Assembly: GCA_963762565.1 (NCBI GenBank)
Contig: CAVXLD010000010.1
Coordinates: 477,514 to 541,513, forward strand
DNA length: 64,000 bases
Reading direction: 5' to 3'
From: an uncultured Verrucomicrobiae bacterium
Lineage (GTDB): Bacteria > Verrucomicrobiota > Verrucomicrobiia > Chthoniobacterales > JAFAMB01
A model generated the notes under the pieces. It was not told the DNA's origin. It was given only the letters and a program-made list of their open reading frames with translations, and searched no databases. The translations under genes and the position numbers were made by a program. Shown here one piece after another: positions 1-64,000 of the stretch; positions within the stretch are counted from its first letter, which is position 1, and each line of letters starts with the position of its first letter.

Positions 1-1
1 A

Positions 2-820
2 AAGTCGATGATCGAAGCCGCTGAGCGGGAAGGCATTATTAATAAGGACACGACCATTGTTGAACCCACTAGCGGCAACACCGGCATTGCGTTGGCATTC
101 GTGTGCGCGGCTAAGGGCTACAATCTGATTTTGACCATGCCGGAAACAATGAGCATGGAACGGCGGACGCTCTTGGCCATGCTGGGCGCTAAATTGATAT
201 TGACCCCAGGGTCCGAAGGAATGAAAGGCTCCATTGCTAGAGCGGAAGAAATTCTCAAGACAACTCCGAATTCTTGGATGCCACAACAGTTCAACAACCC
301 CGCTAATCCAGAAGTTCATCGCTTAACTACGGCCGAGGAGATCTGGAACGATACGGATGGGAAAGTCGACATTCTGATTTCAGCGGTCGGCACCGGCGGC
401 ACGATTACCGGAGTGACTGAGGTCATCAAAAAACGTAAACCGTCCTTTAAAGCAATTGCTGTGGAGCCCAAAGATTCACAAGTGATCACGCAGACGCTTA
501 AAGGAGAACCTCTAAAGCCCGGGCCACACAAGATCCAAGGCACCGGGGCCGGCTTTGTACCTTCAAATTTGCACCTGGATATCGTAGATGAGGTCATTAC
601 GGTATCTAACGAGGATTCGATTCTCATGGCGCGCAGGCTGGCAAAAGAGGAGGGTATTCTAGCCGGGATCAGTTCGGGCGCGAACGTGTGGGCGGCTCTG
701 CAAGTCGCACAACGCCCGGAGAATCACGGGAAATTGATCGTCACGGTGGCTTGTTCCACCGGTGAACGGTACCTCAGCACAGCCCTCGCCGATGAAGCTC
801 GCGGGGAAATCGGCGGCTAA
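2..820 (+). CDS. cysK: Cysteine synthase A, 5'-truncated by window edge
   Basis: [41 protein letters not shown] motifs; frame open from position 2. Confidence 0.95.
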
Positions 821-840
821 GAAAGGTTTTAGAACTTTGC

Positions 841-1647
841 ATGTCCAGTGACCAACAGATATCAGTCCCGAGCTTAACGGCCGTCCAGGTCGAGCTCTTT
901 TGGGCGCAGCACGGGAAAAAAGTCTTGATCGGAGCCGCCTTGGTACTCTTGATCTTAATCGGGATCGGCGCTTACCTGGGCTATCAAGCCGTCCGTAACT
1001 CCAGGGCAGACAAGGCGTTCGTCGGAGCTCATGATATTAAGGGCTGGGAATCGGTCATTCACCGGTATGCTGGAACACTCGCGGCCGGTAATGCCTATCT
1101 GGAAATCGCGGCAGCTCAGGCCGCCAGCGGTCAGTACAACGAATCTGACAAATCCTATCAGGCCTTCATTAAGGATTATTTGAGTCACCCTCTTTTCGTA
1201 AACGGGCTTTTCGGACTAGCCTCAAATGCGGAAGCCGAAGGTAAATCTGACGAAGCTCTCAAGTACTACTCAGATATCTTTAGCAACAGCAAGTACAGGT
1301 TGAGCTACCTGGCGCCGATGGCGGTTTATTACCATGGCAGGATCAGCGAGCGGAGCGGTAACCCAAAAGGAGCTCTCCAGGATTTCGAAGAACTGATTCA
1401 GGATTATCCGCAGAGTGTTATGGCCCTCACGGCGAGAAAAGATGCGGATCGACTAACTACTAAACTCGGCCTCAACGTTCAGGCGAAACCAAGCCCAAGC
1501 GTTGCCGGCGCATCCGCCAGTCCTCAAGCCTCACCAAGCACTTCCCCTACCGCGCAGGGATCACCAAGTGTACAGGTTTCTCCAAGTGCCCAGGCATCGG
1601 CAACGCCTGTAGCAAGTGCAACTCCGAGATCCACTTTGGAGCCATAA
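841..1647 (+). CDS. Membrane-anchored TPR protein (YfgM-like) with Ser/Pro/Ala-rich tail
   Basis: Single N-terminal TM helix, TPR-like helices, low-complexity C-terminus. Confidence 0.7.
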   Translation: MSSDQQISVPSLTAVQVELFWAQHGKKVLIGAALVLLILIGIGAYLGYQAVRNSRADKAFVGAHDIKGWESVIHRYAGTLAAGNAYLEIAAAQAASGQYNESDKSYQAFIKDYLSHPLFVNGLFGLASNAEAEGKSDEALKYYSDIFSNSKYRLSYLAPMAVYYHGRISERSGNPKGALQDFEELIQDYPQSVMALTARKDADRLTTKLGLNVQAKPSPSVAGASASPQASPSTSPTAQGSPSVQVSPSAQASATPVASATPRSTLEP

Positions 1648-1695
1648 AGCCTGTATCGCTCAAAAATGCATATGCATTTTTGAGCGATACAGGCT
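1648..1695. repeat. Perfect 48-bp palindrome between convergent genes, possible bidirectional terminator/REP-like element
   Basis: agcctgtatcgctcaaaaatgcat|atgcatttttgagcgatacaggct; relative at 40569-40617. Confidence 0.9.
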
Positions 1696-2515
1696 AAATC
1701 GGCGCCAATGTGAAGTCAGTACCGGCGTCCGAATCATGGTCGGGCTCGTGGTGGTCCGCAGCTGGTTTCAACAGATCACCTTGAACCATTGTTGATTGGC
1801 CGATCGTCAATTCACCTGAGAACTCACCACCGCGATCAACCAAAAAGCTTTTTGCATTAACCGTTCCCCGCAGCACGCCTCCTTTTTTCACCACTACCTT
1901 GCCGCTAGAGAGGATCCGACCCGACATCGTTCCCTCCACCTCAATAAGCTCACCCCGGAGAGGACGCACCAGCTCCACTTCAGTTTTCTTGTCGATTATT
2001 ACGTGCTTGCTTTCGAGGCTGCCGCTCAGCTTGCCTCTAAGCCGGATCCGCAAAACAGTTGCGCAGATCAAACTGCCCCGCATGTGGCCCTGGATTTCAG
2101 CGGACTCGCAAATCGCACGATTACTGTTGAGATCACCTTTTGGGGTAATCACTAACGAACCGCGAGTTCGAATCGACCGGCTATAGGACCCAACAATCTT
2201 GTAGTCCTGCAGATCGATGTAGGCCCCGCAGAGCGGACAGATAGTAGAAGTCGCGTTACGGCCAACCTCTCGTCGACCGTTGCATTCAAAGCACCGGGCG
2301 ACAAACGTCCTTTGGACACCCAGCAGACCCTCTACCTTTTCAAAAAGGGTAGGTTCTTTAGGGCCAGCCGGCGATGGGCCAGGCACCCGGCCGCCTTTTG
2401 CGATTTGAATATACCCACTGCACTTACGGCAGTAGGTCGACTTCGCCAGCTCAGGCTCTAGCTGAATGTTACCGCAGTGAGGACATTGAACTTCTACTCG
2501 TCCTTTTGCAGCCAC
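1694..2515 (-). CDS. Bactofilin-domain protein with two N-terminal zinc ribbons
   Basis: CPHC..CRKC and CFEC..CPLC followed by bactofilin-type beta-helix repeats. Confidence 0.8.
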   Translation of the reverse strand: MAAKGRVEVQCPHCGNIQLEPELAKSTYCRKCSGYIQIAKGGRVPGPSPAGPKEPTLFEKVEGLLGVQRTFVARCFECNGRREVGRNATSTICPLCGAYIDLQDYKIVGSYSRSIRTRGSLVITPKGDLNSNRAICESAEIQGHMRGSLICATVLRIRLRGKLSGSLESKHVIIDKKTEVELVRPLRGELIEVEGTMSGRILSSGKVVVKKGGVLRGTVNAKSFLVDRGGEFSGELTIGQSTMVQGDLLKPAADHHEPDHDSDAGTDFTLAPI

Positions 2516-2526
2516 TCGGTACTCCT

Positions 2527-3045
2527 TTATCGCGGAGCGCCGACTTCTTGCGGTTTTTCCTTAGTCCCCAGCTCCTTCAACATCCCCTTATTCGGGCTAA
2601 CTTCTGATTTACCGACGAAGGTCGCACCTTCCTCGATTATCAAACGCGCTGCGCGTAAATCACCGATCAGTTGCGACCGAGATCGCAGCTCGCAACGTTC
2701 GTTAACCGTGATATTGCCATGCACTTTACCCATCACGATCACCGATTTCGCTTTGACTTCGCCGTGAACATCCCCGCTCTCTCCCACCGTCAGGATGCCA
2801 TCATTCGAAGTAATCTCCCCCTCGAGCTTACCATCAAAAGTAAACTCATTTGCGAATTTAATGGAGCCCTTTATTTCAACGTCATTTGCTAAGGAGTTCT
2901 TAGTTGATTGATCTGCCATAACGGATGTTTTTGATGTTAGATTTTTCGATTCTGCGGCCTTGGGAGGTTGCGGAGTTTCCCCGGATTCAGTCTCCTCATT
3001 GGTCGGGCCTGATCCTGGCTTTTGGGGGATAAACTTCTTGAGCAC
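2527..3045 (-). CDS. Bactofilin (polymer-forming cytoskeletal protein); start uncertain
   Basis: DVEIKGSIKF..FDGKLEGEI..GEVKAKSVIVMGKVHGNI..IEEGATFVG. Confidence 0.9.
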   Translation of the reverse strand: MLKKFIPQKPGSGPTNEETESGETPQPPKAAESKNLTSKTSVMADQSTKNSLANDVEIKGSIKFANEFTFDGKLEGEITSNDGILTVGESGDVHGEVKAKSVIVMGKVHGNITVNERCELRSRSQLIGDLRAARLIIEEGATFVGKSEVSPNKGMLKELGTKEKPQEVGAPR

Positions 3046-3193
3046 GGTCGCAACTATGGATTTGCCGATTGGATTGTCAACGCTTTACAAGAACGAAATT
3101 GCCGCGATACCGCTATTTTAGTACAGCGCCGCTGATTCCGCAGAAAGTGTAACCGTCGAAGTCAATTAACCTAGCTGCCCGCCCCACGTTGAA

Positions 3194-3278
3194 GGTGATA
3201 GGTGATTAGTGATTGGTGATTAGCTACAAGCTTCTGTCACCGATTCTACCAATCACGAATCACCAATCACCAATCACT
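3194..3278. repeat. Inverted pair of heptamer arrays (GGTGATT)n / (AATCACC)n
   Basis: Four units per arm around a ~26-nt spacer; right arm abuts the stop of the 3278 gene. Confidence 0.9.
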
Positions 3279-4678
3279 TATTCGTTCCCTGCCAGTTCCT
3301 CCGCGGGATACGTCCAGATCTCGCTTAGCGTCGGGTGATAGTGAGGAATCGAAGCCAGGTCCGACGCGGTGGCTCGGAAATGCATCGCAACTACAATTTC
3401 ATGAATTAGTTCCGCTGCTTCGGGTCCTAGCGCAGCCGCACCTAAAATTTCGCCACTCTTAGCGTGCACGATCAGTTTCACGAACCCTTCCGGTTCTCCC
3501 CGCACTAGACTCTTGCCATGGTCAGCAAATGGATAACTCGCTTTTCGAAACGGGATTTTTTGCTTAACAGCTTCTCGCTCCGTCAATCCGACAAAGGCGA
3601 GCTGAGGGTGCGAAAAAACGGCAAAAAGACGCAACCGATAATCGATCCGACCCAACTCTTTCCCTGCCAGCGATCTTTGAGCGTTTTTTGCTGCTACCAC
3701 CGCTTGCTCAATCGCGATATGCACAACGTCATAAAGCCCAGTGACATCGCCAGCAGCAAATAGATGGGATTGAGATGTTTGCATGCGGTCATTCACCAGA
3801 ATGCCGCCTTGCGGCGAGAGCTCGACTTCAGCCGCCTTTAGATTTAATCCCCCGAGCGCGGGACGTCGGCCCAGAGCGTAGAAAATCTCGTTCGCCGCTA
3901 CTCTTCGCTCTACACCGTCATGCTGGAAATAGACCGCCTTCTCTCCCTTCTCGGCGGCAACTCTCAACAATTTTGTGTCACAGATCATCTCCACGCCTTG
4001 CTGTCGCAACGCCTCCGTCAACGCGCTGGAGGCATCGGCGTCTGCCTCCTTGAGAAACTGCCGGTTCCTCTGGACCACTGTCACCTTCGAACCTAAAGAG
4101 TTGTAAAAGGTTGCAAACTCGAGGGCGATCGCGCCTCCCCCTAGAATGATCACCGATGGAGGAACAACATCCGCATCGAGCGCCAGATCGCTGTGAAGGA
4201 AGGGTGTCTGCGCCAGTCCCGGAATTTCGAGAAGGTTCAGCTCTGAGCCAGTTGAGATCAGCCCGAACCGAAACCGCACTTCTATTTCTTTAGACTCAAG
4301 AGTTGCCAACCGGAGCGCGTGCGGGGACAAAAACGAGGCGCGGGCCCGAACAAACTCAAACTTTCCGTTCTCGAGCTGCGAACTCCGGTAACCTGCAAAT
4401 TCGCCGATGAGTCTCCGCTTACGCTCCCGAATAGCAGCCACATCATAGCCGATTTGGCCGGCGCTCAACCCGAACTCTTTCGCTCGTCGCAAGGTTAGGA
4501 AGCGATTCGCGGATTCCAGGATGGTCTTGCTGGGCATGCACCCGCGGAGAATACAAAGTCCCCCAACTTCAGCCCCTCCCTCGATACAGATAGTTCGCAA
4601 TCCAAGCCGGCTGGCGGTCGCGGCGGCAGCGTACCCGGCACTGCCTCCTCCGATCACCGCAAAATCGTATTCCGTCAT
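3278..4678 (-). CDS. Pyridine nucleotide-disulfide oxidoreductase (dihydrolipoamide dehydrogenase/MerA-like family)
   Basis: GGGSAG FAD motif, CILRGCMPSK redox centre, HPTLSE; no C-terminal MerA Cys pair. Confidence 0.85.
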   Translation of the reverse strand: MTEYDFAVIGGGSAGYAAAATASRLGLRTICIEGGAEVGGLCILRGCMPSKTILESANRFLTLRRAKEFGLSAGQIGYDVAAIRERKRRLIGEFAGYRSSQLENGKFEFVRARASFLSPHALRLATLESKEIEVRFRFGLISTGSELNLLEIPGLAQTPFLHSDLALDADVVPPSVIILGGGAIALEFATFYNSLGSKVTVVQRNRQFLKEADADASSALTEALRQQGVEMICDTKLLRVAAEKGEKAVYFQHDGVERRVAANEIFYALGRRPALGGLNLKAAEVELSPQGGILVNDRMQTSQSHLFAAGDVTGLYDVVHIAIEQAVVAAKNAQRSLAGKELGRIDYRLRLFAVFSHPQLAFVGLTEREAVKQKIPFRKASYPFADHGKSLVRGEPEGFVKLIVHAKSGEILGAAALGPEAAELIHEIVVAMHFRATASDLASIPHYHPTLSEIWTYPAEELAGNE

Positions 4679-4780
4679 TGTCAGCATCGGCAATGTCAGC
4701 TGGGCCATCGGAAGCGTCAATCATTCAAAATCTTGAGGTTATGAATGGTTGAAACTACAATCTGTTGCATACTTACTGGC

Positions 4781-4809
4781 TTGCAAAAACAGCTTGCTCC
4801 GCATATACT
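4781..4809 (+). promoter_or_regulatory. Sigma70-type promoter of gyrB
   Basis: TTGCAA-17 bp-TATACT about 80 nt upstream of the gyrB ATG. Confidence 0.7.
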
Positions 4810-4831
4810 TAAGACTCAAGTTTCGCCCTGA

Positions 4832-7414
<2,583 letters not shown>

Positions 7415-7431
7415 TCGAGTTCCGTGTTTGA

Positions 7432-7515
7432 AGTTGCGGGTTGCGAGTTAGCAACTGCACGTGCGGATACGCCGATAACTCGCAACTCGTTACACGTAAC
7501 CCCTAACCCGCAACT
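7432..7515. repeat. Inverted pair of heptamer arrays (GTTGCGR)n / (AACYCGC)n between gyrB and gyrA
   Basis: agttgcgggttgcgagtt ... aactcgcaactcg ... aacccgcaact. Confidence 0.7.
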
Positions 7516-7523
7516 GGTTGCCA

Positions 7524-10106
7524 ATGCCTGATCCAAACCAAAAAGTCGAAGCCGTCAACGTCGCGGAAGAGATGTCGAAGTCGTTCCTCGACTATTCGAT
7601 GTCGGTCATTATTTCTCGCGCACTCCCCGATGCTCGTGACGGACTAAAACCTTCCCAACGCCGGATCCTCTATTCCATGCAGGGACTCGGGGTGCTACCC
7701 AATCGCAAGCACGTCAAGTGCGCCAAGATCGTGGGTGACACGATGGGTAACTATCATCCTCACGGCGATATGGCGATTTATCCTACCCTCGTCCATATGG
7801 CCCAGCCTTGGGCAATGCGGGAAGTTTTGATTGAGGGCCAAGGTAATTTCGGCTCCATGGACGGAGATCCGCCCGCGTCGATGCGGTACACGGAAGCCCG
7901 GCTAACCCACCTCGGCGCCGCCCTGATGGAGGACATGGATCGGGGTACGGTGGATTTCGTTCCCAACTATGACGAGACCTTGGAGGAGCCGACCGTCTTT
8001 CCGGCGGCATTCCCGAACCTACTGATAAATGGCGGTACCGGCATCGCCGTCGGGATGGCAACCAACATCCCCCCTCACAACCTGGGAGAAATCGTCTCCG
8101 GAGTGTGCGAGTTGATCGATAATCCTGCGCTGACCGTCGGCCAGCTGCTCGAGATTATCAAAGGCCCTGACTTCCCTACCGGTTGCACTATCTTCGGGAC
8201 CAGTGGTATTCGGCAGTACTTCGAGACCGGACGCGGGATTGTTCGGGTCCGAGGCAAGGCGACGATCGAGGAGGGAAAACACAGCCGGGAAGTCCTGGTA
8301 ATCACTGAGATCCCGTTCAACGTCAATCGAGCAGAGTTGATCAAGCGGATTGCCGCCCTGATTCAGGAAAAAGTGATCACTGATATTAGTGATATCCGCG
8401 ATCTGTCCGATGAAAACACCCGTATCGAGATCGAGCTCAAACGGGACGCAAACGCGAATGTAGTCCTGAACAACCTCTACAAGCATACCGCTTTGGAGAG
8501 TTCCTTCGCCGTCAACATGCTCGCGATCGATCATGGGCGGCCGAAACTACTATCTGTCATCGAGGCCCTGCATTGTTACATCGAGCACCGGCGTGACGTG
8601 GTGTTGAGGCGGACTCGCTATCTATTAAAGCAGGCAGAGCAACGGGCGGAGACCTTGGAGGGTTATCTTATCGCTCTCGCTCATCTGGATGACTTTATCG
8701 AGATCGTTCGGAACTCAGCCAACCGAGAAGAAGCACGAGTAAAACTGTTGGCGTACGAATTCAGTCAAAGCCAAGTCGAACAGATCGGTATTCGCATCCG
8801 GAGCGAAGCGCGCTTGGTGGACGGCCGGTACGTTTTTAGCGAACAGCAAGCAGATCAAATCCTTGACCTTCGACTCTACCAACTGACCGGGCTAGAACGA
8901 GAAAAGATCACCGGCGAGTACGGCGAACTTCTCACCCGCATCAATGATCTGGTCGATATCTTGAATCGGGCAGACCGGGTGATGAGCATCATCAAGGAAG
9001 AGCTCTTAAAGGTTAAGGACAAATACGATTCAGCGAGGATGACGCAAATCGTCCCCGCCGAAGGTGATATCGACATCGAAGACCTCATCGCCAATGAAGG
9101 GTGTATTATCACGATTACTCACGGTGGCTATATCAAGCGGACGGCGGAAAGCGAGTTCCGGGCGCAACGCCGCGGCGGTCGTGGAGTAATCGGGATGACC
9201 ACTCGCGAAGCGATGATGGAGGGCGAGGAAGGGGATTTCGTTGAACACCTGTTCACCGCAAGCACCCACGATTCTCTAATGTTCTTTACGCAGACCGGCC
9301 GCTGCTACGTGGAAAAGGTCTACCAGATTCCGGAGATGAGCAGATCGTCGAAAGGGCGCGCTATCGCAAATCTGCTCGAATTGCGTCCGGAGGAGAAGAT
9401 CGCTGCCACGCTGCGCATAGAAGCAAAAAAGGAAGAAGGTTCGACCGAAGAAACCACCTGGAACCCGAACCTTCATATCATGTTTGCCACCAGGCACGGT
9501 CTGGTGAAAAAAACCAATCTTTCTGAATTCGCCAATGTTCGCAGAGGAGGCATTATCGCCATTCAAATCGAGCAGGAAGACGAGTTGATCGATGCTCTCC
9601 TGACCAATGGCGGTGAAGAAGTGGTGCTCATCACCAAAGACGGGATGAGTATCCGGTTTAAGGAAGACGATGCTCGAGATATGGGGCGGAACGCGATCGG
9701 CGTCTGGGGCATCCGGCCTGAACCGGGAGATGAAGTCGTCGGTATCGCAAAGGTCGTTGCTGACGCCAAATTGCTCGTCGCCGGAGCCAATGGCATCGGA
9801 AAAAGAACCGACTTCGAGGAATATCGTCTGCAGTCTCGCGGTGGGAAAGGAATCATCACGATGAAGACCGGAGATCGAACCGGCGAAGTCATTGGAGCTT
9901 TGTCCGCTTATGAGCACGACGAAGTCATGCTGATCACCACGGGCGGACAAATGGTGCGCTTGCGGGTCAGTGAGATCCGGGAGACGGGAAGAAACACAAT
10001 GGGAGTAAAGCTCATCAACCTCATCGAGGGGGAGAAGCTTCAGGATATTGCTCCAGTGGTTTCGCAGGAAGATTTGGAGACTGAAGGAGAGGAAGCAGCA
10101 GGTTAG
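7524..10106 (+). CDS. gyrA: DNA gyrase subunit A
   Basis: [25 protein letters not shown], GyrA-box QRRGGRG, C-terminal pinwheel repeats. Confidence 0.97.
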
Positions 10107-10146
10107 CCAGCGAGTGGGCGTATCCAGCAAATGTCGCAATCGCCGT

Positions 10147-10470
10147 GTCCCGTAGGGACTAAATGATAGTAGCCTGACTCCGCAAGGCCTACGTCGCGAT
10201 CGCACCGGTTGGTCGGCAAAATCGAAGGCTTCGGGTGCGCCGTAGTCTGCGAAGGCGACCCGGCAGTTTTTACTGCCTGGACCCAGATTAGAGAAAGCGT
10301 TCCGTCCCGTTAGGGTACGGTGTGATCGGGTCCACGGTTTTGTGCTCGGCGCGGGATTACCTACAGTCACGACAAACCAAATCATACCGTCTCTACGAGA
10401 CGGGTCTCTTTTTTTGGCGTTGTTCCAGGCAGTAAAACTGCCACGTTACGTTCATTCTGTCCCTCCGGGA
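10147..10470. repeat. Large REP/MITE-like palindromic element (GTCCCGTAGGGAC family) with nested insert
   Basis: Mirrored modules gtcccgtagggac/gtccctccggga, ggcagtttttactgcctgga/tccaggcagtaaaactgcc, gtacggtgtgat/atcataccgt; half copy at 34158-34200. Confidence 0.8.
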
Positions 10471-10727
10471 GATTTCCGACTAGCGCCCGCAGGAACCTCG
10501 GCAGAACCAGGCGGCGCAACGATCGCTTCCAGGATATTGCGCCACCTGGTCGCATTCCTAATCATCTCAGTGTATAATTATCGCCATAATCTGGCCATGA
10601 CCGCACCGGTCCCGCGAATGAGAGCCCTATTGGCGCAAAATAGACTTCGGCCCCCGCTTTTCGCGAACTAAGAATCTTTTGCGGTTGCCGACGCTCGTTT
10701 GCTCTTTAGAGTTTAGGCACTTCTGTT

Positions 10728-11177
10728 ATGGGAACGCGAAAGCGAAAATTGTCAGTCATGAGGCTCCCGGTCCAGCGCGAGCTTGAGCTTTCCCACGAGG
10801 GGCAATATTTCGACCTGCGAGCGCTCTTCGATAAGCTAAACGCTGAATACTTTAATGGCGCGCTGCGCGGTTACACCATCACTTGGGGCCGCAAACGAAA
10901 GCTCCCCCCGAAAGAATACTTTGTATTCGGGACGATCCAGGAAGAGGACCGGGTCATCCGGATTCATCCGCTTCTCGATGCGGCGTTCGTTCCGACCTGG
11001 TTTCTCGAGTACGTCATCTATCACGAGATGCTGCACGCGGTTGTACCGGAAGAGGAAGATGCCACCGGCCGCCGTCGAATTCATACCGACGAATTCTACC
11101 GTCGGGAACAGCGGTTTCATTGCTACCAGAGAGCTCGCCGCTGGGAGGACGAAAACCTGGATCGTTTTTTGCGATAG
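10728..11177 (+). CDS. SprT-like zinc metalloprotease domain protein
   Basis: FDKLNAEYF, IRIHPLLD, YHEMLH (HExxH) plus downstream His. Confidence 0.8.
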   Translation: MGTRKRKLSVMRLPVQRELELSHEGQYFDLRALFDKLNAEYFNGALRGYTITWGRKRKLPPKEYFVFGTIQEEDRVIRIHPLLDAAFVPTWFLEYVIYHEMLHAVVPEEEDATGRRRIHTDEFYRREQRFHCYQRARRWEDENLDRFLR

Positions 11178-11183
11178 CTGATT

Positions 11184-11507
11184 ATGGAGGTCCTCGTGGT
11201 CACCTGTACTTTTCCTGGCCACGAGATGGCCTGGAGAATCAGCCGGGCCGCAGTGGAAAATGGCCTAGCTGCCTGCGCGACGCTGATACCGGAAGCCAAA
11301 TCGATATACCGTTGGAAAGGTCAGATCGAAACCGCCCAAGAGACGGTTGTCACCTTCAAAACCACGAAGAACCAGTTCGAGGCGCTTCGAGAGTTTGTTG
11401 TGAAAGATCATCCTTACGAAGTTCCAGAGGTCATAGCATGGCCGGCGTCAGATGGCTCGCCAGAATACCTGGCCTGGGTAGAAGCGAGTACCGGAGGAAG
11501 CAAATAG
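11184..11507 (+). CDS. cutA: Divalent-cation tolerance protein CutA
   Basis: LAACA, SIYRWKG, HPYEVPEVI, YLAWV. Confidence 0.93.
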   Translation: MEVLVVTCTFPGHEMAWRISRAAVENGLAACATLIPEAKSIYRWKGQIETAQETVVTFKTTKNQFEALREFVVKDHPYEVPEVIAWPASDGSPEYLAWVEASTGGSK

Positions 11508-11509
11508 AC

Positions 11510-11730
11510 GGTAGGGCGAAAATCTCGACGCTCCCAGGACAAGTCTCCTATCTGCAGGTTTCGCGCGCCGGATTTGAGCCGCGCCGTGCGGCTAATATCT
11601 AACCTGACTTGGAATCGCCCATATCGACAATATCCTGGGCAATGAGACGGCCACGCAATGGCTCAAATCGGGACCGACGATGGCTGCGAGGTGGAAAACA
11701 AAAATGCGAGCCGAGATTTTTGCCCGGCCG
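11510..11730. repeat. GGTAGGGCGAAAA-family palindromic element
   Basis: Left arm matches the reverse complement of 29581-29663; degenerate right arm ggctcaaatcgg..cgagatttttgccc. Confidence 0.7.
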
Positions 11731-11784
11731 ACGTTGGGTTCGTCGCAGCTCAACGTCGGATACAGCGCTTAATAATCAGCCGAC

Positions 11785-12486
11785 CTACGGTTTCTTAGTC
11801 GGGCTAGGGAAGCCACCCGGCTTGGTATTCACCGCCGGAGTATTCGAGGCGCCTGGTTTTGTCTCTGTTTTACTCGTGGAAGGTGCAGCCGCCGGTCGAT
11901 TCGCGTTCAATTTCGCGATCACTGCGTCGCTGAAGTCAATGTCGGCCTTAGCAAACAGCAAAACCGGTGTACCAAGAGCGGCACTCTGCCCCGATTTATC
12001 AAAAACCAAATCGAAATTCTGTGCCTTCACCTGGTCGGTCACAACTTTCATGATCTCTTCGACCAAAGCCGAGATCATGTGCGTCTTCTCGTCTTGAAGT
12101 TGTTTTTGACGAGTCGAACGAAAATCCTGAATTTCCCGCTCCAATCCATTGGTTTCCGCGATCTTTGAATCCCTTTCCTGGGCTTTTTGGTCTTTGCTAG
12201 CGCCACTCAGGTCCGGCTTATTTAGCTCCTCATTTAGCTTGTTGATGGTATCAAGATTCTTCTTGTAGGAATCCATTCGCGAATTCAGCTCATCCTGAGC
12301 GGATCTTTGAGCTTCCTCGAGCTTTGCTTGTGCCTCTTGAGTCTTGTAGTAGCCCGCCATGACCTTAGCCATGTCGATGGTACCGATTTTCAACTCTGCT
12401 TTTGCTTGGGACGATACGCCAAAGCCCAAGATGGCAGCGACGCAAGCCCACACGACGAATGAGGAGGTTTTATTCATTATATTCAT
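11785..12486 (-). CDS. skp: Periplasmic chaperone Skp/OmpH
   Basis: Signal peptide, LKIGTIDM, long coiled coil, FDLVFDKS; follows bamA. Confidence 0.9.
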   Translation of the reverse strand: MNIMNKTSSFVVWACVAAILGFGVSSQAKAELKIGTIDMAKVMAGYYKTQEAQAKLEEAQRSAQDELNSRMDSYKKNLDTINKLNEELNKPDLSGASKDQKAQERDSKIAETNGLEREIQDFRSTRQKQLQDEKTHMISALVEEIMKVVTDQVKAQNFDLVFDKSGQSAALGTPVLLFAKADIDFSDAVIAKLNANRPAAAPSTSKTETKPGASNTPAVNTKPGGFPSPTKKP

Positions 12487-12545
12487 TAACTAACAATGGA
12501 CGGGGCTTTCCGGGTTTAAGTGAGACGCCCCCCGAATCAAACACT

Positions 12546-14942
12546 TCAAAATTGGTAACCTACGCTGAATTGGAAACGCCCGGAGGAGTTATTAAACTTA
12601 TCCGATTGCAACGGGATACCATAATCCAGTCGGATTGGCCCGATAGGCAGATTTAAACGAAGACCGGCACCGAAGTCGGAATTCACATCTCCGGTCCCAA
12701 AGTTCCATGAACCAGCGTTCACGAATCCAACGTCATAGAACACAGCGAAACGAACTCGGTCGATAATCGGGATCGTGTACTCGACAGTGAGTCGGGCCAT
12801 CGAATTACCACCGATATCATCTCCTTCTGCATCCTTCGGACCGACCCGATCGAAGTCAAAACCTCGGAGGTTATTGGCGCCTCCCAAGAAAAGTCGATCG
12901 TAAATCGGGACCGTGGTTCCTCCACCCCAGTTCGCTACCGTTGCCACTTCGGCGTCAAAAACCAGAATCGTGTCAAAAGGCAAGTGGAAATATTGTTCTC
13001 CCTCCAAATCGAACCCGTAGAGTTGAACATCTCCGCCCAGAGGACCGCCGGCCACATAGATCGAGAAATCCACCCTCTGCCCGGTTCTGGTTAAGAACGC
13101 ATTGTCCCGTTTATCGAACGTTATAGTGTACGTGAGCCGGCTCTCCAGCGTCGACCCGGCCTGATCCAAGATCAACGGATCAGTGGTCGAGATGTCGTAG
13201 ATGTCCGTCTCCTGCAAACGGTAGGTGAACTTCTGCGCCAGGAAGTTCGTAATCGGTTGGCGCAAGAAGAGGTCGAACCCGTAGTATTTCTCGTTGTAGA
13301 CATTGCTGAAGTAAGACGAATCCAGGTAGAAGGCATCCGTCCCAACGGCCAATCTCTTATCCAGGAAATAGGGTTCCGTAAAATTCGCGGTGATCTGCTT
13401 CTCTTCAGTTCCGATCTGGACTCGTATCCGGAACTTTTCACCGGCGCCCGTGAAGGTGCGCCAATTCAGGATATCAAAGTTTCCTTGGCTCAGTTCGGCG
13501 AAGCCGAGCAATCCCTCATCCGAGCTGAAACCCATACCGAAATTCAAGGACCCTGTGCGCTTTTCTTGGACCACGATATTTAGGTCCTTTCGTCCGGGCA
13601 CCAGTGTATCAGAGGCGTAGGAGTCGACCTTTTCGAAATACTGCAACCCTTCAAGTCGTTTCTTACTGATATCCACCCGCACCGTGTCGAAAACATCACC
13701 TGGCGCGAGCACGAGCTCGCGGCGAATCACCTTGTCCTTCGTGCGCGTGTTGCCGCTGATATTGATTCGTTCGACGTACGATTTGATCCCTTCTTCGATC
13801 TTGTAATGGAGATCGACTAAGCCCGGACCAGCCGGCGTCGTTTGCACCGCCACTTTAGCATCAGCGTAGCCAGCGACTCCGTAAGCGTCTTCAACCGCTT
13901 TAATGTCTTTCTCCAGCTTCTGTGGCGAGAAGATCTGGCCTTCCTTTTGCTTAATCACTTTCCGGAAATTCGCCTCCGTTACCACCTGTAGTCCCTCGAT
14001 ACTCACCGCGTTAATGTGGTACTGGATGCCCTGGTCGATGTAGATATCGATATCGACGTATTTCGGACCCTCTCGGTTGATCTTGACGTCCGTCACCTGA
14101 ACATCTTCGTAGCCGTCGTCCTGGAACACTTCTTTGATCTTTTGGACGTCCTCATCCAGCTGTGCACTGTTCAGTTTGCCGGCTCCAGTCAAAAAGGCGA
14201 TGATATTGTTCTCCTTCGTCTTCATCTCCTTTTTGAGCCGTTTCGACTTAATCGCGACATTCCCCCAGAAGCGGATCTTCTTTACGATCGATTTGGTTCC
14301 TTCACTGATGGAGTACGTAACGGTGGCAGTCCCTCGGTCTTCGTTGGTCTCGACCTTATATTGAACGTCGACATCCGGGTAGCCTCTCTTTTGATACAGC
14401 TCTACGACCTTCTGGCGGGCCGTCTCCAAGGTCTGCTCATCCAGTGGCGAATTGATCTTTAGCGCCATTTCCTTGCGAATCCTGCCCACCTTGACTTTCT
14501 CGTTACCCACCACATAGACCCCCGCGAGGGTGACTCGGGTCTGCACCACCACGATGACTTTTACGCCATCCGGCAAAGGTTCACCGTAAATTCGGACATT
14601 GGTCACCAAGCCGGTCGCATAAAGCGCCCGCACATCATCCTCGACGGTGGTCTCTGAATACGGCTGACCAACCGTCGTCTTCATGTTAGTCAAAATCCGC
14701 TGCCGGCTAAGGGTCGCAGGTCCGGCGTACTGGATTTCAATTTGGCGAACAATTGGGGCAGCCGAACGTTGAGGCCCGGGCGGCGTCGCTTGCGGCTGCG
14801 CCGCTGGAGCCTGTGCCGCAGGTGGTTGTTGCTGTTGCGCAAAAACTGTAGACGCGACAAAACCGAACAGAATTAAGCACAATAGCCATTTACGTTCGGG
14901 CACACGCTTTTGCTTCATAGGTAAAGGGGAGCCAACGATCAC
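12546..14942 (-). CDS. bamA: Outer membrane protein assembly factor BamA; start may be 14918
   Basis: POTRA repeats (GNTRTKDKVIRREL), LRGF motif, terminal GYQF. Confidence 0.95.
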   Translation of the reverse strand: MIVGSPLPMKQKRVPERKWLLCLILFGFVASTVFAQQQQPPAAQAPAAQPQATPPGPQRSAAPIVRQIEIQYAGPATLSRQRILTNMKTTVGQPYSETTVEDDVRALYATGLVTNVRIYGEPLPDGVKVIVVVQTRVTLAGVYVVGNEKVKVGRIRKEMALKINSPLDEQTLETARQKVVELYQKRGYPDVDVQYKVETNEDRGTATVTYSISEGTKSIVKKIRFWGNVAIKSKRLKKEMKTKENNIIAFLTGAGKLNSAQLDEDVQKIKEVFQDDGYEDVQVTDVKINREGPKYVDIDIYIDQGIQYHINAVSIEGLQVVTEANFRKVIKQKEGQIFSPQKLEKDIKAVEDAYGVAGYADAKVAVQTTPAGPGLVDLHYKIEEGIKSYVERINISGNTRTKDKVIRRELVLAPGDVFDTVRVDISKKRLEGLQYFEKVDSYASDTLVPGRKDLNIVVQEKRTGSLNFGMGFSSDEGLLGFAELSQGNFDILNWRTFTGAGEKFRIRVQIGTEEKQITANFTEPYFLDKRLAVGTDAFYLDSSYFSNVYNEKYYGFDLFLRQPITNFLAQKFTYRLQETDIYDISTTDPLILDQAGSTLESRLTYTITFDKRDNAFLTRTGQRVDFSIYVAGGPLGGDVQLYGFDLEGEQYFHLPFDTILVFDAEVATVANWGGGTTVPIYDRLFLGGANNLRGFDFDRVGPKDAEGDDIGGNSMARLTVEYTIPIIDRVRFAVFYDVGFVNAGSWNFGTGDVNSDFGAGLRLNLPIGPIRLDYGIPLQSDKFNNSSGRFQFSVGYQF

Positions 14943-15012
14943 AGCGAATGGCGCTAATTCACGACGATGACGTCCAAAACGTCAACCAGAAAAACCGCGA
15001 ACGGTCACGCTT

Positions 15013-16104
15013 TCAGTTCAGCAAGCTGTAAACATTGTTTCGGGAGTGTGGTTCATATCCGGCCTCTGTAATTAGCCGCTCGATTTCCTCCCGCGACAAC
15101 CGATAGGTCGTACCGGCGCTGCTGACGACGTTTTCTTCCATCATAACGGACCCGTAGTCGTTCGCCCCGTAGCTCAATGCGAGTTGGCCAATCTTGGGCC
15201 CTTGGGTCACCCACGAGCTCTGCAGATTCTCCACATTATCTAGGTAGATCCTCGCCAGGGCCTGGGTCCGCAAATATTCAGCCGAGCCGACGGGCTTTGC
15301 CTTTAACACCACGTTTTCCGGCTGAAACGTCCAGCAAATGAAAGCCGTAAACCCACCGGTCCGATCTTGAAGCTCCCGAATCCGGTCCAGATGCTCGATC
15401 CGGTCTTCTATCGTCTCCACATGTCCGAACATCATCGTGGCGCTGCTCCGCAGGCCTTCCTCGTGAGCGATTTCCATGACTCGCAACCACTGCTCGGTAT
15501 TACACTTCAACGGAGCAATCCGGTTGCGCACCCGGTCCACCAGAATCTCGCCTCCGCCTCCCGGGATTGAGCCCAGCCCGGCTTCACGAAATTTCAGAAT
15601 GACGTCTCGCATGGGCATTCCGAATACCTCAGCGAAATGGTTGAACTCAGGAGGGCTGAATGCGTGGATATTGATCTGGGGAAATCTCTCGCGGATATGG
15701 CTAAGCAGATTCAGATAATAATCGACCCCCAATTTTGGGTTGTGCCCCCCTTGCATTAAAATTTGTACGCCTCCGATGCTGACCAGCTCATCGATCTTCT
15801 GGTCGATCTGTTCGTGAGTTAGCACATAAAAATCAGGGTCTTTTTCGGTGCGATAGAACGCGCAAAATTTGCAATAAACGTTGCAAACGTTCGTGTAGTT
15901 GATGTTGCGTTCAACGATATACGTGACGATCTCGTTCCCGTGGCCCCCATAGGCGTCTGCTTTCGCCAATTTGCGCCGATGATCAGCCAATGCGCCCAGC
16001 TCTTCAATCGGGAGCCGATACAATTCCAACGCTTCTTCTTTATCGATTCGATCGCCGTCGAGCACCTTATCAACAACATCCGCGCTGGAAATCAGGGAAT
16101 TCAT
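15013..16104 (-). CDS. mqnC: Cyclic dehypoxanthinyl futalosine synthase (radical SAM)
   Basis: RNINYTNVCNVYCKFCAF, LMQGG, PGGGGEIL, QSSWVTQG, MMEENVV. Confidence 0.9.
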   Translation of the reverse strand: MNSLISSADVVDKVLDGDRIDKEEALELYRLPIEELGALADHRRKLAKADAYGGHGNEIVTYIVERNINYTNVCNVYCKFCAFYRTEKDPDFYVLTHEQIDQKIDELVSIGGVQILMQGGHNPKLGVDYYLNLLSHIRERFPQINIHAFSPPEFNHFAEVFGMPMRDVILKFREAGLGSIPGGGGEILVDRVRNRIAPLKCNTEQWLRVMEIAHEEGLRSSATMMFGHVETIEDRIEHLDRIRELQDRTGGFTAFICWTFQPENVVLKAKPVGSAEYLRTQALARIYLDNVENLQSSWVTQGPKIGQLALSYGANDYGSVMMEENVVSSAGTTYRLSREEIERLITEAGYEPHSRNNVYSLLN

Positions 16105-16164
16105 TCGCTGAGCTAGTATTAAACCAGTCCTTTGGCGCATGCCAGTGCGTTTCGCGAGACCGAA

Positions 16165-16451
16165 TCGTCCCCGTTCTCGTCGTCGTCCTCGATTCGAGCG
16201 GAGTTGGTCCAACGCCTGGAGGGGAGCCGCTTTATAGTGTGGCAGCTCTGTCGGATGGCAGCAGGCGGCTCCCGGGAATTACCCATCGCTTGCAGCTCTG
16301 CCGCCTTTCGTTCCAAACCAATGGAGACGATGGATAAAACGTGGCGCTGGGTTATTCGCGGGAGCCGCCTGTTCTCTTCGTCTTTCGTCACATCAAGCCC
16401 TGGTCCAAATGTAGCGAGGTCGTCCGATACGCCCCAAAGCGGCTCCCCTCC
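16165..16451. repeat. TCGTCC array plus two-layer nested inverted repeat
   Basis: ggaggggagccgcttt (16218)/aaagcggctcccctcc (16436) enclosing 16261-16289/16344-16371; half copy at 33345-33452. Confidence 0.8.
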
Positions 16452-16523
16452 ATACTCAATCCGAAGCCGGCGACGATCCATGCTGGAAACCTGCGCTAGA
16501 AATGGCCACATTGGTGCCAAAGC

Positions 16524-17543
16524 GTGGCCGAGAACTTTTACCAAGAAACGATCCAATCGCCGAAGAGCCCGTTTGACCTTTCGCTACGGCCTCCGTTGTT
16601 CTCGGAATTTCAAGGGCAGGCTCGGGTCAAAGAGCGGTTAGAACTGATGGTAGCCGCCGCCAAACAACGCGGCGATGTGCTTGAACATATCTTACTAAGC
16701 GGTCCCCCCGGATTGGGAAAAACGAGCCTGGCGTTCATTTTGGCCAACTCGATGGCTGTCAACATCAAATCGACGAGCGGTCCCATGATTGAAAGGGCAG
16801 GGGATTTGGCCGGCCTCCTGACCACGCTTGAACGGGGCGATATCCTATTTATCGATGAAATCCACCGGCTCCAGCCGGCCATAGAGGAGTATCTCTACCC
16901 GGCTATGGAAGATTTCCGGCTGGATATCATCATCGACCAAGGACCGAATGCTCGGAGCGTACGGCTGAACCTGCCCAAGTTTACTCTGGTAGGCGCAACC
17001 ACTCGCGCCGGTTTGATTAGTTCACCGTTGCGCTCCCGCTTCGGTATGATCAGCCGGCTCGACTATTACAGTGTCGAAGAGCTGACCAACGTCATTGACC
17101 GGAGCGCTGGCCTTATCGGGGTGACCATCGACAAGGAAGGCTCTCGCGAAATCGCTGCTCGGTCACGCGGCACTCCCAGAATCGCGAATAATCTGCTGCG
17201 TTGGGTCCGCGATTACGCTCAAGTCAAAGCGAACGGCGCAATCGACACAGAGGTGGCAGATCTTGCCTTGAAAATGCTCGATATCGACAACGACGGATTA
17301 GACGAGATGGACAAACGGCTGTTAGAGGCCCTGATCTCTCGATTTCAGGGCGGCCCCGTCGGTCTTAATTCTCTCGCCGTCTCAGTCGGTGAGGATGCAG
17401 GTACTATCGAGGAAGTGAACGAGCCCTATCTGATTCAAGAAGGCTACATCCAACGAACAGCTCAGGGTCGGGTCGCATTAGCCAAAGCATACAAAAAGTT
17501 GGGCCTGGAACGATCCTCTCATGGACAGAAGGAGCTGTTCTAA
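16524..17543 (+). CDS. ruvB: Holliday junction branch migration helicase RuvB
   Basis: [35 protein letters not shown]. Confidence 0.97.
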
Positions 17544-17545
17544 GA

Positions 17546-17810
17546 GCAGGAGCTAGGAGCTAGAATCTAGGAGCTAGTAGGGGGTCGCGAGGAGATCGTA
17601 ATCGTCCTCGTTCTCGTCGTCGTCCTCGTCCTCGATAAAGCGCGCTAGCAGTACCGATGTCACAAACCAAGGCGTGTTCGCGAAGATAGAATTCGTGGGT
17701 AATTCGAAGGCGGTCGGAGAAGACACGCCGTCTCGAGGAGGAAGAACGAGCACGATTACGAACCAATGGCGCGCCCTCCTAGCTCCTAGATTCTAGCTCC
17801 TAGCTCCTGC
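17546..17810. repeat. Perfect 32-bp inverted heptamer arms (AGGAGCT)n enclosing an inverted TCGTCC pair
   Basis: 17546-17577 is the exact reverse complement of 17779-17810; inner arms about 17596-17636 and 17733-17760. Confidence 0.92.
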
Positions 17811-17813
17811 CTG

Positions 17814-18782
17814 CTAGTTGCTCGCCTCGTTTCGGGGCTTCCGCTTAACCCGCAACGGTATCGGCGAATTATCCTCATAATGTATGGTTGAAGGCCAGAT
17901 GAGTCGCCAAGGCTGTTCCTTCACCTTGCCTGAGAGTTCAGTCATATCAGCGGCGAAGATGTTCACTTTGGGAAAAAACACGTTCAATTCCTCCTGAACC
18001 TGACTCAACAGAGATTTTAGTCGGCCTGATGCAGCGTCAAAATTCGCCAACGTCTTTCCTAGATTGTCATCCTTCTGTACTTGGTCCACCAATCCTTGGA
18101 CGTCCTTGAGCGTTGTCTGTACCTCCTGCAGCGTTTGATCAACAGACCCTCCTTTTGCCGTAAGCTCCCGGAAATTTCGGCCGACTACCTGAAAACTGTC
18201 GAGTGTTTTGTCTAATGAGGCCAAAAAGGTTGAATCCTTACCGGTTAACCGAGTGAGATTCTCAGCGGTGCGACGGAGCTCCAGCAGCGTATCGGTGGCT
18301 TGGTTCAGCATGGGCTCCAATTCCAGAACGATCGTGGTACCAACTTCACCCAAATCCGGTGAACGCGCACCAACGAACGAGTCTCCGTTAACCGCTCTGC
18401 CCGATTTTGGATTTCCTTGTGTAAAATCAATGACCGACTCCGCTAAGAGTCCAAAGGAACGCATGGTTACGCTATTTTCTTTGAATATCTCGGCATCCGC
18501 AGAAACCTGCACCGTGATAACAGCTTCATAGTTTGGCTTGCCGGCCGGCCTCTCTGAAATTGGTACCGGAGATTGGATGAAATCCACGGTTCCAATCTTT
18601 CTCCCGGCTAGAGTTACGATAGCGCCCGGCTTAATCGCTGCCGCATCATCGAAAAAGACTCGATAGTGTACGATCGGCCGGAATAATCCCGGCGCCGACA
18701 AATAGAGCACGATCCCGACCAATAGGCCGACGGTCAGAACCACCAGGATGCCCGTCCGAATCTCACTACGTATTATCTGCAT
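17814..18782 (-). CDS. mlaD: MlaD/MCE family protein
   Basis: N-terminal TM, MCE domain (IKPGAIVTLAGRKIGTV), helical tail; in operon with mlaE/F. Confidence 0.85.
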   Translation of the reverse strand: MQIIRSEIRTGILVVLTVGLLVGIVLYLSAPGLFRPIVHYRVFFDDAAAIKPGAIVTLAGRKIGTVDFIQSPVPISERPAGKPNYEAVITVQVSADAEIFKENSVTMRSFGLLAESVIDFTQGNPKSGRAVNGDSFVGARSPDLGEVGTTIVLELEPMLNQATDTLLELRRTAENLTRLTGKDSTFLASLDKTLDSFQVVGRNFRELTAKGGSVDQTLQEVQTTLKDVQGLVDQVQKDDNLGKTLANFDAASGRLKSLLSQVQEELNVFFPKVNIFAADMTELSGKVKEQPWRLIWPSTIHYEDNSPIPLRVKRKPRNEASN

Positions 18783-19548
18783 CGGGCAATTTTTCAGTCA
18801 TCGGACCTTCAACTCCGCCGGTAACAAATTGACGAACGACAGGGTCGTCCGAGCTCTTGAATTCTTCCGGATCACTGTCCTGGATAATCGTACCCTGATA
18901 AAGCATGGCCATGCGCGTGGCGATCCTAAAAGCGCTGTCCATCTCATGGGTAACGATAACCGAAGTCGTATTTGTCTTCTCCGTGAGATTAATAATCAAT
19001 TCATCGATCACCGAGCTCATAACCGGATCGAGTCCAGCCGAGGGCTCATCGAACAACACCAACTCAGGATCGAGCATGAGCGCTCGAGCCAAGCTGACCC
19101 GTTTTCGCATACCGCCGCTAAGCTCAGAAGGCATTTTGCTTTCGGTCCCACTCATCCCAACCATGGCCAGCTTTCCTTCAACCAAGTTATCGATTTCGCT
19201 TTCCGATTTTCGGCCCAATTCGCGTATCGGCAGAGCTAGGTTATCCCTGACATTCAAGGAGCTGATTAGAGCCGAGTATTGGTACACCATCCCTATTCTA
19301 CTTCGTAGCAAATTCAGTTTGCTTCTACTTAAGCGACTCACTCGCAAATGCTTGTACTTTATTTCACCTCCGGTTGGCTTCAAGATCCCTAGAATCAATC
19401 GCAACATCGTACTTTTCCCTCCCCCGCTTTGACCGAGAATGACCAAGCGATCTTGAGGAAAGATTTTTAGTTCGATCCCATTGAGGACAGGTTTCCCGGC
19501 AAACGCTAGGAAAACCTGGTTCAAGTGGACCAATGGCGTCTCCGTCAT
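18766..19548 (-). CDS. mlaF: MlaF-type ABC ATPase
   Basis: GQSGGGKS, LSGGMRKRVSLARAL, FDEPSAGLDP. Confidence 0.88.
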   Translation of the reverse strand: MTETPLVHLNQVFLAFAGKPVLNGIELKIFPQDRLVILGQSGGGKSTMLRLILGILKPTGGEIKYKHLRVSRLSRSKLNLLRSRIGMVYQYSALISSLNVRDNLALPIRELGRKSESEIDNLVEGKLAMVGMSGTESKMPSELSGGMRKRVSLARALMLDPELVLFDEPSAGLDPVMSSVIDELIINLTEKTNTTSVIVTHEMDSAFRIATRMAMLYQGTIIQDSDPEEFKSSDDPVVRQFVTGGVEGPMTEKLPDADNT

Positions 19549-20336
19549 TTGGTGTACTGAGTAACGATTACATTAAAAAGGCTATCGAACCCGATCACGC
19601 TCGTGATCGCGATCACCACGCTCCCTGTGGTGGCTCGGCCGACACCTTCCGCTCCGCCGGTGACCGTGAGGCCCTTAAAACACGCGATGAGCCCGATAAC
19701 CAGACCGAAGAAAGCAGCTTTGAAAAATCCGATTACGATATCGTTAACCAACAGACTGCTCAGAACCGCGTCGAAAAAGAACGCTGGCACGATGTTTAGG
19801 GTCACCCAAGAAATCAGACACGAACCTATCAGCGCTGCCACAACCGAACAAACCGAGAGACAGGGCATCGCCCCCACAATCGCTACCAGGCGCGGAGCCA
19901 CCAGGAACCGGAGCGGCCCTATCCCCATGGCTTCGATGGCTTCCACTTCCTCAGCGACTTGCATGGTGCCGAGCTCAGCTGTAAACGCGGCGCCGATTCT
20001 CGCTGCCAGCACAATTCCGGTTATCAGAGGCCCAAGCTCCCTGGTAAACGCAATCGCAATCAGGGAAGGGATCAACCGCTCCACTCCAAACTTCAACAGC
20101 TGATATCCCGTCAGCAACGCCATGGTTAACCCCAGAAAGAAGGAGACCATCAAAACCAACGGCACCGACCCGACCGCAGTACGATCTGTTTGGGTAAAGA
20201 GAGCGGAAAGCCGAAACGGCAAACGTCCCCGCCGAACGTTGTCGGCCATCTCTTCTGCAGTATTCAGCAGAAGCCAAACGATACTCCCCAGGTTAACCAG
20301 GGCATTCCGCGTCAAGAAACCGATCCGATAGAGCAA
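19545..20336 (-). CDS. mlaE: MlaE-type ABC permease
   Basis: RELGPLITG, AELGTM, GAEGVGRATT. Confidence 0.9.
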   Translation of the reverse strand: MLYRIGFLTRNALVNLGSIVWLLLNTAEEMADNVRRGRLPFRLSALFTQTDRTAVGSVPLVLMVSFFLGLTMALLTGYQLLKFGVERLIPSLIAIAFTRELGPLITGIVLAARIGAAFTAELGTMQVAEEVEAIEAMGIGPLRFLVAPRLVAIVGAMPCLSVCSVVAALIGSCLISWVTLNIVPAFFFDAVLSSLLVNDIVIGFFKAAFFGLVIGLIACFKGLTVTGGAEGVGRATTGSVVIAITSVIGFDSLFNVIVTQYTK

Positions 20337-20381
20337 ACGCTACTTATTAGGCCGAGCGGGCGGGGAATCAAGGCTGATTAG

Positions 20382-20595
20382 TTGGTAGGGCGAGGCTCCC
20401 GAATACCTCGACGCCGCAACGAAGCAAAATAGCTTGCCGTGATGATTCGGTACGTTAGGCCTGAGATCGCGCCGAGCCGGGGGTTGCGCTAACCACGGCT
20501 CGGCGCGCACCAAGGTCCAACAAACTATGCGGCAGCGGTAAAGCCGGTCGCGCTGTGAAAATACTTCCCTCTTTGCGGGAGCCTCGCCCTACCAA
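20382..20595. repeat. GTAG-type REP doublet with ~70-nt unique segment in each arm (copy 1)
   Basis: ttggtagggcgaggctcccg..cgccgagccg / cggctcggcg..cgggagcctcgccctaccaa. Confidence 0.9.
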
Positions 20596-20610
20596 GCCAC
20601 CTCTCACCTC

Positions 20611-22368
20611 TCACTTCTCACTAATCACTTCCTCCACGTCGCTCTCCGTCACAAACAACCCACTCTGATACAACCGGCGATAGATTCCGTTGGCGAGCAA
20701 TAGCTCATCGTGTGTGCCGCGCTCCACAATCGCGCCGTCTTCCAGTACCAGGATCTGGTCTGCCTGGCGGATCGTCGAGAGTCGATGAGCGATCACAAAA
20801 CTAGTTCTCCCCAGAAGCAGGCGTTGCAGAGCCGCTTGAATCTCGCGCTCCGTCTCCGTATCCACGCTGGCTGTCGCTTCATCCAGCACCAAGATCGGTG
20901 GATCTTTCAAAAGGGCGCGCGCGATCGAAAGCCTCTGTTTCTCGCCTACACTGAGTTTGACTCCGCGCTCGCCAACCTTTGAGTCCAGCCCTCCAGGCAG
21001 TTTTCTGACAAAATCGATCGCAAATGCGGCGGTTAACGCTTCCTCCAACTCTTCCTCAGAAGCGCTCGGATTACCGAAGAGAAGATTCTCCCTGACCGAG
21101 CCGTTAAATAAGAAGGTCTCCTGGGTGACAAACCCAACGATTCGACGCAGCGTCGCTTTCGAGAACTGCCGGATCGAGCGTTCGTCCACCAGAATCTCGC
21201 CTCCTTGAGGACCGAGCTCATAGAAACGGAGCAAGAGACTAACCAAAGTCGATTTCCCAGCTCCGGTGTGACCCACCAACGCGATCATTTGCCCAGGCGA
21301 AGCCGATAACGAGATGTTTCGAAGTGCCAGCCGCCCGGGTACATAGCCGAAACTAACGTTCCTATATTCAACGGCGCCCAACGGGCTAAAATCCTCATCC
21401 GGAGCAGAGGTCTCCTCGCGGGGTTGATCCATGATCTCGTACAAACGATCAGCCGCCGCCCGGCTGCTCTGCACCATTTGATTCAAGCTATGGAGCCGGC
21501 TCACTGGTTCATACAGGAAACGCACCAGAATCAGGCTGCCGACTAGTTCTCCCACCCCCATCTGCCCATGCAAGACGGCGTTTCCGCCAAACCCGGTCAC
21601 CATGACGAGTCCGCATCCGGCGAAAAACTCCATACTGGGATCGTAGATCGCCCAGGCTTTCATCACGACGAGAGTCGCCTCCTTTAACTTAGCTCCTGCC
21701 TGGTTAAATCGTCCATGTTCCGCGTTTTCCCTCGCGTAAGCTTTGATCTGCCGGATCCCGGCCAAGTTGTCATGCAGGAGAGCGTTCATCCCAGAGGCCG
21801 CTTTTCTCTGCCGGGCATAACGGGATTTGGCCGTCAAAGTGTACCAAAGCGCGCCTGCGACCAGAAAGGGGAGCGGGGTCAGAGCCAAGAAACCCAACCA
21901 AGGCTCTGTGGCAATCAGCATGCCGGCCACAATGATGATTTGCAAAACGGCGACACTGCCTTGCTCAATTCCGTCGATAAGGACTCGCTCGACCGCATTA
22001 ACATCCTCAACGACCCGGGTCATGATATCTCCGGTCGCCTGTTGATCGAACCAAGACAACGGCAGCCGTTGAATGTGGTTATACAGATCGCTTCTCAGAT
22101 CGAAGATAACGCGTTGTTCAAAGGTGTTATTGAGGAGAATCCGCAGACCGTTAGCTAGGTTTTGCACCCCGAAAGCACCCAACGCCACCAGAGCCAGAGG
22201 GAGGATCAACTCCGGATGATGCCCGCGCACACCATCGTCGATGATCCGCTGTGTCACCCCGGGAAACACCACTACCGTGACCGTCGCCAGGATCGCAAAC
22301 CCAAGGTTCCCGGCCGCTAACCACGGATATCGGCGCAAATAACGAAAAACACGAAAGATCGTCGGCAT
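20611..22368 (-). CDS. ABC exporter, fused permease/ATPase (MsbA/MdlB-like)
   Basis: TM domain plus GHTGAGKS, LSVGEKQR, LDEATASVD. Confidence 0.92.
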   Translation of the reverse strand: MPTIFRVFRYLRRYPWLAAGNLGFAILATVTVVVFPGVTQRIIDDGVRGHHPELILPLALVALGAFGVQNLANGLRILLNNTFEQRVIFDLRSDLYNHIQRLPLSWFDQQATGDIMTRVVEDVNAVERVLIDGIEQGSVAVLQIIIVAGMLIATEPWLGFLALTPLPFLVAGALWYTLTAKSRYARQRKAASGMNALLHDNLAGIRQIKAYARENAEHGRFNQAGAKLKEATLVVMKAWAIYDPSMEFFAGCGLVMVTGFGGNAVLHGQMGVGELVGSLILVRFLYEPVSRLHSLNQMVQSSRAAADRLYEIMDQPREETSAPDEDFSPLGAVEYRNVSFGYVPGRLALRNISLSASPGQMIALVGHTGAGKSTLVSLLLRFYELGPQGGEILVDERSIRQFSKATLRRIVGFVTQETFLFNGSVRENLLFGNPSASEEELEEALTAAFAIDFVRKLPGGLDSKVGERGVKLSVGEKQRLSIARALLKDPPILVLDEATASVDTETEREIQAALQRLLLGRTSFVIAHRLSTIRQADQILVLEDGAIVERGTHDELLLANGIYRRLYQSGLFVTESDVEEVISEK

Positions 22369-22421
22369 TCGAACTATTTCCTACTAACCGCATCGGAAAA
22401 GCTCGCAACCGAAAACGCCGA

Positions 22422-22548
22422 ACTAGGAGCTAGGAGCTAGAATCCAGGAGCTAGGAGGTCCACCTCTCACCTCTCACCCGTTCGACGCGCTAAATACCTG
22501 CTCAGGGCAGGCCTTTCACCTTTCACCAATCACTAATCACCAATCACC
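22422..22548. repeat. Composite heptamer arrays (AGGAGCT, TCTCACC/AATCACC) with nested 35-nt element
   Basis: Arrays directly visible; interruption at 22478-22512. Confidence 0.8.
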
Positions 22549-23084
22549 GAACCTTCCACACGCCACGTTCCCGGCGCCAAATCGCCTAGCCACAAACCAC
22601 CGATGCGAACCCGGACCAGACGTAACGTCGGATACCCAACCGCAGCCGTCATTCGCCGAACCTGCCTATTCTTTCCTTCCATTAACACCATGCTCAACCA
22701 GGAGTCCGGCACCGTCTTCCGATAGCGTATGGGAGGATCTCGAGGCCCAATCGGCGGCGCCGGATCCAGTCGCCTGACGCGGCACGGCAACGTCCTGCGC
22801 CCCTGGATCAAAATTCCGGTTTCTAACCGGCGAAGCTCTTTGTCGCCCGGCAAGCCCTCGACTTGAACCCAATATTCTCGTTCATGTCCACGTTCAGGAT
22901 TCAAAATCCGCGCATTCCACCGAGCCTCGTCACTGAGCAACAAAAGTCCCTCTGAGTCAGCATCCAGTCTCCCAATCGGATAAACAGCCGGAGGAAAACC
23001 GAAGCCGGCCAGGCTCGGACGGTTTGAACCGTCTGAGGTGAACTGTGAGACTACGCCAAATGGCTTGTGAAAGGCGATCAACAC
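22533..23084 (-). CDS. rluE: rRNA pseudouridine synthase (RluE-like)
   Basis: HKPFGVVSQF, GRLDADSEGL, RDPPIRYR, EGKNRQVRRMTAAVG. Confidence 0.85.
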   Translation of the reverse strand: MLIAFHKPFGVVSQFTSDGSNRPSLAGFGFPPAVYPIGRLDADSEGLLLLSDEARWNARILNPERGHEREYWVQVEGLPGDKELRRLETGILIQGRRTLPCRVRRLDPAPPIGPRDPPIRYRKTVPDSWLSMVLMEGKNRQVRRMTAAVGYPTLRLVRVRIGGLWLGDLAPGTWRVEGSVIGD

Positions 23085-23088
23085 GTGT

Positions 23089-23306
23089 TTGGTAGGGCGA
23101 GGCTCCCGAATGACGATTTACATTCGCAGGGCTCCTAAACGGTCACAACAACATCATAAGCAACGCCGACCGCTCGCCGAGCCGGACCCAGCGCGAAACC
23201 GGGGGGCAACGGCTCGGCAGGCTAGCGACCTATTGTGCTAAGGATCAGGAACCGCTGTGGGCTTCGGAAAGAGCGCTAGATTATTCCGGAGCCTCGCCAT
23301 CTACCA
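23089..23306. repeat. GTAG-type REP doublet with ~68-nt unique segment in each arm (copy 2)
   Basis: Same conserved modules as 20382-20595, different intervening sequence. Confidence 0.88.
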
Positions 23307-23326
23307 CCGATCGCACCAGGTACGAC

Positions 23327-25849
23327 ATGGACATTGCATTACCCATTTTCGAGCTCGAGGACAAGATTGTCGAAACCCTGGCCGAAACACCTCGCTTGAT
23401 CTTGCAAGCGCCTACCGGCTCCGGCAAATCGACTCAGGTGCCCCAGATCTTGCTCGACCACGGTTTGGCTGGGCACGGCCAAATTGTCGTGCTTCAGCCG
23501 AGACGCTTGCCGACCCGTTTACTGGCGGCTCGAATCGCGCAAGAACGTGATGCGGTTTTGGGCGAAGAAGTCGGGTACCAGATCCGTTTGGATAATGTCA
23601 CTTCTTCAGCAACGCGGATCCGTTTTGTTACCGAAGGGGTCTTACTGCGTCAAATGGTGAGCAACCCCCGGCTAGCCGGAATCTCGGTCATCATTTTTGA
23701 CGAGTTTCATGAACGCCATCTTTATAGCGATATTGCTTTGGCCCGGGCTCTTGAGATCCAGGAGACCGATCGCCCGGATCTAAAGCTGGTTGTGATGTCG
23801 GCGACGCTCGATACCGCACAACTGCAAACCTATCTGAATCCCACCACAGTACTTACCTCAGTCGGACGCACGTTCCCGGTTGAGATTGAATACCTGAAAA
23901 GACAAGTGGTTGACGAACCGCCATGGGAATTAGCGGTCGACGCTCTCCATCAAGCCGGCCAGGACGACGGTGACGTGCTTATCTTCATGCCGGGAGCCTA
24001 CGAGATAGCTCGTACCATCGAGGAAATTAAACGCTCTCGATTCGACGGCGTTGTATTACCGCTGCACGGCGATTTATCGCCTCGGTCGCAGGACGCGGCG
24101 GTTGCCACGTACGACAAACGGAAAATCGTTGTTTCAACCAATGTCGCTGAGACCTCGCTCACCATCGACGGTGTTACTCTCGTCATCGATAGCGGTTTAG
24201 CGAAAATCGCGAAGTACGATCCCCATCGCGGAATCAACACCTTGATTCCGGAGAAAATCAGCCGGGCATCGGCGGACCAACGAGCTGGCCGAGCCGGCAG
24301 AACTGCTCCAGGGCGCTGCATTCGCCTCTGGTCAGAACGAGATCATTTGAACCGGCGACCACAGGATTTGCCGGAGGTAAAGCGCCTGGACTTAGCCGAA
24401 GTCATGCTGAATCTGAAGGCAGCCGGTGTATCGGACATCAATCGGTTCCGGTGGCTTGAGCGCCCCGATGCTCGATCGCTGGCCCGAGCAATCGAATTAC
24501 TCGCTGATTTAGGCGCGATTGACAGGCACACGGAAGAAATCACCAGTTTAGGCAACCGGATGCTTTCGTTTCCGGTACATCCGCGCTATTCCCGCATGCT
24601 GTTGATGGCTAACGAGCTTGGGTGCGTATCGACGATCGCCCTGATCGCAGCGCTCACCCAGGAACGGTACCTTTTGCGCCGGGCAGAAAACAAACAGATG
24701 GAGCACGACCGTGAGCTTCTATTGGGCGGCGAAGCGGAATCGGATTTTTTCGTGTTGATACGCGCATGGCTCTACGCGAACCAACATGGCGCCGAACAAG
24801 CCAGACGCCTCGGGATCCGCTATTCGGTCTCTCAACAGGTCAGACGCCTGTTCGATCAATTTCTCGATATCGCGAAGGCCGAGGGGTTAGACATTTCCAG
24901 GCCGCCAAACGATTTCAACGCGGAATCGCTTGGTAAATGCTTGCTGGTCGGCTTCTCGGATCACCTAAGCCGGCGGGTCGACGCAGGCACGCTACGATGC
25001 GACCTGGTGCACGAGCGCCGCGGAGTTCTCGCTCGGGAAAGCGTCGTTCAAAAGAGTCCGCTTTTTGTCGCGGCGGAGATTCGGGAAATACAAGGTAGAG
25101 ACGAAGAGCTTTTAATCTTGCTATCGCTCGCAACCGCCGTGCGAGAAGAATGGTTACGCGAACTCTATCCTGAGGATTTTCAGGAAACTCGCGCGGAGTA
25201 TTACGACCCGGCTTTACGTCGAGTAGTGGGCCGCACCGACCAGATCTTCCGCGACTTGGTCCTACACAGTCGTAAGAGCGACCCTCGCGGCGACGACCTG
25301 ACTTCATCGACCCTCGCCGCGGAGGTGATCAACGGTCGTTGCCCATTGGACCATTGGGATCATGAGGTCGAGCAGTGGATAACGCGGGTCAATTGCCTGC
25401 ACGATTGGTGTCCGGAATTGGAGGTGCCAGAGATTGATCAGGAAGCTCGGAACTATTTGATCACCCAGATTTGCGAGGGCGCCACCGGTTATCGCGAAAT
25501 CAAGGAACGTCCGGTATGGCCCGTGCTCAAAGCATGGCTGCCGCCCTCAAAACTGCCGTTGGTCGATCGTTTGGCGCCGGCCCGATTCGAGCTTCCCGGT
25601 GGCAAACGCCTCAAGCTCTCATATACACGAGGTCAACCGCCAGTTTTGTCAGCCCGAATCCAAGACCTATACGGTGTGGAACAATCTCTCAAAGTGTGCG
25701 CTGGACGAATCTCGGTGCTCATTCATGTACTAGCTCCAAACAATCGCCCCATTCAGATTACGCAGGAGCTAACCACCTTTTGGCGCGAAGCCTATCCGAA
25801 GCTCAAGCTGGAGCTTCAGCGGAAATATCCAAAACATGAATGGCGCTAG
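23327..25849 (+). CDS. hrpB: ATP-dependent RNA helicase HrpB
   Basis: APTGSGKST, DEFHER, MSAT, STNVAETS, QRAGRAGR, terminal KYPKHEW. Confidence 0.95.
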   Translation: MDIALPIFELEDKIVETLAETPRLILQAPTGSGKSTQVPQILLDHGLAGHGQIVVLQPRRLPTRLLAARIAQERDAVLGEEVGYQIRLDNVTSSATRIRFVTEGVLLRQMVSNPRLAGISVIIFDEFHERHLYSDIALARALEIQETDRPDLKLVVMSATLDTAQLQTYLNPTTVLTSVGRTFPVEIEYLKRQVVDEPPWELAVDALHQAGQDDGDVLIFMPGAYEIARTIEEIKRSRFDGVVLPLHGDLSPRSQDAAVATYDKRKIVVSTNVAETSLTIDGVTLVIDSGLAKIAKYDPHRGINTLIPEKISRASADQRAGRAGRTAPGRCIRLWSERDHLNRRPQDLPEVKRLDLAEVMLNLKAAGVSDINRFRWLERPDARSLARAIELLADLGAIDRHTEEITSLGNRMLSFPVHPRYSRMLLMANELGCVSTIALIAALTQERYLLRRAENKQMEHDRELLLGGEAESDFFVLIRAWLYANQHGAEQARRLGIRYSVSQQVRRLFDQFLDIAKAEGLDISRPPNDFNAESLGKCLLVGFSDHLSRRVDAGTLRCDLVHERRGVLARESVVQKSPLFVAAEIREIQGRDEELLILLSLATAVREEWLRELYPEDFQETRAEYYDPALRRVVGRTDQIFRDLVLHSRKSDPRGDDLTSSTLAAEVINGRCPLDHWDHEVEQWITRVNCLHDWCPELEVPEIDQEARNYLITQICEGATGYREIKERPVWPVLKAWLPPSKLPLVDRLAPARFELPGGKRLKLSYTRGQPPVLSARIQDLYGVEQSLKVCAGRISVLIHVLAPNNRPIQITQELTTFWREAYPKLKLELQRKYPKHEWR

Positions 25850-25875
25850 CCCGCTGCCGTCATAGGCAGCGCGCT

Positions 25876-25974
25876 ATGACAAATGACAAATTACAAATGA
25901 CAGATTTTCTCGGACAAGCGCGACAGACCGACGCCAAATTTGTCATCTGTCATCTGTCATCTGTCATCTGTCAT
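25876..25974. repeat. Inverted heptamer arrays (ATGACAR)n / (YTGTCAT)n
   Basis: Four and five units between convergent genes. Confidence 0.9.
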
Positions 25975-25995
25975 TCAAAATGATGCTATGACGCA

Positions 25996-26841
25996 TCATT
26001 TTGAGTCCTCGTTCCACGGCTGGTTGGCCTGATAATAAACTAAGCGCCTTTGAAACTGTGGGATGTCATCCTGCTCTCCGTTAAGCATCGCTTTCCCTTC
26101 CCAACGCTGGGCTGAAGCGAAATCGCCCTGCGAAGCACACGCCGCCGCCAAAACGTCCAAAATCGTGGCATCTTTTTCGCGGGCCAGTTTCGAGGCTTCA
26201 GTTGCTAGCTGCATCGCTGCTGCCGGGTTGTGGATCTTTGGATCTTTCGTGGTGGCGTACAACCATGCGGCCCCGGCCCGGCTGTAGGGATCTTTCGGGT
26301 CGGTTTTCGCCGCCTCGATAAAGGTATTGAGGGCTCCAGCTTTATCGCCCAGCCGGCTTTGAGCGTTTGCTTTTAGAATCTGAAGCTGACAAAGATTCAG
26401 ACGGTTGGCATCACCGTTGTTGGTCTGCAAAGCGTGGTCTACCGCGTCGATCACATCCTTGTGCCGGTTCAGGTTCGCGGCGGCGGCCGCTCGCGCCGCG
26501 TATAGCCACCAACGTTCCGGATGCTGTTTTACCGCCTTCGTAGCAAAGTTGTAGGCGTCTTTCCAAAGCCCGTTTTCGCAAAACACTCCGAACTCGCTCG
26601 CTTCTGCTTTTTCCTCAGGCGTGAATTTGTGGCCCGGCGGAAAAATTTCGTCGAAGCTTTGTGGCGGAGCAGGCCCCTGACCTCTCCGGGCGATCCGATG
26701 CCTCGACAACCGGTGCATCTTCCCCGCTTGGCTTTTCTTGGTTGATTTTTGAGTGCTTGACGAAGCTGAGACCTGCGAGACTCCGCTCAGCAGCCATATC
26801 ATCAGCAAAAAAATTCCTGTAGTTCTAAAAACAAATCTCAC
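25996..26841 (-). CDS. Secreted TPR-repeat protein
   Basis: Signal peptide, TPR helices, AWLYAT..ILDVLAAA..GDFASA. Confidence 0.75.
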   Translation of the reverse strand: MRFVFRTTGIFLLMIWLLSGVSQVSASSSTQKSTKKSQAGKMHRLSRHRIARRGQGPAPPQSFDEIFPPGHKFTPEEKAEASEFGVFCENGLWKDAYNFATKAVKQHPERWWLYAARAAAAANLNRHKDVIDAVDHALQTNNGDANRLNLCQLQILKANAQSRLGDKAGALNTFIEAAKTDPKDPYSRAGAAWLYATTKDPKIHNPAAAMQLATEASKLAREKDATILDVLAAACASQGDFASAQRWEGKAMLNGEQDDIPQFQRRLVYYQANQPWNEDSK

Positions 26842-27051
26842 TTTTCCTTGCTCTGAATCCCCTAACCTCTGTACCGGATCTCACGCTTTTACAACCTGCC
26901 TTTGAGAAACCTTCGTCGTGTCTCTAGTCGTCTCTCTAATTCGTCTCCCTATTTAGCTAGAGGTCCGAGAACCTGCAGTAGACCAATGTCGGCGTCACGA
27001 TTTTTTGGTTTTTTCTTTTTTAACCTGCATATTGTATCAAATCTCCTCACT

Positions 27052-28044
27052 ATGATTGCGGGAACTTCAAGCCGCGATATAACGGTCCAGGACCGTCTCC
27101 GCGGTGCAGTATGGGGCCAATTTGTCGGTGACGCCTCCGCCTTAGGTGCGCATTGGATTTACGATCTGCGAGAGCTGTCTGCAAAATTTCCCGGCGGAGT
27201 CGTCGGTTTCGAGACCCCTCAGCCCGGGCATTATCACGAAGGACGGAAACCAGGTGACCAAACCCATTATGGTGACGGCGCTTTGGTCCTCCTCGAATCG
27301 ATAGCCGAGGTTGGAGGATTCGATGCTCGTGCCTTCGGGAAACGCTTTGTGGACACCTTCGGGTCACCTAATTATCGAGGTTACCTCGACCACGCGACCA
27401 AGGGCACTTTAGAGAATTATCGGCGGTTCTGCGAAAGCAACCCTCCCGACCGTTTTGATTTCCAACAGGGCGCTAACGACGACGAACTGGCCGGCGGCTC
27501 GCGCCTCGCCAGCTTGGTGGCCCGCTACTGGCGGGAACCCAACTTACCTGACCTAGTGGAAGTGGCGACCAAAGTTTGTCAGAACACGCCAAGGGCAATC
27601 GGGTACATGAAATTTCACGGTTTATTCTTGGTCGAGCTTCTGTTTGGACGGGATATTCATCGAGCGCTAAACAACGCTCAAGTGAGGCTCGATTTCGTGG
27701 CTCCCGAACTCGGCCCCGAAATCCGGCACAAAATCCAACAGGCACTAGGCGAAACGTTCGAGGAGGTAACGGAAGCGACCTTGACCTTCGGACAATCCTG
27801 TCCGCTACCTAATAGCTTTCCATCCGCTCTTCATGCGTTCCTAAAGCACAGTGACGATTTCGAAACGGCGATCTTAGCGACTCTGCGAGCCGGCGGAGAC
27901 AACGCTGGACGAGGCTCTATGCTTGGCGCTTGGCTAGGCGCGCATTTGGGCATGGACGCTATCCCAAAGGATTGGCGCACCAAGCTGACGGCCGAGTCAC
28001 GCATCTCCGCGGCACTTGACCGGATTTTGCTAGACGAAAGCTAG
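27052..28044 (+). CDS. ADP-ribosylglycohydrolase family protein
   Basis: GAVWGQFVGDA, GDQTHYGD, AGGDNAGRGSMLGAWLGA. Confidence 0.85.
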   Translation: MIAGTSSRDITVQDRLRGAVWGQFVGDASALGAHWIYDLRELSAKFPGGVVGFETPQPGHYHEGRKPGDQTHYGDGALVLLESIAEVGGFDARAFGKRFVDTFGSPNYRGYLDHATKGTLENYRRFCESNPPDRFDFQQGANDDELAGGSRLASLVARYWREPNLPDLVEVATKVCQNTPRAIGYMKFHGLFLVELLFGRDIHRALNNAQVRLDFVAPELGPEIRHKIQQALGETFEEVTEATLTFGQSCPLPNSFPSALHAFLKHSDDFETAILATLRAGGDNAGRGSMLGAWLGAHLGMDAIPKDWRTKLTAESRISAALDRILLDES

Positions 28045-28057
28045 TAGCAGCGAGACC

Positions 28058-28233
28058 GGAAGGTGAGAAGTGAGAAGTGATTGGTGAGAAGTGAGAAGCG
28101 ACCGCTGCGTCGTTGATTGCCGAGAACTTGGCGCCGGTGACCTATAAGTCCTACAGGTCGCATCAAGTCCTATTCGTGATGCGTCTCCCACGGCCACCAC
28201 CTCTCACCTCTCACCAATCACTTCTCACCTTCC
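28058..28233. repeat. Inverted heptamer arrays (GTGAGAA)n / (TCTCACY)n
   Basis: Arms 28058-28098 and 28198-28233, both with the GTGATTG variant unit. Confidence 0.9.
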
Positions 28234-29445
28234 CTACTTACCTCGCCTGCCAAACGAATACCCTCGGCTGGTCCGGTACCCTTTAACCGGTTTTAGCGTC
28301 TGTTTGGCTTCATCAAACAGGGCAGTATAGACGTACGGAAAACCCGTTAACCTGACCCGAGGTACCCTTTGGTCGATGAGACGCTCGATATCGAGCATGG
28401 CTTTCAACTCCTCGGCTGTGACCAAAGTAAAGGCGTCTCCGGCTTGTTCAGCTCGGCCCGTACGCCCGATCCGATGCACGTAATCTTCCGGGTGAAGCGG
28501 GATGTCGTAGTTGACTACGTGAGTAACTCCCGCGATATCGAGCCCTCGCGCAGCGATATCCGTTGCTACCAAGACTTCGTATGTTCCCTTTTTGAACCCC
28601 TCCAGCGCTGCAATCCGTTCCCGCTGGTTCCGGTCCGAGTGGAGCACCGTTACCGAATGTTTCAGCGTTTTTAATCGATCCGAAATTTCATCCGCCGCCT
28701 GTTTCGTGCGCGTAAAAACAATCACGCTTTCGTAATGCGTTTGCTCTAGGAGCTGAACCAGGAGGTCAAATTTTTGGGCAGCCGCAACGGGATAGAACGC
28801 ATGGGTAACTGTTTCCGCCGCCGCTCTTCTTACGCCGATATCGATCACGACTGGATTCTGCAAGACCCAAGACGCCAAGCCATCGATCTCAGGTGGGATC
28901 GTTGCCGAGAACAAAAGCGTTTGCCGCTGTTTGGGGCAGAGCTCGACGATCCTCCGTACATCCGGCAAAAACCCCATATCCAGCATCCGATCGACCTCAT
29001 CCAGGACCAGGATCTCTATCGATCGCAAATTCATCGAACCTCTCTGCTGCAAGTCCAGCAACCGGCCCGGCGTAGCGATGATTACGTCAACCCCGAACTC
29101 CAGCAACTTCTTCTGTCGTTCGTAGCCGACGCCGCCATAAAAAACTCCGATTTCGGCCTCCGAAAATCGGCCGTAATACTGGAATGCATCTTCGACCTGC
29201 AGCGCAAGTTCGCGCGTCGGTTCTAATACCAGACATCGCGGACCTTTCCTCGAACCGAGCAAAGTCAGGATTGGTAAGGCAAAGGCGGCCGTCTTGCCGG
29301 TGCCGGTTTGAGCCGATCCAATCAAGTCCTTTTTGTCGAGGATCAGAGGAATGCATTGCTCCTGAATTGGCGTTGGTTCGACATAGCCGAGTGACTGCAC
29401 TCCGTGCAACACGGCGTCTGATAGGCCTAAATTCTGAAAGCTCAT
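28234..29445 (-). CDS. DEAD-box RNA helicase (RhlE-like)
   Basis: Q motif, AQTGTGKT, PTRELA, DEVD, SAT, HRIGRTGR. Confidence 0.93.
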   Translation of the reverse strand: MSFQNLGLSDAVLHGVQSLGYVEPTPIQEQCIPLILDKKDLIGSAQTGTGKTAAFALPILTLLGSRKGPRCLVLEPTRELALQVEDAFQYYGRFSEAEIGVFYGGVGYERQKKLLEFGVDVIIATPGRLLDLQQRGSMNLRSIEILVLDEVDRMLDMGFLPDVRRIVELCPKQRQTLLFSATIPPEIDGLASWVLQNPVVIDIGVRRAAAETVTHAFYPVAAAQKFDLLVQLLEQTHYESVIVFTRTKQAADEISDRLKTLKHSVTVLHSDRNQRERIAALEGFKKGTYEVLVATDIAARGLDIAGVTHVVNYDIPLHPEDYVHRIGRTGRAEQAGDAFTLVTAEELKAMLDIERLIDQRVPRVRLTGFPYVYTALFDEAKQTLKPVKGYRTSRGYSFGRRGK

Positions 29446-29517
29446 TCCGGGCCTGAACTATCAGGCATCCTCCTGAAATCGCAAATTATAGCCGGAAAGG
29501 GGGGGCAGCGTGTCGGC

Positions 29518-29745
29518 GTATGGGCGAAACGGCGAAGGGCGTATGGGCGAAACGGCGAAGGGGCGAATGGGCGAACCACACGCACGGAGCGGCTCAAAAC
29601 CGGCGCGCAGAGCCACCGCCAGCGAACAATATCCTGGGCGCGCCGAGTTTTTCGCCCTACCAATCCTGGCCAAAATCGCCCTTTCGCCCCATCTCTGCAT
29701 CGCCCCTTCGCCGTTTCGCCGTTTCGCCCATTCGCCGTTTCGCCT
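29518..29745. repeat. Inverted octamer arrays (GGCGAAAC/GGCGWATG)n / (TTCGCCGT)n enclosing a GGTAGGGCG-family arm
   Basis: Arms about 29518-29576 and 29676-29745. Confidence 0.85.
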
Positions 29746-29791
29746 CCCACACGCCTTTGCTTTCCCGTCTCCTTCACGGTATTCCAGGGAA

Positions 29792-30226
29792 GTGACAAAA
29801 AAGGTCCTATTCATCTGCACTGGAAACTTTTACCGGAGCCGTTTTGCCGAGGCCGTCTTCAATTTCCACGCCGATCAACGGAAACTTCCCTGGCACGCCT
29901 ATTCACGCGGGCTGGCTATCCATTGGGCCGACGGTTTCTTGTCTCCGTTTACGGAGGCTGCATTATCCGAGCGCCGGATCCCGATCAGCTACACAGGTCT
30001 CGGTCGCATACAGCTCACAGAGAAGGACTTAGAATCTGCCGACCTTCGTATCGCCTTGGATCGCGCAGAGCACCTTCAGATGATGGAAGAACAGTTCCCA
30101 AACTGGACCCAACGGATTCAATACTGGGAAGTTCCAGATATGCCCGGGGCTCTACCCGCAGTAGCCTTGCCATCGATCGAGAGCCAGATTCTTCACCTTT
30201 TAGATCACCTGCCACATGCCGCCTGA
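29792..30226 (+). CDS. Low-molecular-weight protein tyrosine phosphatase/ArsC family protein
   Basis: VLFICTGNFYRSRFAE P-loop; GTG start inferred. Confidence 0.85.
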   Translation: MTKKVLFICTGNFYRSRFAEAVFNFHADQRKLPWHAYSRGLAIHWADGFLSPFTEAALSERRIPISYTGLGRIQLTEKDLESADLRIALDRAEHLQMMEEQFPNWTQRIQYWEVPDMPGALPAVALPSIESQILHLLDHLPHAA

Positions 30227-31100
30227 GTTCAATCTGCCCGGTATTCAAAAGATCGGCAGCGGTAAAGTAAGAGAGATTTTCGACGCCGGTGACCATGCCG
30301 TCATCGTTTCCACTGATCGCATCTCCGCGTTTGATTCCATTCTGCCAGAGCTGATCCCGGGAAAAGGGATCGTCCTGAACCAGCTTTCGGCTCATTGGTT
30401 CCGCAAGTTCTCGGATACAGCTAACCACTTTGTTTCGACTGCTATCGAAGAATTTCCGGGAGAATTCCAACGGTACTCAGGCGAACTAGCCGGCCGTTCC
30501 ATGCTAGTCCGAAAAGCCCGCCCATTGCCGGTGGAATGCGTCGTTCGCGGATACTTAGCGGGATCAGGTTGGAAGGAATATCAAGAGTCCGGGCAGGTGA
30601 ACGGCCAACCTTTGCCGGCAGGCCTGCGGCTCGCTTCTCGCCTCCCTGAGGTGATGTTCACACCCTCTACGAAGGCACACGCTGGCCACGACGAACCCAT
30701 TTCCTGGACTCAATTCTCTGACTTGGTAGGTCCCCAATTGGCCGGACCAATTCGCGACACAAGTCTCTCGTTGTTTATTGAGGGGAGCCAGTTTGCGTAT
30801 GACCGCGGCATCATCGTGGCCGACACCAAGTTCGAATTTGGGGTCATCGACGATCAGTTGCTCCTGATCGACGAATGTCTGACTCCGGATTCGTCCCGGT
30901 TCTGGCCCGTTGCCGGCTATCAGGAAGGCATTAGTCCGCCAAGCTTTGACAAACAATTCGTGCGCGACTATCTGGAGTCTGTCGACTGGAATAAACAACC
31001 GCCCGCCCCGCATCTACCTGCTGAGGTAGTGGAAAAAACCGCTCAAAAGTACCAGGACGCCTTGGTAAGATTAACGGGTTACCGGTTGGCCTCTCGTTAG
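30216..31100 (+). CDS. purC: SAICAR synthase
   Basis: GKVREIF, TDRISAFD, ECVVRGYL, DTKFEFG, DECLTPDSSRFW. Confidence 0.97.
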   Translation: MPPEFNLPGIQKIGSGKVREIFDAGDHAVIVSTDRISAFDSILPELIPGKGIVLNQLSAHWFRKFSDTANHFVSTAIEEFPGEFQRYSGELAGRSMLVRKARPLPVECVVRGYLAGSGWKEYQESGQVNGQPLPAGLRLASRLPEVMFTPSTKAHAGHDEPISWTQFSDLVGPQLAGPIRDTSLSLFIEGSQFAYDRGIIVADTKFEFGVIDDQLLLIDECLTPDSSRFWPVAGYQEGISPPSFDKQFVRDYLESVDWNKQPPAPHLPAEVVEKTAQKYQDALVRLTGYRLASR

Positions 31101-31132
31101 TGTCCTGTCCCATAAATATTATCGTTTGAGTC

Positions 31133-32041
31133 ATGATCGATCTGGAAAAGCATTTGCCTAAAAAGTGTGGATTTGATCCTAAAAAAGTTGTTGTCACCCC
31201 GGGTCAAACCGTTGCTCTAGCCAAGGACTTCGAGACCGATTACACCGGCACCTACAAAGACAAGAAGGACGCAGAAGCCGATCTGGAGACCAATGTACAA
31301 CGTCTCGCGGACCAGCAGGACCTCTTATATGCGAGCGACACCTACGCGCTATTAATCCTATTTCAGGCGCTCGATGCCGCCGGCAAAGACGGCACCATTA
31401 AACACGTCATGTCGGGCGTTAATCCGCAAGGCTGTCGCGTTCAGAGCTTCAAGTCGCCCTCGGCCGAAGAGCTCGATCATGATTACATGTGGAGAACAAC
31501 CCGCGCCCTCCCTCGCCGCGGCCAGATCGGGATCTTCAACCGTTCATACTATGAGGAACTCTTAATCACTCGAGTCCATCCTGAGATCCTCGCGCAGCAA
31601 CATTTACCGCCAAAGGTCGATAAGAAAAATATCTGGAAACAAAGATTCGAGGATATCAACAACTTCGAGCGCTACCTTACAAATAACGGAACTGTCATCC
31701 TGAAGTTCTTTTTGAATCTTTCCAAAGCCGAACAAAAGAGGCGCTTTCTCAAACGGATTGAAGAAAAAGAGAAGAATTGGAAATTTTCAGCGCCCGACAT
31801 TCGAGAGCGACAGTTTTGGCCTCAGTACATCAACGCCTACGAACAAGTCTTCACCCATACGAGCACTCCCTGGGCGCCTTGGTTCGTTATCCCGGCCGAT
31901 CACAAATGGTTTACCCGGCTGTGTGTTTCGCAAGTCATTGTGGCCGCTCTCAAATCCTTGGATCTCCACTATCCGACTGTCCCGGCCGCTAAGGCGCAAG
32001 AGCTGGAGAAGGCGAAACAAGAACTTCTCAGCGAGAAGTAG
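31133..32041 (+). CDS. Polyphosphate kinase 2 family protein
   Basis: DAAGKDG, FNRSYYE, PWFVIPADHKW. Confidence 0.93.
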   Translation: MIDLEKHLPKKCGFDPKKVVVTPGQTVALAKDFETDYTGTYKDKKDAEADLETNVQRLADQQDLLYASDTYALLILFQALDAAGKDGTIKHVMSGVNPQGCRVQSFKSPSAEELDHDYMWRTTRALPRRGQIGIFNRSYYEELLITRVHPEILAQQHLPPKVDKKNIWKQRFEDINNFERYLTNNGTVILKFFLNLSKAEQKRRFLKRIEEKEKNWKFSAPDIRERQFWPQYINAYEQVFTHTSTPWAPWFVIPADHKWFTRLCVSQVIVAALKSLDLHYPTVPAAKAQELEKAKQELLSEK

Positions 32042-32163
32042 ACAGGAGGGATAGCTGCGCCTCGACTGAGCTCGCCGAAATCCTGTCCGCCATAGCTTTT
32101 CATGCCGATTATGAACTTGCGCATGATTTGGCGACGGCGGATCCTCACGATCCGTCGTTTTAA

Positions 32164-33318
32164 ATGCATTTTGAAGTTCTCTGTACTGACATCGTAACCC
32201 GAGCCCGCCGCGGTCGCTTGAAAACTGCTCACGGGGTCATCGAAACGCCGGTATTTATGCCGGTAGGAACCCAAGGAACAGTCAAAGCGACCACTCCAAC
32301 CGAGTTGTTAGAGGTGGGTGCTCAAGTAATCCTGGGAAACACCTATCACCTCTTTTTACGGCCTGGTCTCGAGGTCATTCAGCATTCCGGTGGATTACAC
32401 AAGTTCATGAGCTGGGACCGTCCGATCCTAACCGATAGCGGAGGGTTTCAGGTCTTTTCGCTCTCCAAATTACGGCGCATCACCGAAGAAGGGGTACATT
32501 TCAATAGCCATATCGACGGTTCGCCCTGCTTCCTCAGTCCAGAGGTCTCCATGCAGGTGCAGAAAACGTTGGATTCGGACATCGCAATGGCTTTCGACGA
32601 ATGCCCTCCTTATCCCTGCGAATACGAGTACGCGGCCAGTAGCCTCGATCGAACGCTGCGCTGGGCGCATCGCTGTCGAGCTTGGGCCGACAACCGGCGC
32701 AATAGTAACCCTCTGGTATTCGGCATTGTCCAAGGGGGGATTTATCAAGACCTGAGGGAAAAAAGTGCCCGCGCTTTAGTCAGTCTGGATTTTGACGGCT
32801 ATGCCATTGGCGGCGTGAGTGTTGGCGAGCCGGAGCCGGAGATGATGCGAGCAATCGACAATAGTGAACCATTTCTCCCGCAAGATAAGCCTCGTTACGC
32901 CATGGGGTTAGGCACTCCTCCTCAGCTAGTCGAGATGGTAGCCAGAGGAGTAGATATGTTCGATTGCGTCCTGCCCACGCGCCTGGCGCGTAACGGAACC
33001 GCCTTCAGTGCCACCGGCACAGTTAACCTCAAAAACGCGACTTATCGGACCGATCTTCGCCCAATCGAAGAAGATTGCTCCTGTTCGACCTGCCGTTCAT
33101 TTACCCGGTCCTACATCCGTCATCTGATAAAAGCCGAGGAAATCCTCGGTCTACGCCTGATCACGATCCATAATCTGCATTTTTATCTCAATCTGATGCG
33201 CCACGTCCGCGCCGCCCTGGAAGCCGGAACTTTTGCTCAGTTCCGCGAACACTTTGTGGCCAACTACGCCAAGTACGAGCCCCAGGTGTCGGGACCCGAA
33301 GCGGAAGGTGGCGAATAA
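32164..33318 (+). CDS. tgt: tRNA-guanine transglycosylase
   Basis: TPVFMPVGT, LTDSGGFQ, DCVLPTR, CSCSTC..H zinc site. Confidence 0.97.
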   Translation: MHFEVLCTDIVTRARRGRLKTAHGVIETPVFMPVGTQGTVKATTPTELLEVGAQVILGNTYHLFLRPGLEVIQHSGGLHKFMSWDRPILTDSGGFQVFSLSKLRRITEEGVHFNSHIDGSPCFLSPEVSMQVQKTLDSDIAMAFDECPPYPCEYEYAASSLDRTLRWAHRCRAWADNRRNSNPLVFGIVQGGIYQDLREKSARALVSLDFDGYAIGGVSVGEPEPEMMRAIDNSEPFLPQDKPRYAMGLGTPPQLVEMVARGVDMFDCVLPTRLARNGTAFSATGTVNLKNATYRTDLRPIEEDCSCSTCRSFTRSYIRHLIKAEEILGLRLITIHNLHFYLNLMRHVRAALEAGTFAQFREHFVANYAKYEPQVSGPEAEGGE

Positions 33319-33344
33319 GAACGTGTTAGCCCCCGTGGTCCCCC

Positions 33345-33645
33345 GGAGGCGAGCCGCTTTATCGTACCTGGACACGAACCCGCGCGTTAGCAGTTTGAGG
33401 CGAATCGTCCAAACAACCACTTAGCAGGCGGCTCCCGAGAATTACCCAGCGCGTTCGCTCGCTCCCCGGCCACATCGTTCTCGTCCTCGTTCTCGATAGT
33501 GGTTGAGCGGTTGAACAGGGTACGTGTCGATCTCCCCTTAAATGCATCCTCAACCCGCAGACGCAATTCCGTCATTATTCCATTACTCTAGCACTCTGCT
33601 CGGCCGGATTCGAGGACGAGGACGACGACGAGAACGAGAACGAAG
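33345..33645. repeat. Composite: half copy of the 16218 element plus inverted TCGTYC arrays
   Basis: 33345-33360 and 33424-33452 match 16218/16261; hexamer arms about 33475-33496 and 33610-33643. Confidence 0.75.
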
Positions 33646-33696
33646 CCACATCACACCGCCTGTCTTTTTTCCTGAACGCACGCTAGAGATAGAACC

Positions 33697-34155
33697 ATGA
33701 AATGGATCCTGCTATGCTGGTTTCTTTTCGTCCCGTTCGTGCTCAAAGCCCAAGAGGCAACCAATGACGGGAAAATCATGCTGACTGTCATCTTGCGTTA
33801 CAACGAAAACAAAACGATCGAGGACATCGACAATCACCTCGCCCAAACCGGATTCTACAAGAATTTCCCGCCAGAGGGGGTCGAGATTGTTTCCTACAAC
33901 ATCGTCATGGGGATCGGCCATATCATCACGCTGAGGCTGCCTCCTGATAAGCTGAGAGAAGTCAACGTCGCTTTCGAAAAAGGGGTCTGGAGCGCCTTCC
34001 GGACTGAATTTTATCCGACCTACGATTACGTGCACATTTTTAACGAGTTAAAGCAGAACGCACCTACCCCACAGCCCGAATCCACCACCACGCCAGCCCG
34101 TCCCACCCCCTCTCCGACTCCAACCCCCAAACGCACCGTTCATCATCGGAGTTAA
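33697..34155 (+). CDS. Hypothetical secreted protein with Pro/Thr tail
   Basis: Signal peptide, ~95-aa globular domain, PT-rich tail. Confidence 0.75.
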   Translation: MKWILLCWFLFVPFVLKAQEATNDGKIMLTVILRYNENKTIEDIDNHLAQTGFYKNFPPEGVEIVSYNIVMGIGHIITLRLPPDKLREVNVAFEKGVWSAFRTEFYPTYDYVHIFNELKQNAPTPQPESTTTPARPTPSPTPTPKRTVHHRS

Positions 34156-34157
34156 CG

Positions 34158-34250
34158 CAGGCATTTCATGCCTGGCTACCATCTTTCGTCCCTCCGGGAC
34201 ATGCCCACCGAATACAACACTCCAGCACTCCGGTACTCCAATACTCCCTT
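34158..34250. repeat. Half copy of the GTCCC family element plus octamer array (ACTCCAGC-like)
   Basis: caggcatttcatgcctggctacc..gtccctccgggac; aacactccagcactccggtactccaatactcc. Confidence 0.7.
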
Positions 34251-34361
34251 CACTCCTCACCCCTTCTGGCCCGAATTTAAGTTGACAAAGTAGAGGCAAT
34301 GGCCCAGCTTCCGAGTTCCTTCGGCCCGAGGGCCATTAACGCGAGCTGTCAGCACTGAACT

Positions 34362-34580
34362 ATGTCCAGTAATCTCCTCGAGGAAGCATCCAAAGTCATT
34401 ACAAACACCGCGGTCCTCATCAACTTGGTTTCCAAGCGGGTCCGACAGTTGACCAACGGCCAAAGGCCGTTAGTCGAAATCGGTCCTCGTATGTCCAATG
34501 CCGATATTGCACTTCAAGAGATCATCGAGCGCAAGTTAGTGCCTGACTTCACCGGCCAGAGCTCCAACGGCACTGCTTAA
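34362..34580 (+). CDS. rpoZ: RNA polymerase omega subunit
   Basis: LINLVSKRVRQL..PLV..IALQEI pattern, 72 aa. Confidence 0.85.
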   Translation: MSSNLLEEASKVITNTAVLINLVSKRVRQLTNGQRPLVEIGPRMSNADIALQEIIERKLVPDFTGQSSNGTA

Positions 34581-34597
34581 GCGATCGTCCTGCAGCT

Positions 34598-35059
34598 ATG
34601 CCAGCCGAGATCGCCTCAAATCGGCGAGCATTCCACAATTATCAGATCGTAGAGAAGATCGAAGCCGGTATCAGTCTGACTGGTACCGAGGTAAAATCGA
34701 TTCGTGCCGGCCTCGCCAATCTGAGCAACGCCTTCGCCCGGATCGAAAACCAGGAAGTTTTCCTCTACGACGCCGATATTCAGCCGTACGAACGCGCCAG
34801 TCATGAGCAGCACGACGCGAAACGGCCGCGTAAGCTCCTGCTGCACAGGGCCGAGATCGATAAGCTCTTCGAAGCCAGCGCCGTAAAAGGTCAGTCCCTC
34901 GTCGCCCTTCGCCTTTACTGGAAGGATCAGCGAGTGAAGGTCGAGATCGGTATCGGCAAAGGCAAAACCCATTCCGACAAACGGCAGGATCTTAAGGAAA
35001 AAGCTGCCAAAGAAGAAGCCCGGCGAGCCGCCGATTCCTTCAACCGCGGAAAATTCTAA
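34598..35059 (+). CDS. smpB: SsrA-binding protein
   Basis: NRRAFHNY, EAGISLTGTEVKSIR, RKLLLH, GKGK..DKR. Confidence 0.97.
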   Translation: MPAEIASNRRAFHNYQIVEKIEAGISLTGTEVKSIRAGLANLSNAFARIENQEVFLYDADIQPYERASHEQHDAKRPRKLLLHRAEIDKLFEASAVKGQSLVALRLYWKDQRVKVEIGIGKGKTHSDKRQDLKEKAAKEEARRAADSFNRGKF

Positions 35060-35639
35060 GAAATTTCACAGCAAAGGCCACAAAGGGGTAAGACAGGAAT
35101 TTTGCTGGCGCAGACAACGGCGCCGTTAACCGCCACCCCCCCAAACGCATTAGTTGCAAGTGGCTACTCTACTTTGTCCACTCCGTCCACTCTGGTCCAC
35201 TACGTCCACTTTGTTCCACGCCAACATCACGCTCAGTTCTGGGATCGGCTCAAATTGCGGACGGACGCGCTTTGCTAACCATTTACCGGCGAAATTGCTA
35301 GTTAGCTGAGCCTGTGAATAACTTGGTAATAAGTTACGAAGAACTAGCGCTCTTCGAGCACTCAAGTCCACATCGCTAGACCCGTCGGTGCCCTGCGCGA
35401 GAGCGGTCAGAGCCGCAGAAAAGCCTCAAATTCTGACCGAACGGACAGTTTGGGCAAACGGTGATGTGACAGCCGTAACGCCAAAGAGGGATCCCCGCTG
35501 AACCGGTGTTCGTTATCGTGAAGCCCGCGGAACCACTGTTTATCAGCCTCGAGAGAGGGTTGTACGGTCGCTGTTTGCATACACGTCATCTAGACAACAC
35601 ACCGTCCGCGGTTTCTATCAGCAAGGTTTAAGCCCTCGT

Positions 35640-38213
35640 TTAAGATAAACGGCTTGCCACCGGCGAAGGCGGCTCATTGGATATACGGTCGCCTCCAGAT
35701 CGCTTTTGCAGGAGCGCAAATGCAGGCACCATGAAGAAAAACGTTGTTAATAAACACAGCAACACCCCTAAAGCACAGACGATTCCCATTCCGCTCAAAG
35801 CGGGATTCTGAGCCGGAATCAGAACCGCGAAACCTGCAGAGGTAGCCAATCCGCAGATCGATAGCGGCTTAAGCACGTTTGCCAGATTTTCCTTGAGATC
35901 ACCCTCTCGGCGGCTCACAACCAGAAATTGGATGCCATAGTCGACCCCGATCGCGAGAACCAAAGGAAACGCGAGCGTGTTTAAGAGGTTGATGCTCAAA
36001 TGGAAGAGTTTGAGCGCGGCCACCAGCCCCAACATCGACAGTAACAGGGCTGAGGCGTGGATGAGCCACAAGGAAAGCCGGCGATAAACCATCCAAAGCA
36101 ACAAAAGGATCAACACGCCGACCGCGGTCGTGAAAGTCACTAATTCCCCTTTTGCCCACGGGATAAGATCCCACAAAGTATATTGCCAGCCGGTTATGAT
36201 GGCCTTCGGATCCGCTCGATGAATGAATTCACCCAGTTTTGCTTGATCTTCTGGGGACTGAAGCGGCTGTTTAGTCCGCAGCATTCCTGCTTCTGTCCGC
36301 TGATCATCCGAGAAAAAGTTGTTTATTAGAAACCACCAACTCGATTTTTCGGGAAAAATCTTGGTCCAATCGGGCAGCCCGGTGGTTGTCTGCTCCGCCT
36401 GTAATTTGTCCAACAGCACAAATACCGATTTGAACGCATCCAAGTCGAAGCCGTTCTTTTCCAGGGTATCACGGACGGTCTGATTCACCTGGTTGAAGTC
36501 GACCTCCTTCAATAGAGCCCGATTCTCGGCAATCCGTTGGGGGTTAAGTACAAAAGCTGCCGGCGTGACGGCAAACTTCAGATAGCCGGATCGCAAACCC
36601 TCCTGAAACGCCTCATCGAGACGATGCCAACGCTCGTAGAATTCCTGTTGGCCATTGGCAGTGACCAATACCTTCACCGGATCGGATTCCTGCTTTAGCT
36701 CGGTGCTCATCACTTGCAATGCGATAGAGGCGGGGATCGTCTTCGGCTGGAGCGAAAGCGGGCTGGTATCAAATTTCAGCGGTATAAAAGGTCCGAGCGC
36801 AATCACGACACCCGCCAGCAACACCGCAATGGCAACCCCAAGCAGAATTCTCGGCTCTCGAAAATTGGCCTGCACAAATTTCGTTGTTCCCAACAAGAGG
36901 AAATCAACCTTCTCGGGCGGCTTAACCGGCTTAAAGAAGAGGAACAGAAACAGAACCATGAAGAGGCCGGCCATGGTCACACCCAGCGCCACTAGCGTTC
37001 CAAGCTGCCCGAACCCCGCGCTCTTGCTGAAATTGAGTGCGAAAAAGCCGATCGCGGTCGTGCAGACCACGTAAAAAATCGCAGCGCCGATATCCCGCAC
37101 CGAACAGAAAACCGCCTTGGCGTGGCTTTCGCCGATTCTCCGTGCCTGTTGATAGCGACCAAACAATAGAAGACTGAAATCAACGCCGAGGCCCACCAGG
37201 ATCGAAAAGAAGCCAATGGCGATCACGTTGATGCTTTTGAAAATGAGCATCCCCAGCGCCAGCGAGACCAAAGCCGATAGGATAAGAGTCAAACAGATGC
37301 CGAGCAGCGGAAGAAAACGGCGAAAAGCGACATAAAACAGACCGCTGACAATGATAATGGAGAGAACCGCACTTAAAACCGCGTCGGTCTCCATGCTTTT
37401 CGAGATTTGCGCCACAAACGGAATCCGGCCGGTCGTATAGATTTTCGGCAGATACCCCTTCCATTCCTTAACCATTTGCTGCTGAAAATCGTCAATTTGG
37501 CGCATCATAGCCTGGCACCCGCGCGGGCTGGTATCGGCTTGCCGGACTACCGCTAAACCCAACTGATAAAGGTTATCTTCCGATGCTAATGACGCGCTCT
37601 GCGTCAGCGAGGAATTCGAGGCAAAAGGTCGCATCGCCCGAGCGAACAATCCCAGCGGATCCATCGTAGCCTCCATCTGGGTCCGGATAGAAAAGTCTTC
37701 GTTGATGGTGTCCCGAATCTGGGTGAGCCGCTGTTCGATTTTCGCGGGCTCCAACAACGTTAATGCGTCCTTAAACTGATCTTCAGGGAGATTTAGCAAC
37801 AGGGATGGGATCACCCCTTGGATCTCATCGATGCCCTCCTGACTCTCGATCGGAGCTTGATACATGACTCGGACCACCCACGGCTGCTTAGCCAGTTCAG
37901 TCATGAAATGGGTCCGAAAGGCGTCGACATCGTCCCCATGCCCTGATTCTCCGAGAAATCCAAACACCACTTGCCGCGAATCAGCAAACTGGCTGTTCAT
38001 GATTTTCAGCCCTTCGACCGACTCAAATTGTTGGGGCAACAAGTTGAGATAATCCGAGTCGAGATTCCGCCGCAGGACGATCGTCAAGACCGCCAGGACC
38101 CCAATCGCGATCGCCACACAGATCAGCAGCTTTATCCGATGAGCAACGGCGTGGGCAACAAAGTCATTCAGCTTACGAGTAAGGCGAGCAAATGCGTTGG
38201 CGTCAGATTTCAT
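35640..38213 (-). CDS. MMPL/RND-family membrane exporter
   Basis: Two repeats of periplasmic domain plus TM bundle, GLGVDF and AIGVDYG. Confidence 0.85.
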   Translation of the reverse strand: MKSDANAFARLTRKLNDFVAHAVAHRIKLLICVAIAIGVLAVLTIVLRRNLDSDYLNLLPQQFESVEGLKIMNSQFADSRQVVFGFLGESGHGDDVDAFRTHFMTELAKQPWVVRVMYQAPIESQEGIDEIQGVIPSLLLNLPEDQFKDALTLLEPAKIEQRLTQIRDTINEDFSIRTQMEATMDPLGLFARAMRPFASNSSLTQSASLASEDNLYQLGLAVVRQADTSPRGCQAMMRQIDDFQQQMVKEWKGYLPKIYTTGRIPFVAQISKSMETDAVLSAVLSIIIVSGLFYVAFRRFLPLLGICLTLILSALVSLALGMLIFKSINVIAIGFFSILVGLGVDFSLLLFGRYQQARRIGESHAKAVFCSVRDIGAAIFYVVCTTAIGFFALNFSKSAGFGQLGTLVALGVTMAGLFMVLFLFLFFKPVKPPEKVDFLLLGTTKFVQANFREPRILLGVAIAVLLAGVVIALGPFIPLKFDTSPLSLQPKTIPASIALQVMSTELKQESDPVKVLVTANGQQEFYERWHRLDEAFQEGLRSGYLKFAVTPAAFVLNPQRIAENRALLKEVDFNQVNQTVRDTLEKNGFDLDAFKSVFVLLDKLQAEQTTTGLPDWTKIFPEKSSWWFLINNFFSDDQRTEAGMLRTKQPLQSPEDQAKLGEFIHRADPKAIITGWQYTLWDLIPWAKGELVTFTTAVGVLILLLLWMVYRRLSLWLIHASALLLSMLGLVAALKLFHLSINLLNTLAFPLVLAIGVDYGIQFLVVSRREGDLKENLANVLKPLSICGLATSAGFAVLIPAQNPALSGMGIVCALGVLLCLLTTFFFMVPAFALLQKRSGGDRISNEPPSPVASRLS

Positions 38214-38304
38214 TAAAAGAAGGCAAAAAAACCAAAAGACCGTCATTAAACGGTCCTGAAAGAACTACGTTACGACCCCGCAGCACGCAACACCTAGGAG
38301 CCTC

Positions 38305-38541
38305 GGTCGCCACCGTGGAGCGCTGCCTCGCTTGCGAGGCCGTAAGGGGTCGCCACCCGTGGAGCGCTGCCTCGCTTGCGAGGCCGTGAGGAGCAAGGAG
38401 ACGTCGTATGGCACACCCCCTCTCGCGTCCTGCGCTCTATACCGTTCCGACAGTCCGATGCAGAGCGCAGACCGAAATAAGATATACGTTACGTAGTCCC
38501 CCTGCTTACCACGGCCTCGCAAGCGAGGCAGCGCTCCACGT
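38305..38541. repeat. REP-like cluster, CGTGGAGCGCTGCCTCGCTTGCGAGGCCGT family (2 direct + 1 inverted)
   Basis: Units 38305-38343 and 38345-38387; inverted about 38510-38540. Confidence 0.92.
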
Positions 38542-38590
38542 GTGCCCACCGCGCCGTTCCCGGCGTTCACGCTCGCTCCCGCTCGTTTTC

Positions 38591-40519
38591 TTACCGGGCC
38601 ATCAACATCGGTTGGCGCGCCAACACCCTTTCGACTGCATCCACAACTTCCGCCACCGCGATCCGGTTCATGCACCGGAAATCGATGGGACATTGTCTTA
38701 AGAAACAAGGGCTACATTCCACGTGATGCCGGATAACCGTATGCCCGGCGCCGATCGGCCCAGTTAACGCCGGCTCAGTGGAACCGAATAAGGCGATCGT
38801 CGGAACCCCAAGATGGGCTGCCAGATGCATCGTCCCCGTGTCATTGGTCAATAAAGCCCGGCAACGCCCCAGTTCCCGGATCAGTTGAGAAAGCGTGGTC
38901 TGACCGGCCAGGTTCACGGCGTTGGCGCCAATCTCAGAAGTGATTTGGTCCCCCAGTTCTCGCTCTTTAGCGGTACCGAAAATAAGCCAGCGAATTCCGT
39001 GTTGCTCAGATAGGATCCGAGCCGCTTCTCCAAAATGCGGCCATCGTTTAGCCGGCCCGTATTCAGCTCCGGGGCATAATCCCAAGGTCAATGGCTCCGG
39101 AACCCAGGCTGCGGCGGGAGGTAGCGGTTCGGAAATGTCTGCTCCAATCCGCTCGGCAATTCGGAGGTAAATTCTAGACTGATGCCTGACCGGCTGAGGC
39201 GGCGCCTGCTCCGGGATGAATTGGTTAAGAAAGAAATTACGCCAAGGCCGGCGGTAACCTACCCGCCGCGGTATTTTCGCCAGCCAAACCTCAATCCCTG
39301 ACCGGGGCGAATTGGGAAAAAGAATGGCCACGTCGAATCGATCCCTGATCTTCTTAGCGACCGCTAGCACACCCTCTTTTCGTTCGATCGGGATAACCGC
39401 ATCGACTTCCGGAATCGTTTCCCAGAATTCTACCAGATTCCGTTTCGCTAAAATCGTTACCTCTGCATCCGGCCGTCCACGTTTAATCCGGCGCACCGCC
39501 TCGGTCGACATTACCGCGTCCCCCAGCCAGTTCCCGGAGCGAATTAGGATCCGGAACCGTTTCAATTTCCCGGGGTCATCCGGTAAAAAGACACCGCGCT
39601 TATATTCCCGGAGCAGGAAACGCGGCGAAGGGATCTTCCAACGATCATGTACCCAGAACCAGTCTTGAGGATTCTCGCGAATCTTTTCTTCGAGATGGTC
39701 GTTAAGTTGCGCCGTTATCTCCTCGGTTGAAGCACCGGGCGAAAACTCTTCCAGCCTGGTTTCCAAACGCCAGCGCGCTACCCCGACTGTTCGGACCATG
39801 GCCCAGCACATTCGGGAGTGCGCCTTCCTCGCCATGATCGCCGGTAATGGCGTGGTGGAACACAACCGGCCGAAGAAGGGTACCCAAACGCCTTTATCGC
39901 CCGCATGCTGGTCCGATAACACGGTGACAAACCCGCCCTGCTTGAGAATCGCGATCCCGCGATTGAACCCCTCGCTTCGATCAAGCAATTCCACGCCGTA
40001 GAGCGCCCGGGATTTGCGAATATGCTCATCGATTAGTCGGTTACGGAGCGGTTGAAAGACAGTCGCCATTTCCGATCGCAATACCCAGTTAGGGGCCGTG
40101 AGCATGAGCTCCCAGTTACCGATGTGCGGTAGCAGAACGACGATACTACTCGTCGCTTCGATCTCGGTGTTCATCTTCTGGTAAGCACTCACATCGAAGT
40201 ATTTCCGGGCTTCTTCCCAAGGCTTCTCCATCAGGACGAACGCGCACAAAAAGTTCGCGCCTAAGGTCTGGAAATGCTTGCGAACACGTTCAGCGATCCG
40301 GTTCGATGCCCATTCCGGAAATGCTCGCTCCAAATTTCGTCGGGCCAGCCCCCGATACCCGGGCAAAATCGCCCATCCAACCAACCCGATCGCTTGCCCG
40401 ATTCTGAACGTCCAAGGTAGAGGCAGAACCAGAAAAATCGCTCCGAACCCTCGATAAAGCCAATAAACCAACCTCTCGGTGAACTTGATCCGCCGCGGCG
40501 GCTTACCTGATTTCCTCAT
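38591..40519 (-). CDS. waaF: Fusion of LpxL-type lipid A acyltransferase and heptosyltransferase II (GT9)
   Basis: N-half HIGNWE, SDQ, WFWVHDRWK; C-half NWLGDAVM, PGAEYGPAKRW, TNDTGTMHLAA. Confidence 0.85.
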   Translation of the reverse strand: MRKSGKPPRRIKFTERLVYWLYRGFGAIFLVLPLPWTFRIGQAIGLVGWAILPGYRGLARRNLERAFPEWASNRIAERVRKHFQTLGANFLCAFVLMEKPWEEARKYFDVSAYQKMNTEIEATSSIVVLLPHIGNWELMLTAPNWVLRSEMATVFQPLRNRLIDEHIRKSRALYGVELLDRSEGFNRGIAILKQGGFVTVLSDQHAGDKGVWVPFFGRLCSTTPLPAIMARKAHSRMCWAMVRTVGVARWRLETRLEEFSPGASTEEITAQLNDHLEEKIRENPQDWFWVHDRWKIPSPRFLLREYKRGVFLPDDPGKLKRFRILIRSGNWLGDAVMSTEAVRRIKRGRPDAEVTILAKRNLVEFWETIPEVDAVIPIERKEGVLAVAKKIRDRFDVAILFPNSPRSGIEVWLAKIPRRVGYRRPWRNFFLNQFIPEQAPPQPVRHQSRIYLRIAERIGADISEPLPPAAAWVPEPLTLGLCPGAEYGPAKRWPHFGEAARILSEQHGIRWLIFGTAKERELGDQITSEIGANAVNLAGQTTLSQLIRELGRCRALLTNDTGTMHLAAHLGVPTIALFGSTEPALTGPIGAGHTVIRHHVECSPCFLRQCPIDFRCMNRIAVAEVVDAVERVLARQPMLMAR

Positions 40520-40568
40520 TCGCAATAGAACAATTCATAGCAGCTCCGAAAGCATCCGGAGCTGCCAT

Positions 40569-40617
40569 AGCCTGAAATCGCCGACAAATGCATGCGCATT
40601 TGTCGGCGATTCAGGCT
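40569..40617. repeat. 49-bp near-perfect palindrome, same family as 1648-1695
   Basis: agcctgaaatcgccgacaaatgcatgcgcatttgtcggcgattcaggct. Confidence 0.85.
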
Positions 40618-41555
40618 CGGGGATGAAACTTCTTATGGATCGTCTTCAAGCGATTCTGATCCACATGCGTATAAATTTGAGTTGTCGAAATATCCGCGTG
40701 TCCGAGCAACTCTTGAATAATGCGCAAATCAGCGCCGTTACTCAGGAGATGAGTAGCAAATGAATGCCGCAACAGATGCGGATAAATCCGGGTCTCGAAT
40801 CCGCCGAGCTCGGCGATCTCTTTCACAATTTGCCACACCCGTTGAGTGGTCAATTTCTGGCCCCTCCGAGACAAGAAAATCTCGCTCCCGGTTCGCGGCT
40901 TTACCAAGCTACGCCGCTCAGTCTCGAGATAAGAACTGATCGCCTCACACGCTTTCCGCCCGATCGGCACCAACCGAGTCTTGTTCCCTTTGCCGGTAAC
41001 TCGAATGAACCGATCCTCCAGATTGATCTGTTCCAGGCGCGCACCCGTGAGCTCGCTGATCCGCAGCCCACTGCTATAAAGTAGCTCCAGCATAGCCGTA
41101 TCGCGTTTAGGGAATGGCCGCCGTTGCAAATCCACCTGGAGCAACCGTTCGATCTCCGCCTCATTCAACGTCTCCGGCAAATACCGTTCCACTCGCGGTA
41201 ACACCAACACATCCGCTGGATCATACTCAATTCGGTGGCGCGCCTTCAAAAACCTGAAAAAGATCTTCAAAGCCACCACAATGAGCTTCAAAGAAGCCGC
41301 CGCCAGCCCCCCACGCTTTCGCTCGGCCAAATAAGACGTCAGCTGCTCCGTCGTCACCTTGGAGACCGAGGTCGTTCCATTTTCAACCGAGGTCGTTTCA
41401 TTGGTAACCACCGGTTCTGGCCCCTGCCGCCCGTACCACTCCGCGAACTCCTCCAACGACCGCCGGGTAGACAACTGATAGTTCTCCGATAACCCCCGTT
41501 CCGTCGCCAAAAACAGGATAAACTCATCAATCTCGTTATCGAATGGCGTATCCAA
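40611..41555 (-). CDS. xerD: Tyrosine recombinase XerD
   Basis: LYSSGLRISE, GKGNKTR, HLLRHSFATH, LLGHADISTTQIYTH, FHPRA. Confidence 0.88.
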   Translation of the reverse strand: MDTPFDNEIDEFILFLATERGLSENYQLSTRRSLEEFAEWYGRQGPEPVVTNETTSVENGTTSVSKVTTEQLTSYLAERKRGGLAAASLKLIVVALKIFFRFLKARHRIEYDPADVLVLPRVERYLPETLNEAEIERLLQVDLQRRPFPKRDTAMLELLYSSGLRISELTGARLEQINLEDRFIRVTGKGNKTRLVPIGRKACEAISSYLETERRSLVKPRTGSEIFLSRRGQKLTTQRVWQIVKEIAELGGFETRIYPHLLRHSFATHLLSNGADLRIIQELLGHADISTTQIYTHVDQNRLKTIHKKFHPRA

Positions 41556-41586
41556 GTCCTCGGGATCTTACCACAGACCACAAACA

Positions 41587-41833
41587 AAACCGCGAATGAA
41601 CACGAATGGATGACACGAATGGACGCGAATAAAAGGCGAAGAACTTAACCGCAGCCCCGAAATTCTCCGGGGTGAAATGGACGCAGATGTACGCAGATTA
41701 AAATTCAAAAGAACCAGGAGCCGCGAGTCGCATGGTCTTTATCTGCGTCTATCTGCGTTTATTTCACCCCGGAGAATTTCGGGGCTGCGGTTGTTTCTCT
41801 GTTATTCGTGTCCATTCGTGTCAATTCGCGGTT
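41587..41833. repeat. Two-layer inverted decamer arrays (GAATGGACAC and AGATGGACGC types)
   Basis: Outer aaccgcgaat../..attcgcggtt; inner 41647-41698 / 41741-41792. Confidence 0.9.
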
Positions 41834-41878
41834 GAGATTTCCCGAATCTGCCCCATGATTACGTCTTCTTCGCAAAAC

Positions 41879-41949
41879 GCGGGCATAGCTTAATGGTAAA
41901 GCTCCAGCCTTCCAAGCTGGCTATGAGGGTTCGATTCCCTTTGCCCGCT
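41879..41949 (+). tRNA. tRNA-Gly (TCC), CCA not encoded
   Basis: GCGGGCA/TGCCCGC acceptor stem, CCAGC-CT TCC AA-GCTGG anticodon arm, GAGGGTTCGATTCCCTT T arm. Confidence 0.97.
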
Positions 41950-42161
41950 CTTACCTCGAAAGAACGGGTGCTTTTTGCTAAAAAGCCGATTTTCCTAACA
42001 CTTTTTCCTGCGTAATCCTAGATCGTTCCGCAGTGTTCCAGAATGTATCGCGCACCAAAACGAGGCTGTAACTGTCAATATGGCGTCAATGGGCTGACAA
42101 ATTAAAATTGACCCAAACGAATCTATTACGTTATCGCAATGGTGACCCCCGTGAAAAATCC

Positions 42162-43745
42162 ATGGCGGTCAACCAGACGAACATCTCAGAGAGATCATTG
42201 GTCGATCTGCCGTCGACCGCTAAGCAAGACTGGCCAGCGGTCGGCGTTGCCATACTTTTGCTTCTGGTATTTGGAGCTTTGATCCCGTTTGCGGGCACAC
42301 CACTCTCAAACCTCAATGCCTTCTTTCCGAGCTTGGATGCCATCGTTTTTGTCACCAGCTTAATCACGTCAGTTTTGCTATTTGCGCGGTTTTCAATCCT
42401 ACATTCACGCTCCCTATTGGCGCTGGCGGGCGGTTATCTCTTTGCTGCTCTGATTGCCATTCCGCATGCACTTACATTTGCGGGTGCTTTTTCCCCGACT
42501 GGGCTTCTCGGGGCGGGCATCCAAACAGGGTCGTGGCTCTATATTTTTGGGCATTTTGGTTTCGTCGTGGCTGTGCTGGCCTACGGCGTCTTTAGGGAAG
42601 AAGGGTCGAAGGCTTCAAATGCCCGGACGTTGCCTGCAATTAGTTTGACCATCGCGGGGGTACTTGCTTTGGTATGCGGTCTCGGGTGGCTAACGACCGC
42701 GGGCGCTTCGCTTCTGCCGCCCATAATTCTGGACAAATCCCATATTGGTCCGTTAGCGCATTACCTTGTCGCCCTCTTGATCGGAACTTCCGCGATTGCG
42801 CTTTTAGTGTTGTGGTTCCGCAGGCGCTCGGGGCTGGACCTATGGCTCATGGTCGCGGTTTGGGCATCAATCTTGGAGCTCATATTTAGTGGTTTGCTTG
42901 CCAACATTCGCTTCAGCCTCGGCTTTTACGCCGGTCGAATATTCTCGTTGGTTACAGCGACTATCGTCCTGATAGTTCTCCTCTCAGAGATAACGCAACT
43001 CTACGTGCGCCTAGCCCGTTCAAATGCAATGCTGCGACGCGAGCAGAACAATAGGCTCATGAATCTCGACGCGGTCACGTCTTCGATTTCACATGAAATG
43101 AAGCAACCGTTAACGGCGATCTCCCTTCACACCAAAGCCGCTATCAGATTTATGAAGAGGACGACGCCGGATTTTGAAAAAGCCCTTTTGGCTTTGAGCG
43201 ATGTCGTTGGGGACGCTGAGCGTGCGGGACAAGTATTGCAGGGCGTCCGTGCATTGTTTAGCAAAACCATTGAGGTTCGCGACGCCATAGACGTGAATGA
43301 GTTGGTGCTTGGAGCTTTACGTGTACTGCGCCAAACGATCAACGATCATGCGATTGCCACTCGCACAGCACTAGCGTCCGAACTACCGGCCCTGCAAGGC
43401 AATCGCGCGCAACTGCATGAAGTCATGATCAACCTGTTTCAAAACGCGGTGGAGGCGATGGCCACCATGGGAGACGGTAGTCGCGTGCTGACCGCGAGAA
43501 CTGCCCGAGGTAAGGGTGACACAATTGTCGTGGAAGTGGAGGACACAGGGCCGGGCATTGCATTGGAAAAGGTAGACAAGGTATTTGAGGCTTTCGTGAC
43601 GACAAAGGCTACCGGCATGGGATTGGGATTGGCCATTTGCCGTACCATTGTCTATGGTCATGGTGGTCAGCTGGCGATCTCAGCAGTTGATCCACGCGGC
43701 ACCAACGTTCGGATAGTGCTGCCGCAACGGAGTTTGGCGGACTAA
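42162..43745 (+). CDS. Sensor histidine kinase with MASE4-type membrane domain
   Basis: Multi-TM N-terminus (LTFAGAFSPTGLLGAGIQT..WLY), HEMKQP, NLFQNA, DTGPG, GMGLGL. Confidence 0.88.
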   Translation: MAVNQTNISERSLVDLPSTAKQDWPAVGVAILLLLVFGALIPFAGTPLSNLNAFFPSLDAIVFVTSLITSVLLFARFSILHSRSLLALAGGYLFAALIAIPHALTFAGAFSPTGLLGAGIQTGSWLYIFGHFGFVVAVLAYGVFREEGSKASNARTLPAISLTIAGVLALVCGLGWLTTAGASLLPPIILDKSHIGPLAHYLVALLIGTSAIALLVLWFRRRSGLDLWLMVAVWASILELIFSGLLANIRFSLGFYAGRIFSLVTATIVLIVLLSEITQLYVRLARSNAMLRREQNNRLMNLDAVTSSISHEMKQPLTAISLHTKAAIRFMKRTTPDFEKALLALSDVVGDAERAGQVLQGVRALFSKTIEVRDAIDVNELVLGALRVLRQTINDHAIATRTALASELPALQGNRAQLHEVMINLFQNAVEAMATMGDGSRVLTARTARGKGDTIVVEVEDTGPGIALEKVDKVFEAFVTTKATGMGLGLAICRTIVYGHGGQLAISAVDPRGTNVRIVLPQRSLAD

Positions 43746-44128
43746 TCGACAGATGATCTTTCGAATCTCTTCCTTTCGCCCAGCAGCTCAAGCGAACCTG
43801 GTCGCGATCGGAGCATGAGCGGGTATCGGACGCAAATACTGCGCATTTGCCTGCGGCCCTATAATCACGAATGTACCGGACCTATCGCCCCGGGGATAGG
43901 GTTTCCGTTAGAAGTGTCCTGGTTCTCAACAGTGAGAACGCGATTCGAAAATGAATAGTCAGTCGGATGTTATGCGGTCGAATCCGCCCGGCCGAAGCGA
44001 TCTTAGATGGCCAACGACACGATCCTGATACCAACCACGCTTTCCGATTTCTCGAAGCAAATGGGCGAGGTAATCCAATGGTTGAGAGACTGGGGAACGT
44101 GCTAGCGAAAGATGCGATTCAATAAAGC

Positions 44129-45112
44129 CTAGCGACCGGGCTGCCCGCGCGTGGGAGCTGAAAGCGGGCGATAGCCGCCCAAATTGGCAACCGGCCAACT
44201 GACCGGCAACTCCGATGCATATGGCATACTATCCTGTGCCCCGTGCCGCGAAAGGCTGAACGCCATTGCTTGAGCTCCCAAATAGGCCGCACACGCTAGG
44301 TCGTTAGTGATTGCTAAGGTGATACCAGCCCAGGCCACGAGGCATTCCACCGTGCCGGCGCCCTGTACGAACGGAACTGATGGAATCGGTTGAGTCTGAA
44401 GACTGTTTCCATCAGAAAAGGTCAACAAACGAGTTTTCTCTTTTACAATCACGTTGCGAACACCCCGGCGATGCAGTTCCTGAATCGCCGCGTAGACGTC
44501 AGCCTGCTCAGTCAGTAACAGCGCTTCAAAGTCGTTGACAACCAGCAGATGACACGGACCGGCGGGAAGTCGCGTCGGCGGCTGAACCGGTGCAGCATGG
44601 ACGACGAGACGTGTACCATGGTGACCGCATAGCCGGTAAACCTCTGATACGACGCTGGGCGCGATCTCGAATTGAGTGAACACCAGATCGCTCTCACGAA
44701 TGGAGGATTCGACTTTTCTGATCAACGCGACCGGGAATTGGTTGTTGGCGGATGCCGCAATCAACCCTGAATGAACACCCGTTTTTCGCTCCTGAAAAAG
44801 CATGGCTACGCCAGTCTGAGATGACGGCAGCTCGATAAAATCGGAGGTATCGATTCGTTCTCGAGCCAGTCGATCAGTGGCCATTTCCGCGAACATGTCC
44901 TTACCATGTGCTCCCACAAATTTCACTTGGCATCCCGCTCGAGCGGCTGCCACCGCACAGTTGGCTCCTCTGCCGCCGCAGAATATCTCAAAGTCTCCAC
45001 CCAAGATGGACTCACCCCTCTCGGGGATAGTATCACATGCGATAACCAGATCCGTGTTATAGCTACCGATGACAAGGACGCGCAGCTTAGAGTAGCTATT
45101 TGGTAAAGACAT
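44129..45112 (-). CDS. Ribokinase/PfkB-family protein with degenerate catalytic motif
   Basis: VIGSYNTD, GGRGANCAVAAAR, QFE; GAGD motif reads GTVE. Confidence 0.8.
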   Translation of the reverse strand: MSLPNSYSKLRVLVIGSYNTDLVIACDTIPERGESILGGDFEIFCGGRGANCAVAAARAGCQVKFVGAHGKDMFAEMATDRLARERIDTSDFIELPSSQTGVAMLFQERKTGVHSGLIAASANNQFPVALIRKVESSIRESDLVFTQFEIAPSVVSEVYRLCGHHGTRLVVHAAPVQPPTRLPAGPCHLLVVNDFEALLLTEQADVYAAIQELHRRGVRNVIVKEKTRLLTFSDGNSLQTQPIPSVPFVQGAGTVECLVAWAGITLAITNDLACAAYLGAQAMAFSLSRHGAQDSMPYASELPVSWPVANLGGYRPLSAPTRGQPGR

Positions 45113-45194
45113 AAGGAGTGAGCCCTGGAGTCCCTCCTAACCAATACAAGGACCATCGTATTTAAAAGAGCTATTTGCTACAAGCAATCTCTAG

Positions 45195-45317
45195 GACACC
45201 AACATTGGTTCTCAGTCTTCGTGTCCTTTGGGGTCTGCCGTGGCCCTTCTGGCTAGTTATCTCCCCGCCCGGCGAGCAGCCAAAGTCGATGCAATGATCG
45301 CCCTGCGGGAGGGATGA
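45195..45317 (+). pseudogene. C-terminal relic of an FtsX/MacB-like ABC permease
   Basis: Translates ..AVALLASYLPARRAAKVDAMIALREG*; in-frame TAG just upstream, no start. Confidence 0.8.
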
Positions 45318-45439
45318 GGGGCTTTTCTCTTAGACCATCTCACGGTCTCAGCAATCATCTCTCAGCCACCCGCCACCAATCACCTCTCACTTCTCACGCC
45401 TCAGGTTGATTTGTCTTCCCGGAGCCCCTACCATCCCCC

Positions 45440-46582
45440 ATGGACGTGCTCCAGACATTAGCGGTAGCGTTGGGCCTAGCGGCGCTCTCCGGCTATAGCC
45501 TTTATCTGACCGTTTTCCTGACCGGATTGGCGGTGCACTTCAACTGGATCCATCTCGCGCCCCAATACGCATCCCTCCACGTCCTAGCTGACCCCGCCAT
45601 CATCATTGTTTCGGGGATACTTTTCGTTATCGAGTTTTTCGTCGACAAAATCCCATGGCTCGATTCGCTCTGGGATGCCATTCACACGGTGATTCGCCCG
45701 ATCGGCGGCGCTTTGCTTGCGATCCAGACCCTGGGGCACCCGGGACCGGTCTTTGATGTAGTCATTGGCCTGATCGCCGGCGCAGTCACTTTTACCTCCC
45801 ACAGCGTCAAGACGGGTACTCGGCTGATCGTTAACCAATCTCCGGAACCATTCTCGAACGTGGGAGTCAGCTTAGCTGAAAACGTATTAGTGGGCGCGAC
45901 CTTCGCGCTGCTCTGGACCCATCCGATCACCGCCTTATGTATCCTGCTGGTGCTCTTTTCGATCGCTTTCTATTTTCTGCCTAGAATCTGGCGAACCATC
46001 CGGATGCGGGTCTTTTTCATCCGCCAGAAGATGAAACAGCCTGCTCGCCGCACCGCGATCGAGCTCTTAGCCAGTCTGCCGGGGCCTTACGAACGCTGGT
46101 TCCATAAATTAGTTCAACCACAGCAAACCGTGAGATGGGCTGTTCCTTGCATCACCGGCAAAGGCAAACTGATTCCCCGGGATCAATTCGGTTATCTGAC
46201 CGCAACCGAAGAACAGCTTTCCATGGTGTTCTTCATCGTTAAAGGCTGGTTTGCTTCAGCCAAGCTCTTCGAGATCGACGACTTCGAACCCTCGCTCAAA
46301 CAACGGTTCCTTTACGACGAGATCGTTTTGTCGACTCCGGGTAAGAGCGATCGATATACCTTTCGGTTCGATCGCTCGCAGGCTGGACTCGCACCCCTGG
46401 TGTTAGAGGACCTGAAACGCCGGATGGATACCTCGCGGCAAGTCCTGCTAATGCCGGCGAGCGAACCAATCACAGGCGAAGTGAAGCCCGCTCACGCGAT
46501 TCTACGAAACGAAGGCACCTCCTTTGCCCCCTCCGGCCAGGACGGCAACAGCCAAACCGGAGCCAATCACCAGGACCTATAG
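45440..46582 (+). CDS. DUF4126-domain membrane protein
   Basis: GLAALSGYSLY, EFFVDKIPWLDSLWD.IHT.IRP, SPEPFSN. Confidence 0.85.
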   Translation: MDVLQTLAVALGLAALSGYSLYLTVFLTGLAVHFNWIHLAPQYASLHVLADPAIIIVSGILFVIEFFVDKIPWLDSLWDAIHTVIRPIGGALLAIQTLGHPGPVFDVVIGLIAGAVTFTSHSVKTGTRLIVNQSPEPFSNVGVSLAENVLVGATFALLWTHPITALCILLVLFSIAFYFLPRIWRTIRMRVFFIRQKMKQPARRTAIELLASLPGPYERWFHKLVQPQQTVRWAVPCITGKGKLIPRDQFGYLTATEEQLSMVFFIVKGWFASAKLFEIDDFEPSLKQRFLYDEIVLSTPGKSDRYTFRFDRSQAGLAPLVLEDLKRRMDTSRQVLLMPASEPITGEVKPAHAILRNEGTSFAPSGQDGNSQTGANHQDL

Positions 46583-46871
46583 GGGTCGCCACCCGTGGAG
46601 CGTTGCCTCGCTGGCGAGGCCGTAGGGGTCGCCACCCGTGGAGCGCTGCCTCGCTTGCGAGGCCGTAGGGGTCGCCACCCGTGGAGCGTTGCCTCGCTTG
46701 CGAGGCCGTGGTGAACAGAGCTGCTAGCGCGCCAATTGCGTTTGATGGTTTGGCTCTGCCGTGTGCGATAGAGGCCTTCGGAACGTTACATAGCGCAGAC
46801 AGCGGTAAGGACGCACTTATGAATTCCCCCCTTTGTTCACCACGGCCTCGCAAGCAAGGCAACGCTCCACT
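46581..46871. repeat. REP-like cluster (three 43-bp tandem units + 1 inverted)
   Basis: 46581-46623, 46624-46666, 46667-46709; inverted about 46841-46870. Confidence 0.95.
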
Positions 46872-46888
46872 CCGAGATTCTCGCTCCC

Positions 46889-46922
46889 AAAAAAAAGACG
46901 GCCCTGCACACGCAGGGCCGTC
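46889..46922 (-). terminator. Rho-independent terminator of the sugar ABC operon
   Basis: 11-bp stem GACGGCCCTGC/GCAGGGCCGTC followed by T8 on the minus strand. Confidence 0.9.
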
Positions 46923-46949
46923 ACGAACAACTACCCCTCTATTGGTCTC

Positions 46950-47912
46950 TTATGCCAGCCCGTTATCCTTGAGGATCTGTTCGCAGTTCGATTTATCGAC
47001 CGCCATTGTCGGTAAGGTGATTTTCTTCTCCACAGTTTCACCTTTCACGATCTTCAATGCTTGCCGCACGCCCTCCACTCCCGGTGTGGCATACACGAAA
47101 GTAGCCGTAAGCTGACCTTTACTGACCCAGGTGACACCTTCATCCGGCAACGCGTCGATTCCGAGGATTTTGATGTCCTTTTCCTTGCCGGCATCTTTAG
47201 CCGCGAGATAGGCGCCATACGCGATCGGATCATTATGCCCGTAGACCAGATCGATCTTGTCGAACTGTTTCAACGCTGTGGTCATAGTGTCATAGCCCTT
47301 CGCCTGCTTCCAATCGCAGTCGATCGGCTGCAGCAATGACTTGATACCAGGTTCTTTGCTGACCGGTTCATTGAATCCCTTGTGACGGTCCTGCGCCGGC
47401 GCAGTGCCCATCCCGCCCCACAGCTCCACAATATTTCCTTTGGCGGCGCCCGCGCCACCCAGCAGCTTAACTGCATAGGCTCCGGCAGTTTGGCCGATTA
47501 CCACGTTATCACCACCAATGAAACAGGTGTATTTATCCGTGTTAACATTGCGGTCCAAAACGATAACCGGGATTTTCTTGTCAATCGCCTCAAGGACAAC
47601 TCCAGTTAAACCGGCTGACTCCTTCGGACTAATTAACAGCACGTCGACACCCTGACGGATCAGGCTTTCCGTATCGGCCACCTGCTTTTCCGTCTTATCC
47701 TGCCCATCCGTGATAATCAGCTCGATCTCAGGATGCTTGTCGGCTTCCTTTTTCATGTCCTTGTTGAACTGAACCCGCCAAGGTTCAACGATGGTACACT
47801 GGGAGAAACCGAAGACATACTTCTTTCCCTGGGCCTTTATATAGAACGGCTTAAATACCGCCGACGCTGCGGCTGCAGCTATGCTTGTCTGAATGAATGT
47901 TCTACGTTTCAT
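46950..47912 (-). CDS. Sugar ABC substrate-binding protein (RbsB-like), probable Tat signal
   Basis: MKRRTFI; DVLLISP, VIVLDR, GHND, GIDA. Confidence 0.9.
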   Translation of the reverse strand: MKRRTFIQTSIAAAAASAVFKPFYIKAQGKKYVFGFSQCTIVEPWRVQFNKDMKKEADKHPEIELIITDGQDKTEKQVADTESLIRQGVDVLLISPKESAGLTGVVLEAIDKKIPVIVLDRNVNTDKYTCFIGGDNVVIGQTAGAYAVKLLGGAGAAKGNIVELWGGMGTAPAQDRHKGFNEPVSKEPGIKSLLQPIDCDWKQAKGYDTMTTALKQFDKIDLVYGHNDPIAYGAYLAAKDAGKEKDIKILGIDALPDEGVTWVSKGQLTATFVYATPGVEGVRQALKIVKGETVEKKITLPTMAVDKSNCEQILKDNGLA

Positions 47913-47989
47913 TTTTAGGGGTGGGGGGATTTCATTTTTTGGGTGTGGAGCCGATGTCCTACAGGTTGCAGGGCACCAGCGGGTGAAAT

Positions 47990-49282
47990 CTAATTCTTTC
48001 GAAGATCTTGTAGCACCTCATCCTGGCGCGATTCGCCGGCGCTCACTTTCCTGGTACGAGCCCGGAGTCGTTTCCACCAGAGCCCTACCTGACCTTCCTG
48101 CAGCAGAACCGCCGCCAGGATAATCGCGCCTTTTAATACGAATTGGATATTACTGTTAATGTTTTTGAGGAGCAAAATGTTGGTTAAAAATCCGAAAATT
48201 AAGACGCCTACAAAGGTCCCGGTCATCGTGCCTTTACCGCCCATCAAATTGGTCCCACCAATCACCACCGCCGCGATCGCGTCCAATTCGCCTCCGGCCC
48301 CGGCATCCGGTTTACCCTGTCGATATTGAGAGGTGTAGAGAACGCCGGACAGACAAGCTAACATTCCGGCGATGGAATAGACCGCTACCTTCATTTGGTC
48401 CACCTGAATACCGGCTAACCGCGCCGCCTGTTCATTTCCACCGATCGCATAGATGTAACGGCCAAACGCGGTGTATTTCAGCACAAATCCGAAAATCAAG
48501 ACCACTACCAGAAAAAAGATGCCCGGAACCGGAATAACTTGTAACACCAGAGCCCGCAGCATCTCGAAATCTTCCGTCGCATTCGAGCCGGTATAGACCG
48601 GGTAGACCGCAGCCGTTTCACCGCCTAACAAGCGAGCCAGACCAACGATGGCGACCATCATGGCCAGGGTGACAATGAACGGCTGAAGGTTTCCCTTGGC
48701 GATTACTAACCCGGTAAATGCGCCCAGCGCTAGACCAACCGCCGGCACTGTAATTAACACTCCTAACACACCGAATTTTGATTGGAGTTGGCTGGTGGTC
48801 CACCAAACTAACAAACCGCCTACCAGCAATCCCGCTACCAGACCGGCTAAACGTATCTTCCAGCTGGCATGCTCAACCGGTTTCGCGGATCCACGCCGCA
48901 CGTTGGTCGCCACCAACGGCACCAGGTAGCCGCCAAGCAAAACCGCTACTAGGGCCAAGATGGGAATCGAGGCCGTCGATGCTGCCGTCCAACCGGGGAG
49001 CGTTAAGAGCATCGCGCAAAGCATACACCCCAAGGACATCATTGAACCAACGGACAGGTCGATTCCCCCGGTCAAAATCACCAAGGTCATCCCCACCGCG
49101 ATGATACCGTTGTTCGCCACCTGCCGGAGCACATCCGCCTGGTTTCCTGGATCCAGGAAAATATTCGCCCCCTTGCGATTCACTGGCGAGAGAACGATCC
49201 CGGCTCCATACAGCACGGCTAATCCCCAGAACAACTTAGTTTGTAAAATAAAGCGCCCCGCTGAGGCAGCCACCCGGTTCAT
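47990..49282 (-). CDS. Sugar ABC permease (RbsC-like)
   Basis: GGIDLSVGS, PFIVTLA, FGRYIYAIGGNEQAARLAG, ELDAIAAVVIGGT. Confidence 0.92.
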   Translation of the reverse strand: MNRVAASAGRFILQTKLFWGLAVLYGAGIVLSPVNRKGANIFLDPGNQADVLRQVANNGIIAVGMTLVILTGGIDLSVGSMMSLGCMLCAMLLTLPGWTAASTASIPILALVAVLLGGYLVPLVATNVRRGSAKPVEHASWKIRLAGLVAGLLVGGLLVWWTTSQLQSKFGVLGVLITVPAVGLALGAFTGLVIAKGNLQPFIVTLAMMVAIVGLARLLGGETAAVYPVYTGSNATEDFEMLRALVLQVIPVPGIFFLVVVLIFGFVLKYTAFGRYIYAIGGNEQAARLAGIQVDQMKVAVYSIAGMLACLSGVLYTSQYRQGKPDAGAGGELDAIAAVVIGGTNLMGGKGTMTGTFVGVLIFGFLTNILLLKNINSNIQFVLKGAIILAAVLLQEGQVGLWWKRLRARTRKVSAGESRQDEVLQDLRKN

Positions 49283-50865
49283 AATGTAGCCTCCAGATTC
49301 AAGAACTCAGGCTGGATAGCGCCGCCGGGGGATGCGTATTCCAGAATGGCTTCTTGAGAGAATTCCCTCCGATCAAGTAACGCGCTTGGGCGACCTTCGC
49401 GAAGCACCAGGATACGGTCGCTCAGCAACATCAACTCCGGTAACTCCGAAGATACCAACACGATTCCCAGCCCGTGCTCCGCTAAGTCCCGAATCAAACG
49501 ATAAATCTCCGCCTTAGCGCCGACATCGATTCCACGGGTCGGTTCATCGAGTAGAAACACCTTCGGTTTCGTTACCAAACATTTCGCCACCACTACCTTT
49601 TGTTGGTTACCACCGCTCAACGAACCGGTGGTTTGTTCGATGTCGCGCGCATGAATATTGAGCTTCTGCACCATCGACTGAGCCAACGCCTTCTCTCTCC
49701 CGGGTAACACAATGCCCAAGTGAGTTAATGTCCGCATCACCGGCAGTCCGATATTTCGGTCGATTCCAGCTCCGAGCACCAGACCATCTCGTTTCCGATC
49801 TTCCGTCACCAAAGCGAGACCATGCGCTTTCGCCTGGAGCGGGCTGAGAACGTGCACCGGTTCACCCTCAATCAAAATCTGACCGTCGCTGGTCCCTGGG
49901 TGCAGACCGTACAGTATTTGTAGAATTTCGGTCCTACCCGCCCCCAGCAGTCCGCCTAACCCAAACACTTCTCCGGCTCCCACCGCAAAATTGACATCCT
50001 GCACCAGCATAGGACGGCTCGGCGTTGGAGAAGGATGTTCTAAGGACAGATTCCGGACTTCCAACATCGGCTTTGCCACCGCTGCTACGCTTTTGTCTTC
50101 CGCGAGCATTTCTTGAATCTCGCGCCCGACCATCATCCGGATCAGGTCCTTTCTATTTGCCTCGATGGCCGGCACTGTCCCGATATGACTTCCATCCCGG
50201 AGCACAGTGACGGTATCGGCCAGCTCTGTCACCTCCTCCATGCGATGAGAGATATAGACAATGGCAACCCCTTCCGCCGCCAAGCGGCGTATCACCTGAA
50301 AAAGACGTCCGGTCTCGTTGATCGACAGGGCTGAGGTCGCCTCGTCCATGATCAAAATCCGCGCCTTCGATACCAGCGCTTTTGCTATCTCCACCAGCTG
50401 CTGTTCTCCCACGCGAAGCTTCGACACCGGAATCTGTAGCGGCCCATGAAAATCAAGGGTCTTAAGAACCTCCTGCGCAGCCTGTACTTGACTCTTGCGA
50501 TCGACAAAAAACAGCGACTGCAACTTTTCTTGGCCTAGGAAGATATTTTCGTCGACCTCAAGCTCAGGAACCAGGCTAAGCTCCTGTTGAATCATAGCAA
50601 TACCAGCCCGGGTAGCATCGCGAGGAGAAGCCAAAGAAACCGGCTGACCCGCTACCAGAATTTGGCCCTCGAAATCCTCGATCAACCCCGCGGCGATCTT
50701 CATTAGCGTGCTTTTCCCCGCCCCGTTCTCGCCCATCAGAGCATGAACCTCGCCGCTCTTTAATTGGAAATCGACGTCCCGCAGAACTCGAGTCGCGCCA
50801 AACGATTTCGATATCCGCCGCATCTCGAGGGCGAGAGGCTCAGGGGTAAGATTTAACGTGGACAC
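49279..50865 (-). CDS. Sugar ABC ATPase (RbsA-like)
   Basis: GENGAGKST, EDRKRDG, LSGGNQQK, DEPTRGIDVGAK. Confidence 0.93.
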   Translation of the reverse strand: MSTLNLTPEPLALEMRRISKSFGATRVLRDVDFQLKSGEVHALMGENGAGKSTLMKIAAGLIEDFEGQILVAGQPVSLASPRDATRAGIAMIQQELSLVPELEVDENIFLGQEKLQSLFFVDRKSQVQAAQEVLKTLDFHGPLQIPVSKLRVGEQQLVEIAKALVSKARILIMDEATSALSINETGRLFQVIRRLAAEGVAIVYISHRMEEVTELADTVTVLRDGSHIGTVPAIEANRKDLIRMMVGREIQEMLAEDKSVAAVAKPMLEVRNLSLEHPSPTPSRPMLVQDVNFAVGAGEVFGLGGLLGAGRTEILQILYGLHPGTSDGQILIEGEPVHVLSPLQAKAHGLALVTEDRKRDGLVLGAGIDRNIGLPVMRTLTHLGIVLPGREKALAQSMVQKLNIHARDIEQTTGSLSGGNQQKVVVAKCLVTKPKVFLLDEPTRGIDVGAKAEIYRLIRDLAEHGLGIVLVSSELPELMLLSDRILVLREGRPSALLDRREFSQEAILEYASPGGAIQPEFLNLEATL

Positions 50866-50918
50866 GGAAAACCGGATGATTCAGGGAGGTTTTTGACTGA
50901 TACTCGTCAGCCTGATTA

Positions 50919-50934
50919 ATGTAAAGCTTTACAT
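50919..50934. promoter_or_regulatory. Probable LacI-family operator
   Basis: Perfect palindrome ATGTAAAGCTTTACAT between the divergent ABC operon and LacI gene. Confidence 0.75.
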
Positions 50935-51036
50935 AGTATTTTGTTTGTTCCATCCTCTTCCCCAACAAAATTTTCCCGCCTGCATTTCCTTCCTATTCTG
51001 CCCATCAGAAACAGCCGCCCTAATCCAAGTAATTCA

Positions 51037-52053
51037 ATGACCCTTTCCGAGCTCGCCCGCGAATTGAACGTGAGCATCGCCACCATTTCCAGAGCCCTCA
51101 ACCGGCCCGATGACGTTGCTCCCAGCACCCGCGAGCGAATTTTAGCCGCCGTCCATCGCAACGGAAAATATCAACCAGGAAAAGCTCGCTGGCTCCGAGC
51201 TCAGCAAACCCGCACCATCGGAGTCGTCATTTCCGATATCCGGAATCCCTTCTTCGCCGCCTTCGTTAAATCCATTGAAGATATCGCTAAAGACAACGGT
51301 TATACCGTCCTTGTCTGTAACGCTGACGAGGATTCGGAGAAAGAAGAAGCCGCCTTGTCCATGTTCCTCGATCGTAAAGTCGCCGGCTTGATCAATTGTT
51401 CCACTGGCGGAAATGTGGACCTGCTCCGAGCGGTCCGGCAAAGCGGCGCTGCCATCATCGATTTCGACCGCGAATCCGGCTTAGAGAATGTCGACGTCGT
51501 GACGGCAGATAACTCGCGCGGCACCGCTTTGGCCATCCAGCACCTCATTTCACTGGGTCACCGCCGAATCGCCACCATCGCCGGACCTCAACATTTATCC
51601 AATGCCCGGACTCGTTTGGAAACGTATCAACGGTCATTAACTCGAGCCGGCATCGAGATTGTCGGCCAATATGCTCAATCAGGGAATTTCCAGGCTGAAT
51701 CCGGCTATGCCTGCGCTAAGAGGCTGTTCAAACTAACGAAGCCCCCTACCGCAGTGTTCGTTGCCAATTTGGAGATGTGCTCCGGACTCATCACTTTTGT
51801 GCGGGAAGCCGGTATTCGCGTACCGGACGACCTGTCGGTGGTAACCTTCGATGACGCCTTTTGGATGCGATATATTGATCCAGCGATCACCGCCATCGCC
51901 CAACCCGTCGAAAAGATGGGCCAATACACGATCCAACTAATGTTGGAGCGGCTTCGCGGCAGCCGCGGCGTGCAACGAAGAATGTTCCCTCCCAGGCTCA
52001 TCGTGCGTCAGTCCACTTCCGCCCCCTCGTCGGAGACTCCGGGCCGGAAATGA
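51037..52053 (+). CDS. LacI-family transcriptional regulator
   Basis: TLSELARELNVSIATISRALN HTH, NPFF, VPDDLSVVTFDD, LIVRQST. Confidence 0.93.
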   Translation: MTLSELARELNVSIATISRALNRPDDVAPSTRERILAAVHRNGKYQPGKARWLRAQQTRTIGVVISDIRNPFFAAFVKSIEDIAKDNGYTVLVCNADEDSEKEEAALSMFLDRKVAGLINCSTGGNVDLLRAVRQSGAAIIDFDRESGLENVDVVTADNSRGTALAIQHLISLGHRRIATIAGPQHLSNARTRLETYQRSLTRAGIEIVGQYAQSGNFQAESGYACAKRLFKLTKPPTAVFVANLEMCSGLITFVREAGIRVPDDLSVVTFDDAFWMRYIDPAITAIAQPVEKMGQYTIQLMLERLRGSRGVQRRMFPPRLIVRQSTSAPSSETPGRK

Positions 52054-52291
52054 CAAATGACAAATGACAGATGACAAATGCGGACCGGGCGATGGCTTGG
52101 ATGAACCCAGGGCCGGGAGGGATCGCGTCCCCGCGATCCGTTGTTCGCGGAGCCCAGTGCGTTCAGCAAGCGGGCGATTATATAAACGTCTGTCGGTTTT
52201 GAACGTCTTCGCAGCGCGCGAGGACGCGCGCCCTCCCCGGAATTAACGGCGCTCGCAACGCTCGGCCATCTGTCATCTGTCATTTGTCATT
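52050..52291. repeat. Inverted (ATGACAR)n arms enclosing a GGGAGGG-type REP doublet
   Basis: Outer 52050-52080/52267-52291; inner 52115-52140/52214-52237. Confidence 0.88.
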
Positions 52292-52941
52292 TCTGAGTCC
52301 GCGTAGCGACCCGCAACAACCTCCCCATCGCCTCATTAAACTCGCCTTCGCACTCCAGGTTCGGCAGGTTCCATCCCCTCATTCAACAGCCGGTCCGCCA
52401 TTGCGACACGCTGACGTCTACCCTCCTCCGTTTCCGCTCTGCAGAAAGTAGCAGCCAACAAGACGCCCCGTACCCGTTCAGGATAAAGGCGGCAAAACTC
52501 CATCGCGATCTGGCCTCCCATCGACAGTCCGCCAATCACCACATCACGAATTCCCAATTCATCCAGAAGAGCAGCAATATCCCTGGCAAAAATGTCGAGC
52601 GTAGTTTTGCCCGCTACAACCGTGCTTTCCCCGTATCCTCGTAAATCGGGCACGATCGCTCGCCAGCGGAGTCCTCCATCGTGCTCGTGCTCGATCTGAG
52701 CGTTCTCCGACTTTGCTGGCTCCATTTCACCCCAGTCGTGCAATTCAGAATCAACCGCCCCTGGCACGCCTTCCAAATCCCGAGCACGAGCACGAGGACG
52801 ATTGAAATCCCCAATCCACTCCATCTGAGGCCGCCACATCGTGCGATTGAACGGATGACCGTGTACCAACACCAAAACATTGTCCCCATCGCCCACATCC
52901 TCATAAGCGACGGTGATACCATTCACTAACACTCTACCCAT
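52287..52941 (-). pseudogene. Alpha/beta hydrolase pseudogene (in-frame repeat insert, internal deletion with frameshift)
   Basis: LVHGHP, PDLRGYG, GLSMGG; after EGME the terminal LPNLE..FNEAM..LL lies in another frame. Confidence 0.85.
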
Positions 52942-53031
52942 TTGCCATCTGTCATCTGTCATCGGCTATCGGCTATTGGCTATTGGCTATTGGCTATTGG
53001 CTATCGGCTATTTGCTATCGGCTATCGGCTA
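52939..53031. repeat. Tandem heptamer array: 3x CATCTGT-type then about 10x GGCTATY
   Basis: Directly visible. Confidence 0.93.
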
Positions 53032-54054
53032 TGCGCGTAGCGCAAGCGCCCACCGGGCACCGACCACCGCCGCCAACAGTAGTCCCAGCACCACCCAAAG
53101 TTGCAGATCGATCTGTTCTCCCAAAATCAACGCCGCAGCCAGTACTGCCAACACCGATTGAAATTGTTGAATCTGACTCATCCGAGCCACGCCGCCCCGA
53201 GCTAAGCCGCGATAGTAAAGTGCGAACCCGATAAATTGGGAAACCAACACCTGATAGCATAGACCGAACCACGCCGAGGGAGAATACACCGGACTGACAT
53301 GCCCCACTCTCCAAAGATAGGTAGAGAACAACAGGAGTGCTATGGGGCTAGAGAGTACCAACATCCAACAGATCGCCCGCCAGCCACCCATCTCCTGGGA
53401 CAAAAGCCCCCCTTCCGCGTACCCATAAGAACAAGCGACACAAGCCACAATGATCAATAGATCGGCTTGCCTTAGTTGCAGACCGCCCGCACGCGAGACC
53501 AGAAACCATGCCACCACCGCAGTCGCTCCGGCTGCTATCGCCCAAAATGCTCGCGGTACTCGTTCCCGTTTTCGCCAGACTCCGAAAATCGCGGTTAACA
53601 GGGGCAAAATCGCCGAAACAGTTGCGGCATGGCTGGCCGGTACACTTTGCAGCGCAATAGTGGTGAAGATAGGAAAAACAAAAACAATGCCTACCGCCGC
53701 CAAGCACAAACGAAGAGCCTGTTTGGGCGTTGGTAGCGGATATTTCCCTACTAAAGCGCACAACACCGCGATCGGACCAGCAATCGCTCCTCTGGCAAAC
53801 GCGATAAACAATGGATCGAACCCACCCAGCGCCAAACGCACCGCAACAAAAGAGAGACTAAAACAAATCACCCCCAGCGAGGTAAAGATCCAGCCTTCGA
53901 ACTCGTTGCGCTGCGAATGCCCTTCTTCCTTCGTCTGGCTGAATCCGACTTCGGCGGACGACTCGGAGCACAAATCCTCTCCCCTCAGCCCTCCATCGAT
54001 AACCCGATAAAGCGACCGCATTCGTTCCATAGACGCCACTCTTCTCCAAATCAT
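53029..54054 (-). CDS. EamA/DMT family transporter; start uncertain
   Basis: Ten TM segments in two repeats, ILPLLTA, YYRGLARGG, LILGEQI. Confidence 0.88.
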   Translation of the reverse strand: MIWRRVASMERMRSLYRVIDGGLRGEDLCSESSAEVGFSQTKEEGHSQRNEFEGWIFTSLGVICFSLSFVAVRLALGGFDPLFIAFARGAIAGPIAVLCALVGKYPLPTPKQALRLCLAAVGIVFVFPIFTTIALQSVPASHAATVSAILPLLTAIFGVWRKRERVPRAFWAIAAGATAVVAWFLVSRAGGLQLRQADLLIIVACVACSYGYAEGGLLSQEMGGWRAICWMLVLSSPIALLLFSTYLWRVGHVSPVYSPSAWFGLCYQVLVSQFIGFALYYRGLARGGVARMSQIQQFQSVLAVLAAALILGEQIDLQLWVVLGLLLAAVVGARWALALRA

Positions 54055-54059
54055 CCGAC

Positions 54060-54098
54060 CAGAACAGATACAGATTGTTGATTATCAGTGCAGAACAG
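54060..54098. promoter_or_regulatory. Candidate MocR-type operator
   Basis: CAGAACAG direct repeats at 54060 and 54091 plus CAGATACAG variant, between divergent genes. Confidence 0.5.
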
Positions 54099-54227
54099 TT
54101 TGATTTTCAAGCCGTTTGGGAGGTTCTTGAAGGAGTTCAGGAGTCTGCTTACTGCTTACTGACCGCCCCACCAATCACCAATCACCACTCACCTCTCACC
54201 AATCACCACTCACCTCTCACCCCAAAA

Positions 54228-55703
54228 ATGGACCCCAGCTACCAGCTGCTCGCGGATAAGCTCCATAGACAAATCGAAGCTCGCACCTATCTGCCGGGGG
54301 ACCGCTTACCTTCGGTCCGCGAATTGGCGAAAGACCATGGGTTTAGCTTGGAGACAGTCCTGCATGCTTTCCGGGTTCTGGAAAATAAAGGGGTGGTTGA
54401 AGCCCGGGTTAGGAGCGGATTTTACGTTCGCGAACCTAAGCTGCGTTTCGTAGCGCCGCCGACTAAAACTCAGACGATTTTTCGGGCAAAAGATGTAGCA
54501 GTTAGCTTACTGAGACACCAAACCGTCACGTTTGGCACATCCAAGCATGTGGTTCCGCTCGGACTCAGCTTGCTCGGTTCAGAGGTCCTACCGGCGCGAA
54601 AGCTGGCTCAAACCGCCGCCAGCGCAGCGCGACGTTATCCCGCTGAAACCTGCAGTCAGGGACCTCCGGAGGGGATCGAACCGTTGCGTCAGCAATTGGC
54701 GCAACGAGCCAACGGATGGGGATGTTTCCTTTCGCCCGACGATTTCGTGATCACTTGTGGAGCATCAGAAGCTCTGCACCTGGCATTGAGAGCGGTGAGT
54801 CAACCTGGCGATATCATCCTCGTAGAATCGCCCACTTACTTTGGCGAGCTGGAGATTATCCAAAGCTTAGGGCTAAGGGTGGTCGAACTAGCCACCGACC
54901 CCGTCCACGGGGTCGACCTGGGAGATCTCGAGAATGCGTTGCAGCGGTTTACCAGGGTGGCTGCGTGTTTGCTGGTAACAAACTACAGCAATCCGCTCGG
55001 GTATTCACTGAGTACCGAAACCAAGCGTGATCTCGTTCGATTGTTGGCCAGGTTCGGCGTCCCTCTCATCGAAGACGACATTTTCGGCGATTTGCACCGG
55101 CCTGAAACAGAACGTCCAAAGGTCGCAAAGTCTTTCGATCAAGATGGATCCGTGATTTTGATCGGTTCGTTTTCTAAGATATTAGCACCCGGTCTTCGAG
55201 TTGGTTGGATCGTTCCAGGCAAGTTTCATGACCGGGTCTTGCAGCTCAAATCCGCGACCAGCTTAGCGACACCTTCCCTTCCCCAACTAGCGGTCGCAGA
55301 ATTTCTAAAATTCGGCTCGTTCGATGCCCATTTGCGGCGGTTGCGCAAGTTTTTAGCGGACCAAGTTTACCGGTTCAGTAGCGCCATCGCCGAAACTTTT
55401 CCGGAGTCGACCCGGATCTCTCGCCCGAGCGGCGGATTTGTACTCTGGATCGAACTTGAGGAAGACTTCGATGCGCTCGAGATGGCCGTAGAAGCACTCA
55501 ACCGGTTTCGGATCGCCGTCGCGCCGGGCAACATTTTCTCCGCCACCGGTGAACGCTATCGCAATTGTTTCCGAGTTAGCTGCGGACACGGCTTCTCCCC
55601 GAAATTCGCCGAAGCGATTCAAACCCTTGGCCGGCTCGCCTCGGCGCGATCAAGCGCGCCGAGGCGAACCGTGGAGCGCGCCTCGCTTGCGAGGCCGTGG
55701 TGA
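54228..55703 (+). CDS. GntR/MocR-family regulator with PLP aminotransferase domain
   Basis: GDRLPSVRE, SGFYV, ESPTY, NPLG, IEDD, SFSKILAPGLRVGW. Confidence 0.93.
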   Translation: MDPSYQLLADKLHRQIEARTYLPGDRLPSVRELAKDHGFSLETVLHAFRVLENKGVVEARVRSGFYVREPKLRFVAPPTKTQTIFRAKDVAVSLLRHQTVTFGTSKHVVPLGLSLLGSEVLPARKLAQTAASAARRYPAETCSQGPPEGIEPLRQQLAQRANGWGCFLSPDDFVITCGASEALHLALRAVSQPGDIILVESPTYFGELEIIQSLGLRVVELATDPVHGVDLGDLENALQRFTRVAACLLVTNYSNPLGYSLSTETKRDLVRLLARFGVPLIEDDIFGDLHRPETERPKVAKSFDQDGSVILIGSFSKILAPGLRVGWIVPGKFHDRVLQLKSATSLATPSLPQLAVAEFLKFGSFDAHLRRLRKFLADQVYRFSSAIAETFPESTRISRPSGGFVLWIELEEDFDALEMAVEALNRFRIAVAPGNIFSATGERYRNCFRVSCGHGFSPKFAEAIQTLGRLASARSSAPRRTVERASLARPW

Positions 55704-55882
55704 ACCGGGGAGAATCGCAAGGCACATCCCATTTTTGTCTGCGCTCTATCCGCGGGTGCCTGTTGATACGTAAGAGCGCGCCCGTTGAAACGCTAGCCCC
55801 ACCGTCATCCCTTGCTAACCACGGCCTCGCACCTTGTCGCGCCGTAGGCTTGGCGGAGGCGGAAGCGAGGCGCGCTCCACGG
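55669..55882. repeat. REP-like doublet (CGTGGAGCG family) with nested 32-nt element
   Basis: Left arm overlaps MocR 3' end; right arm interrupted at 55832-55863. Confidence 0.85.
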
Positions 55883-55991
55883 CTCTCGTCTACCAATCAC
55901 CTTTCACCTCTCACCGTCCCCCTTGAACTCCTTGGACTCCTTCTCTGCCATCTGCTATTGGCTGTTGGATATCGGCTATTCGCGCAGCGCT

Positions 55992-56750
55992 ATGACTTGG
56001 TATTACCTAATCGGAAACCAGCCTAACGGTCCGGTCGAAGAACCCGAAATCGATCGGCTTTTCAATCATGGTGCAATCACCTTAGGGACCAAGGTTTGGC
56101 GCCAAGGGTTGCAGACTTGGAAGACTCTGGCGGAAGCTCTTAACCGGCCGGCGGTCAGTTGTTTCAGATGCAAACAGCTCTCCCCGCCGGATCTGTCCGT
56201 ACAATATGGCTCCCTTAGTCTCTGCCACGATTGCAAAGACATATTCTTCCAACAAATCCGGGAAGGATTATCCCCTGAAACCAGTGGCATCTATGGTGGG
56301 TTTTGGATGCGGGCCGGCGCCTATCTCATCGACCAGATCGCGCTTTTCCTGGTTCGTCTTCCGTTTGAGCTAGCGCTGCGCGCATACGTTTTCTGGAGCA
56401 CGTTCTCAGCTTCACCGGGGGGGTCCGCGCAGTCGCCCTGGCTAATAAAAGGAGTCTTAATCGCCTATGGCCTCTATTTCATCTTCGCTCTCGCGATCTC
56501 TTTAGGTTATTCCGTCTTTTTCGTCGGTAGATACGGCGCTACGCCCGGTAAAATGGCGCTCAAGTTGCGGATCGTCCGGTCTGATCTATCAAAGGTCTCC
56601 TATTTAAGAGCACTCGGACGTTATTTCGCTCAGGGTTTGAGCGGGATGTTGCTATACATCGGCTACATTATGGCCGGGTTCGATTCGGAAAAGAGGGCGT
56701 TGCACGACTACCTTTGCGATACCCGGGTGATAAAACGCCAATCGACCTAA
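55992..56750 (+). CDS. RDD-family protein with N-terminal GYF_2-like domain and zinc ribbon
   Basis: WYY..GPV..TKVWRQGL..W; CFRC..CHDC; YGGFWMRAGAYLID, TPGK, KRALHD. Confidence 0.88.
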   Translation: MTWYYLIGNQPNGPVEEPEIDRLFNHGAITLGTKVWRQGLQTWKTLAEALNRPAVSCFRCKQLSPPDLSVQYGSLSLCHDCKDIFFQQIREGLSPETSGIYGGFWMRAGAYLIDQIALFLVRLPFELALRAYVFWSTFSASPGGSAQSPWLIKGVLIAYGLYFIFALAISLGYSVFFVGRYGATPGKMALKLRIVRSDLSKVSYLRALGRYFAQGLSGMLLYIGYIMAGFDSEKRALHDYLCDTRVIKRQST

Positions 56751-57355
56751 TGAGTACCGGCGCTTTTTGTCCCATCTGCCATCACTCGCTAACCACCTCT
56801 CAGTGGAACCTGCAGGATTTTACGGCCTGTCCCAATTGTCACGCGCCAACTCGTACTCTGGTATTCCCGGCGATGACCAGAGCCACGTCCGTTCCGCGCC
56901 CGGAACCACGTAGAGAGACCGAAGCAGGTTGCTTTTTTCACAGTAATTCACGTGCAGAAAACGTTTGCAGTTCATGCGGCCGGTTTCTTTGCTCGCTTTG
57001 TACTCTCGAGTTTGGAGCCCAAAAACTTTGCCCTGACTGCATCTACAGAAGACGCCGGCAAGCGTCGGAACCATTGTTCCGGGACCAAACCATCCTTTTC
57101 GACAACATTGCGTTGCTGCTGTTGGTCATCCCGGTCCTTTGTCTGGTGTACATTTATTTGGGACTAATTTTCAGCGCCTTCGCCTTGGCCATCGTTATCA
57201 TCGGCTGGCGACTACAGCGCCCTCTAGTGCCACGCTCCAGGTACCGATTCGTTCTAGCAGCCGGTTTGTCATTGGTGGAAGGCATCGGTTGGATCGCTCT
57301 CGTCTGGTCGATCGTGTGGCTAATTCAAAGTCATCCCACTGACTTCGGCTTATGA
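56750..57355 (+). CDS. Zinc-finger (B-box-like) membrane protein
   Basis: CPIC, CPNC, CFFH..CSSCGRFLCSLC..CPDC, C-terminal TM helices. Confidence 0.75.
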   Translation: MSTGAFCPICHHSLTTSQWNLQDFTACPNCHAPTRTLVFPAMTRATSVPRPEPRRETEAGCFFHSNSRAENVCSSCGRFLCSLCTLEFGAQKLCPDCIYRRRRQASEPLFRDQTILFDNIALLLLVIPVLCLVYIYLGLIFSAFALAIVIIGWRLQRPLVPRSRYRFVLAAGLSLVEGIGWIALVWSIVWLIQSHPTDFGL

Positions 57356-57903
57356 GCGATCCCGCCTTAGCAAAACCTTCCTCCGACGTCCGGCTGAGCC
57401 GGGCGATGACGGACAAGACGGAGCGGCAGGTACCCTATCGAAAAATCGCTGCCACCGGTTGGACCTCGCGTTTGTTTCCTGGTGCACGCAGCACTCTTTA
57501 TCTCGCGGATGATCATTTGCTTCATGCCAAGCAGATGATCCTCTTTGAAAAGTATCGCCGCTTTTACTTTTCAGATATCGAGGCCATCTCTTTTTCTAAG
57601 AGTAATCGCTGGATTTGGTTCTCGACGGTTTGGGGATTTCTCCTGTTCTGCAGTCTGTTCTGGTACCTCGGTCACCAAACGTGGTGTTATGTGGCTGGCG
57701 CGCTATTCTGCCTGTTTTTCGGCGGCTTGCTTCTATCGAACCTGATTGCCGGTCCTACTTACGTCGTTAACCTCCAAACTGCCGCTCAAATTCGCCGTTT
57801 ACGGCCCGTAGAACGAGAAAACCAGCTGATCAAGTTCCAGCAGACGATCGTCCCGATCATCATGCAAGCTCAGCAAGGTAGCGCTAACCGGGCAGCAGCA
57901 TGA
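57352..57903 (+). CDS. Hypothetical two-TM membrane protein
   Basis: ATGA overlaps with both neighbours; two hydrophobic helices. Confidence 0.7.
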   Translation: MSDPALAKPSSDVRLSRAMTDKTERQVPYRKIAATGWTSRLFPGARSTLYLADDHLLHAKQMILFEKYRRFYFSDIEAISFSKSNRWIWFSTVWGFLLFCSLFWYLGHQTWCYVAGALFCLFFGGLLLSNLIAGPTYVVNLQTAAQIRRLRPVERENQLIKFQQTIVPIIMQAQQGSANRAAA

Positions 57904-58199
57904 ATCTAGCAGCCCGCCGCTGTCTAGTGCATCCGGATCGAGAGGCTGCCGCCCGGTGCCCGAGTTGCCACCAGTATTACTGCCGTGAGTGTGTAGTCGA
58001 ACACGACGCTCAGTTTCTCTGCGCAGCTTGTCTCCAAAAATCAATTGAAACCCGGAGTCATCGCCGGTCCATCCAATTCGACTGGCTAAGTCCCTTCCGG
58101 CTCCTACTTGGCTTTGCTGGCGCCTATCTCTCGCTCTACGTGATCGAACGAATCCTGCTGCTGATCCCCATCAACCTGTATAACGGCACCTGGTTCTGA
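57900..58199 (+). CDS. Small B-box-like zinc-finger membrane protein
   Basis: CLVHPDREAAARCPSC..CREC..CAAC plus one TM. Confidence 0.78.
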   Translation: MNLAARRCLVHPDREAAARCPSCHQYYCRECVVEHDAQFLCAACLQKSIETRSHRRSIQFDWLSPFRLLLGFAGAYLSLYVIERILLLIPINLYNGTWF

Positions 58200-58215
58200 A
58201 GAACAGGCGAAGCGC

Positions 58216-58359
58216 ATGACAAATGACAGATGACAGATGACAAATTAAACGATTCAGCGAGCGGCGCGCCTCCTAGCTCCTAGCTCCTAGCTCCTCCCTG
58301 ATACTGTTTACTGCTTACTGGCTTCCCACCTCTCACTAATCACCTCTCACCTCTCACTA
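58216..58359. repeat. Series of unpaired heptamer arrays of four families
   Basis: (ATGACAR)4, (CCTAGCT)3, TTACTG-type, (TCTCACY/AATCACC)n. Confidence 0.88.
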
Positions 58360-58360
58360 A

Positions 58361-59143
58361 ATGATAGACCTGCTAGAGGAAGCGATTCATTTGTTGCGCA
58401 GAACCTCGGCGATCACGTACGCCTATTACATATTAGGTGTTACGCCGTTTGCACTTCTGTTTTTTCAACTCCTAGCAGATGCGTCTTACCACCGTTACCT
58501 GGCCGAGCATCTGGGCGATTCAGTTATTCGCCTCGCCATTGCCTACTGTTGGATGAAAGGCTTCCAAGCCTTAGCCTGCCAGCGTCTACTCGCGTCCTAC
58601 TCCGGAGAACCAGTTCGTCGTCGTGGGCCGTTAAAATTGCTACAACTTTGGTCCGCTCAATGCGCAATTCAGCCCTGGGGTATTCTCATTAAACCCATGG
58701 CCTTCGTAGTCATGATCCCTTCTCCCTTCGTAGACGCATTTTTTCAAACCGCTAGCATCGTCATTACTGGCGACCGAGGAGATTTTATGCGTTGCATCCG
58801 GCTTTCCACGGGGAAGATCGGCCCCGGGTTAGTTCTAAACGGGATCATCTTCGCTTTCCGAATCGTGATGTTTGTCTGCGTTTATTCGACGCTCGCCACG
58901 TTGCCTTTCTTATGCAAGATGCTGTTCGGCATCGAAACCTTGCTGACCAACAATTTCCAATGGCTGGCCTCGTTCCCTTTTCTATTAGGAACGGGATTCG
59001 TTTCCTATTTCGTCATCGACCTTTTGCTAAAGTCTTTCTACGTGATTCGACTTCGACGGATTGAATGTGAAACCTCGGGAAAAGATCTGGTACACCGCCT
59101 TGCTGAGCTGGGGTACGCCGTCGAGGCTAGGAAGACTCAATAG
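58361..59143 (+). CDS. Integral membrane protein; probable N-terminal part of a split DUF4129 gene
   Basis: Multi-TM ORF in the same frame as 59198-60358, separated by one TAG. Confidence 0.7.
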   Translation: MIDLLEEAIHLLRRTSAITYAYYILGVTPFALLFFQLLADASYHRYLAEHLGDSVIRLAIAYCWMKGFQALACQRLLASYSGEPVRRRGPLKLLQLWSAQCAIQPWGILIKPMAFVVMIPSPFVDAFFQTASIVITGDRGDFMRCIRLSTGKIGPGLVLNGIIFAFRIVMFVCVYSTLATLPFLCKMLFGIETLLTNNFQWLASFPFLLGTGFVSYFVIDLLLKSFYVIRLRRIECETSGKDLVHRLAELGYAVEARKTQ

Positions 59144-59189
59144 CCGCGAAAGACCCGCCACGGAGCGTCACCACAACCAAACCCGAAAC

Positions 59190-59473
59190 AACCGCGAATG
59201 GACGCGAAGACAAAAAGACAGACAAACCGCAGATGGACACGAATGGACGCGAATAAAATACGTGTGACCGACGCCGCACGCTCCGGAGGGGGGTCGCTTT
59301 CCCGCTCTGCAGCTCTATCCGATGGCAAACAGGCGGCTCCCGCGAACATCCCAGCGCACGGCCATAAACCCAGCGCCTCCCCGATTCGCGTCAATTCGTG
59401 TCCATTCGCGGTTAAATTTATTCTTTTCGTCTTCGTGTCCATTCGTGGTTTTTGTTCGTGTCCATTCGCGGTT
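59190..59473. repeat. Inverted decamer arrays (GAATGGACRC)n / (ATTCGTGTCC)n within the reading frame
   Basis: Same family as 41587-41833. Confidence 0.9.
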
Positions 59474-60358
59474 AGAACAATCCTGGCAGCCGCGGCTGTT
59501 CTGTTCTTGCTGTTAGCTCCAGCCCGTAACTATGCGATTTCGGTCGACCGATCGGAAGAGCAGCTCAGGGCGATGCCTCTAGCCAGCACCACACCGAACG
59601 CCGCTCGGGTCCCCACAGCGGAGGTCCAGCAACAAGTTGAACGTGTGTTAACTGCGCCGGAATACGCCTGGCGAAATCCCAGCAAAGTGGAAGCGCCGCC
59701 CTCGTGGCTAGAACAGTTCAGTGACTGGCTCAGGGATTCTCTTGCCAGCCTTAGCCGTGCACTCGACCGCTTGGGACGAGCGATCTCTCGATGGCTCGCC
59801 TCGTTATTTCCCCAAGCTTCCGGAACCAGGACGGGCGGAAGCGATGGGATGAGCTTGGTAGCCCAAATTTTAACCTGGGTGACCATCATTGCTGCTGCAG
59901 CAATCTTAACCTTGATTCTCGTCAAGATACTCTCGCGAAGACGCGTATTAACACCACCGAAAGCGCCACCGGCCGCTCCAACCCCAGACCTCGAAAGCGA
60001 GGACACAACCGCAGATCAGCTTCCCGAGGATGAGTGGCTGCGACTGGCCCGGCAAAAAGCGCAGGACGGCGATCTGCGCCAAGCTTTGCGAGCCCTATTT
60101 TTAGCCGTGCTTTCGTTGCTTGGAGATCAGGGTCTAATCTTGATTCGAAGATCGAAGTCGAACTTCGACTATGAGCGCGAGTTAAAGCGAAAGCTGAATT
60201 CTTTGGCCGGCCTCGATGAAATATTTTCAGCGGATCGCAAATTATTCGAGCGCTGTTGGTACGGCGCACATCCCGTGACCGTGACCGAGTTCGAACAATC
60301 AGACAGCCTTTATCAACGCCTGAGAAATGTCTGCCTCCGGAAAAATGATCGGGACTGA
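59198..60358 (+). CDS. DUF4129-domain protein; N-terminus encoded by repeat, start uncertain
   Basis: ADQLPEDEW..A..GDLRQALRALFLA..KSNFDY..FERCWYG. Confidence 0.78.
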   Translation: MDAKTKRQTNRRWTRMDANKIRVTDAARSGGGSLSRSAALSDGKQAAPANIPAHGHKPSASPIRVNSCPFAVKFILFVFVSIRGFCSCPFAVRTILAAAAVLFLLLAPARNYAISVDRSEEQLRAMPLASTTPNAARVPTAEVQQQVERVLTAPEYAWRNPSKVEAPPSWLEQFSDWLRDSLASLSRALDRLGRAISRWLASLFPQASGTRTGGSDGMSLVAQILTWVTIIAAAAILTLILVKILSRRRVLTPPKAPPAAPTPDLESEDTTADQLPEDEWLRLARQKAQDGDLRQALRALFLAVLSLLGDQGLILIRRSKSNFDYERELKRKLNSLAGLDEIFSADRKLFERCWYGAHPVTVTEFEQSDSLYQRLRNVCLRKNDRD

Positions 60359-60384
60359 AAAATATTATGCCCAGTCCATCGCCC

Positions 60385-60506
60385 GGGAGGGATCGCGTCC
60401 TCGGAATCCGTCGTCAACGAAGCCGGGCACGCGTTGTAATCTGGGGCGAAAATACACCCTTGGGTTCTGCCCCACCCTCGCGGCGCGCGGGGACGCGCGC
60501 CCTCCC
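60385..60506. repeat. GGGAGGG-type REP doublet
   Basis: Arms match 52115-52237. Confidence 0.85.
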
Positions 60507-60526
60507 CTAACCGCACACCACTCCTC

Positions 60527-61666
60527 ATGCATAAAGACCGCCTAATCGCTTACGTCCTCATGGGACTAATGGCAGCTCTCTTTGCCTGTGTCGGGGTTCA
60601 AATGTTTAAAGTCCGCTCAGAGGTGAATGGAGTCTATCCCGAGTATTCGAGTTTCCGCGCGGATCCAAAGGGTTATCGGGTCCTATTCGAGACGTTGTCC
60701 AAGCTTGGACCGATCCCCGTCCAACGTTTCGAGGAGCCGCTAACCGAGTTGCCATCCGCACCCGGTAAAATCTTGGTTTTGGCCGGCATTCAGCCGAGCG
60801 GGTTCTCGACCGATGAAACCAATCTTTTGGACGAGTGGATGAAAAAGGGGGGAACTCTGCTGATCGCATTTACCTCTCCGCAAATTGAGCAAAACGAAAA
60901 AGGACCTCAGGCTGGTCCGGGACAGCAGGAGAATAGACCGGTTCGTGACGACGTTGGAAAATCCGAAACCTGGGGGTTTAAGATATTCTGGACGAGATTA
61001 CCCATGGTAACCGAATTGCAATCGAATCTGTTCGCGGACCAGTTTAGTTGGGCGGGCCATTTGTATATTCAGCCAACGAAAAGCGACTGGGAGGTTATGG
61101 CTAAAGTTCGGGACCTGCCGGTTGTCCTCCAACGAAACTTCGGCGCCGGTAAACTAGTACTGCTAGCTGATTCCTATCCACTCTCTAATGTAGCCCTGGC
61201 TGCTCATCGGAACGCGGCGCTAGTTAGTTGGCTCTTTCCTCAACATTCGACAGTGGTCTTCGATGAGAGCCACTTCGGTATTGTTAACCATCCCGGCATT
61301 ATTGGCTTAGCCCGGCGTTATGGCCTGGATGGCGCATTCGTTGCCATCCTTGGTCTAGCCGTTCTTTATCTATGGGCAAGCCGATACACCTTGAAACCCA
61401 TGCGCCGCCGCCGTGCAGACTCTGAGCCCGCAGTACCCGGTATCGGAGGAAATGAGATTTTCACCAACTTGTTGCGCCGCACCCTTCCCGCGAAGGACCT
61501 CTGTGCAACCTGTCTGCAAGTTTGGAAACAAAAAGGACCAATCAACCCGGTAAAACAAGCTCGGCTGGAAACCGTGTTAAACTCGCTGTCACCAGCTAGC
61601 TCCCAAGTGGAACGATATAATCAGATCGTCAAACTTTTGCCAGTTACCAGCGAACGACGACCCTGA
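60527..61666 (+). CDS. DUF4350-domain protein
   Basis: N-terminal TM, YSSFRADPKG, W..GGTL, G.GKLVLLAD..LSN, VFDESH. Confidence 0.8.
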   Translation: MHKDRLIAYVLMGLMAALFACVGVQMFKVRSEVNGVYPEYSSFRADPKGYRVLFETLSKLGPIPVQRFEEPLTELPSAPGKILVLAGIQPSGFSTDETNLLDEWMKKGGTLLIAFTSPQIEQNEKGPQAGPGQQENRPVRDDVGKSETWGFKIFWTRLPMVTELQSNLFADQFSWAGHLYIQPTKSDWEVMAKVRDLPVVLQRNFGAGKLVLLADSYPLSNVALAAHRNAALVSWLFPQHSTVVFDESHFGIVNHPGIIGLARRYGLDGAFVAILGLAVLYLWASRYTLKPMRRRRADSEPAVPGIGGNEIFTNLLRRTLPAKDLCATCLQVWKQKGPINPVKQARLETVLNSLSPASSQVERYNQIVKLLPVTSERRP

Positions 61667-61696
61667 ACGCCAAACGCCAAACGCCAAACGTGAACC

Positions 61697-62662
61697 ATGA
61701 ACGATTCGATTGATGAACTAAAAGAGGTTCTGGTGCGTGCCCGAACCGAGGCGGCCAAGGTCGTCATTGGACAGGAAGACGCTATCCGTTTCGCCTTGAT
61801 CGCCATCTTCACCAATCAACACGCCCTGATTGAAGGGGTGCCCGGTGTGGCTAAGACGTTGCTGGTCAGAACTCTTGCCCAAATTCTGGGCAGCCCTTTT
61901 GACCGAATTCAATTCACGCCAGACCTGATGCCTTCCGATATTCTAGGCACCAACGTTTTCAGCTTTCAAAAAAGCGAATTCACCTTCGCCCCTGGTCCAA
62001 TTTTTACCACCTTTCTGCTGGCCGATGAGATTAACCGTGCCCCCAGCAAGACCCAATCGGCTCTTCTACAGGCCATGCAGGAACGTCAGGTCACCATCGA
62101 CCGAAGTACGTATCGGTTGGCCGAAAACTTCACCGTCTTCGCGACCCAAAACCCGATTGAGTTCGAAGGAACATATCCCTTGCCGGAAGCACAGAAAGAC
62201 CGGTTCATGCTCAAGATTCGGATGGATCTACCGCAGCAAGAGGAAGAGCTTTCTTTGGCTCAACGCATGTTAACCCCAGACGCGCCGGAAGCGGTTCTGG
62301 AGCGCGGCGTAGTGCAAAGTGTCATCTCAGAGCAAGACCTCGCCCGTGTCCGAGGGGCGTTAAGCGAGGTTCTGATTCGCCCGGAGTTGGTCGCCTACCT
62401 GGTGGAGATCGTCAGAGAGAGCCGGCGCCATGAAAGTGTTCTTTTCGGCGGAGGACCGCGCGCCACTCAGTCCTTAATTTTAGCCAGTCGCGTGCACGCG
62501 GCTCTCGATGGAAGGAATTTTGTCACCCCGGACGACATCCGGTTGCTCGCCCAAAGCGTCCTGGAACACCGTTTAGTACTACGACCCGAATTCGAAATCG
62601 AAGGTTCGGATCCAAACGCGGTGGTTAAGGATATTTTGGACAAACTGCCCGTCCCAAGATGA
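61697..62662 (+). CDS. MoxR-family AAA+ ATPase
   Basis: EGVPGVAKT, RIQFTPDLMPSD, DEINRA, ATQNPIE, YPLPEAQKDRF. Confidence 0.95.
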   Translation: MNDSIDELKEVLVRARTEAAKVVIGQEDAIRFALIAIFTNQHALIEGVPGVAKTLLVRTLAQILGSPFDRIQFTPDLMPSDILGTNVFSFQKSEFTFAPGPIFTTFLLADEINRAPSKTQSALLQAMQERQVTIDRSTYRLAENFTVFATQNPIEFEGTYPLPEAQKDRFMLKIRMDLPQQEEELSLAQRMLTPDAPEAVLERGVVQSVISEQDLARVRGALSEVLIRPELVAYLVEIVRESRRHESVLFGGGPRATQSLILASRVHAALDGRNFVTPDDIRLLAQSVLEHRLVLRPEFEIEGSDPNAVVKDILDKLPVPR

Positions 62663-62684
62663 TTGCAGAACCGGAAATAAAATG

Positions 62685-62812
62685 ATCCACAGATTTCGCA
62701 GATTTATTCACCTACCGGTAGAAGATGCGCCTGACATTCGACGCCCTAAGGTCTCACCGCCTTGGTGCGCAAAGCTGTCTTCTAATCTGCGTAATCTGTG
62801 TAATCTGCGGAT
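62685..62812. repeat. Inverted nonamer arrays (CRCAGATTT) / (AATCTGYGT)
   Basis: atccacagatttcgcagatt ... aatctgcgtaatctgtgtaatctgcggat. Confidence 0.85.
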
Positions 62813-62830
62813 CTTATTTCTGTTCTTGAG

Positions 62831-64000
62831 ATGATTGCTCCTCGGACAAGCCTAGTGGCCTGGGCCGCCGCCATCATTTTACCCCTATCGATTCTAGCGG
62901 GTGTGGTGGGTAGTCTACGCTACATTTGCGTTCTGGGAATCGCTGTATTCGCGCTAGCCAGTTTAGCCGACTTACTCCTCGGTCTAGGAAAATACCGGCA
63001 ACTTGAATGGCACATCCCCTCGGTGAACCGAGTCACCGCCGGGCGCGATTTCGAACTCGGCCTTAAGCTGAACGGGACCGGACTTCGCAGGGGCGCTATC
63101 CGCTTGGCGGTTGAGTTGCCGCCGGCCGTTAAGCCCGATCAATCGAGCATCGTGCTGCAAATCAAAGGTGACATCGCGAATCTGCTGATCCCGATTAAAG
63201 CGGTGGCGGAGCAACGCGGGACCTATCCAATTCAGCGATTGTTTTTCGATTGGGTCTCGCCGGCGCGGTTCTGGGTTTTCCGTGAAGAACGTCCACTCGT
63301 CAGTGAGGTCCGAGTTTACCCGGATCTTGCCTTGGAAGGTCGAAAGATCGCCCATTTCTTGGACCGAGGCGGGTTTGGCGTTCATCGTCAAAGACAGATC
63401 GGCCGCGGCCGCGAGTTTGAGAAACTAAGAGAATATGAACCGGGAGACAGCTTCGATTCCATCCATTGGAAAGCCGCAGCGAAACGCCAAAAACCAATCA
63501 CCAAAGTCTTCCAGGTAGAAAAATCCCAAGAGGTTTATCTCGCCATCGATTCTTCCCGCCTCAGCAGCCGCCTCTTATCGTCCTCGTCCTCGTTCTCGTC
63601 GTCGTCCTCGTCCTCGACTGTCCTTGACCCCAGCGCTCACCACGCCACAAATCGGTCCGCCCCCCAATCACCAATCACTAATCACCAATCACATCTCCCC
63701 TCCGACCACGAATCACCTCTCACTTCTCACCTCTCACTTCTCACAGCACAAAGCGCCATCCTCGAGCGTTTCATCGCCGCCGCCCTCCTCGCCGGCGCTA
63801 CCGCCGAACGGCAAGGCGACCTATTCGGCCTCATTACTTTCAGTGACAAAGTCGATCAAATGGCCCGAGCTCGCAGCGGTTCTCTCCACTTCAATCATTG
63901 CCGCGATCTACTCGTTAATCTTCGACCTAAGTTAGTTGCTCCCGACTTTGAAGATATCGCGGCGACTCTGCTCAACCGGTTAACTAAACGCTCGCTATTG
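62831..64000 (+). CDS. DUF58-domain protein, 3'-truncated by window edge (absent from ORF track)
   Basis: Manual translation open to window end: VRVYPDL, GREFEKLREYEPGD..IHWKA, LAIDSSRLS. Confidence 0.9.
   Translation, partial: MIAPRTSLVAWAAAIILPLSILAGVVGSLRYICVLGIAVFALASLADLLLGLGKYRQLEWHIPSVNRVTAGRDFELGLKLNGTGLRRGAIRLAVELPPAVKPDQSSIVLQIKGDIANLLIPIKAVAEQRGTYPIQRLFFDWVSPARFWVFREERPLVSEVRVYPDLALEGRKIAHFLDRGGFGVHRQRQIGRGREFEKLREYEPGDSFDSIHWKAAAKRQKPITKVFQVEKSQEVYLAIDSSRLSSRLLSSSSSFSSSSSSSTVLDPSAHHATNRSAPQSPITNHQSHLPSDHESPLTSHLSLLTAQSAILERFIAAALLAGATAERQGDLFGLITFSDKVDQMARARSGSLHFNHCRDLLVNLRPKLVAPDFEDIAATLLNRLTKRSLL

Follow-up and report, generated by a model that had tools for sequence, protein, structure and literature searches.

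REPINs and their RAYT transposases are known mostly from Proteobacteria, with repeats of roughly 70-110 nt. Two other classes of bacterial repeat invite comparison with short inverted elements of this kind. In IS200/IS605 elements, a Y1 HUH enzyme works on folded single-stranded ends by a guide tetranucleotide logic and without target duplication; the hairpins at the left and right ends differ, and the transposase is encoded within the element. The Correia/NEMIS, ERIC and RUP MITEs produce direct target duplications and have DDE-transposase parents. For REPINs, the parts of Bertels and Rainey (2011, PMC3116915) available to us describe spacers that are less conserved, with length and hairpin capacity seeming to be what matters, and place 71 bp between the two 16-mers of the Pseudomonas GI REPIN. 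GTAG-tagged REPs, with a GTGG variant in Opitutus terrae (Verrucomicrobia), are described in the available sections of Di Nocera, De Gregorio and Rocco (2013, PMC3733652), which do not mention Chthoniobacterales ('Chthoniobacter', 0 occurrences). In the available sections of Corneloup et al. (2021, PMC8266576), pairing between guide and cleavage site is shown for a Marinomonas RAYT.

The repeats described here, which we call family A, are gene-less hairpin DNA repeats of 210-300 nt in a soil Verrucomicrobiota genome, and two of them lie in the window, a 64,000-nt stretch of one contig of that genome (G000). The literature on Chthoniobacter palindromic repeats and on Verrucomicrobia miniature inverted-repeat transposable elements yielded no description of them. 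Each arm carries a terminal module, T (T16, GGTRGGGCGAGGCTCC), and an inner module, I (I8, GCCGAGCC/GGCTCGGC), separated by a segment of about 70 nt, called L in the left arm and R in the right. The 18-mer GGTAGGGCGAGGCTCCCG occurs three times in the whole window at up to 3 mismatches, where 0.05 occurrences are expected and 0 of 100 shuffles reach three. Genome-wide, we counted 553 arms, among them 215 paired elements and 123 solo arms, so that conserved ends in inverted, hairpin-capable orientation, as in a REPIN, recur throughout the genome.

Copy 1 (20382..20595, by module match and fold) is a complete hairpin of the compact class, 210 nt plus TT/AA, with the layout TT-GGTAGGGCGAGGCTCCCG ... 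CGGGAGCCTCGCCCTACC-AA. Its GTAG-tagged left T module, GGTAGGGCGAGGCTCCCG (20384..20401, + strand; exact 18-mer match), is followed by the 71-nt L segment (20400..20470, coordinates read by hand), which the family statistics mark as a variable subterminal spacer. The apical hairpin (20471..20504, from sequence and fold) consists of GCCGAGCC, an 18-nt loop and GGCTCGGC. It is succeeded by the 73-nt R segment (20505..20577, from sequence and module match), likewise a variable subterminal spacer, and by the right T' module (20576..20593, - strand; 18-mer match), an exact inverted copy of the left one. The element lies 15 nt past the stop codon of an ABC transporter gene (ABC_membrane + ABC_tran; 20611..22368, - strand) and 46 nt ahead of the start of the downstream MlaE permease gene (19545..20336, - strand); these and the following genes come from gene and domain calls.

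Copy 2 (23089..23305, by sequence, module match and fold) has a damaged right end. An exactly matching left T module (23091..23108, + strand) is followed, as read from the sequence, by a 69-nt L segment (23107..23175), an apical hairpin of GCCGAGCC, a 27-nt loop and GGCTCGGC (23176..23218), a 69-nt R segment (23219..23287) and a degenerate right T module, GGAGCCTCGCC-AT-CTACC (23288..23305, - strand), whose 2-nt insertion hides it from a search at up to 3 mismatches. This copy sits between divergent genes, adjoined by a pseudouridine synthase gene (22533..23084, - strand) and an HrpB-like helicase gene (23327..25849, + strand). The original prediction, made from these two copies, had described modules mirrored around a short loop, as we confirm with apical loops of 18 and 27 nt; its segment lengths of 70, 72, 68 and 68 nt used slightly longer modules and agree with our 71, 73, 69 and 69 nt. 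Its remark that three segments begin AAT is true when they are read from the outside inwards, and those letters belong to a conserved stretch, GAA(t), that extends the terminal module.

The outer ends of family-A elements carry a tag, GGTAGGG or GGTGGGG. Its third position is A in 88 and G in 103 of 193 elements and covaries with the opposite end, forming a Watson-Crick pair in 163 of the 193; the mismatches at this pair include G.T and A.C in equal number, 13 each.

The probable origin of these ends is indicated by a transposase-bearing unit on the same contig, 460 kb upstream of the window copies (G000:C10:17254-18009). This 756-nt arm pair reads T module, 69 nt, I, 570 nt containing a RAYT gene, I', 69 nt, T'. 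The gene (G000:C10:17378-17836) encodes a 152-aa product, P0002, which scores 84.5 bits (cut-off 80, E 6.4e-24) on NCBIfam NF047646, 'REP-associated tyrosine transposase', and matches TnpA-REP (PDB 4ER8; E 6e-7) in an alignment that brings together the HUH (HLH/HMH) and Y..NPV motifs. Its apex position in the unit is that of the short apical hairpin in copy 1. G000 has no second close copy of this gene; family-F ends flank the next homologue, at 47% identity. Thus a RAYT is flanked by the same ends as the repeats, with about one RAYT copy per family and genome, as in REPIN-RAYT systems. Other genomes carry the same arrangement: the G002 orthologue (83% identical) has both arms with spacers of 70 and 68 nt, and those of G004 (87%) and G003 (80%) have one arm each with a 68-nt spacer, because the contig ends before the other arm. 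In G022, which belongs to another genus, an ORF between family arms (P0001; 63 bits on NF047646, below the cut-off of 80) is 58% identical to P0002 (E 5e-62), and both its arms are present and uninterrupted (GGTAGGGCGAGGCTCC-GCCCGAGCCG). G022 also contains 70-nt mini-hairpins with uninterrupted arms, in which T and I jointly form one hairpin. The other RAYT paralogues in G000 are flanked by family-F and family-B ends, and family B there shows discrete T-to-I spacer classes of 28, 51 and about 64 nt.

A reading in which family A has no RAYT partner was considered and rejected. It came from a Pfam PF01797 (Y1_Tnp) scan of G000 and G001-G005, which gave a stray family-A arm at 1 of 29 loci when arms were sought within about 1.5 kb; the partner, too diverged for PF01797 to detect, was found via G022.

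We consider it probable that the window copies are gene-less members of a REPIN-like long-hairpin family built from the two ends of a RAYT unit. The ends of the master recur in the roughly 215 dispersed copies, whose gene region would have been reduced to an apex of 18-118 nt, an origin by loss that the shared layout suggests. Each copy would have inherited its segments, which have since changed at a pace near neutral or above it, as the GTAG/GTGG-tagged T module and the I module were kept. The RAYT presumably acts on a folded single strand, reading tag and stem modules in the manner of E. coli TnpA-REP. Arm length would be kept because T can meet T', and I can meet I', only while the two arms remain in register, and new copies probably land at the dyad centre of hairpins already present just past stop codons.

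The segments combine a constrained length with almost unconstrained sequence. When all genomic copies were collected, as the original prediction had proposed, the length proved tight and the identity near random. Across 177 parsed elements, the L segment measures 70.98 +/- 1.77 nt and the R segment 71.37 +/- 2.14 nt, with 157 L and 151 R segments falling at 69-73 nt, and the two lengths are uncorrelated (r = 0.06). While the arms are tight, the apex is loose, with an apical loop of 46.6 +/- 31.7 nt in the same elements. The segments are almost unalignable: their mean pairwise identity is 0.565, against 0.537 for L versus shuffled reverse-complemented R in the same aligner, and so the faint mutual similarity of segments beside near-identical modules, noted in two copies, extends genome-wide. 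Small segment subfamilies exist, with closest pairs 93, 88 and 87% identical. Near-identical copies are absent from family A in G000 (best pair 93% identical; median nearest-neighbour segment identity 0.69), and there is thus no sign of recent activity in this genome. In contigs of other strains from soil metagenomes, the same segments are about 99% identical; X7 (record 22) and X8 (record 28), which cover the L segment of copy 2, show 3/297 and 6/585 differences.

The two arms retain a trace of complementarity. The L and R consensus sequences are weak and complementary position by position. Close to both modules, an arm pairs better with its own partner than with a permuted one (z up to 7.1 and 6.2), and mid-arm this register-based test gives a weak signal. 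Own L and R are slightly more complementary than cross-paired ones (identity 0.591 versus 0.561; hairpin energy -47.7 versus -43.6 kcal/mol), an excess so small that it argues only weakly for a strict requirement to stay in register. Since the master element already holds 69-nt segments, the segments are the spacers of its left and right ends. From these sequence comparisons we conclude that they are inherited subterminal spacers and not captured DNA. Of the length-measured insertion at a defined site first proposed, the defined point between T and I and the constrained length stand, but insertion by spacer-like capture does not. A search for uninterrupted arms, also proposed then, succeeded in G022 and in G000 returned just one, truncated, at C5:277229 (1/15 regex matches).

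The placement of the copies bears on whether they are also, or instead, structures that the host uses at 3' ends, where the hairpin, transcribed with the upstream mRNA, would block read-through or shield the end of the message and the modules would be kept for that reason; we regard such a role as possible but rather unlikely. With gene positions taken from crude ORF calls, elements lie a median of 17 nt past the upstream stop codon (within 30 nt in 53/85 tandem cases) and a median of 70 nt ahead of the next start, and they show enrichment in convergent gaps (chi-square 19.2, p 7e-5) and depletion in divergent ones, as a 3'-end role would have it. However, 18/154 classed copies, including copy 2 of the window, lie between divergent genes, no T run was seen downstream of the elements, and the equality of G.T and A.C at the tag pair indicates that neither RNA strand is favoured. 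The placement could also merely mirror an insertion target of terminator-like hairpins. At one empty site, G003 and G005 have a plain hairpin with a 20-bp stem where G000 carries an element; nested copies were found, and elements often lie inside older hairpins.

In sister species, orthologous sites always hold a hairpin of some different kind, whether plain, a mirrored 7-base array, or a member of family B or F, which favours a 3'-end role. The modules, moreover, are kept in place more strongly than the flanking genes. In a copy shared by G002 and G005, the modules show no differences, identity in the segment-bearing windows is 0.68-0.80, and that of third codon positions in the flank is 0.892 (n = 296). 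Six orthologous pairs between G000 and MAG loci, counted among copies that pass the module filter (up to 2 mismatches in 16 and up to 1 in 8), have 9 module mismatches in 288 positions, with flanks 78% and segments 65% identical. Selection for mobility alone is insufficient to explain the conservation of modules in resident copies.

Another idea, which we hold to be doubtful, treats the T/I junction of RAYT hairpins as a recurrent symmetric growth point, at which a process acting on the folded hairpin would add fixed-length blocks at mirrored positions in the two arms, with the distance held by an enzyme that bridges both modules. Such blocks might arise from strand transfer by the RAYT or from template switching between arms. 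The family-A spacing from T to I is 0 nt in G022 versus 68-73 nt in the window's genus. If this reading were true, REP hairpins would be extendable scaffolds with a molecular ruler.

A structured non-coding RNA family with a four-way junction or a ruler-constrained internal loop, both features named in the original prediction, is very improbable. As single-stranded DNA, both copies do fold stably into a structure that contains the terminal and the apical stem (z = -6.4 and -3.2, matched by 0/200 shuffles), and there is covariation at three stem positions adjoining the modules. But RNAalifold on a MAFFT alignment of 83 compact copies recovered only the two conserved palindromic stems, in an alignment whose segments line up too poorly to judge internal pairing, and own arms are 96.9% paired in the consensus fold, permuted ones 94.3%. 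An Rfam 15 search of window positions 19500-24500 at E up to 1 gave no match over the elements, its sole match lying outside both copies at E 0.17. The equal numbers of G.T and A.C again favour neither strand, the hundreds of copies are palindromes in which an orientation bias is impossible, and the transposase partner accounts for the conserved parts.

An ordinary terminal-inverted-repeat MITE, moved by a DDE transposase and now decaying, is in our judgement highly improbable. It would account for the many solo arms, for the 18-20 nt length of the terminal inverted repeats and for elements of 210-300 nt, but the flanks are inverted, TT before and AA after the element (T at -1 in 172/192 and A at +1 in 173/192 flank pairs), with no direct target duplication as in MITEs of this type. 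The only gene found between arms encodes a RAYT; no DDE-transposase parent with the same ends was found, nor was a recurrent ORF beside the 123 solo arms, where 79 ORFs included only 3 similar pairs at 22-28% identity, and the modules do not decay in orthologous copies.

Spacer-like capture, in which length-measuring machinery would have inserted each segment as foreign or host DNA at the T/I junction, is already largely refuted and has almost no likelihood left: tight length with nearly random sequence, the uninterrupted arms of G022 and the discrete spacer classes of family B would fit it, but only 2/354 segments match elsewhere in the G000 genome, a search of phages and plasmids with copy 1, the single element queried, gave no match, the consensus sequences of L and R are complementary, segments are common to subfamilies, orthologues and nearly identical strain contigs, those of 68-70 nt are already in the master RAYT units of four genomes, and the CRISPR-like arrangement of unique spacers matching foreign or host DNA beside a constant repeat was not found.

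A REPIN-like family built from RAYT ends, the reading we favour, gives this soil Verrucomicrobiota genus several coexisting REPIN-like families with members two to three times larger than usual. Bipartite ends, with modules about 70 nt apart in each arm, offer a ready system for studying how a RAYT recognises a long folded substrate. Modules conserved beyond the neighbouring genes, with DNA between them that drifts to saturation, bear on the question of whether REPIN-RAYT systems are parasitic or of use to the host. For annotation, it matters that the RAYTs of this family are missed by Pfam PF01797 and caught by NCBIfam.

The repeats also affect assembly: short-read contigs of four soil metagenome runs break at them, and in MAGs their occurrence coincides with contigs that are probably chimeric. 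Three matches in contigs labelled Alphaproteobacteria, Acidobacteriota and Bryobacterales raised the possibility of transfer across phyla. In each of these genomes, all arms lie on one contig, clustered or near its end, and at one locus 361 nt match G000 with 100% identity. It is thus more likely that the contigs are chimeric or mis-binned than that transfer took place.

Set against the described systems, family A comes closest to REPINs and their RAYTs. It is a gene-less, extragenic palindromic repeat with common solo remnants, and a RAYT gene of which G000 has only one close copy lies between the same highly conserved ends. What intervenes between the ends varies in sequence yet retains its length and its ability to form a hairpin, and the outer tag is of the GTAG type expected of a REPIN-RAYT pair. 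It differs from REPINs in size, at 210-300 nt compared with the 71 bp given for the Pseudomonas GI REPIN in the available part of PMC3116915, and in its bipartite end, whose outer T and inner I modules stand about 70 nt apart. T has no self-complementarity and an end is thus not a self-folding 20-40-nt REP: the sole local hairpin is the apex (I, loop, I'), and the whole element makes up a single long hairpin instead of a doublet of REP hairpins. Copies are also strongly diverged with no dominant master sequence, and families A, B and F coexist in one genome, each with its own RAYT paralogue.

With the GTAG REPs and 'TIRtrons', as the available sections of PMC3733652 present them, family A shares the GTAG/GTGG tag, a position mostly downstream of coding regions, insertion inside other palindromes, and tyrosine transposase genes between long inverted repeats that belong to repeat families. 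The stems given there are 5-13 bp and the units 20-40 bp, unlike ours, and those sections describe no family with two mirrored spacers of about 70 nt per element. With IS200/IS605 elements, family A shares a Y1 HUH enzyme, which would act on folded single-stranded ends, the lack of target duplication and a guide tetranucleotide logic. Unlike the different end hairpins of IS200/IS605, however, the two ends of family A mirror one another, and nearly every copy is without a gene. The covarying GTAG..CTAC and GTGG..CCAC ends fit the pairing of guide and cleavage site described for the Marinomonas RAYT in the available part of PMC8266576. Correia/NEMIS, ERIC and RUP elements resemble family A in being intergenic, numerous, of similar size and bounded by terminal inverted repeats, and in forming a long RNA or DNA hairpin, but family A has no direct duplication and its parent is a RAYT. 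We conclude that family A belongs to a known kind of bacterial repeat, REPIN-like and with a RAYT, of which it is an unusually large form, and that it is not a spacer-capturing system.

On reading the sequence, we found in both copies in the window the layout that the original prediction had claimed, with outer terminal modules (T and T') separated from inner modules (I and I') by a spacer segment in the left (L) and right (R) arm. Copy 1 (20382-20595) is intact and reads TT, an 18-nt T, a 71-nt segment, GCCGAGCC, an 18-nt loop, GGCTCGGC, a 73-nt segment, the inverted T and AA. Copy 2 (23089-23305) has two 69-nt segments and a 27-nt loop, and a 2-nt insertion breaks its right terminal module. 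The window contains three occurrences of the terminal-module 18-mer (0.05 expected), and upon single-stranded DNA folding the terminal and apical stems form in copies 1 and 2 (z -6.4 and -3.2, respectively). An Rfam search of the region gave nothing at threshold, its sole match (E 0.17) lying outside both copies. Copy 1 is located 15 nt past the stop codon of an ABC-transporter gene, ahead of mlaE, and copy 2 between divergent genes, one for a pseudouridine synthase and one hrpB-like. Mirrored tandem-word arrays (CTAGGAGCTAGGAG..., CCTCTCACC..., CACCAATCAC...) fill the space that separates the ABC-transporter gene from the pseudouridine synthase gene (22420-22548). Genome-wide, their words occur 36-99 times, and soil-run contig depth peaks here at up to 1676.

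The two copies belong to a genome-wide repeat family, family A. In the source assembly (G000; 6.1 Mb, 15 contigs), of which the window is C10:477514-541513, the 16-mer GGTRGGGCGAGGCTCC has 553 matches with up to two mismatches, 282 on the plus and 271 on the minus strand; arms form 215 plus/minus pairs spaced by at most 1200 nt, leaving 123 unpaired. Both inner modules (up to one mismatch each) are present in 178 of the 197 arm pairs of 150-340 nt. Across 177 cleanly parsed copies, the L segment measures 70.98 +/- 1.77 nt and the R segment 71.37 +/- 2.14 nt, with 157 L and 151 R segments at 69-73 nt, so that the constant length of about 70 nt noted earlier holds genome-wide. Because the segments are this tight whereas the apex spans 18 to 118 nt (46.6 +/- 31.7 nt; 18-20 nt in 77 copies), all length variation of the elements is that of the apex. 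In long apices, the palindrome goes on (GGCCCAGCG...CGCTGGGCC) and encloses a variable core.

A Pfam PF01797 scan of G000 and five sister genomes of the genus gave 12 and 23 Y1 matches, respectively; none of these loci is surrounded by family-A arms, and the strong ones have low-copy REP hairpins of their own. In a genome of another genus of the same family (G022), arms 646 nt apart surround a 156-aa ORF (P0001, L148:972-1439). Its top G000 homologue (58% identity, E 5e-62) is a minus-strand ORF of 152 aa (P0002, C10:17378-17836), which lies within a 756-nt family-A arm pair ordered T, 69 nt, GCCGAGCC, 570 nt with the ORF, GGCTCGGC, 69 nt and T'. P0002 matches the NCBIfam model NF047646, 'REP-associated tyrosine transposase' (RAYT), at 84.5 bits (cut-off 80; E 6.4e-24), and E. 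coli TnpA-REP (4ER8; E 6e-7) in an alignment that includes the HUH and tyrosine motifs. NF047646 also matches P0001 (63 bits, below the cut-off). Pfam matches neither P0002 (E up to 10) nor P0001, and Pfam-only scans thus under-count RAYTs in this group. By these matches, the RAYT partner of family A is located in the source genome itself.

Three sister genomes carry the P0002 orthologue within the same arrangement: G002 (83% identity) has both arms, with spacers of 70 and 68 nt, while G004 (87%) and G003 (80%) each have one arm with a 68-nt spacer, a contig end cutting the other side. G005 (81% complete) has no P0002 match at E 1e-20, and G001 has a match of 46% identity with the nonamer GGTRGGGCG once in the locus. 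In sequence, the dispersed family-A elements correspond to both ends of the RAYT unit minus its gene region, a layout from which we infer that they may have originated by deletion of that region. RAYT paralogues were also seen in G000 between the bipartite ends of two other palindromic families, family B (C1:579814-580251, 34% identical to P0001) and family F (C7:542253-542699, 47%), so that each large repeat family has its own transposase gene. A 352-aa Y1-domain ORF beside a family-C cluster (G000:C1:531701-532027, repeats +700 to +900 nt downstream) is a possible partner of that 430-copy family.

Uninterrupted arms, for which the original prediction had suggested a search, are present. The RAYT-flanking arms of G022 read GGTAGGGCGAGGCTCC-GCCCGAGCCG, with T directly joined to I, and two 70-nt mini-hairpins there run T, I, loop, I', T' without any segments. 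T adjoins I in G000 in a single truncated arm, one of 15 regex matches; the other 14 were rejected as chance similarities within L segments. The predicted fixed point thus does exist, as an evolutionary trait of this lineage, but the segments are already in the master unit and were not gained copy by copy. Family B, by comparison of outer-to-inner spacing in G000, has 70 arms in a 15-45-nt window and 126 in a 46-76-nt window. With spacers derived by hand from match lengths, nearly all matches in the first are listed as 54 long (28-nt spacer), and most in the second are 88-92 long (~64 nt), some 75-79 (~51 nt). The spacings are discrete, in classes of ~28, ~51 and ~64 nt, and the family-B arms flanking a RAYT are of the 28-nt class.

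The segments are highly variable. Mean pairwise identity is 0.565 for L and 0.564 for R segments, compared with 0.537 when the same aligner is given L against shuffled reverse-complemented R segments; nearest neighbours reach a median identity of 0.69, and L and R share the nearest neighbour in 16 of 177 copies. Despite this variability, they are non-random. In 83 compact copies, weak consensus blocks recur (GAAtGgCC, TCGCAG, GCaAgGCCTaAAAgCGC), and the commonest base at each L position complements that at the mirrored R position. Pairing with the own arm exceeds pairing with another copy's arm beside both modules (z up to 7.1 and 6.2), and hardly does so in mid-arm. Own L and R segments are 0.591 identical versus 0.561 when cross-paired, with hairpin energies of -47.7 versus -43.6 kcal/mol. 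Small subfamilies exist, the best pairs being 93, 88 and 87% identical, and include pairs a few kb apart.

The spacer-like capture that the original prediction proposed as one reading of these differing segments is very unlikely. Outside family loci, 2 of 354 trimmed segments match G000, both weakly, and copy 1 matches nothing in phage and plasmid collections (E up to 0.01). Independent soil-run contigs differ by 3 of 297 and 6 of 585 letters over the L segment and apex of copy 2, and by 11 of 617 over copy 1's right half; given so few differences, segments are stable at strain level.

Elements sit in the pattern TT-element-AA (172 and 173 of 192), with no direct duplication at the flanks of the 192 pairs. 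The flanks mirror each other in composition, G-rich on the left and C-rich on the right, and many of 60 flank pairs inspected by eye, uncounted, are mutual inverted repeats. In nested cases, a newer element occupies the centre of an older hairpin (e.g. ...ATTTT-element-AAAAT...). At one G000 element site, G003 and G005 carry a 20-bp-stem hairpin 3 nt past the stop codon. Elements lie preferentially after genes: by crude ORF calls, which class 154 elements and leave 38 more overlapping a called ORF, 51 elements lie in convergent, 85 in tandem and 18 in divergent gaps, where 30.8, 92.3 and 30.9 are expected (chi-square 19.2, p 7e-5). In tandem gaps, the median distance is 17 nt to the preceding stop codon and 70 nt to the following start.

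Modules are conserved in place. In an orthologous element of G002 and G005, whose flanking aligned blocks (mostly coding) are about 90-100% identical, the modules are identical, while segment-bearing windows are 0.68-0.80 and flank third codon positions 0.892 identical (n=296). Fourteen public loci have a complete element whose two flanks both find a match in G000; at 6 of them (5 of 13 distinct sites), G000 has a complete element as well. These six pairs show 9 module mismatches in 288 positions, a count bounded by the module filter each copy had to pass, with flanks 78% and segments 65% identical. None of the other eight sites holds a slowly decayed copy: two are empty, one has family B, one family F, three other sequence, and the eighth the left half of an element, split by a family-B element. 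Of seven G000 sites hand-compared with sister species, one keeps the element, the others being occupied by a plain hairpin, by mirrored arrays of 7-base words, by family B or family F, or by the remnant GGTAGGGCG. From the lack of decayed copies and the different occupants, elements seem either to persist intact or to be replaced as a unit. Perfect modules in resident copies could reflect a host function at the 3' ends of mRNAs, ongoing interaction with the RAYT, or gene conversion.

At sites 2-5 of G000:C9:169300-189256, compared with G002-G005, each species has a different hairpin at orthologous intergenic sites: a plain hairpin, 7-base inverted arrays such as (GTAAGCA)n..(TGCTTAC)n, or family A, B or F. 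Most intergenic gaps are unalignable even between genomes 92-98% identical in aligned, mostly coding, blocks. A separate ~300-nt repeat (G000:C9 ~178726-179024) recurs many times, at 74-87% identity, in each of the four sister genomes searched, and its copies are far more alike than those of family A.

Exact family-A arms number 31 to 291 per genome in all five other genomes of the genus and 1 to 15 in 8 of 19 genomes from other genera of the family, with none in 16 genomes from other families of the order. Matching public contigs are titled as Verrucomicrobiota and Chthoniobacterales soil MAGs. Three matches are on public MAG contigs whose labels name other phyla (L028, L047, L059), with elements clustered on one contig each or near a contig end, and one locus matches G000 perfectly over 361 nt but diverges beyond; these contigs are probably chimeric or mis-binned, joined at the repeat. 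At least three other high-copy palindromic families are represented in the window, with modules of family B at 16218, 16439 and 33345, of family C at 38325-38514, 46605-46845 and 55680, and of family F at 11510 and 29649. The family-C core GCCTCGCAAGCGAGGC occurs ~430 times in G000 and the family-B end ~368 times.

By analogy with the E. coli, Stenotrophomonas and Marinomonas systems, as described in PMC8266576, the RAYT would bind the folded single strand, with the GTAG-type tag as guide. The element ends covary, with GTAG..CTAC in 75 copies, GTGG..CCAC in 88, and 13 G.T and 13 A.C intermediates. This covariation fits stem pairing and guide/cleavage-site pairing alike; the latter is demonstrated for GTAG to GTGG changes in the same paper. 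For REPINs, Bertels and Rainey (2011, PMC3116915) describe the spacer as less conserved, with length and hairpin capacity seeming to matter. The system is thus REPIN/RAYT with GTAG-tagged repeats, an already-known type in an unusual form, and our literature search found no description of this long, bipartite-ended form. Compared with usual REPIN/RAYT systems, family A is very long, with bipartite ends and mirrored ~70-nt spacers, and several such families are co-resident in Chthoniobacterales.
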